Shown one piece after another: positions 1 to 64,000 of a DNA stretch of 64,000 nt (the stretch's first letter is position 1; each line of letters starts with the position of its first letter). This stretch comes from an uncultured Planctomycetota bacterium (GTDB lineage Bacteria; Planctomycetota; Planctomycetia; Gemmatales; Gemmataceae). The stretch is from the NCBI GenBank assembly GCA_963849325.1, contig CAWKHF010000002.1:544001-608000 (forward strand), written 5' to 3'. The position numbers and the translations under genes are program-made. The notes under the pieces are model-generated. The model made no database searches and had not been told where the DNA came from. It worked only from the letters and a program-made list of their open reading frames with translations.

Positions 1-2
1 GT

Positions 3-686
3 CGGCTGCCAACCGGCTACGTTGCTCTCGTTGATCGCTACGTTTGGGCCTGGGAGCCGGAGACGGAAGAACGTAAGCGTTTGGGCAAGCTCGACGTGTT
101 CTTTACAGGAGAGGGTGAATCGAGAGCGCCTGCCGCCGCAGCCGTCGCTGCTCCGGTGGAGATCGTCTTGCCCTCGGTGACCGAGAAAGGCACGCCGTAT
201 GTGAAGATCGTGGACCGGGCCTATCGCCGATTGGTCACGGTCATCGAACTGTTAAGTCCGGCCAACAAAACTCCGGGCAAGGACCGAGACGCCTACTTGA
301 TGAAGCAACGGGAGTATCTGGCCACGGACGTGAACGTGGTGGAAATGGACTTGCTGCGCAAGGGGGAGCGCTGGTCCTGGATGGCCCCTTCCGTGGTGGC
401 ATCCGCTTATTATGTGATGGTGAGTCGGGCCGCAGAGCGTCCTCGAGGCCACGCCTGGCCATTCTCCGTGCGGGATTCTCTACCCACGATCGCCGTCCCT
501 CTCACCGTGCGGGATGGCGACGTCGCCCTGGAACTCCGCCTGTGGATGAACCAGGTTTACGATAGTGCCGGCTATGACCGCGAATTGGACTACACGCAAC
601 CTCCGAATCCTCCGCTCGACGAGTCGGACGCCGTCTGGGCGCGCGAGTTGTTAGATAATCGAACATCCCAAGGGAACCAATCATGA
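3..686 (+). CDS. DUF4058 family protein (5'-partial)
   Basis: Frame is open from base 3. Motifs LVTVIELLSPANK, VVEMDLLRKG and LDYTQPPNPPL are typical of planctomycete DUF4058. The stop overlaps the next ATG (ATGA). Confidence 0.8.
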   Translation, partial: RLPTGYVALVDRYVWAWEPETEERKRLGKLDVFFTGEGESRAPAAAAVAAPVEIVLPSVTEKGTPYVKIVDRAYRRLVTVIELLSPANKTPGKDRDAYLMKQREYLATDVNVVEMDLLRKGERWSWMAPSVVASAYYVMVSRAAERPRGHAWPFSVRDSLPTIAVPLTVRDGDVALELRLWMNQVYDSAGYDRELDYTQPPNPPLDESDAVWARELLDNRTSQGNQS

Positions 687-2112
687 TTCACATCCCCGTC
701 CTGCGCTGGGGCGAGCCGTACAAGAGCCTGGACGTGGACAAGGTGGTCCACTTCGCCACCGGCGAGCCGTTGGCCGAGGTCGGCCGGGCCAACGCCGGCC
801 TCGTCGAGCGCGACATGCGCCACGCCCAACGCGCCCGCGACGTGCTGCGCGACATCCCCATCGCCGATCTGCTGCAGATGGTCAAGAAGGCGGCCGATCT
901 GTACACGCAGGCGGAGCTGCCGCTGGGCGACGGCACGCAGACGCCGGAGCAGTTCGTGCGCATGCAGTCGGCGACGACCGGCCTGCCCGAACACATGTGC
1001 CGTTTCAACATGACGAAGAACCACTTCGTGTTGAACCAGATGGACAAGATCCTCGAAGCGCTGACGCGCGGCCTCGACCTCAACGTGTTGTCGCGCGGCT
1101 ACGGCGTCGAGCGCGGCGTGCCGATCAGCTATCAGGCGCAGTCGCCAGTGCTGGGGCTGGTGCTGCCGAGCAACTCGCCCGGCGTTCATACCCTGTGGCT
1201 GCCGATCATCCCCATGCAGATGGGTTTGGTGCTCAAGCCGGGACCGCAGGAGCCGTGGACGCCGTACCGCATGACGCAGGCGTTCGTGCAAGCGGGCGTG
1301 CCGAAGCAGGCCATCGCCATCTATCCCGGACTCGGCGACGTGGGAGCGGCGGTGCTGGCGCACTGCCCGCGCAGCCTGATCTTCGGCGGCACCGCCACCG
1401 TCGAGCAGTACAAGGGCAATCCGCGCGTCCAGGCCCACGGGCCGGGCTTCAGCAAGATCCTGCTCGGCGACGACGTGGTCGATAACTGGCGGAAGTATCT
1501 CGACCTCATGGTCGATAGCGTGCTGATCAACAGCGGTCGCGGCTGCATCAACTGCTCGGGCATCTGGGCGTCGCGGCATACCAAGGAGATCGCCGAGGCG
1601 CTGGCCGAACGCATGGGACCGATCCAGCCTTTGCCGCCGGAAGACCCCAAATCGGCCCTGGCCGCCTTCACCGTACCCGGACAGGCCGACGCCGTCTCCG
1701 CCGACATCGACCGCGATCTCAAGGACGCCGGCGCCCACGACATGACGGCGAAGTACGGGCCGCGGCTGGTCAAGAAGGAACGTTACGATTACCTGCGGCC
1801 GACCGTCATCCTCTGCGATTCGCCGGCCACGCCGATCGCCAAGAAGGAATACATGTTCCCCTTTGTAACGGTCGTGCAGTGTCCGCAGGAGAAGATGCTC
1901 GAAGCGATCGGGCCGACGCTGGTTTGCACGGCCATCACGCGAGGACAAGAAGTTCCAGCGTGCTCTGCTCGACGCCACGCACATCGATCGGCTGAACCTG
2001 GGTCCGACTTCCGACGATCAAGCTGAACTGGTTGCAGCCGCACGAGGGTAACATCGTCGATTTCCTGTTCCGGGCACGGGCATTCCAGTTTGAAGGAGCC
2101 TTGCCCTCGTAA
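683..2112 (+). CDS. Aldehyde dehydrogenase superfamily protein, acyl-CoA reductase (LuxC)-like; 2 apparent frameshifts near 1940 and 2008
   Basis: Motifs PSNSP, LKPG, catalytic NSGRGC and KEYMFPF. The C-terminus continues in shifted frames (EDKKFQRALLDATHIDRLNLG...QPHEGNIVDFLFRARAFQ) to TAA at 2110-2112. Confidence 0.8.
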
Positions 2113-2122
2113 GGCCCTTGTC

Positions 2123-2131
2123 TGGTATAAT
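2123..2131 (+). promoter_or_regulatory. Extended -10 promoter element (TGG-TATAAT)
   Basis: Perfect TATAAT preceded by TGn, about 90 nt upstream of the Fe-ADH start. Confidence 0.45.
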
Positions 2132-2217
2132 GCAGGTACCCTCCACGGCTCCGGGCGTCTCCGGCTCGGGGCCGTCTTCCTATTTCGGCCCCACCCCGGA
2201 GACGCTGGGACCACCGC

Positions 2218-3423
2218 ATGACGGCATCCACGTTACCAACCCCTGCGCGCGCGTCCCGGCAAATCGCCGCTGCCGCACCCGCTGTTCGATTACCACCCGC
2301 TGACGCGCGTGGTGTACGGACCCGGGACGCTGCAACGCCTGGGCGAGTTGGTCCGCGAGCTGGGCGGCGCACCGGCCGCTGCTCGTCACCGATCCGGGGT
2401 TGTGGGCGGCCGGCCATCCGCAGCGGGCTCTGGCATCGCTGCGCGAGGCGGACCTGGAACCGATCCTGTTCGACGGCGTCGAGGAGAACCCGACCAGCCG
2501 GCACGTCGAGGCCGGCGTGGACGTGGCCCGGCGCGAGCGCATCGATTTCCTCATCGCCGTCGGCGGCGGCAGCTCGATGGACACGGCCAAGGGCATCAAC
2601 TTCCTGCTGACCAACGGCGGGCAGATGTCCGATTACAAGGGCTTCGGCAAGGCGAACACGGCCGATGCTGCCGTCCATCGGCGTGCCGACGACAGCGGGC
2701 ACCGGCAGCGAGGCGCAGTCGTTCGCGCTGATCGCCGACGAGAAGACGCACCTGAAGATGGCGTGCGGCGACCGCAAGGCCGCCTTCCGCGTCACCATCC
2801 TCGACCCGGAAGTGACCGTCTCGCAGCCGCGCACCGTCACCGCCGTCACCGGCATCGACGCCCTGTCGCACGCCCTGGAGTCCTACGTCTCGACGCGCCG
2901 CAACCCACTGTCGCAGGCGTTCGCGCGCGAGGCATGGCGGGCGCTGGAGCAGAACTTCGACACGGTCCTGCGCCGACCCGACGACCTGGAGGCGCGCGGC
3001 GCCATGCAGCTGGGGGCGCACTTCGCCGGCGCCGCCATCGAGAACTCGATGCTCGGCGCCTGCCACGCCTGCGCCAATCCGCTGACGGCTCATTACGGTC
3101 TGACGCACGGCATCGCCATCGGCATCCTGCTGCCTCACGTTCTCCGCTTCAACAGTTCGGCCGTCGGCACCCTGTACGGCGACCTGGCCCACGATGTCGG
3201 TCTGGTCAACGGCGACACGCTGGCGGCCGGCGAAGTGCTGGCGCGGCGCGTCGAGCACTTCATGCAGACGGCGGAACTGCCCACGCGGCTGTCGGAATGC
3301 GGCGTCAGCAGTGGCATTTTGCCGGTGCTGGCCGAGGAAGCCGCCCAGCAGTGGACCGGACGCTACAACCCGCGCCCCGTCAGCGAAACGGAGCTGCTGC
3401 AACTCTACGAGACGGCGTACTAA
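2218..3423 (+). CDS. Iron-containing alcohol dehydrogenase; about 3 apparent frameshifts
   Basis: Motifs FDYHPLTRVVYG, GGGSSMDTAK, PTTAGTGSE, DALSHALES, HACANPL and HGIAI are spread over consecutive frames. Confidence 0.9.
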
Positions 3424-3426
3424 AAT

Positions 3427-3558
3427 AGAACTAACCACAGAGTCACAGAGAACACAGAGAAAAAAAGAGAATAAAGCATGAACCGGCTTCCTTGCACCTG
3501 GGTTCGATTTTCTCTGTTTTGTCTTCTCTGTGCTCTCTGTGACTCTGTGGTTAGTTCT
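3427..3558. repeat. Inverted repeat, 35-bp arms (AGAACTAACCACAGAGTCACAGAG...), REP/MITE-like
   Basis: 3427-3461 matches the reverse complement of 3524-3558 with 1 mismatch. The arms have internal CACAGAG periodicity. Confidence 0.85.
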
Positions 3559-4609
3559 TCTTCTTCGGCCGCGGATGATTGGCCCGTCTTCCGCGGCAAC
3601 GCCGAACAGACCGGCGTATCCCCCGTCGCGCTGCCGGACAAGCTCGACGTGCTGTGGAAGTTCGCCACCAAGGACAGCATCGAAGGCGCCCCCGCCATCG
3701 CCGACGGCGTCGTCTACGTCGGCTCCTTCGACGAGTATCTCTATGCCCTCGACCTGATGACCGGCAAGGAGAAATGGAAGTACAAGGCGCGGCCCCATCA
3801 AGGCGTCGCCGGCCGTGCGCGGCGGGGCCGTCTACGTCGGCAACTCCGATGGCATCTTTCACTGCGTCGATGCCGCCAAGGGCGAGAAACGCTGGACCTT
3901 CGAGAGCGGCGGCGAGATCACGTCCGGGGCCAACTTCGCGGGTGAATTCGTGCTGTTCGGCTCCTACGACGAGACGATGTATTGCCTGACGAAGGACGGC
4001 AAGAAGAAATGGGAGTTCAAGACGCAGGGGCCGGTCAACGGCTCGCCGGCGGTGGCGGCGGACCGGACCTTCGTGGCCGGCTGCGACAGTGCCCTGCACG
4101 TCCTCGACATCGCCACGGGCAAGGAAATTCAGTCCGTCGATCTCGGCGGCCAATCCGGGGCGACCGGCGCCGTCCTCGGCGATCATCTCTACGTCGGCAC
4201 CATGACCAACCAGTTCGAGGCCATCGACTGGAAGAAGGGCGTCATCGCCTGGACCTTCCAGGCCGGCGAGCGTGCCCAGCCGTTCTACGCCTCAGCGGCG
4301 GTGACCGAGGAGTTCATCGTCGTCGGCAGCCGCGACAAGCGCATCCACGCATTGGAGCGCAAGACGGGCAAGGAGGCGTGGAGCTTCGCCACGGAGGGGC
4401 GCGTGGACGCCTCGCCGGTGATCGTCGGCAAGCGCGTCTTCGCTCCGTCGCTGGACGGCAACCTGTACGTCCTCGACCTGGCCAACGGCAAGCAACTCGA
4501 CAAGATCGAGTTGGACGGCCCGGTCGCCGGCTCGCCGGCGGTCGCGGCGGGACGGCTGATCCTCGGCACCAGCAAGGGCACCGTCTACTGCTTCGGCGCG
4601 AAGAAGTGA
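3478..4609 (+). CDS. Secreted PQQ-binding-like beta-propeller protein (BamB-like repeats); frameshift near 3790
   Basis: Signal peptide, then DDWPVFRG, and repeated SPA...G..YA.D..TGK..W blades. Confidence 0.85.
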
Positions 4610-4675
4610 TTCACCTGCGGCCGGACACTCGTTTTTCCACGGGGATTTGCTAGAAACAGGCGTAGCAACGACCGA

Positions 4676-4716
4676 GCCGCTGGCGGCTTAGCACGTTGCG
4701 CGAAGCCGCCAGCCGC
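4676..4716. repeat. REPIN-like palindrome (GCCGCT[T/G]GCGGCTT family)
   Basis: GCTGGCGGCTT ... AAGCCGCCAGC, related to the copies at 39398 and 49239. Confidence 0.55.
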
Positions 4717-4739
4717 GCCGTTCCCCTTCGAGGTGTTCC

Positions 4740-7695
4740 GTGCCGCGCTCCCCCGTGTTGATGCTGCTCATTTTCGCTTTCACGCTGTTCACTAGCGCCA
4801 CGCTGCTGTTCCTGGTCGAGCCGATGGTCGGCAAGATGATCCTGCCGCTCCTGGGTGGAACGCCGGCGGTGTGGAACACCTGCATGGTCTTCTTCCAGGC
4901 TGTACTGCTGCTGGGTTATCTCTACGCCCATCTCAGTACGTCGTGGCTGGGCGCCCGCAAGCAAGCGGTGCTGCACGTGTTCCTGCTCCTGCTGCCGTTC
5001 CTGTTCTTGCCGGTGGCCGTCAACCGGGAGCTCATCAAGGGAGACGAAGATCCGGTCGTGCTCGTGCTGCTCTTGCTGTCACTGTCGGTCGGCCTACCGA
5101 TGTTCGTGGTCAGCGCCAGCGCGCCGTTGTTGCAGAAATGGTTCGCCAGCACGTCGCATCCGGCGGCGAAAGATCCGTACTTTCTCTACGGCGCCAGCAA
5201 CCTCGGCAGCATGTTGGCGCTGGTGGCGTATCCGACCGTGGTCGAGCCGTTCCTGCGGCTGAGGCAGCAGAGCATGGACTGGTCGATCGGATACGGCCTC
5301 CTCGTGACGCTGACGGCGGTCTGTGCCGTGTTCCTCTGGCTGTCGCCGCGGAACGTCGAGACCGGCGACAAGACGGCGGGCGCGGCGTCCGGGAGCGTAC
5401 CCGCGTCGAAGGAGTATTCCTCCGAGTCCATCCAGCCGAGCAAACAGGGCATCCGCGCCGGCAAACGGCCGAAGTCGAGCACACCGGCCGATGTCTCGAT
5501 CAGCCACACACTCACGGGGGCCGTGACGTGGCTGCGCATGCTGCGCTGGGTGGCGCTGGCGTTCGTGCCATCGAGCCTGATGCTGGGGGCCACCACCTAC
5601 ATCACCACGGACATCGCCGCCATCCCGCTGTTGTGGGTGGCGCCGTTGGCACTCTATCTGCTCAGCTTCATCCTCGTCTTTTCTCACATTCCCTCCTGGT
5701 TACAGAGACTAATGGTGATTGCCGGCTGCGCGGCAATCAGTCTATCGCTCGGGATCCTCTTCTGGCACCTGGGTACACAGGCTAACAGCGGCCTCGTTCA
5801 ATTGGCATGCCGACTATTGGCGATTCTGATATGCGGAGGCGGCGCCTATGGGTGCTGGCGAATTTGGACAATCCACTCCAACAACCTTCTTCACCAAGTC
5901 TTGATTCTCCTTCTACCGCTGTTAGTGCTGGGGCTGCTGTTCATTATGCTGTCGGAACTGAAGATCAAAATCGCCTGGAGCCTGGGTCTGCATCTGACGA
6001 CGATGTTCGTCGTCTCGATGGTCTGCCACGGCGAACTGGCCCGCGACCGGCCGGCCCCGAAATACCTGACCGGCTATTTCCTGTGGATGTCGGTGGGCGG
6101 TGTTCTGGGTGGATTGTTCAACGGCCTGGTGGCGCCGCTGATCTTCAATGGCATCGCCGAGTACGAGCTGGCGATGATGCTGGCGTGCTTCCTGACGCCG
6201 CCGTTGGGGACCACCGGAGAGAGTTCCTGGGGTCGGCGTGCCGACCTGGGGCTGGCCGGCCTGTTCGCCGGCATCGGTGTCCTCCTAGCCTTGTTGCGGC
6301 TGCGCGATCGCAACTTGCCCTGGGACGTGCTGGCGAGCGGTCCCTGGCCGTGGGAGCTGGCCGCCCTGGTCCTGGGCGTGGTCCTCGGTGTTGTCGTCGC
6401 CGTCCGTGCCCGCGACAAAAAGTTCGACCACTGGATGGACCTGCTACTGCCGGTGTGTCTGGGACTGCTGCTGATTGGTCTGTCGTGGGGATTGTGGGCG
6501 TCCGCCGTAACGCTGCGCGTGCGCAAGATCGCCGAGGTGGTGCATGTGGAGAGCACCTATTTCCGCCGCCTCCTCACCTACCTCGTGCCGGTCGTCCTCT
6601 GTTACACGTTCGTCGAGCGCTCGCTGCGTTTCACCCTCGGCGTAGGCGCGGTCCTGTTGGCGAGCGGCTTTTGCGGCATCCTCGATGATAGCGTGCTGCA
6701 CCAGGAACGCAGCTTCTTCGGCGTCCTCAAGATCGAGCACGAGGCCGAGGAATTCCACGAGGAACTGTTCGTCTTCCGCCGCCTCGTCCACGGCACGACG
6801 CTGCACGGCGTCCAGCTCCTCAACGAGGACCGACACGATGAGCCGCTGACGTACTACCATCGCACCGGCCCCATCGGCCAGCTCATGCTGGCGTACAACC
6901 CCGATACGCGGCGCAACCTGGCGGTCATCGGCCTGGGCACCGGCACCATGGCCTGCTACGCTCGTCCCGGCCAGCACTTGACCTTCTACGACATCGATCC
7001 GGTCGTGCGCCGGCTCTCCTTCGACGAAGGCGACCCGTATTTCAGCTTCGTCAACGATGCCCGCCAGCGCGGCGTCAACCTGGACCTGGTCATGGGCGAT
7101 GCCCGCCTGACCATGGAGCGCAAGCAACTTCAGGAATCCGAGAAGTATGGAATTATGATCGTCGATGCCTTCAGCTCCGACGCCATCCCGATCCACCTCA
7201 TCACGCGCGAAGCGATGCAGGTCTATCTCGACAAGCTGACCGACGATGGACTGCTGGCGTTCCACGTCTCGAACCGTTATCTCGACCTGCGGCCGGTGCT
7301 GCTGAACCTGGCGCGGAGCGCGGCCTGTCCGCCGTGTATCAAAGCGACGACCGCGAGAAGGATCCTCGCTCCACCGCTTTCCTCGGCAAGACCAGCTCGA
7401 CGTGGGTGGTGCTGGCCCGCAAGAGCGAGTACCTGGATGGACTGCGCGAGATGAACGACTGGGAGGACCAGCGCAAGGACCTGCGCCGGAGCTGCTGCCG
7501 CTGGCGGTGTGGCCGGACAACGGCACCGGCCTGGCGGCGCAAGCGACGTTGCTGCGCAATCTCCTTGATGAGGAGATATGCAAGCGGCCGGCGAAGTGGA
7601 AAGAACTGGAGCCGGACGAGAGTTGGCCGGACATCGGCAAGGTCGGCGTGTGGACGGACGATTACTCGAACCTGCTGAGCGTCTTCTGGTGGTAA
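4740..7695 (+). CDS. Membrane protein fused to a spermidine-synthase-like SAM-binding domain; frameshifts near 7317 and 7490
   Basis: Many TM segments; motifs LGGTPAVWNT, HGTTLHG, VIGLGTGT, VDAFSSDAIPIHL and terminal WTDDYSNL. Confidence 0.85.
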
Positions 7696-7708
7696 TGTTG
7701 CGCTGCCG

Positions 7709-9439
7709 TCATTCGCCCTTGAGGATGGCCTCGGCCTGCTTGTCTCCGCGATAGAGTTCCTTCAGCGCCCTCCGCAGGGCGTCCGCCTCTTTCTCCTTGC
7801 CCTGCTGGCGCAGCTCGCGTGAACGGCGTACCGCTTCGTTCACCGGACCCCATTGACGCGGCGCCGCGCGGTCGGCCGGCCGATCCAGCTCCTTCTCGGC
7901 CAAGCTGCACCCACGGTTCCTCCGAAGGTACGTCCTGGAACGCTCGCACCAACGCCCTCCACTGGCGCTGTGCCGCGTCCTCCTCACCCCGCTGGCGCAG
8001 CCGCAGTCCTTCCTGGTAGAACCACTGCGCCTCGCTCATCGGACCTGCCTGCCGCGCCGTGCGGCGCGCTTGACGCACGTCTCGGGCCGCCTCGTAAGAA
8101 CGGCGATACTCCTCGATCTCCGCGCGGTGCGGCGTGTCGGGATGCTTGGCCAGCAGCGGACCGAGATACGTCTCCCAGGCCGTCTCCCAGTCGTCGGGGT
8201 TGTCCGACTTCATCAGGACCGCCCCACGCTGGTACATGGTCTCGGCGCTCAGCGGCCACAACGCCCAGGCGATCATTCCCACGGTCAGCGCCAACAGCAC
8301 CGCGATCACCAGCGGCCGGTTGAAGAACTGACGAACGGGACCGCCGCTCTTCTCGCGTTCCAGTTCTCGGCGCATGAGCCGGCTCATCAGCGTGGCCGGT
8401 CCTTCCACGTTGCGGTGGTCGCCAGTCGTCGCTTGGGCGGCCGTGTATTCCGCCGTCTTCGCGTTGGCGTGGGTCGCCCGGTAAGCGAGCTTGCGCTTGA
8501 GACTGTCGAGTCCGCGGAACAGCACCATGGCGTCGCCGGGCCGCTTGGCGGGATCCTTCTCCAGAAGCTGGCAGATCATGTCATCAAGTTCGTGCGGGAC
8601 CTCCGGCACCAGCCGAGAGGGCCGGTCGAACTGGGCGAAGCGGTGCTTGTGCAAGAGATCGAGCGGTTCGCCCACGAACGGCGTGCGGCCGGTCAGCAGC
8701 GTGTACAGGACGACGCCGAGCGAATACAGGTCGCTGCGGCGCGTCACCGGCTTGCCCGCCGCCTGCTCCGGCGACAGGTATTCCGCCGTGCCGACGACGC
8801 CGCCCGTCACCGTCAAGTGCGGACTGGCGAACAGGCTGGCGATGCCGAAGTCGGTCAGCTTGACCAAAGGAGTGGCTAGTGGCCAGTGGTCAGTGGCTAG
8901 GGAAGACGCTTTTCTCTTCCCTAGCCACTGACCACTGGCCCCTAGCCACTTCCTTCCGAGGCTCGCAGCAGGTTGGACGGTTTCAGGTCGCGGTGGATGA
9001 TGCCGCGGTCGTGAGCGTGCTTGAGGGCCGGAGCGATCTGCCAGGCCAACTCCAACACCTCCGGCCACGGCAGCCGACCCTGCCGGGCCAGCACGGTCTC
9101 GTAACTCGGCCCCGCCACGTACTCCATGACAAAGTAGGAATGGCCGTCCTGCTGGCCGGACTCGCGGAAACGCACGATGTTGGGATGGTCGAGCTGGCGC
9201 AGAATGTCGATCTCGCGCTGGAAACGGGCCACGAAACCGGACTCGACGGCCAACTCGGCGGCGAGTACCTTGATGGCCGATTGTTCGACGCCGTCCGCTC
9301 CCCCCTCACCCTTGCCCTCTCCCCCCCTGGGGGGAGAGGGTAGGGTGAGGGGGGAGCGATGGGCCAGGTAGACGCGGCCCATGCCGCCGCGGCCAAGTTC
9401 CTTGTCGATGATCCAGGAGCCGAGTCGAGTGCCGATCAT
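7709..9439 (-). CDS. Hanks-type Ser/Thr protein kinase with TM helix and helical C-terminal domain; frameshifts near 8953 and 7905
   Basis: Motifs GRGGMGRVY, AIK, HRDLKPSN, DFG, GTAEYLSPE and SDLYSLG, followed by a TM segment. Confidence 0.9.
8871..8950. repeat. Palindromic element with 7-bp AGTGGCY units, inside the kinase gene
   Basis: 36-bp arms at 8871-8906 and 8915-8950 with 1 mismatch. Confidence 0.85.
9296..9358. repeat. Palindromic element (CCCTCACCC...CCCTCTCCCCC family), inside the kinase gene
   Basis: Near-perfect hairpin; it encodes RSPLTLPSPPRGGEGKGEGG. Confidence 0.85.
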
Positions 9440-9555
9440 GAGAGGTCACTGCCCACGGCGCCAACAAGGGGAATCCCCTGATAAGCATATCGCGGACAAG
9501 ACAGGCTTCCTACTACAATGAGAAGGACTTCGTGCGCTTGCCAGGAGATGCCCTC

Positions 9556-9988
9556 GTGAAGACGGCCCTGTTGCTCATCGCCCACGGCAGCCGACAGGAG
9601 GAAGCCAACGCGGACCTCCATCACGTTGTCGCGGAGTTACACGCGCGAGGCGCGGCCATTGTCGAGGCGTCGTTTTTGGAGCTGGCCGAGCCGGACATCG
9701 ACGAGGGGGGCCGCCGCTGCGTGGCCCGAGGGGCCGAGCGCGTCGATTCTGCTGCCGTATTTTCTGTCGGCCGGCGTCCACGTTCGCCGCGACCTGGCCG
9801 AGGCGCGAGCGAAGCTGGCCGAACGCTTTCCGGCGGTGGAATTTCGCCTCGCCGAACCGCTGGGCCGACATCCGCTGCTGCTGGACGTGGTGGCCGAACG
9901 AGCGCGAGGCGGGCGCGTAAATGTTGGAGATTTCCGCGACCGTGGCTCGATGTGGAGCCGCGGCCAGTCACACAGAACCTTGGGATGA
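9556..9988 (+). CDS. Sirohydrochlorin chelatase CbiX/SirB family; frameshift near 9745
   Basis: Motifs HGSR, SFLELAEP, LPYFLSAGVHV and EPLGRHP. Confidence 0.85.
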
Positions 9989-9999
9989 GTTAATCGACC

Positions 10000-10952
10000 A
10001 TGCGATTCGATGAGTTCTATAGCCGGATGACCGGGCCGCACATCTCCTTTGAGGTCTTCCCGCCGAAGACCGACGCCGCCATGACGTCGCTGCGCCGCGT
10101 CGTGCCGGAGTTGATCGAACTGGGGCCCAGCTACATGACGGTGACGTACGGCGCGCTCGGCTCCACGCGCGAGCGGACGCTGGAGATCGCGGCGCTGCTC
10201 AAGCGCGAGTACGGCATGGAGTCGGCCTGCCACCTAACCTGCGTCGGCTCCAGCCGCGCCGACCTCGACCGCCTGCTCGACGACATCCGCGGGGCCGGCA
10301 TCGAGAACATCGTCGCCTTGCGCGGCGACCCGCCGCGCGGCGAGACGGCGTTCGTGCCGCCGCCGGACGGCTACGGTCACGCCAACGAATTGGTCGCGCA
10401 CATCCGCCGCCGTCACGGCAACGGCACGAACGGCTTCGGCCTGGCCGTGGCCGGCTATCCCGAAAAGCACATCGAGTCGCCCGACCGCGACAGCGACCTG
10501 CGGCATTTCAAGAACAAGGTGGACGCCGGCGCCGACATCGTGATCACGCAGCTCTTTTACGACAATGCCGATTTCTTTTCCTTCGCGGATGCCGCGCGCG
10601 AACTGGGCGTGACCAGGCCGATCGTACCGGGCCTGTTGCCGGTGTTGTCGGCCAAGCAGGTATGCCGCATTACCTCGCTGTGCGGTGCGAAGATCCCGCC
10701 GGCGCTGCGGGCGAGCTGGAAAAGGCCGGCGACGACGATGGCCATGCCGAGGAGATTGGCATTCGCCAGTGCGTGGCCCAGGCGACCGAGTTGCTGCGCC
10801 GCGGCGTGCCCGGCATCCATTTTTACGTGCTGAACAAGTCGAGCCACATGCGGCGCATCATGGAGGCGCTTCGCCCCGTGATCGCCGAGGTCCGCCAGAA
10901 GCGCCCGGATGAGAGACCCGGACGCCGAACACCGAGAGGAAGACGTCTGTGA
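10000..10952 (+). CDS. metF: 5,10-methylenetetrahydrofolate reductase; frameshift near 10710
   Basis: Motifs SFEVFPPK, HLTC, ALRGD, AGYPEKH, ITQLFYD and GIHFYVLN. Confidence 0.92.
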
Positions 10953-11906
10953 AAACGCCCTGGTTCCTCGTCTGTGCCGTCGGGATCGGCAGTGGTGCCG
11001 TCGTTCGCGCCGAGGAGGCGTATCCGCTCTCGATTCCCGTTCCTCCCGGCCGTCCCGCTCCCGTCTACAAGCGTCTGGACGTGCAAGGCCGTGACGGGGT
11101 CAAGCTAATCGTCCACGAATGGGCGCCGCCGAAGCCCATCGCCGGCAAGCCGGTGGCCCTCTTCCTCCACGGCATCGGTATGCACGGCGAACCTTACGGC
11201 GCCGTCGCCGCCGGCTTCACGTCGCACGGTATCGCCTTCGTCGTCCCCGACCTTCGCGGGCATGGCCGCTCCGGCGGCACGGCGCGGCGAACTGGCTCCG
11301 CCGCACGTGCTCCGCGCCGACATCGGCGCCGTGATCGACCGCATCCACCAGCGTTATCCCGGCTCTCCGGTGGTGCTGCTCGGCGACAGCATGGGCGGCG
11401 TGCTGGCGACGGACTACGCCTGGCGCGGCGAGCAGCGCCTGGCGGGCCTGGCCCTGCTCGTGCCGGCCTTTGGGCTGAACAAGTCCCAATGGGACAAGCC
11501 GGGCGACGATCTGACGCACCTTCTCTCGAAGGGCACCGTCGCGCTGGGCACGGAAGCCAAGATCGGTCCCAGCACGCAATCGAAAGGGTTTCTGCAGGCG
11601 CGCCTGGCCGACCCCCTGGCCTTGCGCGAGGTCAAACTGTCCTATCTGACGACGATCGCCGAGATGCAGACGGCCTGGCCGCGCGCCGCCGCCGAGATCG
11701 AGCTGCCCCTGTTCGTCTGCGTTGGGAGCAAGGACCAGGTCATCGACAACGCACTCGCCCGCCGCTTCTTCGATCGCGCCGCTACTCCGAAGGAAGACAA
11801 AACCTGGCGAAAGGTGGACGGCGCCTATCACACCGTTTGCTGGGATCCCAGCACGCCCGAGCTGATCGCGGAGCTGGCGCAGTGGATTCTTCAACGCTCG
11901 AAGTAA
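10949..11906 (+). CDS. Secreted alpha/beta hydrolase (lysophospholipase-like); frameshift near 11281
   Basis: Signal peptide, then LHGIG, DLRGHGRS, GDSMGG nucleophile, D (KDQV) and H (AYH). Confidence 0.85.
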
Positions 11907-11944
11907 CATCCGACCTCTTGCTAAACCGCTCTTGTTTCTTTTCG

Positions 11945-11975
11945 TCAACTGTATTAAGAGTCGTCATACAGTTGA
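11945..11975. promoter_or_regulatory. Putative YtrA/GntR operator TCAACTGTAT-N11-ATACAGTTGA
   Basis: Perfect 10-bp inverted repeat 30 nt upstream of the YtrA-like gene. It resembles the TGTA...TACA sites of the YtrA subfamily. Confidence 0.7.
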
Positions 11976-12004
11976 ACGACTGGGCTGGCGTGGAGGAGCG
12001 AGGC

Positions 12005-12403
12005 ATGAGTTGGCACATCAGCACCGCGAGCCGGCTGCCGATCTATCAGCAGCTGGTGCAGCAGATCCGCGAAGCGATCGCGCGCGGCGAACTCCAGCCC
12101 GAGGCCATTCTGCCGTCTGTGCGGCAACTTTCACGCGAGCTGATTGTCAACCCGAACACTGTGGCCCGCGCCTACACGGAGCTGGAACGCGAAGGCTTGC
12201 TCGTGAGCCGGCCCGGACGCGGCATCTACGTCGCGCAGCCGCGCAACGACCTCACCCGGGCCGCGCGCGACCGGCGCTTGCTCGAACAACTTGATCGCTG
12301 GTTGACCGAAGCCGTCCACCTCGGCTACGCCGCCGACGAGGTGCTCGGGCTGGTCGCCCGCCGCGTGGGCGAATTCCAATGGCAGAGCGATGGAGCGGCG
12401 TGA
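12005..12403 (+). CDS. GntR family (YtrA subfamily) transcriptional regulator
   Basis: Motifs PIYQQL, LPSVRQLS and VNPNTVARAY; short C-terminus; precedes an ABC ATPase. Confidence 0.92.
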   Translation: MSWHISTASRLPIYQQLVQQIREAIARGELQPEAILPSVRQLSRELIVNPNTVARAYTELEREGLLVSRPGRGIYVAQPRNDLTRAARDRRLLEQLDRWLTEAVHLGYAADEVLGLVARRVGEFQWQSDGAA

Positions 12404-12414
12404 AAGGAGGACTA

Positions 12415-13387
12415 ATGGTCATGGACGACGCGATCCGGACTCATCGGCTGACCAAGTACTACGGCAGTCGAAAGGTGGTGGACGGACTCGATCTACGCAT
12501 CCCGCGCGGCTGCGTCTACGGCTTGCTCGGCCGCAACGGTGCCGGCAAGTCCACCACGCTGAAAATGATTACCGGAATGGTCCGGCCCGATTCCGGCCAG
12601 ATCGAGCTACTCGGCGAGGACATCGAGGCGCTCTCTCCGGGAACGCGCGCCCGCATTGCCTACCTCGCCGAGGGCCATCCGCTGTACACCTGGATGACGA
12701 TCCGCGAGGCCGTCGCCTTCGCCACGTCGTTCTACGCCAATGCGGATCGAGCATTGGTCGAACAAATCCTCGATCATTTCGCCCTGTCCCCGAAGGCGAA
12801 AATCGGCCGACTGTCCAAGGGGCAGCGCGCAAGTGTCGCTGGCGCTGGCCCTCGCCCCGGACCCGGAGCTGCTTATCCTCGACGATCCGACGCTCGGACT
12901 GGACCCGAACGTGCGCCGCGATTTCCTGGAATCGATGATTCAAATCATCCAGCGCCGCGGTCGAACCATTCTGTTCAGCTCGCATGTGCTGGGCGACGTG
13001 GAGCGCATGGCCAACCGCGTCGGGGTGATGATCGACGGCGTCCTGCGCGTCGATTGTCCTGCCGAGCACTTCAAGCGTTCGGTGCGCAAGGTAGTGGCGG
13101 AGTTCGACCGTGAGCCGCCGACGCTGCCGGCGTGTGCGGGATTGCTGAGCGATTGGCGCGTCGGCACGCGGCGCGAGCTGGTGTTCGTCGGCTACGGACC
13201 GCAACAGCGGGCCGCCGTCGAGGCGCTGGCGCCGCAGCGCGTCGAGGTGATGGAGCTGAACCTGGAGGATGCGTTCATCGAGTACACGCGCGGCCGGCGG
13301 CGGCCGCTGCCGACTTTCTCGGGAATACAGGCCGATGGTCAAGGAGGACGGAGCGATGAAAGCGCTGGTGCGCAAGGAGCTGCGTGA
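12415..13387 (+). CDS. ABC transporter ATP-binding protein; frameshift near 12830
   Basis: Walker A GRNGAGKS, signature LSKGQ, Walker B LILDDP and SSH. Confidence 0.9.
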
Positions 13388-14018
13388 GGTGTTGGGGCTG
13401 GCGGCCATCGCGTTGACGTGTTACTTCGTCCTGGTGGTCAGCGCGATCGGCGCGAGGGTGTTCTTCTGGGTGCCTGGACTGCCGCATGGGCCGGAGGATG
13501 TGCCGTTCATCAGCGGCGGCTTCCTGGGAGGGTTCACCCTCGTCTCGGTGGTGTTCGCCGCGGCGCTGGGTTTCCGGCAGTCGGCGTGGGAGTCGGGGCG
13601 GGGGACGTACCTGTTCCTGCTGCACCGGCCGATGCGGCGCGACACGATCTTTTGCACCAAGCTGGCGACCGGGATTGGCGTCTTTGTACTCTGTGCCAGT
13701 CTGCCAATCGTGGTTTATGCCGCCTGGGCGGCGATGCCGGGCCATCACGCGGGACCGTTCGAGTGGTCGATGACCGGGCCGGCCTGGCAGCTCGTCTTTC
13801 TGATGCCGTTGTTGTACCTGGGCGCCTTTCTCAGCGGTCTGCGGCCGGCTCGCTGGTTCGGTACGCGCTTGCTGCCGCTGGCTGCCTCGGTGGCGCTGCT
13901 GGTCCTGGTGTACTCGTTGCCGTGGTGGTGGTATCTCCGTTTTCCCCTGGCGTTGGTGCTGTATGCGCTGCTGGCGGCCACAGTCTGTCACGTGGCGCGG
14001 CTGCGGGATTACGCTTAA
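13356..14018 (+). CDS. ABC-2 type permease-like membrane protein
   Basis: Starts MKALVRKELRE; contains ESGRGTYLFLLHRP and about 6 TM segments. Confidence 0.75.
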   Translation: MKALVRKELREVLGLAAIALTCYFVLVVSAIGARVFFWVPGLPHGPEDVPFISGGFLGGFTLVSVVFAAALGFRQSAWESGRGTYLFLLHRPMRRDTIFCTKLATGIGVFVLCASLPIVVYAAWAAMPGHHAGPFEWSMTGPAWQLVFLMPLLYLGAFLSGLRPARWFGTRLLPLAASVALLVLVYSLPWWWYLRFPLALVLYALLAATVCHVARLRDYA

Positions 14019-14035
14019 CAGGAGTGCAAACTGTC

Positions 14036-15521
14036 ATGACGAACAAGGGATTGTTTCCGCGCCTCGTGCTGGCCACGGTCCTGGCCGTCGGCTTTCTGTG
14101 TGTCTGGGGCGTGATCGGCGTATGGGCGGTCGAGGTCTGGCAGGTCCTGTCCTTGGTATACGCCGAGAGAGAGAATCTGTCGTTTCGGACGGAGGGGACG
14201 GCGGTGCGGATACAGCATGACGGCCGAGGAAACACGCACTATCGAGACCTGGAGGGCAACCTCGTGACGCTGCCCGAAGACAAGGCGGAGGAATGGCTGC
14301 ATGGAACGCGATTGCCGGCGTCGCTGCCGTTGTCGGTGAGGGTCGGCGACATCGCCTGGGAGGACCGTATTCGCTCCTTCGACGATGGCCGAAGGCCGGC
14401 TGTTCGATGGCACTTCATCGGCGACGGCCAGCCACGGGGGGAGGCCTACTTCGTCGGCTACGACAGCCAGAGCAAGGAGTGTGTCGGCTACCTGGGCACG
14501 ACCGGCTTTCGCGGGGAGATGCCCACGGCGGACGAGCGTTTCCCCTTCGCCGGCGCGATGTCGGGACGCTATACCCGCGTGTTCTGTCCCGAGCGCAAAC
14601 CGGGTCAAGAGCACACGGTGAACCCGCGCGACGACAGCACCGTTGAGGGCGCGTTATCGCCGTAGATCGTGTACGTCCTCGGCCACGACCAGAGGTTGTA
14701 CGAGGCGGATCTGCGAAACGCACGGTGCGGATCGTCCTCGATGAGCCGCGTCTTCGCTCGGTAGCCCTGGTCGGCGACTCACCGAGGCAGGCACGGGCCG
14801 AGTTCCATCGCCTGGCGGCGCGGATGGATGAGGAGATACTCGTGCTGGACGATCGCCAGCGAGTAGCGCGGCGCTATCCGATCCCTCCGGTGCTGCGCGA
14901 AGAAACATTCCTGTTCGCGGAAACGACGGCTGGCGAGGCGTTGATGTACCGCGAGCGCATGGAATCCTTCCTGGGGACGGAAGCGAATTACCGGATCTGC
15001 TGGGTCCGAGCCGACGGTTCGATCCGCGAGGCGGAAGTCCATCTATCGTGCGGCCACGTCGATGCGGCCACGCGCCCGGCGAGGTGGTTTTGCCTTCTCT
15101 GCTGGTGGGACCGGTTTTCCCGTCTCCCCTGGTGCTCAACGTGGTCCTTGGCATCTTCTTGCCCCGGGATCTACTTGAGGAAGGCCGGGCCGCGACGTTC
15201 CCCGAGGCGCTGGCTCGGACGCTGACGGAGTTCTGGCCGGCGTTGACGATTGCTCAACTGCTGGCCGCTGGATTGGCCGTACACTGCCATCGTCGGCAGG
15301 TACGTTACGGGGCCAGCGGGCGCGAGCGCGTAGCCTGGCCGCTGTTTGTGCTGCTGCTCGGTCTGCCGGGCTGGATCGGCTATCGTTTCGGGCGCTCGTG
15401 GCCGGTGCTCGAAGCGTGTCCGACGTGCGGGGAGGGAGTCCCGCGCGACCGAGGCGACTGCACCCGCTGCCGCGCCGAATTTCCGAAGCCGGCGCTCCAG
15501 GGCGTCGAGGTGTTCGCCTGA
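14036..15521 (+). CDS. Hypothetical membrane protein with a C-terminal CxxC..CxxC motif; interrupted by an in-frame TAG at 14663-14665 and by frameshifts
   Basis: N-terminal TM, a soluble region, then C-terminal TMs and CPTC...CTRC. The reading continues plausibly after the TAG (IVYVLGHD). Confidence 0.55.
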
Positions 15522-15596
15522 TCCGGCGGCGAATCTTTCATTTGTCCTCGTGGAGCGGTATGATGCCTTCGGGTTTCTCCCGCGAGTGCAGATGTC

Positions 15597-17360
15597 ATGA
15601 GTCTTTCGCTTCGATTGCAGCCAAGTGTCCCGCTGTGGTCTTCGGCCGTAGTCATGTTCCTGCTGATGTCGCTTGTCGTGCTGCTCGGCTGCTCCAACTC
15701 GACGAACCCAACTCAGCCGGCCGTCAGCGCCGAGGAGACAAGCGGCCAGGACTGGTTCGAGGACGTCACCGAGTCCGCCGGACTCGACTTCGTTCACGAC
15801 CCCGGACCCACCGGGACTTTCTTCCTGCCGCAGTCGATGGCTTCCGGCTGTGCTTTCTTCGATTGCGACGGCGATGGCTTGCTCGACATCTATCTGCTGC
15901 AACACGCCGGGCCGAACTCGAAGTCGGTCAACCGCCTTTACCGGCAAGGTCCGGTTGGAAAATTCCGGGACGTGACAGAGGGTTCGGGGCTGGGCGTGGC
16001 GGGCTACGGCATGGGGGTGGCCATCGGCAACGTCAACAACGACGGCCGGCCCGACGTGCTGCTGACCCAGTACGGCTCTCTCAAGCTCTTCCTCAACCTC
16101 GGCGGTGGACGCTTCCGCGACGTCACCGAGGCGTCTGGCCTGCTCAATCCTCTGTGGGGCGCCTCCGCCGCTTTCCTCGACTACGACCGCGATGGCCGGC
16201 TCGACCTCGTGGTTGTCAACTACCTCGATTGCGATCCGTATCGAGATTGTGAATCGCCCGACGGCAAGAGAGACTTTTGCGGTCCCAATCAGTTCCTTGG
16301 CACTTGCAGCAAGTTGTTCCACAACCGCGGCCCCGCACCGGAGTCGGACGGCAAACCCGCGACGCCGGTGCGTTTCGAGGACGTGAGTTTCGCCTCCGGC
16401 ATTGGTCGGCTGCCGGGTCCGGGACTGGGCGTGGCCTGCGCCGACTTCGACGGCGATGGCTGGCCCGACATCTTCGTCGCCAACGACGGCCAGCCCAATC
16501 GTCTCTGGATCAACCGCCACGACAGCACCTTCGTCAACGAGGCCGTTTCGCGCGGCCTCGCCTACACGTCGATGGGCAAGGCGTTCGCCGGCATGGGCGT
16601 CGCCGTCGGCGACGTCGATAACGATGGTCTGCTCGACCTGTACGTCACCCACCTGGGCAGCGAGACGAATACGCTATGGCGTCAGGGTCCGCGAGGCGAG
16701 TTTCGCGATGAGACGCGGCAGTCGGGGCTGGCCTCGCCGCGCGGGCACGGCACCGGCTTCGGCACCCTCCTGGCCGACTTCGACAACGATGGCGCCCTCG
16801 ACCTTGCCGTCGTCAACGGCCGAGTCCTCAATGGCGGCCCGGCGAAGGATCCTCGCCTGGGCTTTTGGGAGCCTTACGCCGAGCGCAACCAACTCTTCGC
16901 CGGCGATGGCAAGGGCGGCTTCCGGGACATTTCGCCGTCCAACCCGGTACTGTGCGGTCCCTGGAACGTGGCCCGTGGCCTGGCCCGCGCCGACTTCGAC
17001 GGCGATGGAGCGCCGGACCTGCTTATTAACATCACCGGCGCACGGGCGCGGCTGTTGCGGAACGTGGCACCTAACCGGGGGCACTGGCTGGCGGTGCGGG
17101 CCATCGATCCCAGGCAGAAGCGCGACGCCTATGGCGCCGAGGTGCGCGTGCGGGCCGGCAAGAAGGAGTGGATGCGATCGATCAACCCGGCCGAGAGCTA
17201 CCTCAGCAGCAGCGACCCGACGGCCCACTTCGGACTCGGAGAGGCGGCGCGTTTCGACGCCATGGTCGTGACCTGGCCCGACGGCGTCCGTGAGCGCTTC
17301 GACGGCGGCGCCGCCGACCGCGCCGTCCCGTTGCGGCGAGGGGAGGGACGCACGCCATGA
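15597..17360 (+). CDS. CRTAC1 / FG-GAP repeat + ASPIC-UnbV lipoprotein
   Basis: Lipobox LLGC, repeated DxDxDGxxD motifs, and SYLSSS..AHFGLG. Confidence 0.9.
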   Translation: MSLSLRLQPSVPLWSSAVVMFLLMSLVVLLGCSNSTNPTQPAVSAEETSGQDWFEDVTESAGLDFVHDPGPTGTFFLPQSMASGCAFFDCDGDGLLDIYLLQHAGPNSKSVNRLYRQGPVGKFRDVTEGSGLGVAGYGMGVAIGNVNNDGRPDVLLTQYGSLKLFLNLGGGRFRDVTEASGLLNPLWGASAAFLDYDRDGRLDLVVVNYLDCDPYRDCESPDGKRDFCGPNQFLGTCSKLFHNRGPAPESDGKPATPVRFEDVSFASGIGRLPGPGLGVACADFDGDGWPDIFVANDGQPNRLWINRHDSTFVNEAVSRGLAYTSMGKAFAGMGVAVGDVDNDGLLDLYVTHLGSETNTLWRQGPRGEFRDETRQSGLASPRGHGTGFGTLLADFDNDGALDLAVVNGRVLNGGPAKDPRLGFWEPYAERNQLFAGDGKGGFRDISPSNPVLCGPWNVARGLARADFDGDGAPDLLINITGARARLLRNVAPNRGHWLAVRAIDPRQKRDAYGAEVRVRAGKKEWMRSINPAESYLSSSDPTAHFGLGEAARFDAMVVTWPDGVRERFDGGAADRAVPLRRGEGRTP

Positions 17361-18754
17361 CCCTGTCGATTCCCACGGGAAGACCATCGACAAGCGGCCG
17401 GAGACGATGGTCTCTCCTCGGTGTCCTTCTCTTGCTGCTGGCCGGCGCTGTCGCCGGTGTCTGGTGGTGGTTGCGGCCGTCCGCGGCCGTCCCCGCCGAC
17501 CCGCCGATGCCCCCCGACATCCAGGACGCGGAGGTTCGGCACACCATCGAACGGGCGCGGCAGAAGATCCTCGACAATCGACACTCCGCCGACGCCTGGG
17601 GACAGCTAGGCATGGTGCTGCTGGCCCATCTGTTCGATAAGGAGTCTGATCGCTGCTTCGCGGAAGCGGCCCGCCTTCATCCGACCGACCCGCGCTGGCC
17701 TTACGGCCGCGCCCGAATCGCCCTGAAACGCGATCCCGGTAACGCCTTGCCCTTGCTGCGGCAGGCGGCGGCGGCCTCCGACCCGCGGTCGTCTCAAGAG
17801 TCTTGCTATCGCCTGGAGTTGGCCGAAACCCTGCTGGACCGACAGCAACTCGACGAAGCCGAAAAGTTGTTTCGAGAGGAGCGGCGCCGCCATCGAGCGA
17901 ACCTGCGGGCCGCGCTCGGCCTGGGGTTGGTGGCGCGAGCGCGGGGCGATCAGCGGGCCGCCGCCGACTTCCTGACCGCCGCACGGGCCAGCCCTCATGC
18001 CCGCAAGTTGGCGACGGCCCAGCTGGCCGCACTCGCTCGCGCTCGCGGCGATACGGCGGCAGCCGATGCCTATGAAAGAGAAGCCGCTGCCCCGCCCGAC
18101 GATACGACGTGGCCGGACCCGTTCCTCGACCAGATCATGCAGTTGCGCGTCGGTCACCGCCGAAGCGAACGAGAAGTGAGCGACCTGGAACGGGAGCACC
18201 GCTACACGGAGGCGGCGCAACGGTGGCTTCAGCTGCTTCAGGAACATCCGACCCCGGACGCCTATGTCGGGGCCGGTATCAACCTGGCCCGCATCAAGGA
18301 CTACGAGAAGGCCCTGCCGCTGCTGCGGGAGGGCATGCGACTGGACCCGAACAACGCCAAGGCCCACTACAGTCTCGCCGTGGCGCAGTTCAGCCGCGCC
18401 GAGGAGGAGTGGCAGCAGTCGCCCGGCTCCGCCCAGGCCAAGGAATGGCTGGGCGAGGCGGTAACGCATGCGCGGCGAGCGACGGAGCTGAAACCCGATC
18501 ACGCTTTCGCGTACCTGATCTGGGGACTGGCCCTGAAATACCTGGATCAGCCCGCCGCCGCTGTCGTCCCTCTGCGCAAGGGCGTTGCCTGCCGCCCGGA
18601 GTCCCTGGAGTTGCAACTGGGGCTGGGCGAGGCCTTGCTGGAGTCGGGGCAGGACCGAGAGGCAACGACCCATCTGGAGAATGCTCGCCGTCTGGATCCC
18701 AACGACACGCGGCCCATCCGCGACCTCGAGCGACTGCGGGCCAAGAAAGGTTGA
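17357..18754 (+). CDS. Membrane-anchored TPR repeat protein
   Basis: N-terminal TM and multiple TPR helix pairs; coupled to the CRTAC1 gene. Confidence 0.85.
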   Translation: MTLSIPTGRPSTSGRRRWSLLGVLLLLLAGAVAGVWWWLRPSAAVPADPPMPPDIQDAEVRHTIERARQKILDNRHSADAWGQLGMVLLAHLFDKESDRCFAEAARLHPTDPRWPYGRARIALKRDPGNALPLLRQAAAASDPRSSQESCYRLELAETLLDRQQLDEAEKLFREERRRHRANLRAALGLGLVARARGDQRAAADFLTAARASPHARKLATAQLAALARARGDTAAADAYEREAAAPPDDTTWPDPFLDQIMQLRVGHRRSEREVSDLEREHRYTEAAQRWLQLLQEHPTPDAYVGAGINLARIKDYEKALPLLREGMRLDPNNAKAHYSLAVAQFSRAEEEWQQSPGSAQAKEWLGEAVTHARRATELKPDHAFAYLIWGLALKYLDQPAAAVVPLRKGVACRPESLELQLGLGEALLESGQDREATTHLENARRLDPNDTRPIRDLERLRAKKG

Positions 18755-18762
18755 GCCGTTTA

Positions 18763-18820
18763 TCCGAGCCGGAAGCGGAAACGAAGGTTGCCGTTCCTTC
18801 GCTCACACTTCCGGCTCGGA
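18763..18820. repeat. REPIN-like palindrome (CCGAGCC family)
   Basis: TCCGAGCCGGAAG ... CTTCCGGCTCGGA. Confidence 0.7.
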
Positions 18821-18834
18821 GGAGAAGAGTGATC

Positions 18835-19443
18835 ATGGACCCGATACTGGTCGTTGGCTCACGCAATCGCAAGAAGCGCGAGGAGATCGTCGAGATCCTC
18901 GGCGACCTCGGCCTGGACCTGCGCGATCTGACCGGATGGCCGGACGCGCCGGAGGTGGTCGAGGACGGCGCGACGTTCGCCGACAACGCTCGCAAGAAGG
19001 CGGTGGAGCTGGCGCGGCACCTGGGGCAGTGGGTGCTGGGCGAGGACAGTGGACTGGTGGTGCCGGGACTGAACGGACGGCCTGGCGTCTACTCGGCGCG
19101 GTATGCCGGCACGCAGGGCGATGATGCAGCCAACAACGCGCGACTGCTGGCGGAGCTGGCACCGCTGCCCGAAGATCGCCGCGCCGCTTACTACGTCTGC
19201 ACCGCCGCCTTGGCCGACCCGCGCGGCGAGGTCCGCGCCGTGGTCGAGGGTCGCTGCCACGGCGTCATCGTCCGCGAGCTGCGCGGCAGCGGCGGCTTCG
19301 GCTATGATCCCCTCTTCCTCATCCCCGAGTATCATCGTACCTTCGGCGAGCTGAGCGGGCACGTCAAGCACGCCCTGAGCCACCGCGCCCGCGCACTGGC
19401 CCAAATCCGGCCGGCGCTGCGCCAACTCGTGATCTCCGTTTAG
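18835..19443 (+). CDS. rdgB: Non-canonical purine NTP pyrophosphatase (HAM1)
   Basis: Motifs NARKKA, EDSGL, PGVYSARYAG, GFGYDPLF and SHRARA. Confidence 0.93.
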   Translation: MDPILVVGSRNRKKREEIVEILGDLGLDLRDLTGWPDAPEVVEDGATFADNARKKAVELARHLGQWVLGEDSGLVVPGLNGRPGVYSARYAGTQGDDAANNARLLAELAPLPEDRRAAYYVCTAALADPRGEVRAVVEGRCHGVIVRELRGSGGFGYDPLFLIPEYHRTFGELSGHVKHALSHRARALAQIRPALRQLVISV

Positions 19444-19499
19444 CCGCGACGCGCAGCGGAGCGCGGCAGCCGCGCTCCGCTGCGCGTCGCGGCTAAACG
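19437..19499. repeat. REPIN-like palindrome (GTTTAGCCGCGACGCG family); supplies the rdgB stop
   Basis: Near-perfect hairpin; same family as the copies at 28019 and 54412. Confidence 0.85.
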
Positions 19500-19704
19500 A
19501 AACACGATCACGCCGCATGTACGCCGGGGGTGTTGCCTGCCTTATCCTTCCCCTCAATTCCCCAGCTCCCGAATTATCTCCCACCACTCAAGCCACACCG
19601 GCGAAATCACCGATACTTTCAGCACGGGCGAAACAACCGCTCCCACCGTCGCGGCTGTCCGGGTAAGCCGGGCAAAGCGATGAGGTCTGGAGGAGGTAGC
19701 AATC

Positions 19705-21606
19705 ATGATCCTTGGTTCGGCCCTTCGCGGGGCGGCGCGGTTTGGCCGAGACGGTGCGAGCCATCGCTCCCGCGCCGCGCGTGTCTTCCGCAACGCGGGT
19801 GTGCTGCTCCTGGCTGCGGTCGGCGTGGTTGCCGCAGGCGATCCCTCCGATTCACTGCCGGCCGTCACCACCAAGACCGAGCCAGCGGCCCCGCAATATC
19901 TGCCCTCGTATCCACCGCCCGGAGGCCAATCCGCCGACGCGGTACTCCCCGATCCGGGACAGGTGCTGAAACCGCGCCCGCCGTTGGCCGGCCCGTCGCC
20001 CAACTCCGTCGTGCTGCCGCCCATCCAGTCGCTTCCCAACGAGAGCAAGGGAAGTTCCTCCTCGGCTCGGCCCTCCGGCAAACCATCCGCAGACGACCGC
20101 TCCCGCTCACCCTCGCTCCTGGAGCCGCCGCCCCCCCTTGGCGATTCGCAGTCCATCCCAACCAATCGCAAGGATCCCGGCCGCGAGAAAGCATCCGAAA
20201 CCACCGCCGAGTACACACTGGATGTCGTCATCGGACAGCCACGGTTGCTGGCCTTCCCCGACGTGCCGCAGCGCGTCGTCCTGACCGTGGACGAGAACGA
20301 TCCCGTCGCCAGCCTCCGCGAGGTGCCGCGCAAGAACCGCGAGTGGTATCTGGTAGGCAAGAAGCCGGGCACCGCGTTCCTCGACATCTGGCTGGCCGAC
20401 CCGACCAACGCCACCTCGCGCCGCGTGCTGCACTACACCATTCACGTCCTCGGCGACCCCGAGAACAAGGAGCAGCGCAACACGGTCTACCAGACCCTCG
20501 AGCGCGAGATCAACCGGACCTTCCCCGGCAGCGTCGTCCGCCTCAAGCAAGCCGGCGATAGCCTGGTGGTGTCCGGCTACGCCCGCAACGTCTTCGAGGC
20601 GACGCGCATCCTCTTGATCGCCCGCGAGAACGCGCCGGGCGCCCGCCGAGGAGCGGGCGACAAGACCAACTCGGCGGACGCTTCGCTCCGGCGCACGTCG
20701 CCGTCGCTGCAAGCGACCCTCGACGATTATCAAAACGCCGGCGGGCCGCACGTCATCAACCTGCTGCGCATTCCGGGCGAGCAGCAAATCATGCTGCGCA
20801 TCGTCGTCACCGAGGTGAACCGAGCGGCGGCGCGCAGCCTCGGCGTGGACTTCGGCATCGGCGAAAAGCAGGCGACGATTTTCCGCGACCGCCCGGCCAC
20901 CGCGGACGGTTCGTCCACGCTGGTGGATAACGGCTGGATCGCCCAGGCCATCAAGACGTTAGAAGACCTCCATTATGCGCATCCGCTGGCCGAGCCGACC
21001 TTGACGACGCTGAATGGGCAGACGGCGCGCTTCCAGGCGGGCGGCGAATTTCCGGTGCCGGTCGTGACGCCGTCGCCGTCGGGGGCGGTGCAAGGCATCT
21101 CGTTCCGGCCCTACGGCGTGCAGCTGAGCGTGCAGCCGGTCGTCGCCGACACCGACCGCATCCGCCTCACCGTATCGGCGGACGTCAGCGCCACCGACCC
21201 GGCGGCCGGTACGATGGTGGGCAACACGGCCATCCCCGGCATGAAGGTGCGCAATTTCCAGTCCACCGTCGAACTGCGCGAGGGCGAGACGTTGGCAGTG
21301 GCCGGCCTGATTCGCAGTCCCGGCGGCGACGCGCCTCCGCCGGGCGTAGCGCCGCAGGCCGGACCTGGGCCGGCCGATCAGGAGTTGGTCGTGCTCGTCT
21401 CGCCGCTGCTGCTCCGTGCGCCCGGCCCGAACACGCGCACGGTCAGCCGCCAGGCCGAGCCGGTCGTCAATCCGCTCAACCCGCGCGACATCGAGATGTA
21501 CCTGCGCAGCGGCGGCTCGCACGTACCGCGAGGCGACGCGATGTACCTGTTTGGACCGCAAGGGTACGCCGAGGATGTGCGGCAAGGATCGGCGCCGAGG
21601 CGTTGA
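19705..21606 (+). CDS. Secretin, CpaC/RcpA (Tad/Flp pilus)-like
   Basis: BON-like region, then QQIMLRIVVTEVNR, LAEPTLTTLNGQTARFQAGGEFPVP and STVELREGETLAVAGL. Confidence 0.85.
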   Translation: MILGSALRGAARFGRDGASHRSRAARVFRNAGVLLLAAVGVVAAGDPSDSLPAVTTKTEPAAPQYLPSYPPPGGQSADAVLPDPGQVLKPRPPLAGPSPNSVVLPPIQSLPNESKGSSSSARPSGKPSADDRSRSPSLLEPPPPLGDSQSIPTNRKDPGREKASETTAEYTLDVVIGQPRLLAFPDVPQRVVLTVDENDPVASLREVPRKNREWYLVGKKPGTAFLDIWLADPTNATSRRVLHYTIHVLGDPENKEQRNTVYQTLEREINRTFPGSVVRLKQAGDSLVVSGYARNVFEATRILLIARENAPGARRGAGDKTNSADASLRRTSPSLQATLDDYQNAGGPHVINLLRIPGEQQIMLRIVVTEVNRAAARSLGVDFGIGEKQATIFRDRPATADGSSTLVDNGWIAQAIKTLEDLHYAHPLAEPTLTTLNGQTARFQAGGEFPVPVVTPSPSGAVQGISFRPYGVQLSVQPVVADTDRIRLTVSADVSATDPAAGTMVGNTAIPGMKVRNFQSTVELREGETLAVAGLIRSPGGDAPPPGVAPQAGPGPADQELVVLVSPLLLRAPGPNTRTVSRQAEPVVNPLNPRDIEMYLRSGGSHVPRGDAMYLFGPQGYAEDVRQGSAPRR

Positions 21607-21626
21607 GAGAGCTAACCGAATGAGCT

Positions 21627-21685
21627 ACGAGCCCGGAGCGCAAGCGACGGGTTGTACAGACCCGTCGCTTGCGCTCCGGGCTTGT
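21627..21685. repeat. REPIN-like palindrome (CGAGCC-GGAGCG family)
   Basis: GCCCGGAGCGCAAGCGACGGG / CCCGTCGCTTGCGCTCCGGGC. Confidence 0.8.
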
Positions 21686-21713
21686 GGGCCAAGCGAGTTC
21701 TTGAGGTGAACCG

Positions 21714-23789
21714 ATGAGAGGTCGTCACGGCTGCACGTGGGTGGCGATGGGGCTGGGACTGCTGGCCCCGCTGGGCTGTTCGTCGTGGAGGCCGGGCGGG
21801 ATCGAGTTGGTGAGCGAGACGGTGCTGCCGGCCCAACCCGCCGCGCCGACCCAACCCGCCGCGCCGAAGCCGAGTGAGCTATCTCCCCAGCAGTCCGCCC
21901 AATTGTGCCTGGCGGCCGCCGACGCGCTGGAGAAGAAGGGCTACGTCGCCGAGGCCGTTCGCCAGTACGAGAACGCGCGAACGCACGATCCGCACGCGAC
22001 ACTGGTGTCGCGCCACCTGGCCGTCCTTTACGATCAGCAAGGCGACGCCGCCCGCGCCGAGGCCGAATACCAGCGTGCCCTGCGCGAGCAGCCCGGCGAC
22101 GCGGAGCTGCTCAACGACGTGGGATATTTCCATTATCGGCACGACCGCGCAGGCCGCCGAGACCTGGCTGCGCAACGCCGTCACGGTCGATCCCAACTGC
22201 CGCTGTGCCTGGATCAATCTTGGCCGGGTGCTGGCCCAGCAGCAGCGTTTCGACGAGAGCTATCAGGCGTTCGCCCGTGTGCTAAGTCCGGCCGAGGCGC
22301 ACTCGAACCTCGGCGTCTTGCTGGCCAAGCAGGGCCGCATCGGCGAAGCGCGGACGGCGTTCCAGCGGGCGTTGTCGCTCGATCCCACGCTGAAGCAGCC
22401 GCAGGCGTTTTTGAACGCCCTGCCGCGAACTCCGTCGCTGTTGCCGCCGGGCATCACCCAGCATTCTCCATCGGCCCCGCCGAACGAAACGAGCACGGCG
22501 CCTCCGCCGGTAATTGTGTCCGCGCCGCCGCGTCCAACGATCGTCCCAGGGGTCGCGCCTCCGGCGCTTCGGACGGCGGCCTGTACCGCTCCATCGCCTT
22601 CGCCGGCTGCCAGCGTCACGCTGCCGGTGGTCTCAGGCGCTCCCACTGCGTTGACGCAAGCGCCGGTAGTGCTCCAACCACGGCTCATGCCGATCGCCGC
22701 GCCCCAGGCGCTGCCCGTGCGGACCCTCACCGGCGCTCTGCCTCCTCCTCCGCCCCAGCCGGCCGTCGTCCTTCAACAGCTGCCCGCGCCGATGGCCTCG
22801 CCCCCGCCGCGCGTCGCCGCCGGAGCCATGGCGCCGGCTCCCGCGGTCCTCTACGCCCCGTCGCCGGCCGCCCCAACCGCTCCGCCTTCTCCGCTGCCCC
22901 TGCCGGTCATCGTCTCTCCGCCCTCGCCGGCCGCTCAAGCGCGCCGCCGGTTTGTCCGGCTCCGCCGTCCGTCGCCGTCTCTCGACCGGACGTCCCGGCA
23001 GTCGGTTCGCCCGAGGATCTGATGGCTCGGTGCCAGGCGGCTTGGAAAAGCTGGGATTCCTTGCACTCGCAGGCGCTTGCCAGCCAATCTCCGGTGGCGG
23101 CCGCTTCGCCGGCGACGACCACTACCGCCCCGAACGCCGCCTCTACTTCGGTGGATGCTGCCAGCGGGCGAACGGCCCCCTCAACGGCCGTCGCCAGCGC
23201 CCCGCCGGTTCGGAGTCCAGCCTCTCCGTCACCGACGGTCGCGTACTCCCCACCGCCTCCCGTGGGCACGATGAAGCCCATGCCGGCCGGCGAGGGCAGT
23301 CCGCTCCCTGCGATTCGGACCACTCCCGCAGTCCCATCCTCGCCGACGGCACTTCGCGCCGCGCAGGCGGGGCCGACCCTGGCCTGCTCCCCGCCGTCTC
23401 CGCCGACCGCCGCCCCGGACGGACCTCCGCTCTTGCCCCTGCCGGCCGTCTCGACCGCGCCGCCCGCCGCCGCGAAGAGTACGCCGCCGGCGCCGATGAT
23501 CGTCAAGGCCAAGCAGCCTTCTCCTTCGCCGTCCCTCGCATGTACACCATCGTCCTCCCCGGCCCTGCCGGCACTGTGTGCCCTGCCGATACCGCCGCCG
23601 GCGCTGCTGTCTCGGAGTGTCCCTAACACCGCACTGCCGCAGCTGCATGCAGCGGTCTCACCCGCCGTCGAGGGCGCCGCTCCGGCAGAGAGCCGGCCGC
23701 CGAAGGTCATTCTCGTCGATTGCGAAAGCGATGCGGAAAAACGCGCCGGAGACAAAACCGAGGTGCGACCATCCGAGCCGCGACCGTAA
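21714..23789 (+). CDS. TPR lipoprotein (TadD/pilotin-like) with a long Pro/Ala-rich tail; frameshifts near 22150 and 22935
   Basis: Lipobox LAPLGC, TPRs (NDVGY, INLG, SNLGVLL), then low-complexity P/A/S sequence. Confidence 0.7.
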   Translation: MRGRHGCTWVAMGLGLLAPLGCSSWRPGGIELVSETVLPAQPAAPTQPAAPKPSELSPQQSAQLCLAAADALEKKGYVAEAVRQYENARTHDPHATLVSRHLAVLYDQQGDAARAEAEYQRALREQPGDAELLNDVGYFHYRHDRAGRRDLAAQRRHGRSQLPLCLDQSWPGAGPAAAFRRELSGVRPCAKSGRGALEPRRLAGQAGPHRRSADGVPAGVVARSHAEAAAGVFERPAANSVAVAAGHHPAFSIGPAERNEHGASAGNCVRAAASNDRPRGRASGASDGGLYRSIAFAGCQRHAAGGLRRSHCVDASAGSAPTTAHADRRAPGAARADPHRRSASSSAPAGRRPSTAARADGLAPAARRRRSHGAGSRGPLRPVAGRPNRSAFSAAPAGHRLSALAGRSSAPPVCPAPPSVAVSRPDVPAVGSPEDLMARCQAAWKSWDSLHSQALASQSPVAAASPATTTTAPNAASTSVDAASGRTAPSTAVASAPPVRSPASPSPTVAYSPPPPVGTMKPMPAGEGSPLPAIRTTPAVPSSPTALRAAQAGPTLACSPPSPPTAAPDGPPLLPLPAVSTAPPAAAKSTPPAPMIVKAKQPSPSPSLACTPSSSPALPALCALPIPPPALLSRSVPNTALPQLHAAVSPAVEGAAPAESRPPKVILVDCESDAEKRAGDKTEVRPSEPRP

Positions 23790-23835
23790 GGGAGCGATGG
23801 AAACCCGCGCTCCCTTACGGTCGCGGCTCGGATGG
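23769..23835. repeat. REPIN-like palindrome with perfect 28-bp arms, shared by two convergent gene ends
   Basis: CCATCCGAGCCGCGACCGTAAGGGAGCG at 23769-23796 and its reverse complement at 23808-23835. Confidence 0.9.
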
Positions 23836-25961
23836 CCTCAGCCGCCCCATCCACAGCCCGCCCACCATGCCGCCCAGCGCCGCCGCCGCCAGCCACGACA
23901 GCGGCAGGTGCTCCGAGGCCGCTACTCCGCCGAGTTCACCCAGGCGCGGCTGATAATAGCCGAGCAGAACGAGGCTGCCATTGTGCAAAGCGTGCAGCAG
24001 CACGCCCGGCCAAACGCTGCCCGTCTGCCAGCACGTCCAGCCGAGAACGAGGCCAAGCAGGAAACTCGGCACGAAGCGCTCGACGACCAACGTGCCGGCC
24101 AGGATCAGGTGGAATAGGGCAAACAGAAGCGCCGAAACCAGGATGGCCGCCCCCGGCCGCAAGGCGCTGAGCAAGGCGCCGAAAAGATAGCCACGGAAAA
24201 AGAGTTCCTCCAGCACGGCCGGCAGCACGGCGACGACGAGCAGGACGAACGCCGGCGGCAGCGTTTCCCACTGCCGGAGCATCGCTTGCACGCCCTCCAG
24301 CTGCTTCGCCGACAGGGTCGTCACGCCGGCGTTCCGCAGCAGCCGGGCCATCTCGTGGACCCACGGCCACAGCGACAAGCCGAGCAGCGCCGACGCCCCG
24401 CAGGCCGACCAACTCGGCCGACCCAGGCGAAAGGCCGACGACAACCAGAGCCGCCCCCACCACGCCGCCACGAGCGGAAAGCCGCCGAACAGCAGCACGT
24501 TGGCCAGGGCCAGGCACAGAAGCAGCGAAGCGATCGACCCCTCTTCCCAACGGGCCAGCAGACCGTGGGTGACGAAGGCGGACGGAAACAACAGCGCCAC
24601 GCACAGCAGGGCCGCCGAGGGCGTAGCCGTGGCGTGTTGTTCGTGCGGCCGGCGCACCAGGTCAGCCCAGCCTCCCGGCTGGCTGTACAACACGGCCTCG
24701 GCGGTAAAGACGCGGGCCGCCACGGCCAGCGCGGCCAGGGCGTACAACAAGGTCGCCGCCACCACGACGACGGCCAACACGGGGTTGGCCTCGCCCTCCA
24801 GCAGATCGCGCGTCAGCAGGGCGATGTTGATAAGGGGGGCCACGGCCAGCGGTCCTTGCAGCCGCACGCCTGGCACCAGACTCAGAATGCCGGGCATCAG
24901 GGCCAGCAGCATGAGCGGCACCAGGTACGCCTGCGCCTCCTTGAAGCTGCGAGCGAAGCTGGTCAACACCAGCAGCACGGCGGAGAAGAACGCCGCGAAC
25001 AACAGCAGCAAGGCCAGCACTTCCACGAACACCAGCGGCGAGAGGACGTCCTTGCCGAACAACACCTCGCCCACGCCGGTGAGGTAAAGAGTGACGCTCA
25101 TCGTGCCGAGGTTGACCAGGGCTGTCAGCATGGCCACGGTGAGGACGGCGACATACTTGGCGAACAGGATGCTCAAACGCGGCACCGGAGCGGCGGCCAG
25201 GATCTCCAGCGTGCCGCGCTCGCGTTCGCCCGCCGTCACGTCGATGGCTGGGTAAACCGCCCCCGTGATGGTCATGAGGATGAGGATGAGTGGCACCAGC
25301 CCCGGCAGCAGCGCCGGCCGATGCGGCCGCGGATCGTGCAGGGCGATCGGTCGCGGCAGCACCGGCGCGTCCCTCTGACGGATGCGCAGCCAGAACAAGC
25401 GCGTACTGAGAAAACGGGCGTTGGCCGCGGCGCACACCTTCTCCACATAGCGCATTGCCTCCAGGGCGTTGGCGGAGTCCTCGCGGTAAAGCACCTCCCA
25501 GTCCACGGCCAAGTTGTGGTCCGGGTGAAGACGGAAAGGTCCGGGCGGTCGGACACGGATGGCCACATCCACTTGTCCATCCATTACTTCCTTTTCGGGG
25601 TCTTCTAAGTATTCAAAGCGCAATTCGGGTTCCGGCTGCTCGTGGGGTGCCGGCGCCGTCTGGCCGTCGTCGCGTTCGGACGGCGTCTTTCGCTGCTGGA
25701 GAAGCAACTGACCCAGGCGCAGATACTCCCTCACCGAGCCGCCCTCGTCGCCTGGTTGGACGGCGACGAGGTAGACCGTCTGTCCCGGCTGGGTCAGGTT
25801 ACTCAGCAGGAACGTCCGCAGGGCGACGCCCAGGAGCGGGTACAACAGCAGCGGCATCAGCACCAGCGTGAGGATCGTGCGGCGATCGCGCAGGACCTCG
25901 TTCAGCTCCTTGCGCACCAGACGGCGCAGCAAGCCCAGGCGGGGGAAGAGCGACGCGGTAC

Positions 25962-25965
<4 letters not shown>
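23815..25965 (-). CDS. NatB-like ABC permease fused to a CPBP (CAAX/Abi) intramembrane protease
   Basis: Motifs RKELNEVLRDRRT, AGERERGTLE and ARSFKEAQ; CPBP motifs EELFFRG, FALFH and HALHN. Confidence 0.88.
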
Positions 25966-26735
<770 letters not shown>

Positions 26736-26837
26736 CACGGGGCCTTTCGTCAGGAGACGGCGCGGCTTCTTCCCTTTCCATTCTATGTGGTGCCGCCGTC
26801 CGTTCGCCCTGCGGCAAGCCACCCGGAGACCCTTGCG

Positions 26838-28079
26838 ATGGACGCGACGCCCTTCTACAGTGACGGCATGCTCGTCGTCGCGTGGACCGTGTTTCTGCTC
26901 GTCATGCTGTTTCTGCTGGGCAGCTGCGTCGGCAGTTTTCTCAATGTGTGCATTGTTCGCCTGCCGCAAGGCCGCAGCCTGATGCACCCCGGCTCGTGCT
27001 GTGGAAACTGCCACAAACCCATCCGCATCAAGGACAACTTGCCGCTGCTCAGTTATTGGCTTCTCCGAGGCCGCTGCCGCGCCTGCGGCGCACCGTTCTC
27101 GATGCGCTATTTCTGGATCGAGTTGCTGACCGGACTCGTCTTCGTGCTGATCTATCACCTGGAGATCGGCTGGAACGTCCACCACCTCGACCTGTGGCAC
27201 GGCAGCGGCTACGAATATCTGGAAGCGGGCAACTTTCCGCCCTACTCGTGGTCGCTCTTCATCATTCACGCCGTCCTGGCTTGCTTTCTGATCGTGGCGA
27301 CGATGACGAACCGGGAGCAGCACCAGGTGCCGCATTCCGTGACGTATCTCGGCGTCCTGTCGGGATTGGTTGCGGCGCTGCTCTGTCCGTGGCCGTGGCC
27401 CAACCTTCCGGCCCAGGCCGTCACAGGGCCGACCGATGGAGGGCCGATCTTCGGGCGCGTGAACAAACCGTATGTGTGGGGGCCGCACGTCGGGGCCATG
27501 CCCGCCGACAGCCCGTGGTGGCAGGGTGACGTTACGCCGCAGGCCGGCCTGTATCCCTGGCCGGTCTGGGGTCCGCTGCCGGACGGGCTGCCGCCGGGGG
27601 GTTGGCGATTGGGCGCGATGTCCGGCCTGGCCGGCGTTCTTACCGGGGCGATCCTCATGGTACTGGTTCGGCTACTGTTCAACACCGGCTCCGGCGCCAC
27701 GGTCGTGGGATGGGGCGAAACGAGCCTGATGATGATCGCCGGCGCCTTCCTGGGCTGGCAACCTGTGGTCGTCGCCGTGCTCGTCGGCCTGGTTCCGGGG
27801 TTGATCGCCGCCGGGGTGCAAAGGGTCGTGCGGAGACGGTCCCAGGTAACGTTCAGTCTTTGGATGGCGCTGGCGGTCGCGGCGGTCTGCCTGGGCTGGT
27901 ACTGGATCGGCCCACTCGTGCAAGGGTTGTTCTTCCATGCGAGCCGGCTGCTGCTGTTGACCGTGGGCTATGGGGTGGGGCTTGTGACGTTCGCTCTCTG
28001 CCTGCGGGCGTTCGCTACGTTTCGTCGCGACGCGCCGCGGAGCGTGGCCGTCCCGCGCTCCGCGGCGCGTCGCGGCTAA
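26838..28079 (+). CDS. Prepilin peptidase (A24, PilD-like)
   Basis: GSFLNVCIVRLP, Zn motifs CGNC and CRAC, multiple TMs. The positions of the expected catalytic Asp residues read TMTNRE and GWGET, so it may be non-canonical. Confidence 0.8.
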   Translation: MDATPFYSDGMLVVAWTVFLLVMLFLLGSCVGSFLNVCIVRLPQGRSLMHPGSCCGNCHKPIRIKDNLPLLSYWLLRGRCRACGAPFSMRYFWIELLTGLVFVLIYHLEIGWNVHHLDLWHGSGYEYLEAGNFPPYSWSLFIIHAVLACFLIVATMTNREQHQVPHSVTYLGVLSGLVAALLCPWPWPNLPAQAVTGPTDGGPIFGRVNKPYVWGPHVGAMPADSPWWQGDVTPQAGLYPWPVWGPLPDGLPPGGWRLGAMSGLAGVLTGAILMVLVRLLFNTGSGATVVGWGETSLMMIAGAFLGWQPVVVAVLVGLVPGLIAAGVQRVVRRRSQVTFSLWMALAVAAVCLGWYWIGPLVQGLFFHASRLLLLTVGYGVGLVTFALCLRAFATFRRDAPRSVAVPRSAARRG

Positions 28080-28081
28080 AC
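28019..28081. repeat. REPIN-like palindrome (GTTTAGCCGCGACGCG family) encoding the peptidase C-terminus and stop
   Basis: CGCGACGCGCCGCGGAGCG / CGCTCCGCGGCGCGTCGCG. Confidence 0.8.
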
Positions 28082-28097
28082 TTAGGGGGTACAGATC

Positions 28098-29477
28098 ATG
28101 AGCCAGAAAACCTGGGGCGGCCGTTTCAGCGGCGACACGGACAACCGCGTCGAGGCGTTCACCGAATCCATCAGCCTCGATCGTCGCCTCTACCGGCACG
28201 ACATCCGCGCCAGCCAGGCCCACGCCCACATGCTCGCCGAGGTCGGCCTGCTCGGCGCCGACGAGGCCGCCGCCATCGTCGCCGCGCTCGACGCCATCGG
28301 CACCGACATCGAGCGCGGCGCCTTCACTTTCTCCGTCCAGCTCGAAGACATCCACACCCACATCGAACGCGCCCTGATCGAGCGTCTGGGCGATGTCGGC
28401 CGCAAGCTGCACACCGGCCGCAGTCGCAACGACCAGGTCGTCACCGACGTCAAATTGTGGCTCCGCGACGCCCTCGACGGCATGGACGGCCAACTGCGCG
28501 AGCTGCAAGTCGCCCTGCTCGGTGCCGCCGAGCGCAACCGCGATCTTGTGCTGCCCGGCTACACTCACCTGCAGCGCGCCCAGCCGGTGCTGGCGGCGCA
28601 CTACTTCCTCGCCTACATCGAGAAGTACCAGCGCGACCGCGACCGCCTGGCCGACTGCCGCCGCCGCGTCAACGTGCTGCCGCTGGGCGCCGCCGCCCTG
28701 GCCGGCACGTCGCTGCCCATCGACCGCGACAGCGTGCGTCGCCGCCTCGGCTTCGACACCCTGGCCGCCAACAGTCTCGACATCTCCAGCGACCGCGATT
28801 TCCTGCTTGAATTCGTCTTCGACTTATCGGTCGTCGCCCTGCATCTGAGCGGTTGGGCCGAGGAGTGGGTGCTGTGGACGACGACGGAGTTCGGCTTTCT
28901 CGACCTGCCCGACGCCTTCTGCACTGGATCGAGCATCATGCCGCACAAGAAGAACCCCGATGTGCTGGAGTTGATCCGCGGCAAGGCGGCGCGGGTGGTG
29001 GCGGATTTGCAGCAACTACTGATCCTGGTGAAAGGGCTGCCCCTGGCTTACAATCGAGATTTGCAGGAGGACAAGGCCGCCCTGTTCGATGCCCATGACA
29101 CAGTGTCGGCCTCGCTGGAGCTGGCTGCCGCCCTGGTGCGCGAGAGCCGCTTTCGCGCCGACGCGATCGCCGCTCGCCTGGAGGACGGCTATCTCGACGC
29201 CACGACGCTAATGGAGTTTTGCATCGCGCAGGGTGTGCCGATGCGAGCGGCGCACGAGGCAGTTGGCAAGCTGGTGCGTCTGTGTGAGGAACGCCGCTGT
29301 CGCCTGGCCGAATTGCCGCCCGAGGTCTATGAAAGTGTGTGCTCCGGCCTGTCCGCCGGGGTATACAAGGTATTAGGGGTCGCCAACGCCCTGGCCGCTT
29401 TCCGAAGCGCCGGTTCGACGGCGCCGGCGGAAGTCGATGGCCAGCTAGTCCTGTGGCGACAGAGACTATCGCCGTGA
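28098..29477 (+). CDS. argH: Argininosuccinate lyase
   Basis: Motifs [40 protein letters not shown] and YNRDLQEDK. Confidence 0.97.
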
Positions 29478-29518
29478 GAATGTTCACGGAAGGGAGTAGA
29501 CGTTCTCGTGGCTTTTCG

Positions 29519-30079
29519 GTAGCCCAGCCCTTCAGGGCTGGGACGGAGAAGAGGGGTTATCTTCATGGGATTGCCGCTTCAGCGGCTCCGTGCGGGCTTC
29601 AGCCCGCGCCGACGTGGAGAGCCTCTCATGTCTCACGTGTTTCATCAGTTGTACTACCATTTTGTTTGGGCGACCCATGATCGGCAGCCTTTGCTGGTTC
29701 CCGATCTGCGGCCGGACCTGCTGCGAATACAGGCCGAGGAGGTCGCCCATCGCGGCGGCATCCTGATTCGCCAAAACTGCGTCACGGACCACATGCACTT
29801 GCTCGTTCGCCTGACCCCGAACATTCTGGTTTCCGACTTTATTGGACAGGTCAAAGGGGCCGCGTGTTATCGCTCAAGGCTTTGCAACGCGATTCCGGAA
29901 AGTGGTAATGCTGGTCCGAAGCTAGCGTGACGAAGTGGAATTCCGTATTCACAGGCGCACACATCGCACATTTGCGTGCTGGAGATGTTAGCGATTGCAG
30001 AAGCGGGCTGAAGCCCCTGAAGCCGCTAAAGCGGCTAAACGAAGAGAAAATTGCCGTCCCAGCCCTGAACTCCGGGCTG
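29519..30079. mobile_element. REPtron-like locus: Y1 transposase remnant flanked by inverted arrays of three REP hairpins
   Basis: Left: GTAG+CCCAGCCC-TTCA-GGGCTGGG, GCCGC-TTCA-GCGGC and GCGGGC-TTCA-GCCCGC. Right (30003-30069): the same motifs in inverted order. Confidence 0.7.
29628..29930 (+). pseudogene. tnpA: IS200/RAYT-like Y1 HUH transposase, C-terminally truncated
   Basis: LYYHFVWAT, HUH motif DHMHLL and GQVKG are present. I found no downstream WQ..Y / catalytic-Tyr region. Confidence 0.75.
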
Positions 30080-30112
30080 CCATTTTTACCATCGGAAAGC
30101 GTTGATACGGTC

Positions 30113-31397
30113 ATGGATCACTTTCACTACCGCAACCGCATACTTCACTGCGAAGACGTGCCCGTCCGCCAGCTGGCCGACCTCTACGGCACGCCGCTGT
30201 TCGTCTACAGCAAGGCGACGCTGTTGCACCATCTCCGCCAGTTGCAGAAAGCCTTCGCCGTGGTTGAGCCGCTGATCTGCTACAGCCTCAAGACCAACGG
30301 CAATCTGCACCTCTGCCGTACTCTGGCCGACTCCGGCGCCGGCTTCGACGTGACCAGCGGCGGCGAACTGTATCGGGCGCTCCACGCCGGCGGAGTCGGC
30401 GAGAAAATCGTCTTCGCCGGCGTCGGCAAGACCGACGCCGAGATTCGCTACGCCCTGGAAAACAACGTCTTTCTCTTCAACGTCGAGAGCGAGGAAGAAC
30501 TGCACAACCTCGCCGAGGTGGCCCGCGGCGTCGGCAAGACTGCCGGCGCCGCCCTGCGCGTCAATCCCGACCTGCCGCCCAAGACGCACGCCAAGACCGA
30601 CACCAGCGTCAAGGGCGTCAAGTTCGGACTCGACATCGACACCATCCTGGATGCGGCCCAGGGCGTCGTCGGCAACCCGCACGTCCGCGTCATCGGCCTG
30701 CACATGCACCTCGGCTCGCCCATCCTGAATACGAAGCCCTATCAGGAAGGCGTGACGAAGGGACTGAGCCTCATCGAACGCCTGCGCGAACAGGGACATC
30801 CGATCGAGCGTCTTGAACATGGGCGGCGGTTTCGGCATCCACTATCGCAAGCAGGAGGCGCAGCCGGCCCAGGCGTTCGCCGATGTCATCGTGCCGGCCG
30901 CACAGAAGGCGAAGTGCCGGCTGGTGCTCGAACCAGGCCGCTTCCTCGTCGGCAACGCCGGCGTCCTGGTCAGCCGCGTGCTCTTCACCAAGGAGTCGGG
31001 CGGCAAACATTTTCTCATCCAGGATGCCGCCATGAACGATCTGATTCGTCCGACATTGTACGATTCGTTCCACCGTATCTGGCCGGCCGAGCCGCCCGAG
31101 GGCGTGCCGGCCCCGCCGGACGATTACGAAGCCGACATTCCCAACACCCTCAAGCAGGACGTCGTCGGACCTGTGTGCGAGTCAGGCGACTTTTTGGCCA
31201 AGGAACGGCGTCTGCCCGGCCTGAAGCGCGGCGACGTGCTGGTCACGTTCAGCGCCGGCGCCTATGGCATGGCGATGAGTTCCAACTACAACAGTCGGCC
31301 GCGTGCGGCCGAGGTGCTGGTCGATGGTGGCCTGCATCGGCTGATCCGTCGCCGCGAGACTTACGAAGACCTGGTGCGACCTGAGATCGAGGTATGA
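30113..31397 (+). CDS. lysA: Diaminopimelate decarboxylase; frameshift near 30812
   Basis: Motifs YSLKTN, DVTSGGE, HMHLGS, GGGFG, EPGR, CESGD and SSNYN. Confidence 0.95.
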
Positions 31398-31398
31398 T

Positions 31399-31463
31399 GG
31401 CGAACGGCCGGCGTAAACCGGCTGGTCAGGCACCCACCAGCCGGCTTACGCCGGCCGTTCGCC
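31399..31463. repeat. REPIN-like palindrome (GAACGGCCGGCGTAA family)
   Basis: 28-bp arms with 1 mismatch. Confidence 0.8.
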
Positions 31464-31483
31464 GACGAAGAAGAGGCCCCATC

Positions 31484-33811
31484 ATGCGATCCTTTCTCCG
31501 GCCTATTGGCCTGGCGCTGTTCGTCGCGGTCGTGCTCCTCGCCCACGTTCCGGCGCAGGTGGACAAGGCGCAGCCGAAGCCTGTCGCCGCGCCCGCCGGC
31601 GGGGCCGGCCCGGACGAGGAGGATTACCGCCAGTTCTTCAAAAAACCGACCAACACGGCCGAATACTGGAACGCCATGCAGTTCGAGATCGACGTCGGCA
31701 AGTACGAATTGGCGGCCAACCATCTGCGCGGTCTGCTCAACTACAAACCGAGCGACGCCGACCTGGTGAAGCTGGCCGACGATTTTGGCGTCGCCGCCTT
31801 TTTGAAGCTGCGCAACATCCCACGCTGGTCCGACAATCCCAAGATCAACAAGGAAGCGACGGCCAACGTCGAGCAGCTCATCCAGCGTGTTACCGAGGCT
31901 GTCAAGAAGGTCCGCAGCGACCCCGTTCGCATCCAGAAGTACATCCAAAACCTGAGCGCCAGCCCCGAGGAGCACGACTACGCGCTGAAGGAACTGTACA
32001 AGTCGGGGGCCGCCGTCGTGCCCTACCTGATCGACGCCCTGCGCAAGGCCGAGCCGGACGAGCGTGTCCGGCTGCTGGGTGCGCTGCGACAGCTGGGACC
32101 GGACACGATTGATCCGCTGATCGCTGCCCTGGACAGCAACGATCCGCCCTTGCAGGTCGATCTGATCCGCCTTTTCATGCGGCGCAATGTACGTCAGGTA
32201 GTGCCGTACCTGTGGTTCCTGTCCGGTTCGCCATCGCAGCCCGACGAGGTGCGCCGGCAGGCCACCGCGGCGTTGGCCTATTTCCTGGAAACGCCCGCGA
32301 GCAAGCTACCGCCGGCCAAGGCCGAACTGACGCGCCAGGCCGAGCGCTACTATTTACACCAGGTCAAGTTCGCCAATCCGGCCGCGGTCACGGTCTGGCG
32401 CTGGGACGGCAATCGTGTCGTCGAGGGCTGGCCCGGTGCGGCGACCATCCCGGCCGACAAGGCTGAGGAATACTATGGCTTGCGCTTCACCGGCCAGGCG
32501 CTCTTGATCGATCCGTCGTATGGCCCGGCCCAGGTGGTGCTCCTGAGCGTGGTGCTCGACAAGACGCAGTCGAAGGCCGGCCTGGATCAGACGCTGGAGC
32601 GCGCGGCGCCGGCGGTGCATGGTTTGCTCGGCACCGTGCAGCCCGAACTGGTGTACGCGGTGCTGGATCGCGCCCTGCGGGAACAGCGCGTGTCAGTGAT
32701 CCTCGGAGCCGTCCGCGACCTGGGCGAGCGCGACGAGGTACGGGCATCGCAGCCGAGGGGCCGAGGCCAGCCGCCGCTGGTACGGGCGCTGTACTACCCC
32801 GACCGCCGCGTGCAGATGGCCGCGGCCGAGGCGCTGCTGCGCATCCCCGGCTCGGCCGCCAGTCAGGCGACGACGCGCGTCGTCGAGGTACTGCGCCGGG
32901 CCGTCGCCGCCGAGCCGGTCGTGCGCCAGCCGGCCAAGGTACTGATCGGCTACTTCAACGAGGACGTCCGTAACGCCGCCGCCGCGGCCGTCGCCGCCGC
33001 CGGTTATGAACCCATCAAGGTCGGCACCGGCCGCGAGCTGATGCAGCGTCTCGGCCAGGCGTCCGACGTGGCCTTGCTGCTCTTCGAGGAGACGCTACCT
33101 AATCCGGGCCTGGCGAACCTGCTGGGCCAACTCCGCGCTGACACCTATGCGAGCCAGCTGCCGGTCCTCCTGACCGCCGCTCCACGGCGCGAGGACGCCC
33201 TGCGGCGCTACACGCTGCGCTGGCCGAACATCACCGTCATCGCGGCCCCGTTCGCCATCGACGCCAACGCCCTGAAACCGCTCATCCAATCGCGCCTGGC
33301 CGACCCCGCCAGCCCTGCGCTGTCGGCGGCGGAGTTGAAGGCTTATGCCGAGCGTTCGATCAAGGGGTTGGCGCGTGTGGCTCGTGGGGAAGTGACCGGC
33401 TATGACGTGACACCGGCCGGGCCGACGGTCCTGGCGGCGCTGCGAGCGCCGAGCCGGCTGACGCCGGAGGGCCAGATCGCCGCGATGGACGTGGCCAGCC
33501 GGTTGAAGGGTGAGGAGGCGCAGACGGTGCTGGCCAACGTGGCGACCGACGGCAAGCGTCCGCTGGCCGTCCGCGTGGCGGCGGCCAACGCCCTGGTGCG
33601 GCACATCCAACAATTCAGCCCGCTGTTGACGCGCGATCAGGTCCGCGTCCTCGGCTCCCTGTATGCCCAGCCGAACCTCGATCTGCCGCTCAAGAACAGC
33701 CTGGCCCTGGTGATAGGGAGCTTGCAGCCGAATGCGCGGTTGACCGGCGAACGTCTGCTGCAATATCAGCCGCCGGTGCCGGGAGCACCGGCGCCCAGGG
33801 AAGAGAAATAA
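31484..33811 (+). CDS. Secreted HEAT-repeat protein with a receiver-like insert
   Basis: Signal peptide; HEAT-like repeats (PLVRAL...VQMAAAEAL); a CheY-like beta/alpha segment from KVLIG to PVLLTA. Confidence 0.7.
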   Translation: MRSFLRPIGLALFVAVVLLAHVPAQVDKAQPKPVAAPAGGAGPDEEDYRQFFKKPTNTAEYWNAMQFEIDVGKYELAANHLRGLLNYKPSDADLVKLADDFGVAAFLKLRNIPRWSDNPKINKEATANVEQLIQRVTEAVKKVRSDPVRIQKYIQNLSASPEEHDYALKELYKSGAAVVPYLIDALRKAEPDERVRLLGALRQLGPDTIDPLIAALDSNDPPLQVDLIRLFMRRNVRQVVPYLWFLSGSPSQPDEVRRQATAALAYFLETPASKLPPAKAELTRQAERYYLHQVKFANPAAVTVWRWDGNRVVEGWPGAATIPADKAEEYYGLRFTGQALLIDPSYGPAQVVLLSVVLDKTQSKAGLDQTLERAAPAVHGLLGTVQPELVYAVLDRALREQRVSVILGAVRDLGERDEVRASQPRGRGQPPLVRALYYPDRRVQMAAAEALLRIPGSAASQATTRVVEVLRRAVAAEPVVRQPAKVLIGYFNEDVRNAAAAAVAAAGYEPIKVGTGRELMQRLGQASDVALLLFEETLPNPGLANLLGQLRADTYASQLPVLLTAAPRREDALRRYTLRWPNITVIAAPFAIDANALKPLIQSRLADPASPALSAAELKAYAERSIKGLARVARGEVTGYDVTPAGPTVLAALRAPSRLTPEGQIAAMDVASRLKGEEAQTVLANVATDGKRPLAVRVAAANALVRHIQQFSPLLTRDQVRVLGSLYAQPNLDLPLKNSLALVIGSLQPNARLTGERLLQYQPPVPGAPAPREEK

Positions 33812-33989
33812 CCCGCTCTCTTTAAAGAGGTAAAGAAGACACAATTAATCTTCTAACCTCCGTCTCGCCTTCGTCGCTCGGCATGACGACGAGAGGCAAA
33901 GCTGTGGCGCGGCTTCTCAAGGCGAAACGAGGATGTTCGACACTTCTACACTTCTCATGAAATCATGAAAGCATCAGTTCCGATTTCAT

Positions 33990-34018
33990 TTGACAGTGCA
34001 GGATCGCAGGGTTGAAAT
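33990..34018 (+). promoter_or_regulatory. Putative sigma70 promoter (Pc-like) TTGACA-N17-TGAAAT
   Basis: Perfect -35, 17-nt spacer and 4/6 -10, upstream of the attI-like site. Confidence 0.4.
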
Positions 34019-34065
34019 ATCTGAATTAGATGGCGCGACCTAAACACCTCTTTCGAGTGTGTGCA

Positions 34066-34084
34066 CCCTAATCAGCAGTTCGGA
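34066..34084 (+). other. attI-like / cassette left junction CCCTAA-N6-G^TTCGGA
   Basis: Same CCCTAA-N6-GTT spacing as class 1 attI1. TTCGGA matches 5/6 of the complement of the downstream attC R'' box. Confidence 0.5.
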
Positions 34085-34111
34085 AAAGAAGGTCTTTACT
34101 GGAGGAGCGGC

Positions 34112-35053
34112 GTGCTAATATTGGGCGACCGGAAGTTTATCGAGGCCGCCTTCGAGTCCGAGGAGGAACTCGAACAGGTTGTCATCGCTAATTCCGAGTA
34201 CCTCTTCGGTCCGGCTTCCCTTTACTTTCCGAAAGCCCTTATCCGCACCAAGGATGGATTTGGGACAATCCCCGATGGGTTCGTGATCGATCTGACGGCG
34301 AGGCGTTGGTATATAGTCGAGGCCGAACTGGGCAAGCACAGCGTCTGGAGCCATATCGCCCCCCAAGTGGCCAAACAACTCATCGCCGCGATGAACCCTG
34401 CGTCCCGACAGCTTCTGATCGATTTAATCGTCGAAAAGGTCCGGGAAGACGAAGCCTCGATGGATAAATTCAGAGACGAAGGGATCGAGGTCATCGACAT
34501 CCGGCGCTTCCTTGGAGAGATTTTGGAGGGCAATCCAACCGTCGGTATGCCGATTAACGTCATCTCCAGCGACCTGCGGGAATGGGCGTCTACGCTCAAG
34601 GTCAGCGTCAAACTGTGGATTGTTCGCAAGCATGTCGAGTTCGGCCATCCGGAGCGAGTTCTGTTCGAGATCCCGGAAGAGTTTCGGCCAGCGTTGGATA
34701 CCGGAGTGGAGATGTCAGATACTTCGCGGCAGGCCCGGTACGATGTCAGCTTGTCTGACCTAATCCTGAGCGGGCTGCTGCGGAATGGCCAAAAACTGCA
34801 GTTGAACTGGAAACCACGCAATGGCGATAAGCGGGTTTTTGAGGGGCTAGTCAGGGATAGCGGGGAGATTGAGGTGCTAGGGAAGTCCTTTACCAGTCCC
34901 AGCTACGCGGCCGTGTACGCTCTTCAATCGACTGGCAGCAGTCGCACTACCGAGAACGGATGGGTCAAGTGGAAGACCGAAAGCGGAGTGTTACTTTCGA
35001 CACTCCGCGATCAGTATCTTCAATCAGTCGACGGGCGAGCAGACGGCGCCTGA
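34112..35053 (+). CDS. PD-(D/E)XK endonuclease-like N-terminus + RAMA domain protein (candidate modification-dependent nuclease)
   Basis: N-terminal E.ELE...IPDG...IVEAEL...H...Q. C-terminal SLSDLILSGLL..G...G....G.I...G..F.SPS.AA...NGW..W matches RAMA. GGAGG RBS before the GTG; more AT-rich than the flanks. Confidence 0.75.
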   Translation: MLILGDRKFIEAAFESEEELEQVVIANSEYLFGPASLYFPKALIRTKDGFGTIPDGFVIDLTARRWYIVEAELGKHSVWSHIAPQVAKQLIAAMNPASRQLLIDLIVEKVREDEASMDKFRDEGIEVIDIRRFLGEILEGNPTVGMPINVISSDLREWASTLKVSVKLWIVRKHVEFGHPERVLFEIPEEFRPALDTGVEMSDTSRQARYDVSLSDLILSGLLRNGQKLQLNWKPRNGDKRVFEGLVRDSGEIEVLGKSFTSPSYAAVYALQSTGSSRTTENGWVKWKTESGVLLSTLRDQYLQSVDGRADGA

Positions 35054-35105
35054 AATACGTTAGATGACGGCATTTCGGCGGAGCATTTTCTGTTTAGGGC
35101 GCCAG

Positions 35106-35202
35106 GCCGAATCATTCGATGCAACAGACAGGGCCGGCATTTTGGCTTTCCATGCTATATCACCCATCCCGCCGGCCTTGCTGCTGAGCTTGTTTGTTCC
35201 TG
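35106..35202 (+). mobile_element. Integron attC site (97 bp)
   Basis: R'' GCCGAAT, 5 nt, L'' GATGCAAC, inner stem AG(A)CAGGGCCGGC/GCCGGCCTTGCT, L' GCTGAGC, 6 nt, R' GTTCCTG. Confidence 0.75.
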
Positions 35203-36473
35203 TCACTTCCGTTCGATCTCCCGCAACGCCTCGGCGGCCCGCCGCCGCACCTCGGGATGCGCGGCCTTCTCCGCCGCGCGCAACGCCGGGACGGCACCTT
35301 TTGCCGCTTGCCCCATCTCGCCCAGGATGCGGACGACTTCGAGGCGGAGTAGCTTGTCCTTGTTCCGGAGAGCCGCCGTCAGCACGGGCAGGACGCTTTT
35401 GGCCTCGTGTTCGATCTGCCACAAACTCTGGGCGGCCTGGACGCGGACGCCCTCGTTCCGATCCGCCAGCAGCGGCGTCAGCTTGGACACCGCTGCGCGG
35501 GCCTCGGGTCCGATCAGCCCCAGCACGTGCGCCGCGTCGCCGCGCACGAACTTGTCCTCGTTCTTCAGCGCCGCGATGAGTACCGGCAAGACGGTGCGGG
35601 CCTGGTGGTCGATGCGCCACAGAGCCTCCGCCGCCTGCACGCGCACGCCTTCGTCGGCATCTTTCAGCGACTCGCGCAGCGCCGGGGCCGCCGCTCGCGC
35701 TTTGGCGCCGAAAGCTCCGAGGGCGCGAGCGGCGTCGGCGCGGACGCCCTCATGCACATCCTTCAAACAGGCACGCAGCGCCGGCACCGCCATTTCCGCC
35801 CCGGCGGCGACCTCACCCAGCGCCGCGGCGGCCTGGCCGCGCACGCCCTCGTCCTCGTCCTTCAGCAGCTGCACGAGCGCTCCCACGGCACCTTTCGCCT
35901 CGGTGCCCCTCTCGCCCAGGCCGGCCGCCGCGTTCAGGCGCACTCCAGCGTCTGCGTCCTGCGAGCGCCTCGATGAGGAGAGGGACCACCGCTCGGCCGC
36001 CGATTTCGCTCAGCGCCGCCGCCGCGTTCAGCCGGACGGTATGATCGCCGTCCTTGAGGAGTCGGCCCAGGGCCGGCACCGCTTTCTGGGCGGCGTCGCC
36101 CAGACCGCCCAGGGCGAAGGCGGCATGAGCGCGGCAGTCCGTGTTCGCGTCCTGCAGCGCCGCCAGCAGCGCCGGCAGCGCGGCGCGCTTCCGGGCCGAT
36201 CTCGCCCAGCGCATCCGCACACAGGCTGCGCACTGCCGCGTCCTTGTCGCGCAGCGCCGCGGTCAGCGCCGGCACGGCCGGCGCCGCGTCGCCATTGAGG
36301 TCGGCGCACCAACGCAGTAACGCCTGCGCCGCGCGAAGCCGCGTTTGATCGTCGCCGTGCCGCAGCGCCTCGACCCATTCCGGCAGCGACTTGTCGTCGG
36401 CGCCGACTTCACCGGCACGACCGACGCCCGACAGACCCAGGCTGATGAACGCGACAATGAGGACCGTTCTCAT
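35203..36473 (-). CDS. Secreted HEAT/PBS-lyase repeat protein; frameshifts near 36183 and 35960
   Basis: Signal peptide, then many AVPAL...LKD.D..VR..AA.ALG repeats. Confidence 0.85.
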
Positions 36474-36516
36474 GCGTGACTCTCCGTGAGTTGTCTCCGG
36501 GTGGTTCTCCGCGTCA

Positions 36517-37269
36517 TCACCGACGTCGGTACACAGACGCGAAGTGCCGCATCGCCATGCGGTGGACGAACGCCGTGCGCTGCCGCACGTAGGACTGATA
36601 CTGTTGCAGCCAGCGCCGGCGCTGCTCCACGGCCATGCGGTAAAAGTTTTGTTGCCGCTGTACGGCGGAGCGATACTGCCTCATGGCCTGGGCCTGGGTC
36701 CGGGCTACTTCGCGCTGATAGTTCGCCGCCTGGCGCTGATAGTTCGACACATTCCGGGTGTAGTGATACGTCGTGTGCCGCTGCTGCCGGCCGCGATTGG
36801 AAGGGGCGTGACGGTTGTAGTTGGTGTTGCGGTGCTGCGCGGTGCGGACGTTGCGGTAGGCTCGGCCGTAGATGCTTTGCAGCATACGCTGCTGGGTTTG
36901 CTGCCGCTGTTTGAGGGCGGTGGCGTACTGCTGGCCGTATTTCTCGAACTCCGGCCAACTGATCTGGCCGTCCGTGTCCGTGTCCAGCGACCAGAGAAAG
37001 ACCAGGTCGGGGTACTTCGTCCGCGCCTGGTAGTAGAGCGGCGTCAGGTTGCCCTTGTCGTCGTACATGTCGCCTTCGGGCGGCTTGGCCTTGGGACCGC
37101 GGAAGTGCTTGGCCAACTCCTCCTTGTCGAGAAAACCGTCGTGATCGAGATCCCATTTGTCGAACAGGGCGTGCAGTTGCGCCTCGACTTGCGGATCCTT
37201 GGAAGGGGCCGCCGTCGCCAAAGTACCCAGGCTCAGGGCCAGGGTGAGGGGGAGACCGAAGCGAATCAT
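36517..37269 (-). CDS. Secreted EF-hand protein with an Arg/Gln/Tyr-rich tail
   Basis: Signal peptide; EF loops DLDHDGFLDKEE and DTDTDGQISWPE. Confidence 0.75.
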   Translation of the reverse strand: MIRFGLPLTLALSLGTLATAAPSKDPQVEAQLHALFDKWDLDHDGFLDKEELAKHFRGPKAKPPEGDMYDDKGNLTPLYYQARTKYPDLVFLWSLDTDTDGQISWPEFEKYGQQYATALKQRQQTQQRMLQSIYGRAYRNVRTAQHRNTNYNRHAPSNRGRQQRHTTYHYTRNVSNYQRQAANYQREVARTQAQAMRQYRSAVQRQQNFYRMAVEQRRRWLQQYQSYVRQRTAFVHRMAMRHFASVYRRR

Positions 37270-37377
37270 GGGTGGAAAGGGGCGATGGCCGGGCTGAGGC
37301 AGAGCGGGCCTCTATATACCACAGCTAACGCCGCCGTGCCGGGCTGTCAAGACGCCTTTCGGCAGACGTAAGGACGG

Positions 37378-37445
37378 TTTTCCGACGAGCCGGAGCGCCA
37401 GCGACGGGTGAGAACCCGTCGCTGGCGCTCCGGCTCGTCGGAAAA
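37378..37445. repeat. REPIN-like palindrome, possibly the typA terminator
   Basis: TTTTCCGACGAGCCGGAGCGCCAGCGACGGGT and its reverse complement. Confidence 0.8.
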
Positions 37446-37471
37446 AAGCTCATCCGCGTCAACCGCCGCGG

Positions 37472-39291
<1,820 letters not shown>

Positions 39292-39397
39292 TGTGTCGTG
39301 GTCTCGGAGCTGACGCCGTCGCGGCGATTTTTTTCTTCCCCTTCGGGCCAATTGCGGACAGATTTGTTATTATAGCGGGCACCGGCGCGGCGGGCGA

Positions 39398-39442
39398 GCC
39401 GCTTGCGGCTTGGCGCGAAGGCAACGCGAAGCCGCAAGCGGC
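39398..39442. repeat. REPIN-like palindrome (GCCGCTTGCGGCTT family)
   Basis: Perfect 14-bp arms. Confidence 0.7.
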
Positions 39443-39470
39443 CGAACCATCGCGGTTAGGGAACGACAGC

Positions 39471-39959
39471 ATGGACCTTTACCTCATTCGCCACGCGGAC
39501 GCACAACCTCTGGGCGAGGGCGGCATCCAGGACGACGCGGAGCGCCCCCTGACGGCGTTGGGTCAGGCGCAATGCGGTCCTTTAGCCGCCGCGCTGCAGC
39601 GCCAGGGCGTGCGCCTGGCGCGCGTCGTCGCCAGCCCTCTGCTGCGGGCGCGGCAGACGGCGGAGGGATTGCTCAAGAACCTGACGCCGCCGACCCCGGA
39701 GCTGCACACCTGCGACCACCTGGCGCCGGGCGGCAAGCGGCGCAAGTTGACGCGCTTCCTGCGCGGCCTGGGCGTCCGATCGGTCGCCGTCGTCGGCCAC
39801 ATGCCGGACCTGAACCTCTACGCCGGCTGGCTGATCGGCAGCAAGAGCGCCCAGGTCGAGCTGGCCAAGGCCGGTATCGCTTGTATCCGCTTCGAGCAAG
39901 ACCCCGCCAAGGGCGCCGGCATCCTCACCTGGCTCGTCACGCCGCAGTGGTGCCAGTAG
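39471..39959 (+). CDS. sixA: Phosphohistidine phosphatase SixA
   Basis: Motifs LYLIRHA, RPLT, SPLLRARQTA and VGHMP. Confidence 0.88.
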   Translation: MDLYLIRHADAQPLGEGGIQDDAERPLTALGQAQCGPLAAALQRQGVRLARVVASPLLRARQTAEGLLKNLTPPTPELHTCDHLAPGGKRRKLTRFLRGLGVRSVAVVGHMPDLNLYAGWLIGSKSAQVELAKAGIACIRFEQDPAKGAGILTWLVTPQWCQ

Positions 39960-39978
39960 AAAAGAACCGCGGTTGCGG

Positions 39979-40809
39979 ATGCGTTTCGGCTACAACACCA
40001 ACGGCTTCGCCCACCATCGTCTCGATGACGCCCTGGCCATCCTCGCCGAGCTGGGCTATCGCAGCGTCGCGCTGACGCTCGATCATCATGCGCTCAACCC
40101 CTACGATCCCGACACGGCACGGCAACTGCCCGTCCTCCGCGAACGTCTGCGCGGACTCGGCCTGAGTGTCGTCATCGAGACGGGCGCGCGCTTCCTGCTC
40201 GATCCGCGGCACAAGCATCAACCGACACTGCTCAGCGTCGATGCTCAACAACGGGCGCGACGGCTCGACTTCCTGCGCCGGGCCGTGGACGTGGCCGCCG
40301 AACTCGGCGCCGAGGCGGTGAGCTTCTGGTCCGGTACGCCGCCGGAGACGGAGACGGAGGCGACGCTGATGGACCGACTCGTCGAGGGCTGCCGGCAGTT
40401 GTGCGAACATGCGGCCGGACGACAGATGCGCCTCGCGTTCGAGCCGGAGCCCGGCATGTTCCTTGATACCATGACACGCTATGCGGAATTGCACCGGCGC
40501 GTGGCCGATCCGCGTTTCGGCCTCACCATCGACATTGGCCATCTGCATTGTCTGGGAGAGATACCGATTGCGGCTCATCTACGGCGCTGGCGCGAATGGC
40601 TGTGGAACGTCCACATCGAGGACATGCGGCGCGGCGTCCACGATCATTTGATGTTCGGCGAGGGCGAGATCGACTTCGCGCAGGTGCTGGGGACGTTGGC
40701 GGAGATCGGCTACACGGGCGGCGTCCACGTTGAACTGAGCCGGCACAGCCACGACGCCGTCGAGACCGCCCGGAAATCGCTGGCGTTTCTGCAAGCCGCT
40801 CTCCGCTGA
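39979..40809 (+). CDS. Sugar phosphate isomerase/epimerase (xylose-isomerase-like TIM barrel)
   Basis: Motifs FEPEPG, DIGH, HIED and VELS. Confidence 0.85.
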   Translation: MRFGYNTNGFAHHRLDDALAILAELGYRSVALTLDHHALNPYDPDTARQLPVLRERLRGLGLSVVIETGARFLLDPRHKHQPTLLSVDAQQRARRLDFLRRAVDVAAELGAEAVSFWSGTPPETETEATLMDRLVEGCRQLCEHAAGRQMRLAFEPEPGMFLDTMTRYAELHRRVADPRFGLTIDIGHLHCLGEIPIAAHLRRWREWLWNVHIEDMRRGVHDHLMFGEGEIDFAQVLGTLAEIGYTGGVHVELSRHSHDAVETARKSLAFLQAALR

Positions 40810-40818
40810 AAGGAGCCT

Positions 40819-41520
40819 ATGCCCCTCACCGTTGCATGGCACGACATCGCCTTGCGGCTGGCGCTAACCGTCCTGGCAGGCGTTGTCATCGGACTCAACC
40901 GCAGCGAGCGCGGTCGGCCGGCCGGGCTGCGCACGACCTTGCTGGTGTGCCTGGCCGCCTCCGTCTCCATGATCCAGACAAACCTGCTCCTGACGACCAC
41001 GGGGAAAACTCCCGAATCGTTCGCCGTGATGGACATGATGCGCCTGCCGCTGGGCATCTTGACCGGCATGGGCTTTATCGGAGCTGGGGCGATTCTCCGC
41101 CGAGGAGATCGGGTGCAGGGGGTGACGACTGCCGCTACCATGTGGTTCGTCACGGTCATCGGCCTGTGCTTCGGCGGCGGACAACACGGGCTGGGCCTGG
41201 CGGCGCTGGCGCTGGCCGTCATGGTGCTGTGGTTTCTCAAAAGGGTGGAGTTGACCATGCGGCGCGACTGCCATGCGATGCTGATCCTGCACATCGCAGC
41301 GGACGGCCCAACGGAAGCGGAGGTGCGCTCCACGGTGCGGACAGCGGGATATGAGACGGCCGACTGGAACATCGTCCTCCGAGGCCGAGGAGAGACACGA
41401 CGACTCGCGTTGCGCTGCGAGGTGCGCTGGCGCGACCGGGAAACGGAGGTACAGCCGCCCGCCTTCCTCCATGAACTCGCCCAGCGGCCGGGTGTGGTGA
41501 AGCTCCAATGGCAGATCTAA
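40819..41520 (+). CDS. MgtC/SapB family protein
   Basis: Motifs AGLRT, GMGFIGAG and GVTTAA. Confidence 0.9.
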   Translation: MPLTVAWHDIALRLALTVLAGVVIGLNRSERGRPAGLRTTLLVCLAASVSMIQTNLLLTTTGKTPESFAVMDMMRLPLGILTGMGFIGAGAILRRGDRVQGVTTAATMWFVTVIGLCFGGGQHGLGLAALALAVMVLWFLKRVELTMRRDCHAMLILHIAADGPTEAEVRSTVRTAGYETADWNIVLRGRGETRRLALRCEVRWRDRETEVQPPAFLHELAQRPGVVKLQWQI

Positions 41521-41545
41521 GCGGGAGGAACTGAGGTGTCGCGCA

Positions 41546-41838
41546 CTACCTTCCATCGCGTGGCCTGTCTGCGGCAGCGGATTGTTCCCCGTTGACGTCC
41601 GTGACCGGAAGCAAAGCGTGAAGTGCCTCGGGGGCGAAGTCGGCCCCATTCGGCCAGACGACTGTCCCACAGACCGGATCGAGCACGACCCGAGCGAAGA
41701 AATTTGGGTCGCGGAGGGGCTCGAACACCAAACCGCTCAAGAGCGGCTCGACATCCACGACAGCCCCGCGCCGTCGCTGAAGGACAATTCGAGGTGGTGA
41801 GGGCCACGAACCTCCGCCTCCAGGATTCGCAAAATCAT
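41546..41838 (-). CDS. DUF2442 family protein (antitoxin-like); frameshift near 41767
   Basis: MILRILEAEV..HHLELSFSDG...GLVFEPLRDP.FF...GTVVWPNGADFAPEAL. Confidence 0.75.
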
Positions 41839-41893
41839 CTCCCGACTCCCCTCAAACCAATGGCGGGACAGAGAGTAGCGGCCGAACGACGAG

Positions 41894-42184
41894 TCAGTAC
41901 GCCAACACCTGCCGCGTCAGGTAATCCGACAGCGTCAGCGTCATAAGAATGAGCAGCCAGAACAACCCCGCCAGCACGGCCAGCCACGATACTTTCGAGC
42001 TGTGCAACAGGTGCATGAAGAACAACACAACCAGCGATGCCTTGACGGCGCCGATGAGCACGCCGATCGTCGTGTGCCAGGCGCCCAGTTCCACGAACGA
42101 GACGCCGACCGTTAACAGCGTCAGCGCGATCAGGGCGGCGAAGACGCCGTAGTAGGTCCGCGTTGGCGTGATGGCTTCCGACAT
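41894..42184 (-). CDS. ctaF: Cytochrome c oxidase subunit IV (caa3)
   Basis: About 96 aa, 3 TMs, KASLVVLFFMHL. Confidence 0.85.
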   Translation of the reverse strand: MSEAITPTRTYYGVFAALIALTLLTVGVSFVELGAWHTTIGVLIGAVKASLVVLFFMHLLHSSKVSWLAVLAGLFWLLILMTLTLSDYLTRQVLAY

Positions 42185-42192
42185 GGCGCCTC

Positions 42193-42868
42193 CTAGAAGT
42201 GCAGGTCCGAGCCGTGGTGCGTGCCGGTCAGGTACAACAGCGGCAGCAAAAAGATCCATACAATATCGACAAAGTGCCAGTAGAGACCGACGACCTCGAC
42301 GGCCATGTAGCGCACCGGCGTCAACTCGCCCCGGCCCGCCCGCAGGACGAGCCAGACCAACAGGCCGACACCGACAATCATGTGGACGGCGTGCAGGACC
42401 GTCATGATGTAGTAGAACGCCAGCATCAGCTGGACGTGTCCCGGGTTCGCCAGCGGCGTCTCTTTCGTCCATTCGCCTGGATCGAAACGCAGTCCGGGCA
42501 CCAGCGATTCTCGGTAATCCTCGTAATACTCCACGGCCTTGAAACCGAAGAAGGTCAAGCCGAGCAAGATCGTCAGCAATAGGCACGTCATCAACATCCT
42601 CGGCTGGCCGGTTCGCGTGGCGTGGACCGACAACACCATCGTCAAACTGCTGGTCAGCAGCACGATGGTGTTGATCGAGCCGATGAGGATGTTGAGTTTG
42701 GAACTGGCCGCCTCGAAGTCGTGCGGATAGCGCAGCCGGTACACCGTGTAGCAGGTGAAGATGGCGCCGAAGATGAGGATCTCCGTCGCCAAAAACAGCC
42801 ACATACCGAACGTCTCGGTCTCGCGCTGCTGCTCGAGATCCTCGAAGTGGTGGGCCAGGACCGAGTGA

Positions 42869-42879
<11 letters not shown>
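42193..42879 (-). CDS. ctaE: Cytochrome c oxidase subunit III
   Basis: Motifs [22 protein letters not shown] and [11 protein letters not shown] start. Confidence 0.9.
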
Positions 42880-44521
<1,642 letters not shown>

Positions 44522-44525
<4 letters not shown>

Positions 44526-45577
44526 GGCTGGCTGCTCTTTCCTTGCGGTCGGGTGGTCGGGACGGACTCGGACGGCCTGGGGTTGCCGCCGGGCGGCACC
44601 TTGGGGGCGTCCAGCGGCGGCTGCGCTTCCTCGTTGCGCACCGGCGTCTGTCCGGGCCGCAGCGACTTGATGAAGGCGAGAAGCTGGATCAGTTCCTCCT
44701 CGTTGACCTGCCCTTTGAAGGTCGGCATGATCGGCTCCCAACCCTGCACGACCTTGGACTCCGGATACAGGATCGACTCGCGCAGATAGCCGTCGTCGGC
44801 CACGACCGTGCGGCCGTCGCGGAGGTTGACCCTCTGGCGGAACAGTCCCTCCAGCACCGGGGCGCGGGCGCCAGCGTCGGCGCTGTGGCAGGTGATGCAC
44901 TGCAATTTGAGGAACAGCTTGCGGCCTTGCAGGGCCAGCGATCCCTCGGCGTGGCTGTTGAGCCAGTCCGTGTACTCCTCGCGTTCCTGGACGACCACTG
45001 TGCCGACCATGTTGGAATGACTGGTGCCGCAGTATTGCGAACAGAACAGGTGGAAACGTCCCGTCTTGGTCGGCTGGAACCACGTCTGCACGTAACGGCC
45101 GGGGATCACGTCGATCTTGGTGCGGAAGGCCGGGACGAAGAAATCGTGGATGACGTCCTCGGAGGTCAGCGTCAGCTTGACCGGCCGACCGATGGGGATG
45201 TGCAGCTCGTTGATCTCGCGCTGGCCGTCGGGATGCTGGACCTTCCACATCCATTGCTTGCCGATGACGAACACCTCCGGGGCATCCGCCGGCGGCAGGG
45301 CCACCGAGGTGTAGACGCTCGCTCCCCACAGGAACATGATCAGAAAGACGAACAGCGGCGCGATGGTCCAGAACCATTCGAGCGGATCGTTGCCGGTGAT
45401 GCGCGGTGTGCGTTCGTCCTCGGCCCGGCGGCGATAGCGCCAGGCGAAGAAGAGGAGCAAGGCCGCGATCAGTACGGCCATGGTGCCGGTGACGGTGCAG
45501 AGGAAGAAGAACAGCGCGTCCACGCGCTCGGCCGTGGTCGAGGCTTGTTCGGGAAAAAGGGGGATCTCGGCGAACAT
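44522..45577 (-). CDS. ctaC: Cytochrome c oxidase subunit II with fused cytochrome c (caa3)
   Basis: CuA ligands DVIH...CSQYCGTSH..M, plus heme motif CITCH. Confidence 0.95.
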
Positions 45578-46483
45578 TATTCTCGCACCTTATCGTTTGC
45601 GGAGCGGATGCCCTCTTCGCCGCCCCCCCTGGGATGAGGGGAGAGCGGAGTGAGAAAACCCGACGCTGCCAGAAGCTTGCTCTTGAACCGCTCGCGCCGC
45701 CACGCCAGGAACAGGACCGCCCCTAACACGATGACCGTGAGGACGCCGGCCGCGCGGACCAGGTTCAGCGCCGTCATCGTGTACTTGCCGGTTTCCGGGT
45801 CATAGCGCAGGCAGAACAACGTCACGCGATCGATCACCGGCGTGCCGATCTTGTGCTCCGACGCCTCCACCAGCCCGAGGCGAAGGTCGCGCGGAAAGGT
45901 CTTGTCCTGCAAACCCAGGAAATAACGGGCCACTTTGCCTGCCGGCGTCAGGATCATGATGCAGCTAGGATGGGCGAACTGGTCGAACTTCGGATCGTAG
46001 CGGAACTGGAAGCCAACGGCGTTGGCCAGGCGCAGGATGGGCTGCTGCTGGCCGGTCAGGAAGTGCCAGCCTCGCTCCGCGCCGGGTCGGCCGTACTCCT
46101 CGACGTAGAATTTCTTCTTGGCGGCGGCCAGCTCCGGCGTCTCGCGGTCGTCGAAGCTGACGGTCAGCACGTTGAACTCGTCGCCGACGTTCCACGGTAC
46201 GCCGCGCAGGCCGCGGACGAGATCGTTGAGCACCTGCGTACACAGGCGAGGACAGCGGAAGTAGGCCAGCACGAGGATGGTCGTCTTGCCGCTGGTGCAG
46301 TCGGCCAGCGTCACGGCCCGACCGTTCTCGTCGCGGAATTCCAGGTCGAGCGGCACTTGGGCGTTGAGCTTCTGGCGCAGACTCACCTCGCGCAGAATCG
46401 GCGGCGCATCGCCTTCATCGGAACGGGCAGCCCCAAGCGAGGAGGGCCGTGAGCGTGCAGGCCAGTATCACCATTCGCTTCAT
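45577..46483 (-). CDS. SCO family protein; frameshift in the N-terminal region
   Basis: Signal peptide MKRMVIL..., CPRLC, FAHPS and a C-terminal TM. Confidence 0.85.
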
Positions 46484-47300
46484 GGCTTGTCCTCCCCCGA
46501 TCCGCGGCCGGAGTTGGAGCGAACCGGCGGTGCGATACGGCCGGCGGTCTTTTTCTTGTCGGTTGGCCGGAACTCCTTCGATTGGAGGACTTCCGCCATC
46601 GCCGCCGCCACGGGGATGTGGGCCACTTCCTTGCCGCGGTCGGCCCAGCCGTAGCGCTCCATCTCCACTTCGGCCCACTGCCGCGCCGCCGCCACGTTAC
46701 GCGGCTCCAGTTTGACGACGATTCCGCGCTCCGTCTTCGACTCGTGCGGCAAGGGCGTCGACTTCTCGCCCTCCCTCTTCTCGGGAGGGCTGGAGATGGA
46801 CGTCACAACGCCGAAGCCACCCTCCACGCCGCCGGGCATGTGGTAGGTGACGCTCACGGCCTGTCCCTCGCGCAGATCGAAGAGGCGAGCGTGCTCCTTC
46901 CGCCGATGCGGACGCGGGCGCCGGCGGCGACGTAGAACCGCTGCTCCTCATGGGCGTCCGTGCGGAGGACGAGCAGAGGACTCTCGCGCTCGATGCCTTC
47001 CAGGTGCGGCGGCGGCACATCGAGCAGACGTTCGCTCAGCGGTCGGCGGGCATCGTCCAGCGCCAGCGACGACTCGCCCTCCAGCGGGGCGGCGTTGTGG
47101 AACTTCTCGTGTACGAGCAACCACCACACCGCCAAGTGGATGACCACGGCCGTGACGAACAGGCCGACGGCGACCCGCAGGACGAGCCGCAGGCTGAACT
47201 CGCTTCGTTCGTGGGCTACGCCGGGCGTGCGCTCTGCGGCGGCGCTCGGCGGCGGCGGATGCGAACCGAGCGACGGCGCCGCCTGAATGTGCTCACTCAT
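46480..47300 (-). CDS. actG: ActG-like ACIII subunit with an extra insert; frameshift near 46890
   Basis: Single TM, PPPHLE, YGWAD...HIPVAAAM; position after actF. Confidence 0.65.
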
Positions 47301-48532
47301 CGCGCAGGGCCTCCGCCAGGTTGGGGTCGTTGAGCGGCAGCAGCGGCCGACTCCGCAACTGACCGAGAAACCACCACACGCACAGGCCGCCCAGGCCGAC
47401 CCAGGCCGACACGTCCAGCAGCCAGTAGAAATGCTCGCCCTTGTGGTCGAACGCCGGCTCGACCCACCAGAACATATCGAGGAAGCGCATGGCCAGCAGG
47501 CCGACCGCCACCGCCAGCAGACGCCGCCGATGCTCCTTGATGTCGCGCAAGAGCAGCATCAGGAACGGCAGGCCGAAGTGACAGATGGCGATGACGATGA
47601 CGACGTACTGCCAGCCCTCGCGGCTGCGGCGCAGATACCACGGGATCTCCTCGGGCAGGTTGCCGACCCAGATGAGCAGGAACTGCGAGAACGACATGTA
47701 CGCCCAGAACATCACGAAGGTCAAAAGCAGGCTGCCGAAGTCGCGCAGGTGCGTCGGCGTCAGCGCGCCGGCGAACGGTGGACGGTCGGCCAACAGCAGC
47801 AGCACCGCCAGGGCGAAGGCCAGGCCGTTGAGCAATTGGCCGACGGCGAACATGACCGGGTAGATCGTCGAGTACCACTCCGGTTCCAGCGACATCACCC
47901 AGTCGATCGAGGCGAAGGTGATGGTCAGGGCGTACACGACGATGCCGGGCGCCGCGAGGTTTTCGCAGCGTTCGAGCAGACGGCCGTTGCCTCCTTCGTC
48001 CTGCTGCCTCGACCAGCGGCGGAACAGCAAGGCCAGGCCGATCCAGCAGGCGAAGTACAGGACGGTCTTGCCGACCACGAAGGGGGCGCTGAGCCAGACC
48101 GCCTTGGTGTGCAGCTTCGCCTCGGTGGGTACGGATGGTCCACTGCCCGTACTCGTAGACGTAGGGCAGGCCGCACAGCAGAGGGATGAACAGCACGGCC
48201 AGCAGCGGCAGTGTCCCGGCCGCCGCTTCGAGGATGCGCCGCAGCAGCAGCCCCCAGGCGCCGCCGGTGACGTATTGCAGCATGAGGAACACCAGGCCGC
48301 CCAGGGCGCTGCCCAGCCAGTAGTTGTAGCCCACCAGGTACGACAGAAAGAACTGCTTCGGCGCACGGATGCCATGAGTCAACCACAGGAGGACGCCGAG
48401 CAGCGCGAACGCGGCCAGTCCGCCGCCGGCGGCGTACAGAGCGGTGCGACGCAGGCGGTCCCACTCCGCGCCGCTCAGCTCGGCGCGGGCGCTGGACTCC
48501 AGGCTGGTTGCCGGGGTGATGGCGCTGCTCAC
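47293..48532 (-). CDS. actF: Alternative complex III subunit ActF; frameshift near 48130
   Basis: Motifs TGGAWG, DWVMSLEPEWYST and QFLLIWVGNLPEE. Confidence 0.88.
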
Positions 48533-48544
48533 GGTCGCTCCTCT

Positions 48545-49256
48545 TCAGCGGCGCTTCGCGCGGACCTTGTTGCGCTCGCCCTCGGACAGATCCTTCAGCG
48601 GCGCCCACTGGCTCAACTGCAAGGCGCGGACGTAGGCGATGATCTTCCAGCGGTCGTCCGGCGGGATCTGGCTGGCGTAGTCGGGCATGCCGCCGAAGCC
48701 GCGCGTGATGACCTCGAAGAAATAGCCGATCGGCACGTCGCGTAGCAGCACCTTGAGGCCGCGCCGCTCGAAACCGCGCGAGTAGTCGGTGTGGTAGTTG
48801 GGCGGCGGCAGGTAGCCGCGCTCGACGATCTTGCCGTTGCCGGTGCCCAGGGCGTCGTGGCAGACGGCGCAGAAGATGTTGAAGCGTTCGCGGCCGCGCT
48901 CGATGGCCTTCTGGTCGATGGCGATGGGGCTGACGTCCACGTACTCGGCGAGGATAGGTCCGGTGGTGAACGGCAGCAGGGCGGCGAAGGCGTTCATGGT
49001 CGGATTGCCGATCAGGGCCACGGCGCGGGCCGTGTCGGCGTGCGTCGGACCCTTGCGGTAGGTCAGGATCGCCGACTCGGCGAGCGGCCGGCCGCGCGGC
49101 ACGGTGCCCTCGACCAGTGGCCGCGACGATCGGCCATCGTCGAAGAAACCGCTCGGCTCCAGCGGCCGGTAGTAGGGCTGGCGCGCCATCTCCTGCTGAC
49201 AGGCCGTTGTCAGTAAACAGAGAGGCAGAATCGCGCGTAAGCCGCAAGCGGCTCAT
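48545..49256 (-). CDS. actE: Alternative complex III monoheme lipoprotein ActE; frameshift in the signal region
   Basis: Motifs CQQEMARQP, GRERFNIFCAVCH, GFGGMP and DRWKIIAYVRALQ. Confidence 0.88.
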
Positions 49257-49789
49257 TGGGGCACCTCCGACACTTCGCGCGGGTTGAGTCCGGTCAGGAA
49301 CTGGTTCGTCGCCGCGCGGTCGAAGCGCGGGTCGCCGGCCTCGATGCACAGGAAGAAATGATCGCGCGTGGCCAGGGCGAAGCGCGGCACGTTGAACAGT
49401 GGATGATACGGCATGGGCAGGCCGCACAGCGCCAGCAAACCGAACACCGCCGTCAGCGACGCGATCAGGATCGTCAGCTCGAACGTCACCGGAATCCACG
49501 ACGGCCAGCTGTTCAGAGGCCGGCCGGCCACGTTGATCGGATAACTGACGACGGCACAGTAGTATTGCAAGGCGAAGCCGCCCAGCGCGCCGACGATGCC
49601 GCCGATCAGGATCAGCATCGGCATCTTGGTCCGCCGAAAGCCGAGCGCCTCCGGCAACCCCTCAACGGGAAACGGCGTGTAGGCGTCCATGTACGCGTAG
49701 CCGGCCTCGCGGGTCTGGCGCACGGCCTGGACCAGCGCCGTCGGCGTCTCGAACTCGGCCAGCAGACCGTAAAGCCCCGGATTGGCCAT
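49253..49789 (-). CDS. actD: Alternative complex III subunit ActD (DUF3341)
   Basis: Motifs LLAEF, DAYTPFP, PVTFELTIL and YHPLF. Confidence 0.9.
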   Translation of the reverse strand: MANPGLYGLLAEFETPTALVQAVRQTREAGYAYMDAYTPFPVEGLPEALGFRRTKMPMLILIGGIVGALGGFALQYYCAVVSYPINVAGRPLNSWPSWIPVTFELTILIASLTAVFGLLALCGLPMPYHPLFNVPRFALATRDHFFLCIEAGDPRFDRAATNQFLTGLNPREVSEVPQ

Positions 49790-51206
49790 CAATGTTTCTC
49801 CTCTTCAGCGCCATCGTGATGCACGCGCGACTCCGGCAGCAGCGTCTGCATCTCCGCGATCGAGATCATCGGCAAGAAGCGGATGAACAGGAACATCAGG
49901 GCGAAGAAGAAACCAATGGTGCCGAGAAACATGCTCCAGTCCCACACGGTCGGCGAATACATGCCCCACGACGACGGCAGATAATCGCGGTGCAGGCTGG
50001 TGATGACGATGACGTAGCGCTCCAGCCACATGCCGAACAGGACGACCAGGGCGACGAGGAACAGCCACGGCGGATTGTTGCGAACGGCCTTGAACCACAG
50101 CACCTGCGGGATGATGACGTTGCTGGCAATCAACGCCCAGTAGGAGACGGCATACGGCCCAAGCACGACGGTTGGACTGAGCGTACTGCTCGTACAGGTT
50201 GCCGCTGTACCAGGCCATGAACGCCTCAATGCCGTAGCCGTAGCCGACGATCAGGCCGGTCGCCAGCATGACCTTGGCCATGTTTTGCAGATGGGCCATG
50301 GTGATGAAGTCCTCCAGGCCGTAGAACGTGCGCAGCGGAATGGCCAGGACAAGCACCATCGCAAAGCCGGAATAGATGGCCCCGGCGACGAAGTAGGGCG
50401 GAAAGATCGTCGAGTGCCAGCCGGGCAGGATGGCGACGGCGAAGTCGAAGCTGACGACGGTGTGGACCGACACGACCAGCGGCGTCGCCAGGCCGGCGAG
50501 GATGAGGTACGTCACTTCGTAGCGCTTCCAGTGATACGCCGAGCCGCGCCAGCCCATCGCCAGGATGCCGTAGACGACCTGGACGAAGCGGTTTTTGGTG
50601 CGGTCGCGCAGAGTGGCCAGGTCGGGGATGAGGCCGACGTACCAGAACAACAGCGACACGGTGCCGTAGGTCGAGACGGCGAACACGTCCCACACCAGCG
50701 GGCTGCGGAACTGCGGCCAAATCTCCATCGTGTTGGGATAGGGAAAGAGCCAGTAGAAGAACCACGGCCGGCCCATGTGCAACAGCGGAAACAGGCCGGC
50801 GCAGGCGACGGCGAACAGCGTCATGGCCTCGGCAAAGCGGTTGATCGACGTGCGCCATTTCTGGTGCAACAGCAGCAGGATGGCCGAGATGAGCGTGCCG
50901 GCGTGGCCGATGCCGATCCACCACACGAAGTTGACGATGGCGAAGCCCCAGGCCACCGGGATGTTGATGCCCCAGATGCCGACGCCGTCGCAGCAGCAGA
51001 TAGGCGATGGTGTACAGCATCACCATCGTCAACAGGAAGGCGATGGCGAAGCCGACCCACCAGCCGCGCGGCGTCCGCCGCGACAGGGTGATGGAGCTGA
51101 TCTTCTCCGCGACGGAACGGAAGGTGTAGCCCGGCCCGATCACGGGAGGTCCGCCATGCTCGGACTGGCCCGGATGGGCCGGCGGTGGCGCGGTTTCCTG
51201 CGGCAT
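49789..51206 (-). CDS. actC: Alternative complex III subunit ActC (NrfD family); frameshifts near 50990 and 50165
   Basis: Motifs [35 protein letters not shown] and [10 protein letters not shown]. Confidence 0.92.
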
Positions 51207-51208
51207 GA

Positions 51209-54200
51209 CTAGGTCTTCTTTTCGAGTTCAGGGTTCGGGTTGCGCAGGGCGGCCAGGTACGTCGTTCGCGGCTGCGTGTTCAGCTCCGCCAGCAGGGCGT
51301 AATTGAGCGGTTCTTCCTTCCAGCGCTTGACATCGCTGTCCTGGTTGAGGTCGCCGAAGAGGATGGCTCCGGCGGGACAGACGGCCTGGCAGGCGGTCAT
51401 CACCTCGCCGTCGCGGACTGGCCGGCCGGCCTTCTCGGCCTCGATCTCGGCGACGCGGATGCGCTGCACGCAGTAGGTACACTTCTCCATCACGCCGCGC
51501 GAACGCACCGTCACTTCGGGGTTGCGCATCAGTTTCAGACTGCCGGTCGTGTAGTCGGCGAAGTGCAGGAAGTTGAAGCGCCGTACCTTGTACGGACAGT
51601 TGTTCGAGCAGTAGCGCGTGCCGACGCAGCGGTTGTAGACCATGTCGTTGAGGCCGTCGTGGCTGTGGACGGTGGCGCCGACGGGACAGACCAGCTCGCA
51701 CGGCGCCTTCTCGCACTGCATGCACGGCACCGGCTGGAAATGGGCCGACACCTGGTTGGCGTCGAAGGGATCGTCGCCGGTGAAATAGCGATCGATGCGC
51801 AGCCAGTGCATCTCTCGGCCGCGCGTCACCTCTTCCTTGCCGACGACGGGGATGTTGTTCTCGGACTGGCAGGCGACGACGCAGGCAGTGCAGCCGGTGC
51901 AGGTGGTCAGGTCGATGGCCATCGCCCAGCGTGCGCCGTTGTAGGGAAATTCCTCGCGGGTCTCCGGGTAGAGAGTCAGCGGCACTAGGCGATCGTCGTG
52001 CTCCTCTTGCTTGTGCTCGTGGTCGTGGCCCTTCTCCTTCGGCCCGGGGACCAACTCGAAGACCTTCTTCTCCTTGGTCTCCGCGATCTCCAAATCCTGG
52101 GCGAAGCGAGGGTGTTCGTGGAAATGGCCCAGACGAAGCCGTGCGGATGGGCCGGCGCTCGTCCATGTTGTGGTGCATCTGCGTGCAGGCGATGATGTGC
52201 TCCGCACCCTGTATCTTGCGCACTTCCAGGCCGGAGCCAAACCAGGGAGCGTCTCCGTGGTGCGAAGGGCGTAGGCGTTGAAGCCGACGCCGTTACCGAC
52301 GTGGCCGGCGCGGCTGCGGCCGTGGCCGAGGTGGACCGTGACGGCGTCGTCGGCGTGGCCGGGTTGAATCCACACGGGCACCCGGAGCTTGCCGCCGCGG
52401 TATGTCAACTCGACCATGTCCACGATGGCGTGGCCGTGTTCGCCGCCGGAGGAGCCGAACGCCGACGACGAGCCGCGGACGTAGTCGATGCCGAGCGCCT
52501 TGGCCGTATTCGGACTCATAAGAGCGGCATTATCCCAGGTGAGCTTCGTCACCGGCTTGGGCAACTCTTGCAGCCAACCGTTGTTGGCGAAGCGGCCGTC
52601 GAACAGCGTCGGGTCGGGACGGAAGACAATCTCGAACTTGCCTCCCGCACTAGCGCTTCGGGCTTGCGCGCAGCCTTGGCGGCGCGATCTGCCCAGCCCT
52701 TGCTCGGCTCACGCTTGGCGGGCGTGGGGGCGGTGTCCGCGATGACGCCCTCTTGCAATGACTGCTGCCAGAACGCCTCGAAATCGCCGGATCTCTTTTG
52801 CTCGTTCCACCTGTCGCGCCAGTGTTCGCGGACAATGTCCCGTCCCGAGCGCTCCGGCGCTTCACTGAACGCGGCGAGCAATTCGTGCGCGGAGCGGCCG
52901 CCGAACAGTGGCGCGATCAGCGGCTGAATGATGCCGGCGGTGCCGTCGTAGGCGCGAGCATCGCTCCAACTCTCCAGGTAGTGCGTCTCCGGGACGTGCC
53001 AGTCGCACAGGTCCGCCGTCTCGTCCTGATACAGCCCGAGGTGGATGCGCAGCGGCACCTTCGCCAGGTGGTCGGCGAACTGCAGATCGACCGGCGCGGT
53101 GTAGACCGGATTGCCGCCGAGGATGACGAGCATCTTCACGGCGCGATCGGCCATGCGCTGGACCAACTCGGCGATGTCGCGGCCGTGATCGACCGGCTTC
53201 GCCTCGACCGGCGAGGAGTACAGGACCGTGGCGCCGACATTTTTCAGCTTGTCGTTAAGGACGTGAACCAGCGCATGCAGGCTGGCAGGCTGGCCATCGC
53301 CGGCCAGCACAATGCACTTGCCTTGATGGGACTGCAAGTCCTTGGCGAGCGGTTTCAACCAGCGACGGGCCTCGTCAGGCAACCCACCCTCCGGCTTGGG
53401 CGCGTCGGCGACCTCCAGCTCGGCGGCCAACGCCTGCGCGAACGGCTCGATCTGCGACGGCCGCAGGGCCAGGCGATGGTCGGCGACGGCGCCGGTGTTA
53501 GTCAGCGAGCACTCGACGGTGTAGAGCCGATTCATCGTCAGCTCGTTCGGCGGTGTTTCCTTGTTCCGTCCCTTCGTCCGCACGCGGCGGCGATCGGTGT
53601 AATCGCGCGTGTAGCGCAATGTACCGGGACAGGCCAGCAGGAAGTCGGCGTCCAGCGACAGAACGACGTCGGCCTTCGTGAAATCGTAGTGCGTGTTGAC
53701 GTATTCCTCGAACGCCAGTTTCGCTCCCTCCAGCACGGCCGAACGGCCGGCCGGCTCGTACTGATACCATTTCGCCTTCGGGAAATGGTCGTTGTCGAGA
53801 AGCTCCGTCAGCTGGGCGTGCAGCGTCGGCGAGGTAACGCTGCCGGTCAGGATGCACAACCCCTCGCCGCCCTGCGTTTTCAGCTTGTCCAGCGCGCCGC
53901 GGATGGCGGACAGCGTCTCGTTCCAGGCGCGCGGTCGGCCACGATACGTTACCGCCTGCGAACGGTCGGGATCGTACAGGCCGAGGATAGATGCCTGTGT
54001 CAGCAGGTCGCTGGAGCCACGGCTGGCGGGATGGCTGGGATTGCCCTCGATCTTGGTTGGCCGGCCCTCGTGGCTCTCGACGAGGACGCCGGTGGCGATG
54101 CCGGCCAGCGGCATCGACGTGGCGAAGTACAGCGGCTTGCCCGGCACAATCGCCTCGGGTTGCCGCACGTAGGGCATGATCTTCTCGCGCGGCGCCGGCT

Positions 54201-54396
54201 GTGTCGAACAACCGTTCAGTCCCATCAGGGCCAGCGACGCGCCCATGAGCATGAGGAAGCGCCGCCGCGTCACCGGGTCGGTCCACTCCGAGGCCTGCTC
54301 GGGGAACTCGCGGTGCAGCATCTCCTGGAACTGGGGCGTGTCCAGAAGCTCTTCCAGGCTGCGCCAGTAGCGGCGACCTTCCGAATCGACTGACAT
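51209..54396 (-). CDS. actB: Alternative complex III subunit ActB (Tat-exported; molybdopterin-like plus Fe-S domains); several frameshifts at 52100-52650
   Basis: YWRSLEEL, RRRFL Tat motif, GRPTKIEGNP; Fe-S motifs CTGCTACVVAC, CMQCEKAPC, CVGTRYCSNNC and CTYC. Confidence 0.92.
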
Positions 54397-54411
54397 GGTC
54401 GTCCTCATTTC

Positions 54412-54475
54412 GTTTAGCCGCGACGCGCAGCGGAGCGCGGAGATAGACACGCTCCGCTGCGCGTCGCGGCTAAAC
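54412..54475. repeat. REPIN-like palindrome between actA and actB
   Basis: Arms match the copy at 19437. Confidence 0.85.
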
Positions 54476-55166
54476 TCAGCGATGACACGTCGAGCAACTG
54501 GTCAACTCGTGCGGCGAGCGGATGCCGTACTCCTTGATTAACTTCTGACCGAGCGTCGCCTGGGTATAGGGATTGTCACTATCCGGGTCCTTTTCGTCCG
54601 CGGCACGTCCAGGCCATGTTGAAGACCTCGGACTTCGGCCGCACGTGGTTCTCGGGATTGCGATGACATTGCAAGCACCACTCCATCAGCAGCGTGTTCT
54701 CCTGATACGTCAGCGGCATTTCATCCACGCGGCCATGACACGAGGCGCAACCGACGCCCTTGGCGACGTGGATGCTGTGATCGAAGTACACGAAGCCGGG
54801 CAGGTTGTGGACGCGCTCCCAGGGGATCGAGCGATCGGTTCGATAGCTCGTACGCACGGGTTCGAGCATGGAGCTGCCAACCCAAATCTGCTGGTGGCAG
54901 TTCATGCACGTCTTCGTCGGCGGGATGCCGGCGAAGGCGGAGGTCTCCACGGAAGTATGACAGTAGCGGCAGTCGATGCCGAGTTGTCCGGCGTGATGTT
55001 GATGGCTGAACGGCACCGGCTGGACGAGGGCCAGGTGTGACTCGGTGACGTAGGACGAACGATAGAAGATGGCCGCGAACCAGCATAGGCCGGCGGCGAT
55101 GAAGACGGCACCGAAGATCGTCACCCGCGAGATGGTGTTGAAGCTTCGGTGAAAAATCTGCGCCAC
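54476..55166 (-). CDS. actA: Alternative complex III pentaheme cytochrome ActA; frameshift near 54600
   Basis: Heme motifs CRYCH, CMNCH, CASCH, CLQCH, and terminal CSTCHR* in a shifted frame. Confidence 0.92.
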
Positions 55167-55307
55167 GGTGTCACCTCACCCGGAGCCGCGGCGAACCGCC
55201 CCTGACACTCCGTTGTCCCTCGACCCACTTCCGCGGGTGCTGGACCCCGCTAATGATGTATGAACTCCTCGGTCTGCCAGCAACGAACCGCGAAAATGTT
55301 TAGCGAA

Positions 55308-55323
55308 TGCAAACGATGTGCCA
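55308..55323 (-). promoter_or_regulatory. Sigma54 (-24/-12) promoter TGGCAC-N5-TTGCA
   Basis: Minus strand reads TGGCACATCGTTTGCA, about 140 nt upstream of actA. Confidence 0.7.
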
Positions 55324-55460
55324 AGGGCGCGACGCAGGAAGGCGCTGCGTTGGCGAGCGGCAAATGCGGAGAAGTCGAAAAAAGATGACCCTTGCGGGAG
55401 CAGCGCCATTCCCGGTTGTGAGACAAGCCCTTCCATAGCGGAGAGTCAACCGCGCGCCTA

Positions 55461-55535
55461 TCCGAGCCTGAAGCGTAAGCGAAGAGGACGATAACCTTGG
55501 GTTATCGTCCTCTTCGCTTACGCTTCAGGCTCCGA
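55461..55535. repeat. REPIN-like palindrome (CCGAGCCTGAAGCGTAAGCGAAG family)
   Basis: 33-bp perfect arms; same family as the copies at 59849 and 59928. Confidence 0.85.
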
Positions 55536-55538
55536 AAG

Positions 55539-56591
55539 TCACTGCCGTACTTCCTGCCAGACTTTTTCGATCTTCTTGATAGCCGGCCCTCGGTCGAGCA
55601 GCCATTGGCAGCGCTGGAGCACTTCTCGGGGAGGATAGATCGTCGGGTTGCGCAGGAGCTTGGCATCGATCTTCGCGCGGGCCGCCTGGTTCGGCGTGGG
55701 GTACTGGACGAAATCGGCGTTGCGCGCTGCCATCTCCGGGTCGAGGAGGAAATTGAGGAAGGCGTGGGCGAGGACCGGGTTTGCCGCTCCCCTGGGAATG
55801 GCCATGCTATCGACCCATTTCATCGTACCCGTGTCGGGCAGGACCGCGCGGATGTTCTCGTTTTCAATGCGTGCTTGCGCGATGTCGCCGCTCCAGCCGA
55901 GCACGACCCAGGCTTCGCCCTTGATTAACTTCTCCTTGTAGGCGTCGGACGTGTATGCCTGTACGAGCGGCTTCTGTTTGCGCAGCACCGCCTCGACCTC
56001 GGCGAGATGGGCGTCCTCCGTCGAGTTCATCGGATGGTGCAGGTACAACAGGACGGCGGCGACGGTATTCTCGGCATCGTCGAGCATGGTGATTCGTCCG
56101 CGGTAGCGCTCGTCGAAGAGGACGCCGAAGTCCTTGACCGGCTCCTGGACATGATCGGTGCGGATGCCGACGGCGAGCGTGCCCCAGAAATAAGGGACGG
56201 AATAGCGGTTGTCGCGGTCGTACGGCGCGCCGAGGAATTGACCATCGAGGTATTTCCAGTTGGGGAGCTGGCCCCTGTCCAGCTCGGCGAGGAGACCTTT
56301 CTTGACCAGCGGCGTCATGCTGCGATCCGAGGGAAAGACGACGTCGTACTGTCCGCCGCCGGCCAGCAGTTTCGTCTCCAGTTCGGCGTCGCTGGAATAG
56401 TTGTCGTACTGGACGCGGGCGCCCGTGCGGCGCTCGAACTCCGGGATGAGGCTTGGCTCCAGGTAATCGCTCCAGTTGAAGACGTTGAGGGTCTGGCCGG
56501 CGAACGGCTGCTCACCGGACGGCTTCGCGCAGCCCAGCAGGAGCAGGCCCAGTCCCGCCACCAGTCCGAGTCGATGGCGATACGTCGTCAT
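55539..56591 (-). CDS. Spermidine/putrescine ABC transporter substrate-binding lipoprotein (PotD/PotF-like)
   Basis: Lipobox LLLGC; motifs NWSDY, YDVVFPS, PYFWG, WSGD and WVDSMAIP. Confidence 0.88.
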   Translation of the reverse strand: MTTYRHRLGLVAGLGLLLLGCAKPSGEQPFAGQTLNVFNWSDYLEPSLIPEFERRTGARVQYDNYSSDAELETKLLAGGGQYDVVFPSDRSMTPLVKKGLLAELDRGQLPNWKYLDGQFLGAPYDRDNRYSVPYFWGTLAVGIRTDHVQEPVKDFGVLFDERYRGRITMLDDAENTVAAVLLYLHHPMNSTEDAHLAEVEAVLRKQKPLVQAYTSDAYKEKLIKGEAWVVLGWSGDIAQARIENENIRAVLPDTGTMKWVDSMAIPRGAANPVLAHAFLNFLLDPEMAARNADFVQYPTPNQAARAKIDAKLLRNPTIYPPREVLQRCQWLLDRGPAIKKIEKVWQEVRQ

Positions 56592-56723
56592 GGCAGACCT
56601 CCTTCCCAACGGCCCGGTGTTCCTTCGCCGGAATACTCCGCGGCGGGGGTTGACCGACGCCTTGCGGCCGATTCAAATAATCTTGTCCATCGGCGCATCA
56701 TACGGAAGGATCGGAGCCAGGGC

Positions 56724-57269
56724 ATGTCGGAGTTCTCGGACGCAACGTTGCTCGCACGCTTTCGCTCGGGGGACGAGCAGGCGCTGGAGACGCTGTTTGC
56801 CCGTTACGAGACGCCTCTGTTTCACTTTCTCGTCGGCATGCTCCGCAATCACCACCAGGCCGAGGACGTCCTGCAAGAGACGTTCGTGCGTGCCCTGGAA
56901 CGCCTGGATGGGGTGGACCCCGATCATCTGCGCGGCTGGCTGTTCACGGTCGCTTATCATCAGGCGATGTTGGCCCGCCGGCGACAGAAGGTCCAGCCGG
57001 CCGGCCGGCTGGACCACTCGGCGGCCGTGGTCGATGACGAGCCGGGTCCGGCGCGGCAGGCCGAGCGGCAAGATGAGGCGGGCCGACTACGGCGTCTGCT
57101 GGAGCGGCTGCCGCCGGCCCAGCGCGAGGTGATTCGGCGTCGCGTCTACGAGGGCCAGCGCTTCCGCGAGATCGCCGCCGATCTCGATTGTCCGCTCAAC
57201 ACCGCCCTGGCCCGCATGCACGAGGGACTCAAACGCCTTCGCCGGTTGTGGGAGACCGATCATGCCTGA
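56724..57269 (+). CDS. ECF RNA polymerase sigma factor
   Basis: Motifs AEDVLQETF, GWLFTVA, LP..QREV and EIAADLDCPLNT. Confidence 0.9.
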   Translation: MSEFSDATLLARFRSGDEQALETLFARYETPLFHFLVGMLRNHHQAEDVLQETFVRALERLDGVDPDHLRGWLFTVAYHQAMLARRRQKVQPAGRLDHSAAVVDDEPGPARQAERQDEAGRLRRLLERLPPAQREVIRRRVYEGQRFREIAADLDCPLNTALARMHEGLKRLRRLWETDHA

Positions 57270-57492
57270 GATCGATGCCGCCGACGCCCAACGGGCCTTC
57301 CGCTACGCCCGCGGCGAAATGGACGCGGCGGAGGCGGCCGTCTTCGAGCGTCGTCTGGGTGAGGAGCAGGCACTGCGCGAGGCGCTGGGCCAGGCGGTCG
57401 AGCGGATGCGAGCCCTCGAAGGTCTCGCCCCGCCGGTCCCGCGTCCGGCCTACCGCCAGCGCGTCCGCCAACGGCTGCGGTCGATCTTGTGA
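57262..57492 (+). CDS. Small putative anti-sigma-like protein
   Basis: Overlaps the sigma stop; Y..GEM...E...FE.RL pattern resembles an anti-sigma N-terminal domain without Zn ligands. Confidence 0.55.
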   Translation: MPEIDAADAQRAFRYARGEMDAAEAAVFERRLGEEQALREALGQAVERMRALEGLAPPVPRPAYRQRVRQRLRSIL

Positions 57493-57502
57493 GGCGCCGC
57501 GC

Positions 57503-57531
57503 TTGATGCCTCTTCCGCGAAGGACTACAAT
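57503..57531 (+). promoter_or_regulatory. Putative sigma70 promoter TTGATG-N17-TACAAT
   Basis: Consensus-like boxes with a 17-nt spacer, upstream of the BI-1 gene. Confidence 0.5.
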
Positions 57532-57611
57532 AAGGTAGACTTTGGGCGTGGCAATGGCGGCGAATAACTCGCCCCGCCCCAATGTCGTTCAACCCAAGTC
57601 GGGAGCGGAAA

Positions 57612-58320
57612 ATGAGCTACGGATACGATTATTCTCTGGCCGCACAGGCGGCGGGCAGCGAACGCGCCGCCTTCATCCGCCGTACCTACGCCCACCTGGC
57701 CGGCGCCATCCTGGCCTTCATGGGCGTCGAGGCGCTGTTGCTGAATATGCTCAGCCTCGACCAACAGCAGATGATTCTGAATAAGATGGGCGGCTACGGC
57801 TGGCTGGTCGTCATGCTCGCCTTCATGGGCGCCAGCTGGCTGGCGCAGACGCTGGGCGCAGTCGGATTCCTCCCCAGGTATGCAGTACGTGGGACTGGGT
57901 CTGTATGTCGTCGCCGAAGCGATCATCTTCTTGCCGCTGCTCATCATCGCCACGCGATACTATGAGAACGTTATCCCGACGGCCGGCATTCTCACCCTGG
58001 CCGTCTTCGGAGGACTGACACTCTCGGTCTTCGTCACGAAGAAAGATTACTCGAACCTACGACCGATCCTCTGTGTCGGCAGCCTGATCGCGCTGGGCGT
58101 CATCGTCGCCGGCATTTTCTTGGGCTTCAGCCTGGGCCTGTTCTTCTCCTTTGCGATGGTGGCCCTGATGTCGGGCTACATCCTGTATTACACGTCGCAG
58201 GTGATGCTGCACTATCGCACCGATCAGCACGTCGCCGCCGCGCTGGCCCTGTTCGCGGCCGTGGCGACGCTGTTCTGGTACATCCTGCGGATCGTCATGG
58301 CCGTCAGCAGCCGCGATTAA
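57612..58320 (+). CDS. Bax inhibitor-1/YccA family membrane protein; frameshift near 57855
   Basis: [13 protein letters not shown], about 7 TMs, GYILYYTS and LFWYILRI. Confidence 0.85.
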
Positions 58321-58470
58321 ACGCGGACGGCAGACGAATTCGTGCGAAGGCCGCCGGTCGGCACGATCGGCGGCCTTTCGCATGCGCCCCTGTTTTCTGC
58401 TTGTCTCCCCACCCCGCCGCCCGTTACGATGTCCTTCACCTGCCAGGTTCATTCGCATCGAGGACACGAT

Positions 58471-59836
58471 ATGCCGAGGATTCCCGCCGTTGTCTGCCCC
58501 GGACCTCGCCGCCTCTCCCGCCGCGACATCCTGCAAGTAGGCGGCGCCGGCCTGCTCGGCCTCAGCCTGCCGCGTCTGCTGCGCGCCGAGGAGCAACGGC
58601 CGGGCGCTTCGTCGGCGAAGGCGGATGCCTGTATCCTCATCTTCCTCAACGGTGGGCCGAGCCATCTCGACATGTGGGACATGAAGCCGGATGCGCCGAA
58701 GGAGATACGAGGCGAATTCAAGCCGATTGCCACCTCGGTGTCGGGCGTGCAGTTCAGCGAACACCTGCCGAAGCTGGCCCGCCACATGCACCGCTGCACG
58801 CTGGTCCGCTCGGTGCATCACAGCGTCAACAACTCGCACGCGGCGGCGGTCTACGTCGGCCTGACCGGCCACGATCGCGGCGAGAAGGGCGGCGGCGCCA
58901 AACCGACCGATCATCCGGCCATCGGCTCCGTGCTCGGCCTGTGCCGTCCGCCGAGCCAGCCGGTCGTACCCTACGTGTCGATGCCGTACATCACGCAAGA
59001 AGGGGCCGGCGGGCCGCCGCAGCCGGGCTTCTTCGGCGGTCTGCTCGGCCGGACGCGCGATCCGCTGTTCGTGCTGCGCAACCCCGACGCCCCGAACTTC
59101 GCCATGCCGGAGTTGGGTCTTGGCGCCGAGATGAACGCGACTCGGCTGGACGCTCGGCGGCGTCTATTGGATTGGCTGCGCTGCGGCGCCGACGATCGCT
59201 CCGCTCAGGAGATGGCCGGCTTCCAGGGCAAGGCGTTCGACCTGCTCGTCTCGCCGGCGACGCAGAAAGCTTTTCGGCTCGACCTGGAGCCGCTGGCCGT
59301 GCGCGACGGTTACGGCCGCAACATCTACGGTCAGAGCGTGCTGCTGGCGCGGCGGCTGATCGAGGCCGGCACGCGCGTCGCCTGCATCTCGTGGGCGCCG
59401 GACGCCAACGCCACCTGGGACACGCACGGCAAGAACTTCGTCAGCCTGAAAAACACGCTGCTGCCGCAACTCGACGCGGCGGTGTCGAGTCTGCTGAACG
59501 GACCTGGCCGAGCGCGGCCTGCTGGAACGGACAGTGGTGGCGGTGATGGGAGAGTTCGGCCGTTCGCCGAAGGTCAACGCCGCGGCCGGCCGCGATCATT
59601 GGAACTTCTGTTACAGCCTGATGCTGGCCGGCGGCGGCTTCAAGGGCGGCTTCGTTCACGGCGCCAGCGACAAGATCGGCGCCCGACCCAGTCGCAATCC
59701 CGTGACGCCCGGCGATATCGTCGCCACGCTGTACACCTGCCTGGGCATCGACCCCAACCTGGAGCTGAGCGATCGGTTGGGTCGTCCCTTCGGCCTGGTG
59801 CCGTGGGGCACGCCCATCCGCGAACTGCTGGCGTGA
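58471..59836 (+). CDS. DUF1501 family Tat-exported protein; frameshift near 59500
   Basis: Motifs SRRDIL, GGPSHLDMWDMKP, WDTH, GEFGRSP and GRDHW. Confidence 0.92.
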
Positions 59837-59989
59837 TCGGCGGGCCGATCCGAGCCTGAAGCGTAAGCGAAGGGCATCATCTCTTCGCTTACGCTTCAGG
59901 CTCGGACCTTCGTGATCGGCGGTCCGATCCGAGCCTGAAGCGTAAGCGAAGGGCATCATCTCTTCGCTTACGCTTCAGGCTCGGACCTT
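59832..59989. repeat. Tandem duplication (2 x 79 bp) of a REPIN-containing unit
   Basis: 59832-59910 and 59911-59989 differ at 1 base; each unit contains a hairpin. Confidence 0.9.
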
Positions 59990-59990
59990 A

Positions 59991-60698
59991 TCACTTCTTT
60001 TTGTTGGTCGGACGGATCGAGATCAACCCGCCATTGGGACCGGGCACGGCCCCCTCGACCAGGACGAGATTGTTGTCCGCATCGATGCGGACCACGCGCA
60101 GATTGCGGATAGTGACGCGCTCGGCGCCGTAGCGGCCGGCCATAGCCTTGCCCTTCTTGGGTCGGCCGCTGCCGCGGTTGCTGGCGAGCGAGCCGATGCT
60201 GCCGGGCGAGCGATGGTGCTTCTTGACACCGTGGCTGGCGGGTAGACCAGCGAAGTTGTGTCGTTTCATCGCGCCGGCCGTGCCGCGTCCCTTCGATGTG
60301 CCGGTGACATCGACGGCCGCCACGTCCTTGAAGACGTCGGCGGCCTTGAGCACGGTGCCGACCTGGTAATCGCCCGCCTGATCGAGGCGATATTCGCGGA
60401 GGTGGCGCTGCGGCTCGCAGTCGGCCTTGGGAGGCAGCTGCACGCCGGCCTTGACGCGGGCCTGCCGGCGCCGCGACTCCAGGGCGGCCGAGACGTGGCC
60501 GCGTTCCGCCCGGCTGGCCTTGCGCCGCGCCTTGTCGAGGAAGCCGACCTGCACCGCGTCGTAGCCGTCGCGCTCCTGGTTGCGCACCTGCAGGATGGGA
60601 CAGGGACCGACTTGCAGCACGGTGACGGGAGCGATTTTGCCCGCCTCGTCGTACACCTGCGTCATGCCGACTTTCAAACCCAACAGACCCAGGGCCAT
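59991..60698 (-). CDS. rplC: 50S ribosomal protein L3, stand-alone
   Basis: Motifs GLKVGMTQ, PVTV, DGYDAVQ, SKGRG, HRSPGSIG and GAVPG. Confidence 0.95.
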   Translation of the reverse strand: MALGLLGLKVGMTQVYDEAGKIAPVTVLQVGPCPILQVRNQERDGYDAVQVGFLDKARRKASRAERGHVSAALESRRRQARVKAGVQLPPKADCEPQRHLREYRLDQAGDYQVGTVLKAADVFKDVAAVDVTGTSKGRGTAGAMKRHNFAGLPASHGVKKHHRSPGSIGSLASNRGSGRPKKGKAMAGRYGAERVTIRNLRVVRIDADNNLVLVEGAVPGPNGGLISIRPTNKKK

Positions 60699-60797
60699 CG
60701 TTCCACCTCTTCGCTTGAGCAACTGTCTGTCCGGGAGCCGTCCCGGTGAGCATCATTGCCGGGGGAGAGAATCCCCCTGATCGAGTGAGAAAAGATC

Positions 60798-60826
60798 ATT
60801 ATGCAATCGCATGGGAGGATCGACAA
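60798..60826 (-). promoter_or_regulatory. Putative sigma70 promoter for rplC, TTGTCG-N17-CATAAT
   Basis: Minus-strand boxes with a 17-nt spacer, about 100 nt upstream of the ATG. Confidence 0.5.
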
Positions 60827-60927
60827 GCCCGCCGGCCGTCTGACAGATGATGGCCTCGTCCCGAGAAATCCGCTAGGTTGTCTGTCGGATCGCCCTCTGC
60901 AAGCCGCCCAACGAACCGGAGCCATCG

Positions 60928-62194
60928 ATGAAAACGCTTCTCGCCGGGCTGGGAATCGGTCTCTTGCTGGTGCTCCCGAGCGACAGTCCGGCCGAGGACT
61001 GGCCCGGATGGCGCGGATCGAGCGGACAAGGCATCAGCACGGAGAAAGACCTGCCGCTCCACTGGGGCGGTAAGGAACGCCGCAACATCCGCTGGCAGGC
61101 GCTCCTGCCCGGCCAGAACGACAAGGCGAAACAGGACCAGAACCAGTCCAGCCCCATCGTCAGCCGTGGCCGCGTCTTCGTCACCGCCAGCTACTGGCCG
61201 GCCGGCGTCGAGCCGAAGCAATTTCCCGAGCATCACGTCGTCTGCTTCCGTGCCCGCGATGGCGAGAAACTCTGGGACACACGCATTGAGCACGGTCCCT
61301 GGTCGCGCGCAGCGACCTGCGCGGCGGGTACACGGCGCCGACGCCGGCCAGCGACGGCGAACAGGTGTACGTCTTTTTCGGCTCGTCCGTCCTGGCCGCG
61401 CTCGACTTCGAGGGCAAACCACGGTGGCGCCGGGAGATCGCGCCGTACAAGTTCGACGTGGCCATCGGCACCAGTCCGGTGCTGTACCGCGACACGGTCC
61501 TCTTGCAGTGCGATCAGGTTGATAAGTCGTCGCGCCTGGTGGCCTTCGATCGCAAGACGGGTGAGCGGAAATGGGAGCAGAAACGGCCCAACGTCAACTT
61601 CAGCCACAGCACGCCGGTGCTGGCCGAGGTGAAGGGTCAGACGCAACTGCTGATCGCCGCCTCCAACGCAGTGCAGGGTGTCGATCCATCCAGCGGCGAC
61701 GTGTTGTGGTGGTGCGCGGCGCGGGCGACACCGTCTCGCCGGTCTACGGCGATGGCCTGGTCTATCTCGACAGCGGCCGCGGCGGCGGCGGTATCGCCGT
61801 CGATCCCAATGGACGCGGCGACGTGACGCGCACCCATCGCCGGTGGAAGGTCGATGCCGTGCCGGAGGGTTTCTCTTCTCCGGTAGTTGTCGGCGACTCT
61901 CTGTATCGCCTGACCAATCCGGAGACGCTGCGCTGCTGGAAGATGGCCAACGGCGAGGAAGTTTTCAAGGAACGGCTACCTGGCGTCTCCACGGCGGCCA
62001 GTCCGTTCACGACGCCGGAGGGACGGATTTATCTCGCCAGCGCCGGCAAGAGCTACGTGGTGAAGGCGGGGCCAAAGTTGGAGGTGCTCGCCATCAACGA
62101 TCTGGGCGATGCCAGCCAGGCGTCGCCGGCCGTGGCCGGCGGCTGCATCTTCCTCAAGGGCCGGCGATATTTGTATTGCATCGGTCGCCAATGA
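60928..62194 (+). CDS. Secreted PQQ-binding-like beta-propeller protein; frameshifts near 61310 and 61720
   Basis: Signal peptide; motifs EDWPGWRG, SSPIV, TPASDG and ASPAVAGG. Confidence 0.85.
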
Positions 62195-62210
62195 GGCAGG
62201 AGAAATACCC

Positions 62211-63224
62211 ATGTACGCTGGGATGATCCGCCGTCGCGCGGGGCAGGGACGATGGCCGCGATCCTGTTCGTGTTCCTGTCGGGGATGGTGCCGGCAGCGG
62301 AGTGGCAGCCGATCACGAAGGAGTTGCTTCAGACGACCAAACCCGGCTACGGCGGTCTGTCGGGCGTGGTGGTCGATCATCGGAATGGGGCCATCTACGT
62401 CGATGTCAGCGACCGCGGCATCTACCGCTCGACAGACCAGGGCCGCTCCTGGCGGCGCGTCGGCAAGGAATTCAAGGGACGGACGGAGTGGCCCGGCTGC
62501 CTGATGCTCGATCCGGTGGGCGAGGGCAAGCGGATGCTGGTCGCCACCGTCTACGGCGCGCCGGTCGCCCACGGCACGACCGAGGGCAACTGGAAGTTCG
62601 CCGACAATAAGTCCGCCCACGTGGACTGGTGCGCCGTGGACTGGAGCGATGCGGAGATGCGTTTTCTGCTGGCGCTCAAGCACGAATCGGGCGGCCTGCT
62701 CATCGCCTCGCACGACGGCGGCAAGACGTTCGCGGAGATCGGCAAGGGTTACGGACCCGCCTGGATTTTCGACCGGGATACGGCGGTGGTCGCGCGGATG
62801 AAGATGAAGGACCACCCGAACCCCGGCCTGCTGCGGACCACGGACGGAGGCGAATCGTTCCAGCCCTGCGGCGAATACGTCGTCCACGCTCTGCCGCGCT
62901 GGCACGACGGCAAGCTCTACTGGCTGGTGGAAGGGGCGCTGCTGAGTACCGCAGACAAGGGAGCGAGCTGGATGAAAGTCAGCGAACTCAAGGAGGGCCG
63001 CTTCGGACCGATTTTCGGCAAGGACGCGAAACATCTCTTCGTGCTGACCGGCGGCGACATCCTCGAGAGCCGCGACGGCGGCGCCGACCTGGTTGAAGCC
63101 GATCGCGCTGCCCAAGGAGTTGAAGGGCGTCTCGGCGCTGACGTGGATGGAGTACGATCCGAAAAACGACGTGCTCTACGCCATGAAAATGACTTCCGAA
63201 CTGTACCGGATGTCGCGGAAATGA
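62211..63224 (+). CDS. Secreted BNR/Asp-box repeat beta-propeller protein; frameshifts near 62243 and 63083 (alternative start 62252)
   Basis: Repeated S.D.G..W/F Asp-boxes (STDQGRSW, SHDGGKTF, TTDGGESF, TADKGASW). Confidence 0.75.
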
Positions 63225-63263
63225 CGGCGGGCGAAGGAGGGTCTTCCTCCGCCCGCTCCGCGA

Positions 63264-63479
63264 TCAATACTCCTGGAAGCACGGACGGGCCGGATCGGAG
63301 CACAACGGCAGCGACACGCCTTCGCCGTCCGGCCCCTGTCCCTTGGCCGTGAGGATGCACCAGAAATCGCTACGTCCTTCCTGGTACTCCGGATCGCTCA
63401 CAAAACCTTCGCCATAGACGACCATGGCCTTGCAGCACAGGTGCGGACAGCGCGGACGGTATGGGGATTCGTCGGACAT
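63264..63479 (-). CDS. Small Cys-rich hypothetical protein
   Basis: 71 aa with C..LCC...FWC..T....GPD......C....R.C; co-oriented downstream of the XDH-type FAD subunit. Confidence 0.6.
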   Translation of the reverse strand: MSDESPYRPRCPHLCCKAMVVYGEGFVSDPEYQEGRSDFWCILTAKGQGPDGEGVSLPLCSDPARPCFQEY

Positions 63480-63501
63480 GATGGAACCCTCCTATGTTCT
63501 G

Positions 63502-63558
63502 CCGAGCCGCGAGCGTCAGCGAGTGGGACGATTCCGCTCGCTAACGCTCGCGGCTCGG
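63502..63558. repeat. REPIN-like palindrome (CCGAGCCGCG family)
   Basis: CCGAGCCGCGAGCG ... CGCTCGCGGCTCGG. Confidence 0.8.
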
Positions 63559-63571
63559 ACGGATGGGGTTG

Positions 63572-64000
63572 TTACACTTCCCAGTATTTCTTGTGCCCGG
63601 CCGCCGTCAGCAGGGCGCGCTTGACGGCGACGGCCACCAGCTTGACCTTGTAGGCGTTCTGGCTCAGCGGCTTGGCGCCCTCGGCGGCGGCGGCGCCGGC
63701 CGCGGCCGCCGTCGCTTCCGTCACCTTCTTCGCCCTCGATCGCCTTGGCCGCCGCCTCGGCGACGTGCGGCGTCGGTGCGACGTGGCCCAGCACGATGCG
63801 GGCGTCCTTGACCTTGCCGTCCTCAAGCTGGAACGCGACGGCCGCTTGCACCAGCGGCCAGTCGTACGACTGCTTGTGCCGCACCTCGTAGCTGGCGTTC
63901 TTGACGCTACCCGCTGGCTTCGGATCGAATGCCACGGAGATCACCATCTCGTTCGGCTTCAGGACGTGCTCGCGCTCCGCCGCCGAGTCGGGCGCTGGAA
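63572..64000 (-). CDS. Xanthine/CO dehydrogenase family FAD-binding subunit (3' part only); frameshift near 63733
   Basis: SYEVRHKQSYDWP, ARIVLGHVAPTP and AKPLSQNAYKV match YagS/CoxM-like C-termini. Confidence 0.85.

Follow-up and report, generated by a model that had tools for sequence, protein, structure and literature searches.

A lone gene cassette with an attC site and a repeated attI-like leader in a Planctomycetota genome

Between two HEAT-repeat genes in a window of 64,000 nt, the whole stretch of DNA that was analysed, from an uncultured Planctomycetota bacterium of the Gemmataceae, we found a locus that is probably a one-cassette, integrase-less integron module with an attI-like leader, filled in trans. 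In the proposed mechanism, the TTGACA promoter-like box, pointing outward, and the attI-like core CCCTAA-N6-G|TTCGGA would both come from a leader of about 115 nt (33971-34084). A circular cassette would then be joined to the core, at G34078|T34079, by an integron integrase that acts in trans. This cassette would bring a ribosome-binding site, one gene and its own attC (35106-35202), which may fold on the bottom strand into an R/L-box hairpin with the two bulged bases used by integrases. The module would be one of about two dozen satellites in this genome. As the genome holds only a truncated intI remnant, the cassette is now probably fixed unless an integrase comes from outside. The features of the locus are as follows.

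31394..33811, + strand: upstream HEAT/Arm-repeat gene, 805 aa, native, cross-species anchor of the locus
33971..34084, + strand: leader (type 1), putative attI-like platform, member of a repeat family
33990-33995, + strand: TTGACA box of the leader, read from the sequence
34013-34018, + strand: TGAAAT of the leader, after a 17-nt spacer from TTGACA
34037-34045, + strand: GACCTAAAC in the leader
34066-34071, + strand: CCCTAA, start of the simple-site-like core, followed by the 6-nt spacer TCAGCA
34078-34084, + strand: GTTCGGA, end of the leader core, with the putative crossover at G34078|T34079
34079..35196, + strand: gene cassette, 1118 nt, first bases TTCGGA, last base the G of R'
34101-34107, + strand: GGAGGAG ribosome-binding site preceding the GTG start
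34112..35053, + strand: cassette gene, 313 aa, GTG start at 34112, stop at 35051-35053
35106..35202, + strand: attC, 97 nt, from covariance model R1 and a leave-one-out HMM
35106-35112, + strand: R'' GCCGAAT, with the 5-nt spacer CATTC next
35121 and 35128, + strand: bulged bases G35121 and A35128 on the L''/stem arm of the attC
35133-35138, paired with 35171-35176: GC stem of the attC, then L'
35190-35195, + strand: 6-nt spacer TTGTTT between L' and R'
35196-35202, + strand: R' GTTCCTG, with the TCA of the HEAT stop immediately after
35203..35943, - strand: convergent HEAT-repeat gene, native (Pfam HEAT_2, 4.6e-43)

Every sequence feature named in an earlier, sequence-only reading of this DNA was present at its position. 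The cassette boundaries were set by a family rule, according to which attC copies end G|TTCGGC and the next cassette begins TTCGGCGAAGGAGG. The left junction G|TTCGGA that had been proposed agrees with this rule, the cassette start TTCGGA being close to the usual TTCGGC. On the right, R' had been described as running into the stop codon of the convergent HEAT gene, and this codon (TCA on the + strand, 35203-35205) does abut R' and marks the right-hand host junction. The cassette has a GC content of 0.553 and the leader one of 0.472, against 0.677 and 0.719 for the flanking genes (0.719 for the convergent HEAT gene) and 0.656 for the window.

The 97-nt element and its family

The 97-nt element is almost certainly a true attC, and the gene in front of it a cassette. 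When the genome was searched by iterated nhmmer seeded with the window element, 43 places were found at E<=0.01, and the resulting repeat family has about 40 copies with the R''/L''...L'/R' layout. Canonical core-site boxes are RYYYAAC-like for R'' and GTTRRRY-like for R'; the ends of this family, R'' GCCGAAC and R' GTTCGGC, are exactly inverse to one another. The GTT is invariant in 21 of 21 aligned copies, which were chosen for intact ends (5 of 26 candidate copies and the IS-interrupted copies were left out). RNAalifold on the MAFFT alignment gave only seven pairs, and the structure was therefore entered by hand. In the 21 intact copies, 81.7% of the cells of this structure were paired, compared to 23-47% with slid partner columns. 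The covariation score was 0.26 versus 0.04-0.11 in the controls, none of 500 shuffles reached the observed score, and compensatory changes on both sides were found in 12 of the 19 stem pairs. The sequence-only reading had held that a real attC should form a bottom-strand hairpin with extrahelical bases. This hairpin is supported by the covariation in the family; its two unpaired bases (alignment columns 19 and 26) are both in the R''-L'' arm, and its spacers measure 5 and 6 nt. The extrahelical bases of canonical attC sites are G and T, whereas the bulges of the window attC read C and T on the bottom strand.

A covariance model of the family (R1) gave 38 matches in the genome, corresponding to 37 sites and one reverse-strand echo, among which the window attC ranked 12th (76 bits, E 2.8e-20). 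A leave-one-out HMM built from the 20 other copies recovered 35106-35199 of the window at E 2.1e-15. The family is strand-specific (for example 105.5 versus 34 bits), and its copies stand 3' of same-strand ORFs at a cassette-like spacing of 640-850 nt.

It is at the level of the family that the window attC goes far beyond chance, and the convincing evidence does not come from the single copy. When folded as a single sequence, the window element was no better than shuffled sequences (z -1.46 on the + strand and -1.40 on the - strand). Folding a larger 3' region singly was equally uninformative (z across tests -0.4 to -1.5), and the R''-R' pairing was absent from the minimum-energy folds. The window attC is degraded: R'' and R' form three Watson-Crick pairs and one wobble of seven, the L box and stem contain two mismatches, and R'' ends not in AAC but in AAT, an ending found in 3 of the 21 aligned copies. 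The closest further attC signal, 6.3 kb away, is a truncated remnant (41520-41587, - strand). An Rfam scan of 33000-36500 at E<=10 returned five chance-level matches, none of them integron-related.

Elsewhere in the genome, two IS110-family elements are inserted at fixed positions within attC copies. The transposases were assigned by Pfam DEDD_Tnp_IS110 and Transposase_20 only.

The leader in front of the cassette

The leader is one of 28 repeat copies in the genome, 20 of type 1 and 8 of type 2, and a leader HMM from which the window copy was left out recovered 33977-34083 at E 4.5e-15. It carries the TTGACA box, palindromes and an attI-like core ending at the G|TT crossover, and leader ends share G|TTCGGC with the attC sites in an L-spacer-R layout. 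The CCCTAA-N6-GTT context with an upstream TTGACA, which had been seen in the window sequence before, thus proved to be a conserved repeat heading cassette arrays. An attC follows within 4 kb downstream on the same strand for 9 of 20 type-1 and 6 of 8 type-2 leaders (15 of 28). As controls we counted attC sites upstream on the same strand (0 for type 1 and 1 for type 2) and on the opposite strand (0 and 0). Four of the 13 other leaders have 5' attC fragments downstream. At the thresholds applied, no leader accompanies 11 of the 26 attC loci.

The sequence-only reading had left two options, an integrase-less one-cassette integron or a cassette captured at an arbitrary chromosomal GTT. The first of these fits better, because the DNA upstream of the cassette is a dedicated, repeated attI-like leader. 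Capture at an ordinary attG-type GTT, in which case the similarity upstream would reflect, for example, a shared promoter or operator with no role in recombination, is unlikely in our view. Insertion at attG with expression from nearby resident promoters has a precedent (10.1101/2022.09.11.507474). Moreover, the bases of R' past the crossover (TTCCTG) are host-like and differ from the family consensus, and neither an attC nor a fragment of one was detected downstream of 9 of the 28 leaders. However, the upstream repeat stops precisely where the cassette begins, at G|TT, and has the GTTCGGC core of the attC sites; leaders head arrays, and none was seen between the attC sites of a cluster. On contig C4 a cassette sits within a leader, and the 3' core of that leader comes after the attC. 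In addition, a type-1 leader on contig C5 (70982-71087, - strand), the core of which is disrupted, is in attI position, about 110 nt from and divergent to a truncated intI remnant.

The balance of the evidence leans towards the leader being a working attI-like platform. Its attI identity is argued from this one remnant-adjacent copy, from position and from layout, because the leader does not match the attI regions of relatives with intact intI. The leader HMMs had no match in 13 loci around intI genes of relatives or in 14 loci with homologues of the cassette gene, and BLAST of the attI segment of relative G006 against this genome gave 0 matches. As to promoter activity, the TTGACA box is a candidate read from the sequence; a consensus promoter scan omitted the TTGACA/TGAAAT pair and returned one unrelated weak site. 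A look through sequencing runs returned one DNA run, with 0.06 of the sampled words, and no RNA run.

Two further ideas about the leader were not retained. A composite cassette of leader, cassette and attC starting from the GTT at 33977 was set aside because the leader similarity extends upstream of this GTT. By eye, the type-2 leader promoter resembles the Pc region of G006 (TTGAC and GATAGATA); the spacing differs, and this was not counted as homology.

Integrase genes and the origin of the locus

No intI gene was found in the window, as had been noted from the sequence, or on the rest of its contig (C2). A search of the genome with TIGR02249 gave 15 matches, of which none was above the 265-bit cut-off and none was on C2, the best being XerD; tblastn with a same-genus IntI found nothing on C2. 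No intI gene lies within a few kb of the attC sites as in a complete integron, and an intact intI is absent from the assembly (84.7% complete). The remnant on contig C5 is ridden with IS elements and near three attC copies, and its NCBIfam matches are integron-integrase models only. It had been suggested to look for intI and related attC sites elsewhere in the genome; the attC sites were thus found in abundance, whereas the integrase is represented by this truncated remnant only. Since no intact intI is present in the assembly, activity in trans cannot be current here.

In relatives, the attC family is directly linked to integrase genes. Matches to TIGR02249 above the cut-off were found in 16 of the 61 genomes searched, including 2 of 10 other genomes of the same genus, and some relatives hold two to four intI genes. 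R1 matches adjoin intI and diverge from it in G006 (five on C380 and one on C235), G016 (five on C83 and two on C132) and G021 (at least eight on C100). G019:C43 is atypical, with an R1 match behind the 3' end of intI and not divergent. The attC architecture that was first read from the window alone therefore belongs to a lineage family that adjoins intI in relatives. In same-genus relatives, about 400 nt lie between intI and a TTGAC box, and next come a G|TTCGGC core and the first cassette. G008 carries an intact IntI on C88; in its genome the G006 attI segment matches 10 places on 8 other contigs, and several of these places are followed by R1 matches.

We then compared the site itself across relatives. 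Relatives of the upstream HEAT gene are present in 39 of 40 other genomes, with the best identity (78%) in G009, the closest relative. After the HEAT orthologue of G009 come a leader core, a different gene of 247 aa and an attC of 29.9 bits, so that the cassette differs at the same position. The G009 leader core fits the 19-nt core pattern, for which the chance expectation is 0.0005 in a genome of this size. Of the two outcomes anticipated by the sequence-only reading, a different cassette was thus found, whereas an empty site was not: downstream genes differ at each of the six loci fetched, and with synteny lost here in relatives no empty site could be aligned. The EF-hand neighbour had no match in the genus at E<=1e-10, and in G007 some 58 kb separate the GTPase neighbour from the HEAT orthologue.

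Could the locus be the stump of a complete integron, with intI deleted here and at every other leader locus? Integrase loss has been proposed to give rise to integrase-less attC clusters (PMC4889954), this genome has one decayed, IS-ridden intI beside a leader, and several intI genes per genome occur in relatives, as described above. Nevertheless, we give this explanation little chance. Upstream of the TTGACA box, leaders resemble each other for about 25 nt and then run into unrelated flanks. The upstream gene ends only 159 nt before the leader, on a contig where tblastn with a same-genus IntI finds nothing. About 28 independent clean losses would be required, and G009 has the same arrangement, likewise without intI. 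That the 97-nt element is a generic REP- or MITE-like palindrome or a terminator is barely credible, for although it is a dispersed, hairpin-forming intergenic repeat into which IS110/IS1111-family elements insert, and such IS also target REP (PMC11187229), this is contradicted by the arrays that adjoin and diverge from integron-integrase genes in relatives, by the strong strand specificity, by the same-strand ORFs at cassette-like spacing, and by the inverse RYYYAAC-like and GTT cores, and a scan of the locus found no terminator-like site.

The one-cassette module filled in trans remains our preferred reading. A wider reading, which we put forward tentatively and hold to be somewhat short of an even chance, is that this lineage runs a distributed integron, in which, in place of a single intI-Pc-attI platform and its array, dozens of short leaders of two types, spread over the chromosome and combining a promoter with an attI-like site, would capture and express one to three cassettes each in trans and the satellites would outlast the integrase. 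The different cassette at the same site in the sister species suggests cassette turnover at satellites.

The cassette gene and comparison with known systems

The cassette gene encodes a protein with a C-terminal RAMA domain (Pfam PF18755, 58.3 bits versus a cut-off of 35.2). In an AlphaFold model (pLDDT 87.3), residues 209-306 matched MPND (Z 13.2, rmsd 1.5 over 87 residues) and the CcrM C-terminal domain (Z 12.0). Residues 8-200 matched NucS (Z 10.1, rmsd 2.4 over 107 residues), AF1548 (8.9) and FokI (8.4), with many nucleases at Z 6-9. D55, E70 and E72 are invariant in 30 homologues, while the lysine is the majority residue only. The N-terminal domain is therefore a predicted PD-(D/E)xK nuclease fold, fused to a RAMA DNA-reader domain. 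Pfam gave no match for residues 1-218, and phmmer against PDB sequences gave none at E<=1. The most likely product is a stand-alone nuclease of a restriction-like or anti-phage kind.

The protein has 965 homologues of about 310 aa; the cassette gene was not found in 40 relatives. Of 14 other genome loci that carry homologues, four (L073, L074, L075 and L085) have an R1 attC directly before and after the gene, so these homologues are cassettes as well. The two closest homologues (L076 and L078) show no attC. With this cassette, a predicted nuclease-RAMA fusion joins the candidate defence genes carried by integron cassettes.

In surveys, lone cassettes and small integrase-less attC clusters are common, and their origin is debated between loss, rearrangement and secondary-site insertion. 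This locus, like the about two dozen others of its kind, points to a possible fourth route by way of repeated, dedicated attI-like leaders, each with a putative promoter of its own, that would serve as satellite docking sites. If true, this would explain how promoterless cassettes can be expressed away from a main integron, and a larger share of the chromosome would be open to integrase-driven gene exchange. The combined signature of leader and attC would also let annotators separate real lone cassettes from false attC matches. If the distributed-integron reading holds, many SALINs and CALINs would be purpose-built satellites and not debris or accidental insertions.

Among known systems, RAMA restriction-associated proteins (PF18755, PDC-S14) have the same C-terminal RAMA domain above the Pfam cut-off, and the PADLOC candidate PDC-S14 matched our protein at 1.1e-14, in the C-terminal part only. 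In our protein this domain is folded like MPND and the C-terminal domain of CcrM and is fused to a restriction-endonuclease-like domain, and the window cassette comes without a partner methylase or other system gene. Insertion of IS elements inside attC has been described for ISKpn4 and ISPst6 (PMC11187229). The two IS110-family elements of this genome, both outside the window locus, resemble this IS1111-attC group.

In the IntegronFinder classes, SALIN and CALIN denote a single attC or an attC cluster without an integron integrase. SALINs have no other att site nearby and are explained by integrase loss, rearrangement or attG insertion (PMC4889954 and 10.1101/2022.09.11.507474). Like these, the locus consists of a gene and one adjacent attC, with no intI and with any second complete attC more than 4 kb away. 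Small clusters occur throughout the genome, some loci having IS elements nearby. It differs in the conserved, repeated attI-like leader with a promoter-like box that precedes the cassette, and a limited search, of sources accessible in part, returned no published report of such repeated leaders. As in secondary or attG insertion, host sequence follows directly after G|TT at the right junction and the cassette lies between core genes, whereas the left side is a member of the leader family and not arbitrary host DNA. With classical integrons the locus shares a promoter-like box upstream of a simple-site-like core, the putative G|TT crossover, a cassette equipped with a ribosome-binding site and an attC of its own, and the placing of all these parts on a single strand. 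In contrast to classical integrons, intI is absent from the locus and not intact in the assembly, and in place of one platform per integrase this genome has about 28 copies of two types.

The cassette locus and its attC site

A lower-GC stretch of 1.39 kb sits between two native GC-rich HEAT-repeat genes. All motifs on this stretch that were named in the sequence-only reading, which had proposed a solitary integron-like cassette, were found in place when the sequence was checked.

Features of the locus (window coordinates)
31394-33811, + strand: upstream HEAT-repeat gene (805 aa), GC 0.677
33812-33970: spacer, 159 nt
33971-34084: leader, 114 nt
34112-35053, + strand: cassette gene, 313 aa
35106-35202: 97-nt element (attC)
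35203-35943, - strand: downstream HEAT-repeat gene, GC 0.719

Two observations concern the host genes. The first 25-50 residues of the 805-aa HEAT protein (31394-31490) have dozens of short counterparts, at 55-88% identity, both in this genome and in others of the genus, and this similarity points to a putative N-terminal leader or signal motif common to many proteins. The downstream HEAT gene (35203-36473, - strand) consists of two ORFs, 35203-35943 and 35934-36473, with a 10-nt overlap, which may be one frameshifted gene or two neighbours.

The 97-nt element proved to be an attC site. Folded as a single sequence, it has an ordinary folding energy (z about -1.4 on both strands) and its minimum-energy folds leave the ends unpaired. 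The evidence comes from its family: the related attC sites that were to be sought elsewhere in the genome were indeed found, at 43 places with E<=0.01 (BLAST, then iterated nhmmer), either singly or in pairs and triples at 640-850 nt spacing. Once flanks were added, the family ends became visible as GCCGAAC at the start and its exact inverse, GTTCGGC, at the finish, often followed downstream by GAAGGAGG and then a start codon. We aligned 21 copies with intact ends, excluding five of 26 candidates with degenerate ends as well as IS-interrupted copies, and imposed an attC-type fold by hand (R and L boxes, spacers of 5 and 6 nt, a single long stem and two bases left unpaired on the 5′ arm). In this alignment 81.7% of cells paired, compared to 23-47% with slid partner columns, the covariation score was 0.26 versus 0.04-0.11 in controls, and both-sided changes were observed in 12 of the 19 stem pairs. 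R1, the covariance model built from these copies, gave 38 matches in the genome, with 76 bits for the window copy. As the latter was part of the training set, the test was redone with an HMM from the other 20 copies, which matched 35106-35199 (E 2.1e-15). The site is worn: its R″ reads AAT, which three of the 21 copies in the alignment carry, the R box retains three pairs and one wobble out of seven, and the stem has two mismatches. In total, 26 attC loci were counted in the genome (17 singletons and nine clusters of two or three). An attC model specific to Planctomycetes is available in the literature (PMC8352920).

An attC remnant, comprising the 5′ half only, lies in the window at 41520-41587 (- strand), intergenic after an MgtC-family gene (leave-one-out HMM, E 1.4e-06; R1, 18.7 bits at 41470-41590). 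No leader was found near it.

Repeated leaders ahead of the cassettes

About 20 further places in the genome resemble the region 33971-34087, and a leader HMM made without the window copy recovers this region (E 4.5e-15). The type-1 consensus reads, 5′ to 3′, a TTGACA box, then at a distance of 17-18 nt a TTGA-ATA box, the TTAGGGCGC/GCGCCCTAA palindromes and a CTCGAA-GAACAA-G|TTCGGC end. This end is laid out like an attI simple site, and its core is identical to that of R′ in the attC sites. Type-2 leaders (eight copies) combine a TTGAC box with GATAGATA, between three and five direct repeats of 21 nt, and GACCTAA-ACAGAT-G|TTCGGC. Upstream of the TTGACA box, leader similarity ends after about 25 nt, and the flanks are unrelated. 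An attC follows within 4 kb on the same strand for 15 of 28 leaders, compared to one upstream and none on the opposite strand in the controls, and 5′ attC fragments lie downstream of four of the remaining 13. Conversely, a leader is present at 15 of the 26 attC loci, or 16 when one weak match is included.

At C4:228716-229673 (- strand) a single cassette lies inside a type-1 leader, with the first 80 leader model positions preceding it and the 3′ core following its attC. This layout suggests a second crossover point at an internal TTAGGG box of the leader. One type-2 leader (C6:45806-45941) is split by a short ORF-less insert with long terminal inverted repeats, which looks like a miniature transposable element.

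When searching relatives with an intact intI, we found the same layout in the DNA that separates intI from the first cassette, with a TTGAC box 60-70 nt ahead of a G|TTCGGC core; no significant sequence match to the leaders of the window's genome was detected. The attI segment of one relative, G006, recurs at three further places in that genome and at ten places on eight contigs of another, G008, the intI contig not among them, and several of these places have R1 matches after them. Because of this recurrence, dispersed leaders are not peculiar to an integrase-less genome.

The proposed alignment in relatives was informative in part. An empty site could not be aligned, as gene order breaks at the locus in every relative inspected, whereas a different cassette was found at the same position in G009, which encodes the closest HEAT orthologue found (78% amino-acid identity). 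There, 319 nt after the orthologue, a leader core is followed by a different 247-aa gene and an attC (R1 29.9 bits; nhmmer E 2e-05). This core fits a 19-nt pattern expected 0.0005 times by chance; in the window's genome the pattern occurs four times, three in type-1 leaders and one in the leader 3′ core behind the C4 attC. No intI was found in G009 (97% complete) with the integron-integrase profile TIGR02249.

Integrases and a decayed integron

The absence of an intact intI, claimed for the window, extends to the whole assembly (84.7% complete): TIGR02249 gave 15 weak matches, all below the 265-bit cut-off, and the best integrase candidate was XerD. A decayed integron is present at C5:62000-72000 (L069). 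Its intI remnant, a 196-aa ORF, contains two N-terminal integrase SAM-like domains only, and integron-integrase models are its sole NCBIfam matches. About 110 nt away and divergent from the ORF, a type-1 leader (C5:70982-71087, - strand) occupies the attI position, its core being disrupted. Two IS110-family elements, one IS4-like element and, on the divergent strand, three attC surround the ORF; one cassette encodes a DUF2262 protein.

Among the 61 genomes searched, 16 had TIGR02249 matches above the cut-off. R1 matches occur in all ten other same-genus genomes, of which only two have intI, and are scattered over megabases in same-genus assemblies with few contigs. In relatives, intI-adjacent R1 arrays lie directly beside intI and divergent from it.

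R1 matches beside intI in relatives (genome:contig)
G006:C380: five
G006:C235: one
G016:C83: five
G016:C132: two
G021:C100: at least eight

The exception is G019:C43:542-2225 (L039), where the R1 match lies past the intI 3′ end on the same strand and not divergent from the intI start; an inverted integrase or the edge of the contig may explain the layout.

The cassette gene and comparison with known systems

The window gene is a cassette gene. No homologue was found in 40 relatives; a large protein collection contains 965 homologues of about 310 aa, many from Planctomycetes. At four of 14 genome loci (L073, L074, L075 and L085) R1 matches lie immediately before and after the homologue, inside arrays, and around the two closest homologues (L076 and L078) there were none. 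A RAMA domain (Pfam, 58.3 bits) makes up the C-terminal part, and its fold resembles those of MPND (Z 13.2) and, at Z 12.0, the C-terminal domain of CcrM. For the first 200 residues a PD-(D/E)xK nuclease fold is predicted, closest to NucS (Z 10.1) and then to many restriction or defence nucleases, and D55, E70 and E72 are kept without exception in 30 homologues. The protein would likeliest be a stand-alone restriction-like or defence nuclease. Phage defence has reportedly been proposed in preprints as a function encoded by integron cassettes.

In the most likely scheme, the leader would be a docking site that lacks an integrase and provides an outward-facing promoter of its own. An integrase acting in trans, since lost or decayed in this genome, would have joined the folded bottom strand of the attC, carried on a circular cassette, to the core of the leader at G34078|T34079, and the cassette gene would be read from the leader promoter via its own GGAGGAG site.

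Two IS110-family elements (Pfam DEDD_Tnp_IS110 and Transposase_20) were observed at fixed points inside attC copies of this genome (C7:538900-542360; copies at C12:879951-881804, C5:65699-67233, C5:713192-714733 and C12:958674-960167). The one of about 1.85 kb is inserted just past the AAC of R″ and the one of about 1.5 kb between GCTGCT and GAGCT of the 3′ arm, with the attC continuing beyond. In this position inside attC they resemble the published IS1111-attC group.

Single attC sites without integrase (SALIN), clusters of them (CALIN) and genomic attG insertion have already been described (PMC4889954; 10.1101/2022.09.11.507474). A limited literature search returned no description of a repeated attI-like leader heading SALIN or CALIN elements, and we therefore class the cassette in the window as SALIN-type, with one feature that is new: it shares with SALIN the single attC and gene without integrase, but differs in its repeated attI-like leader.
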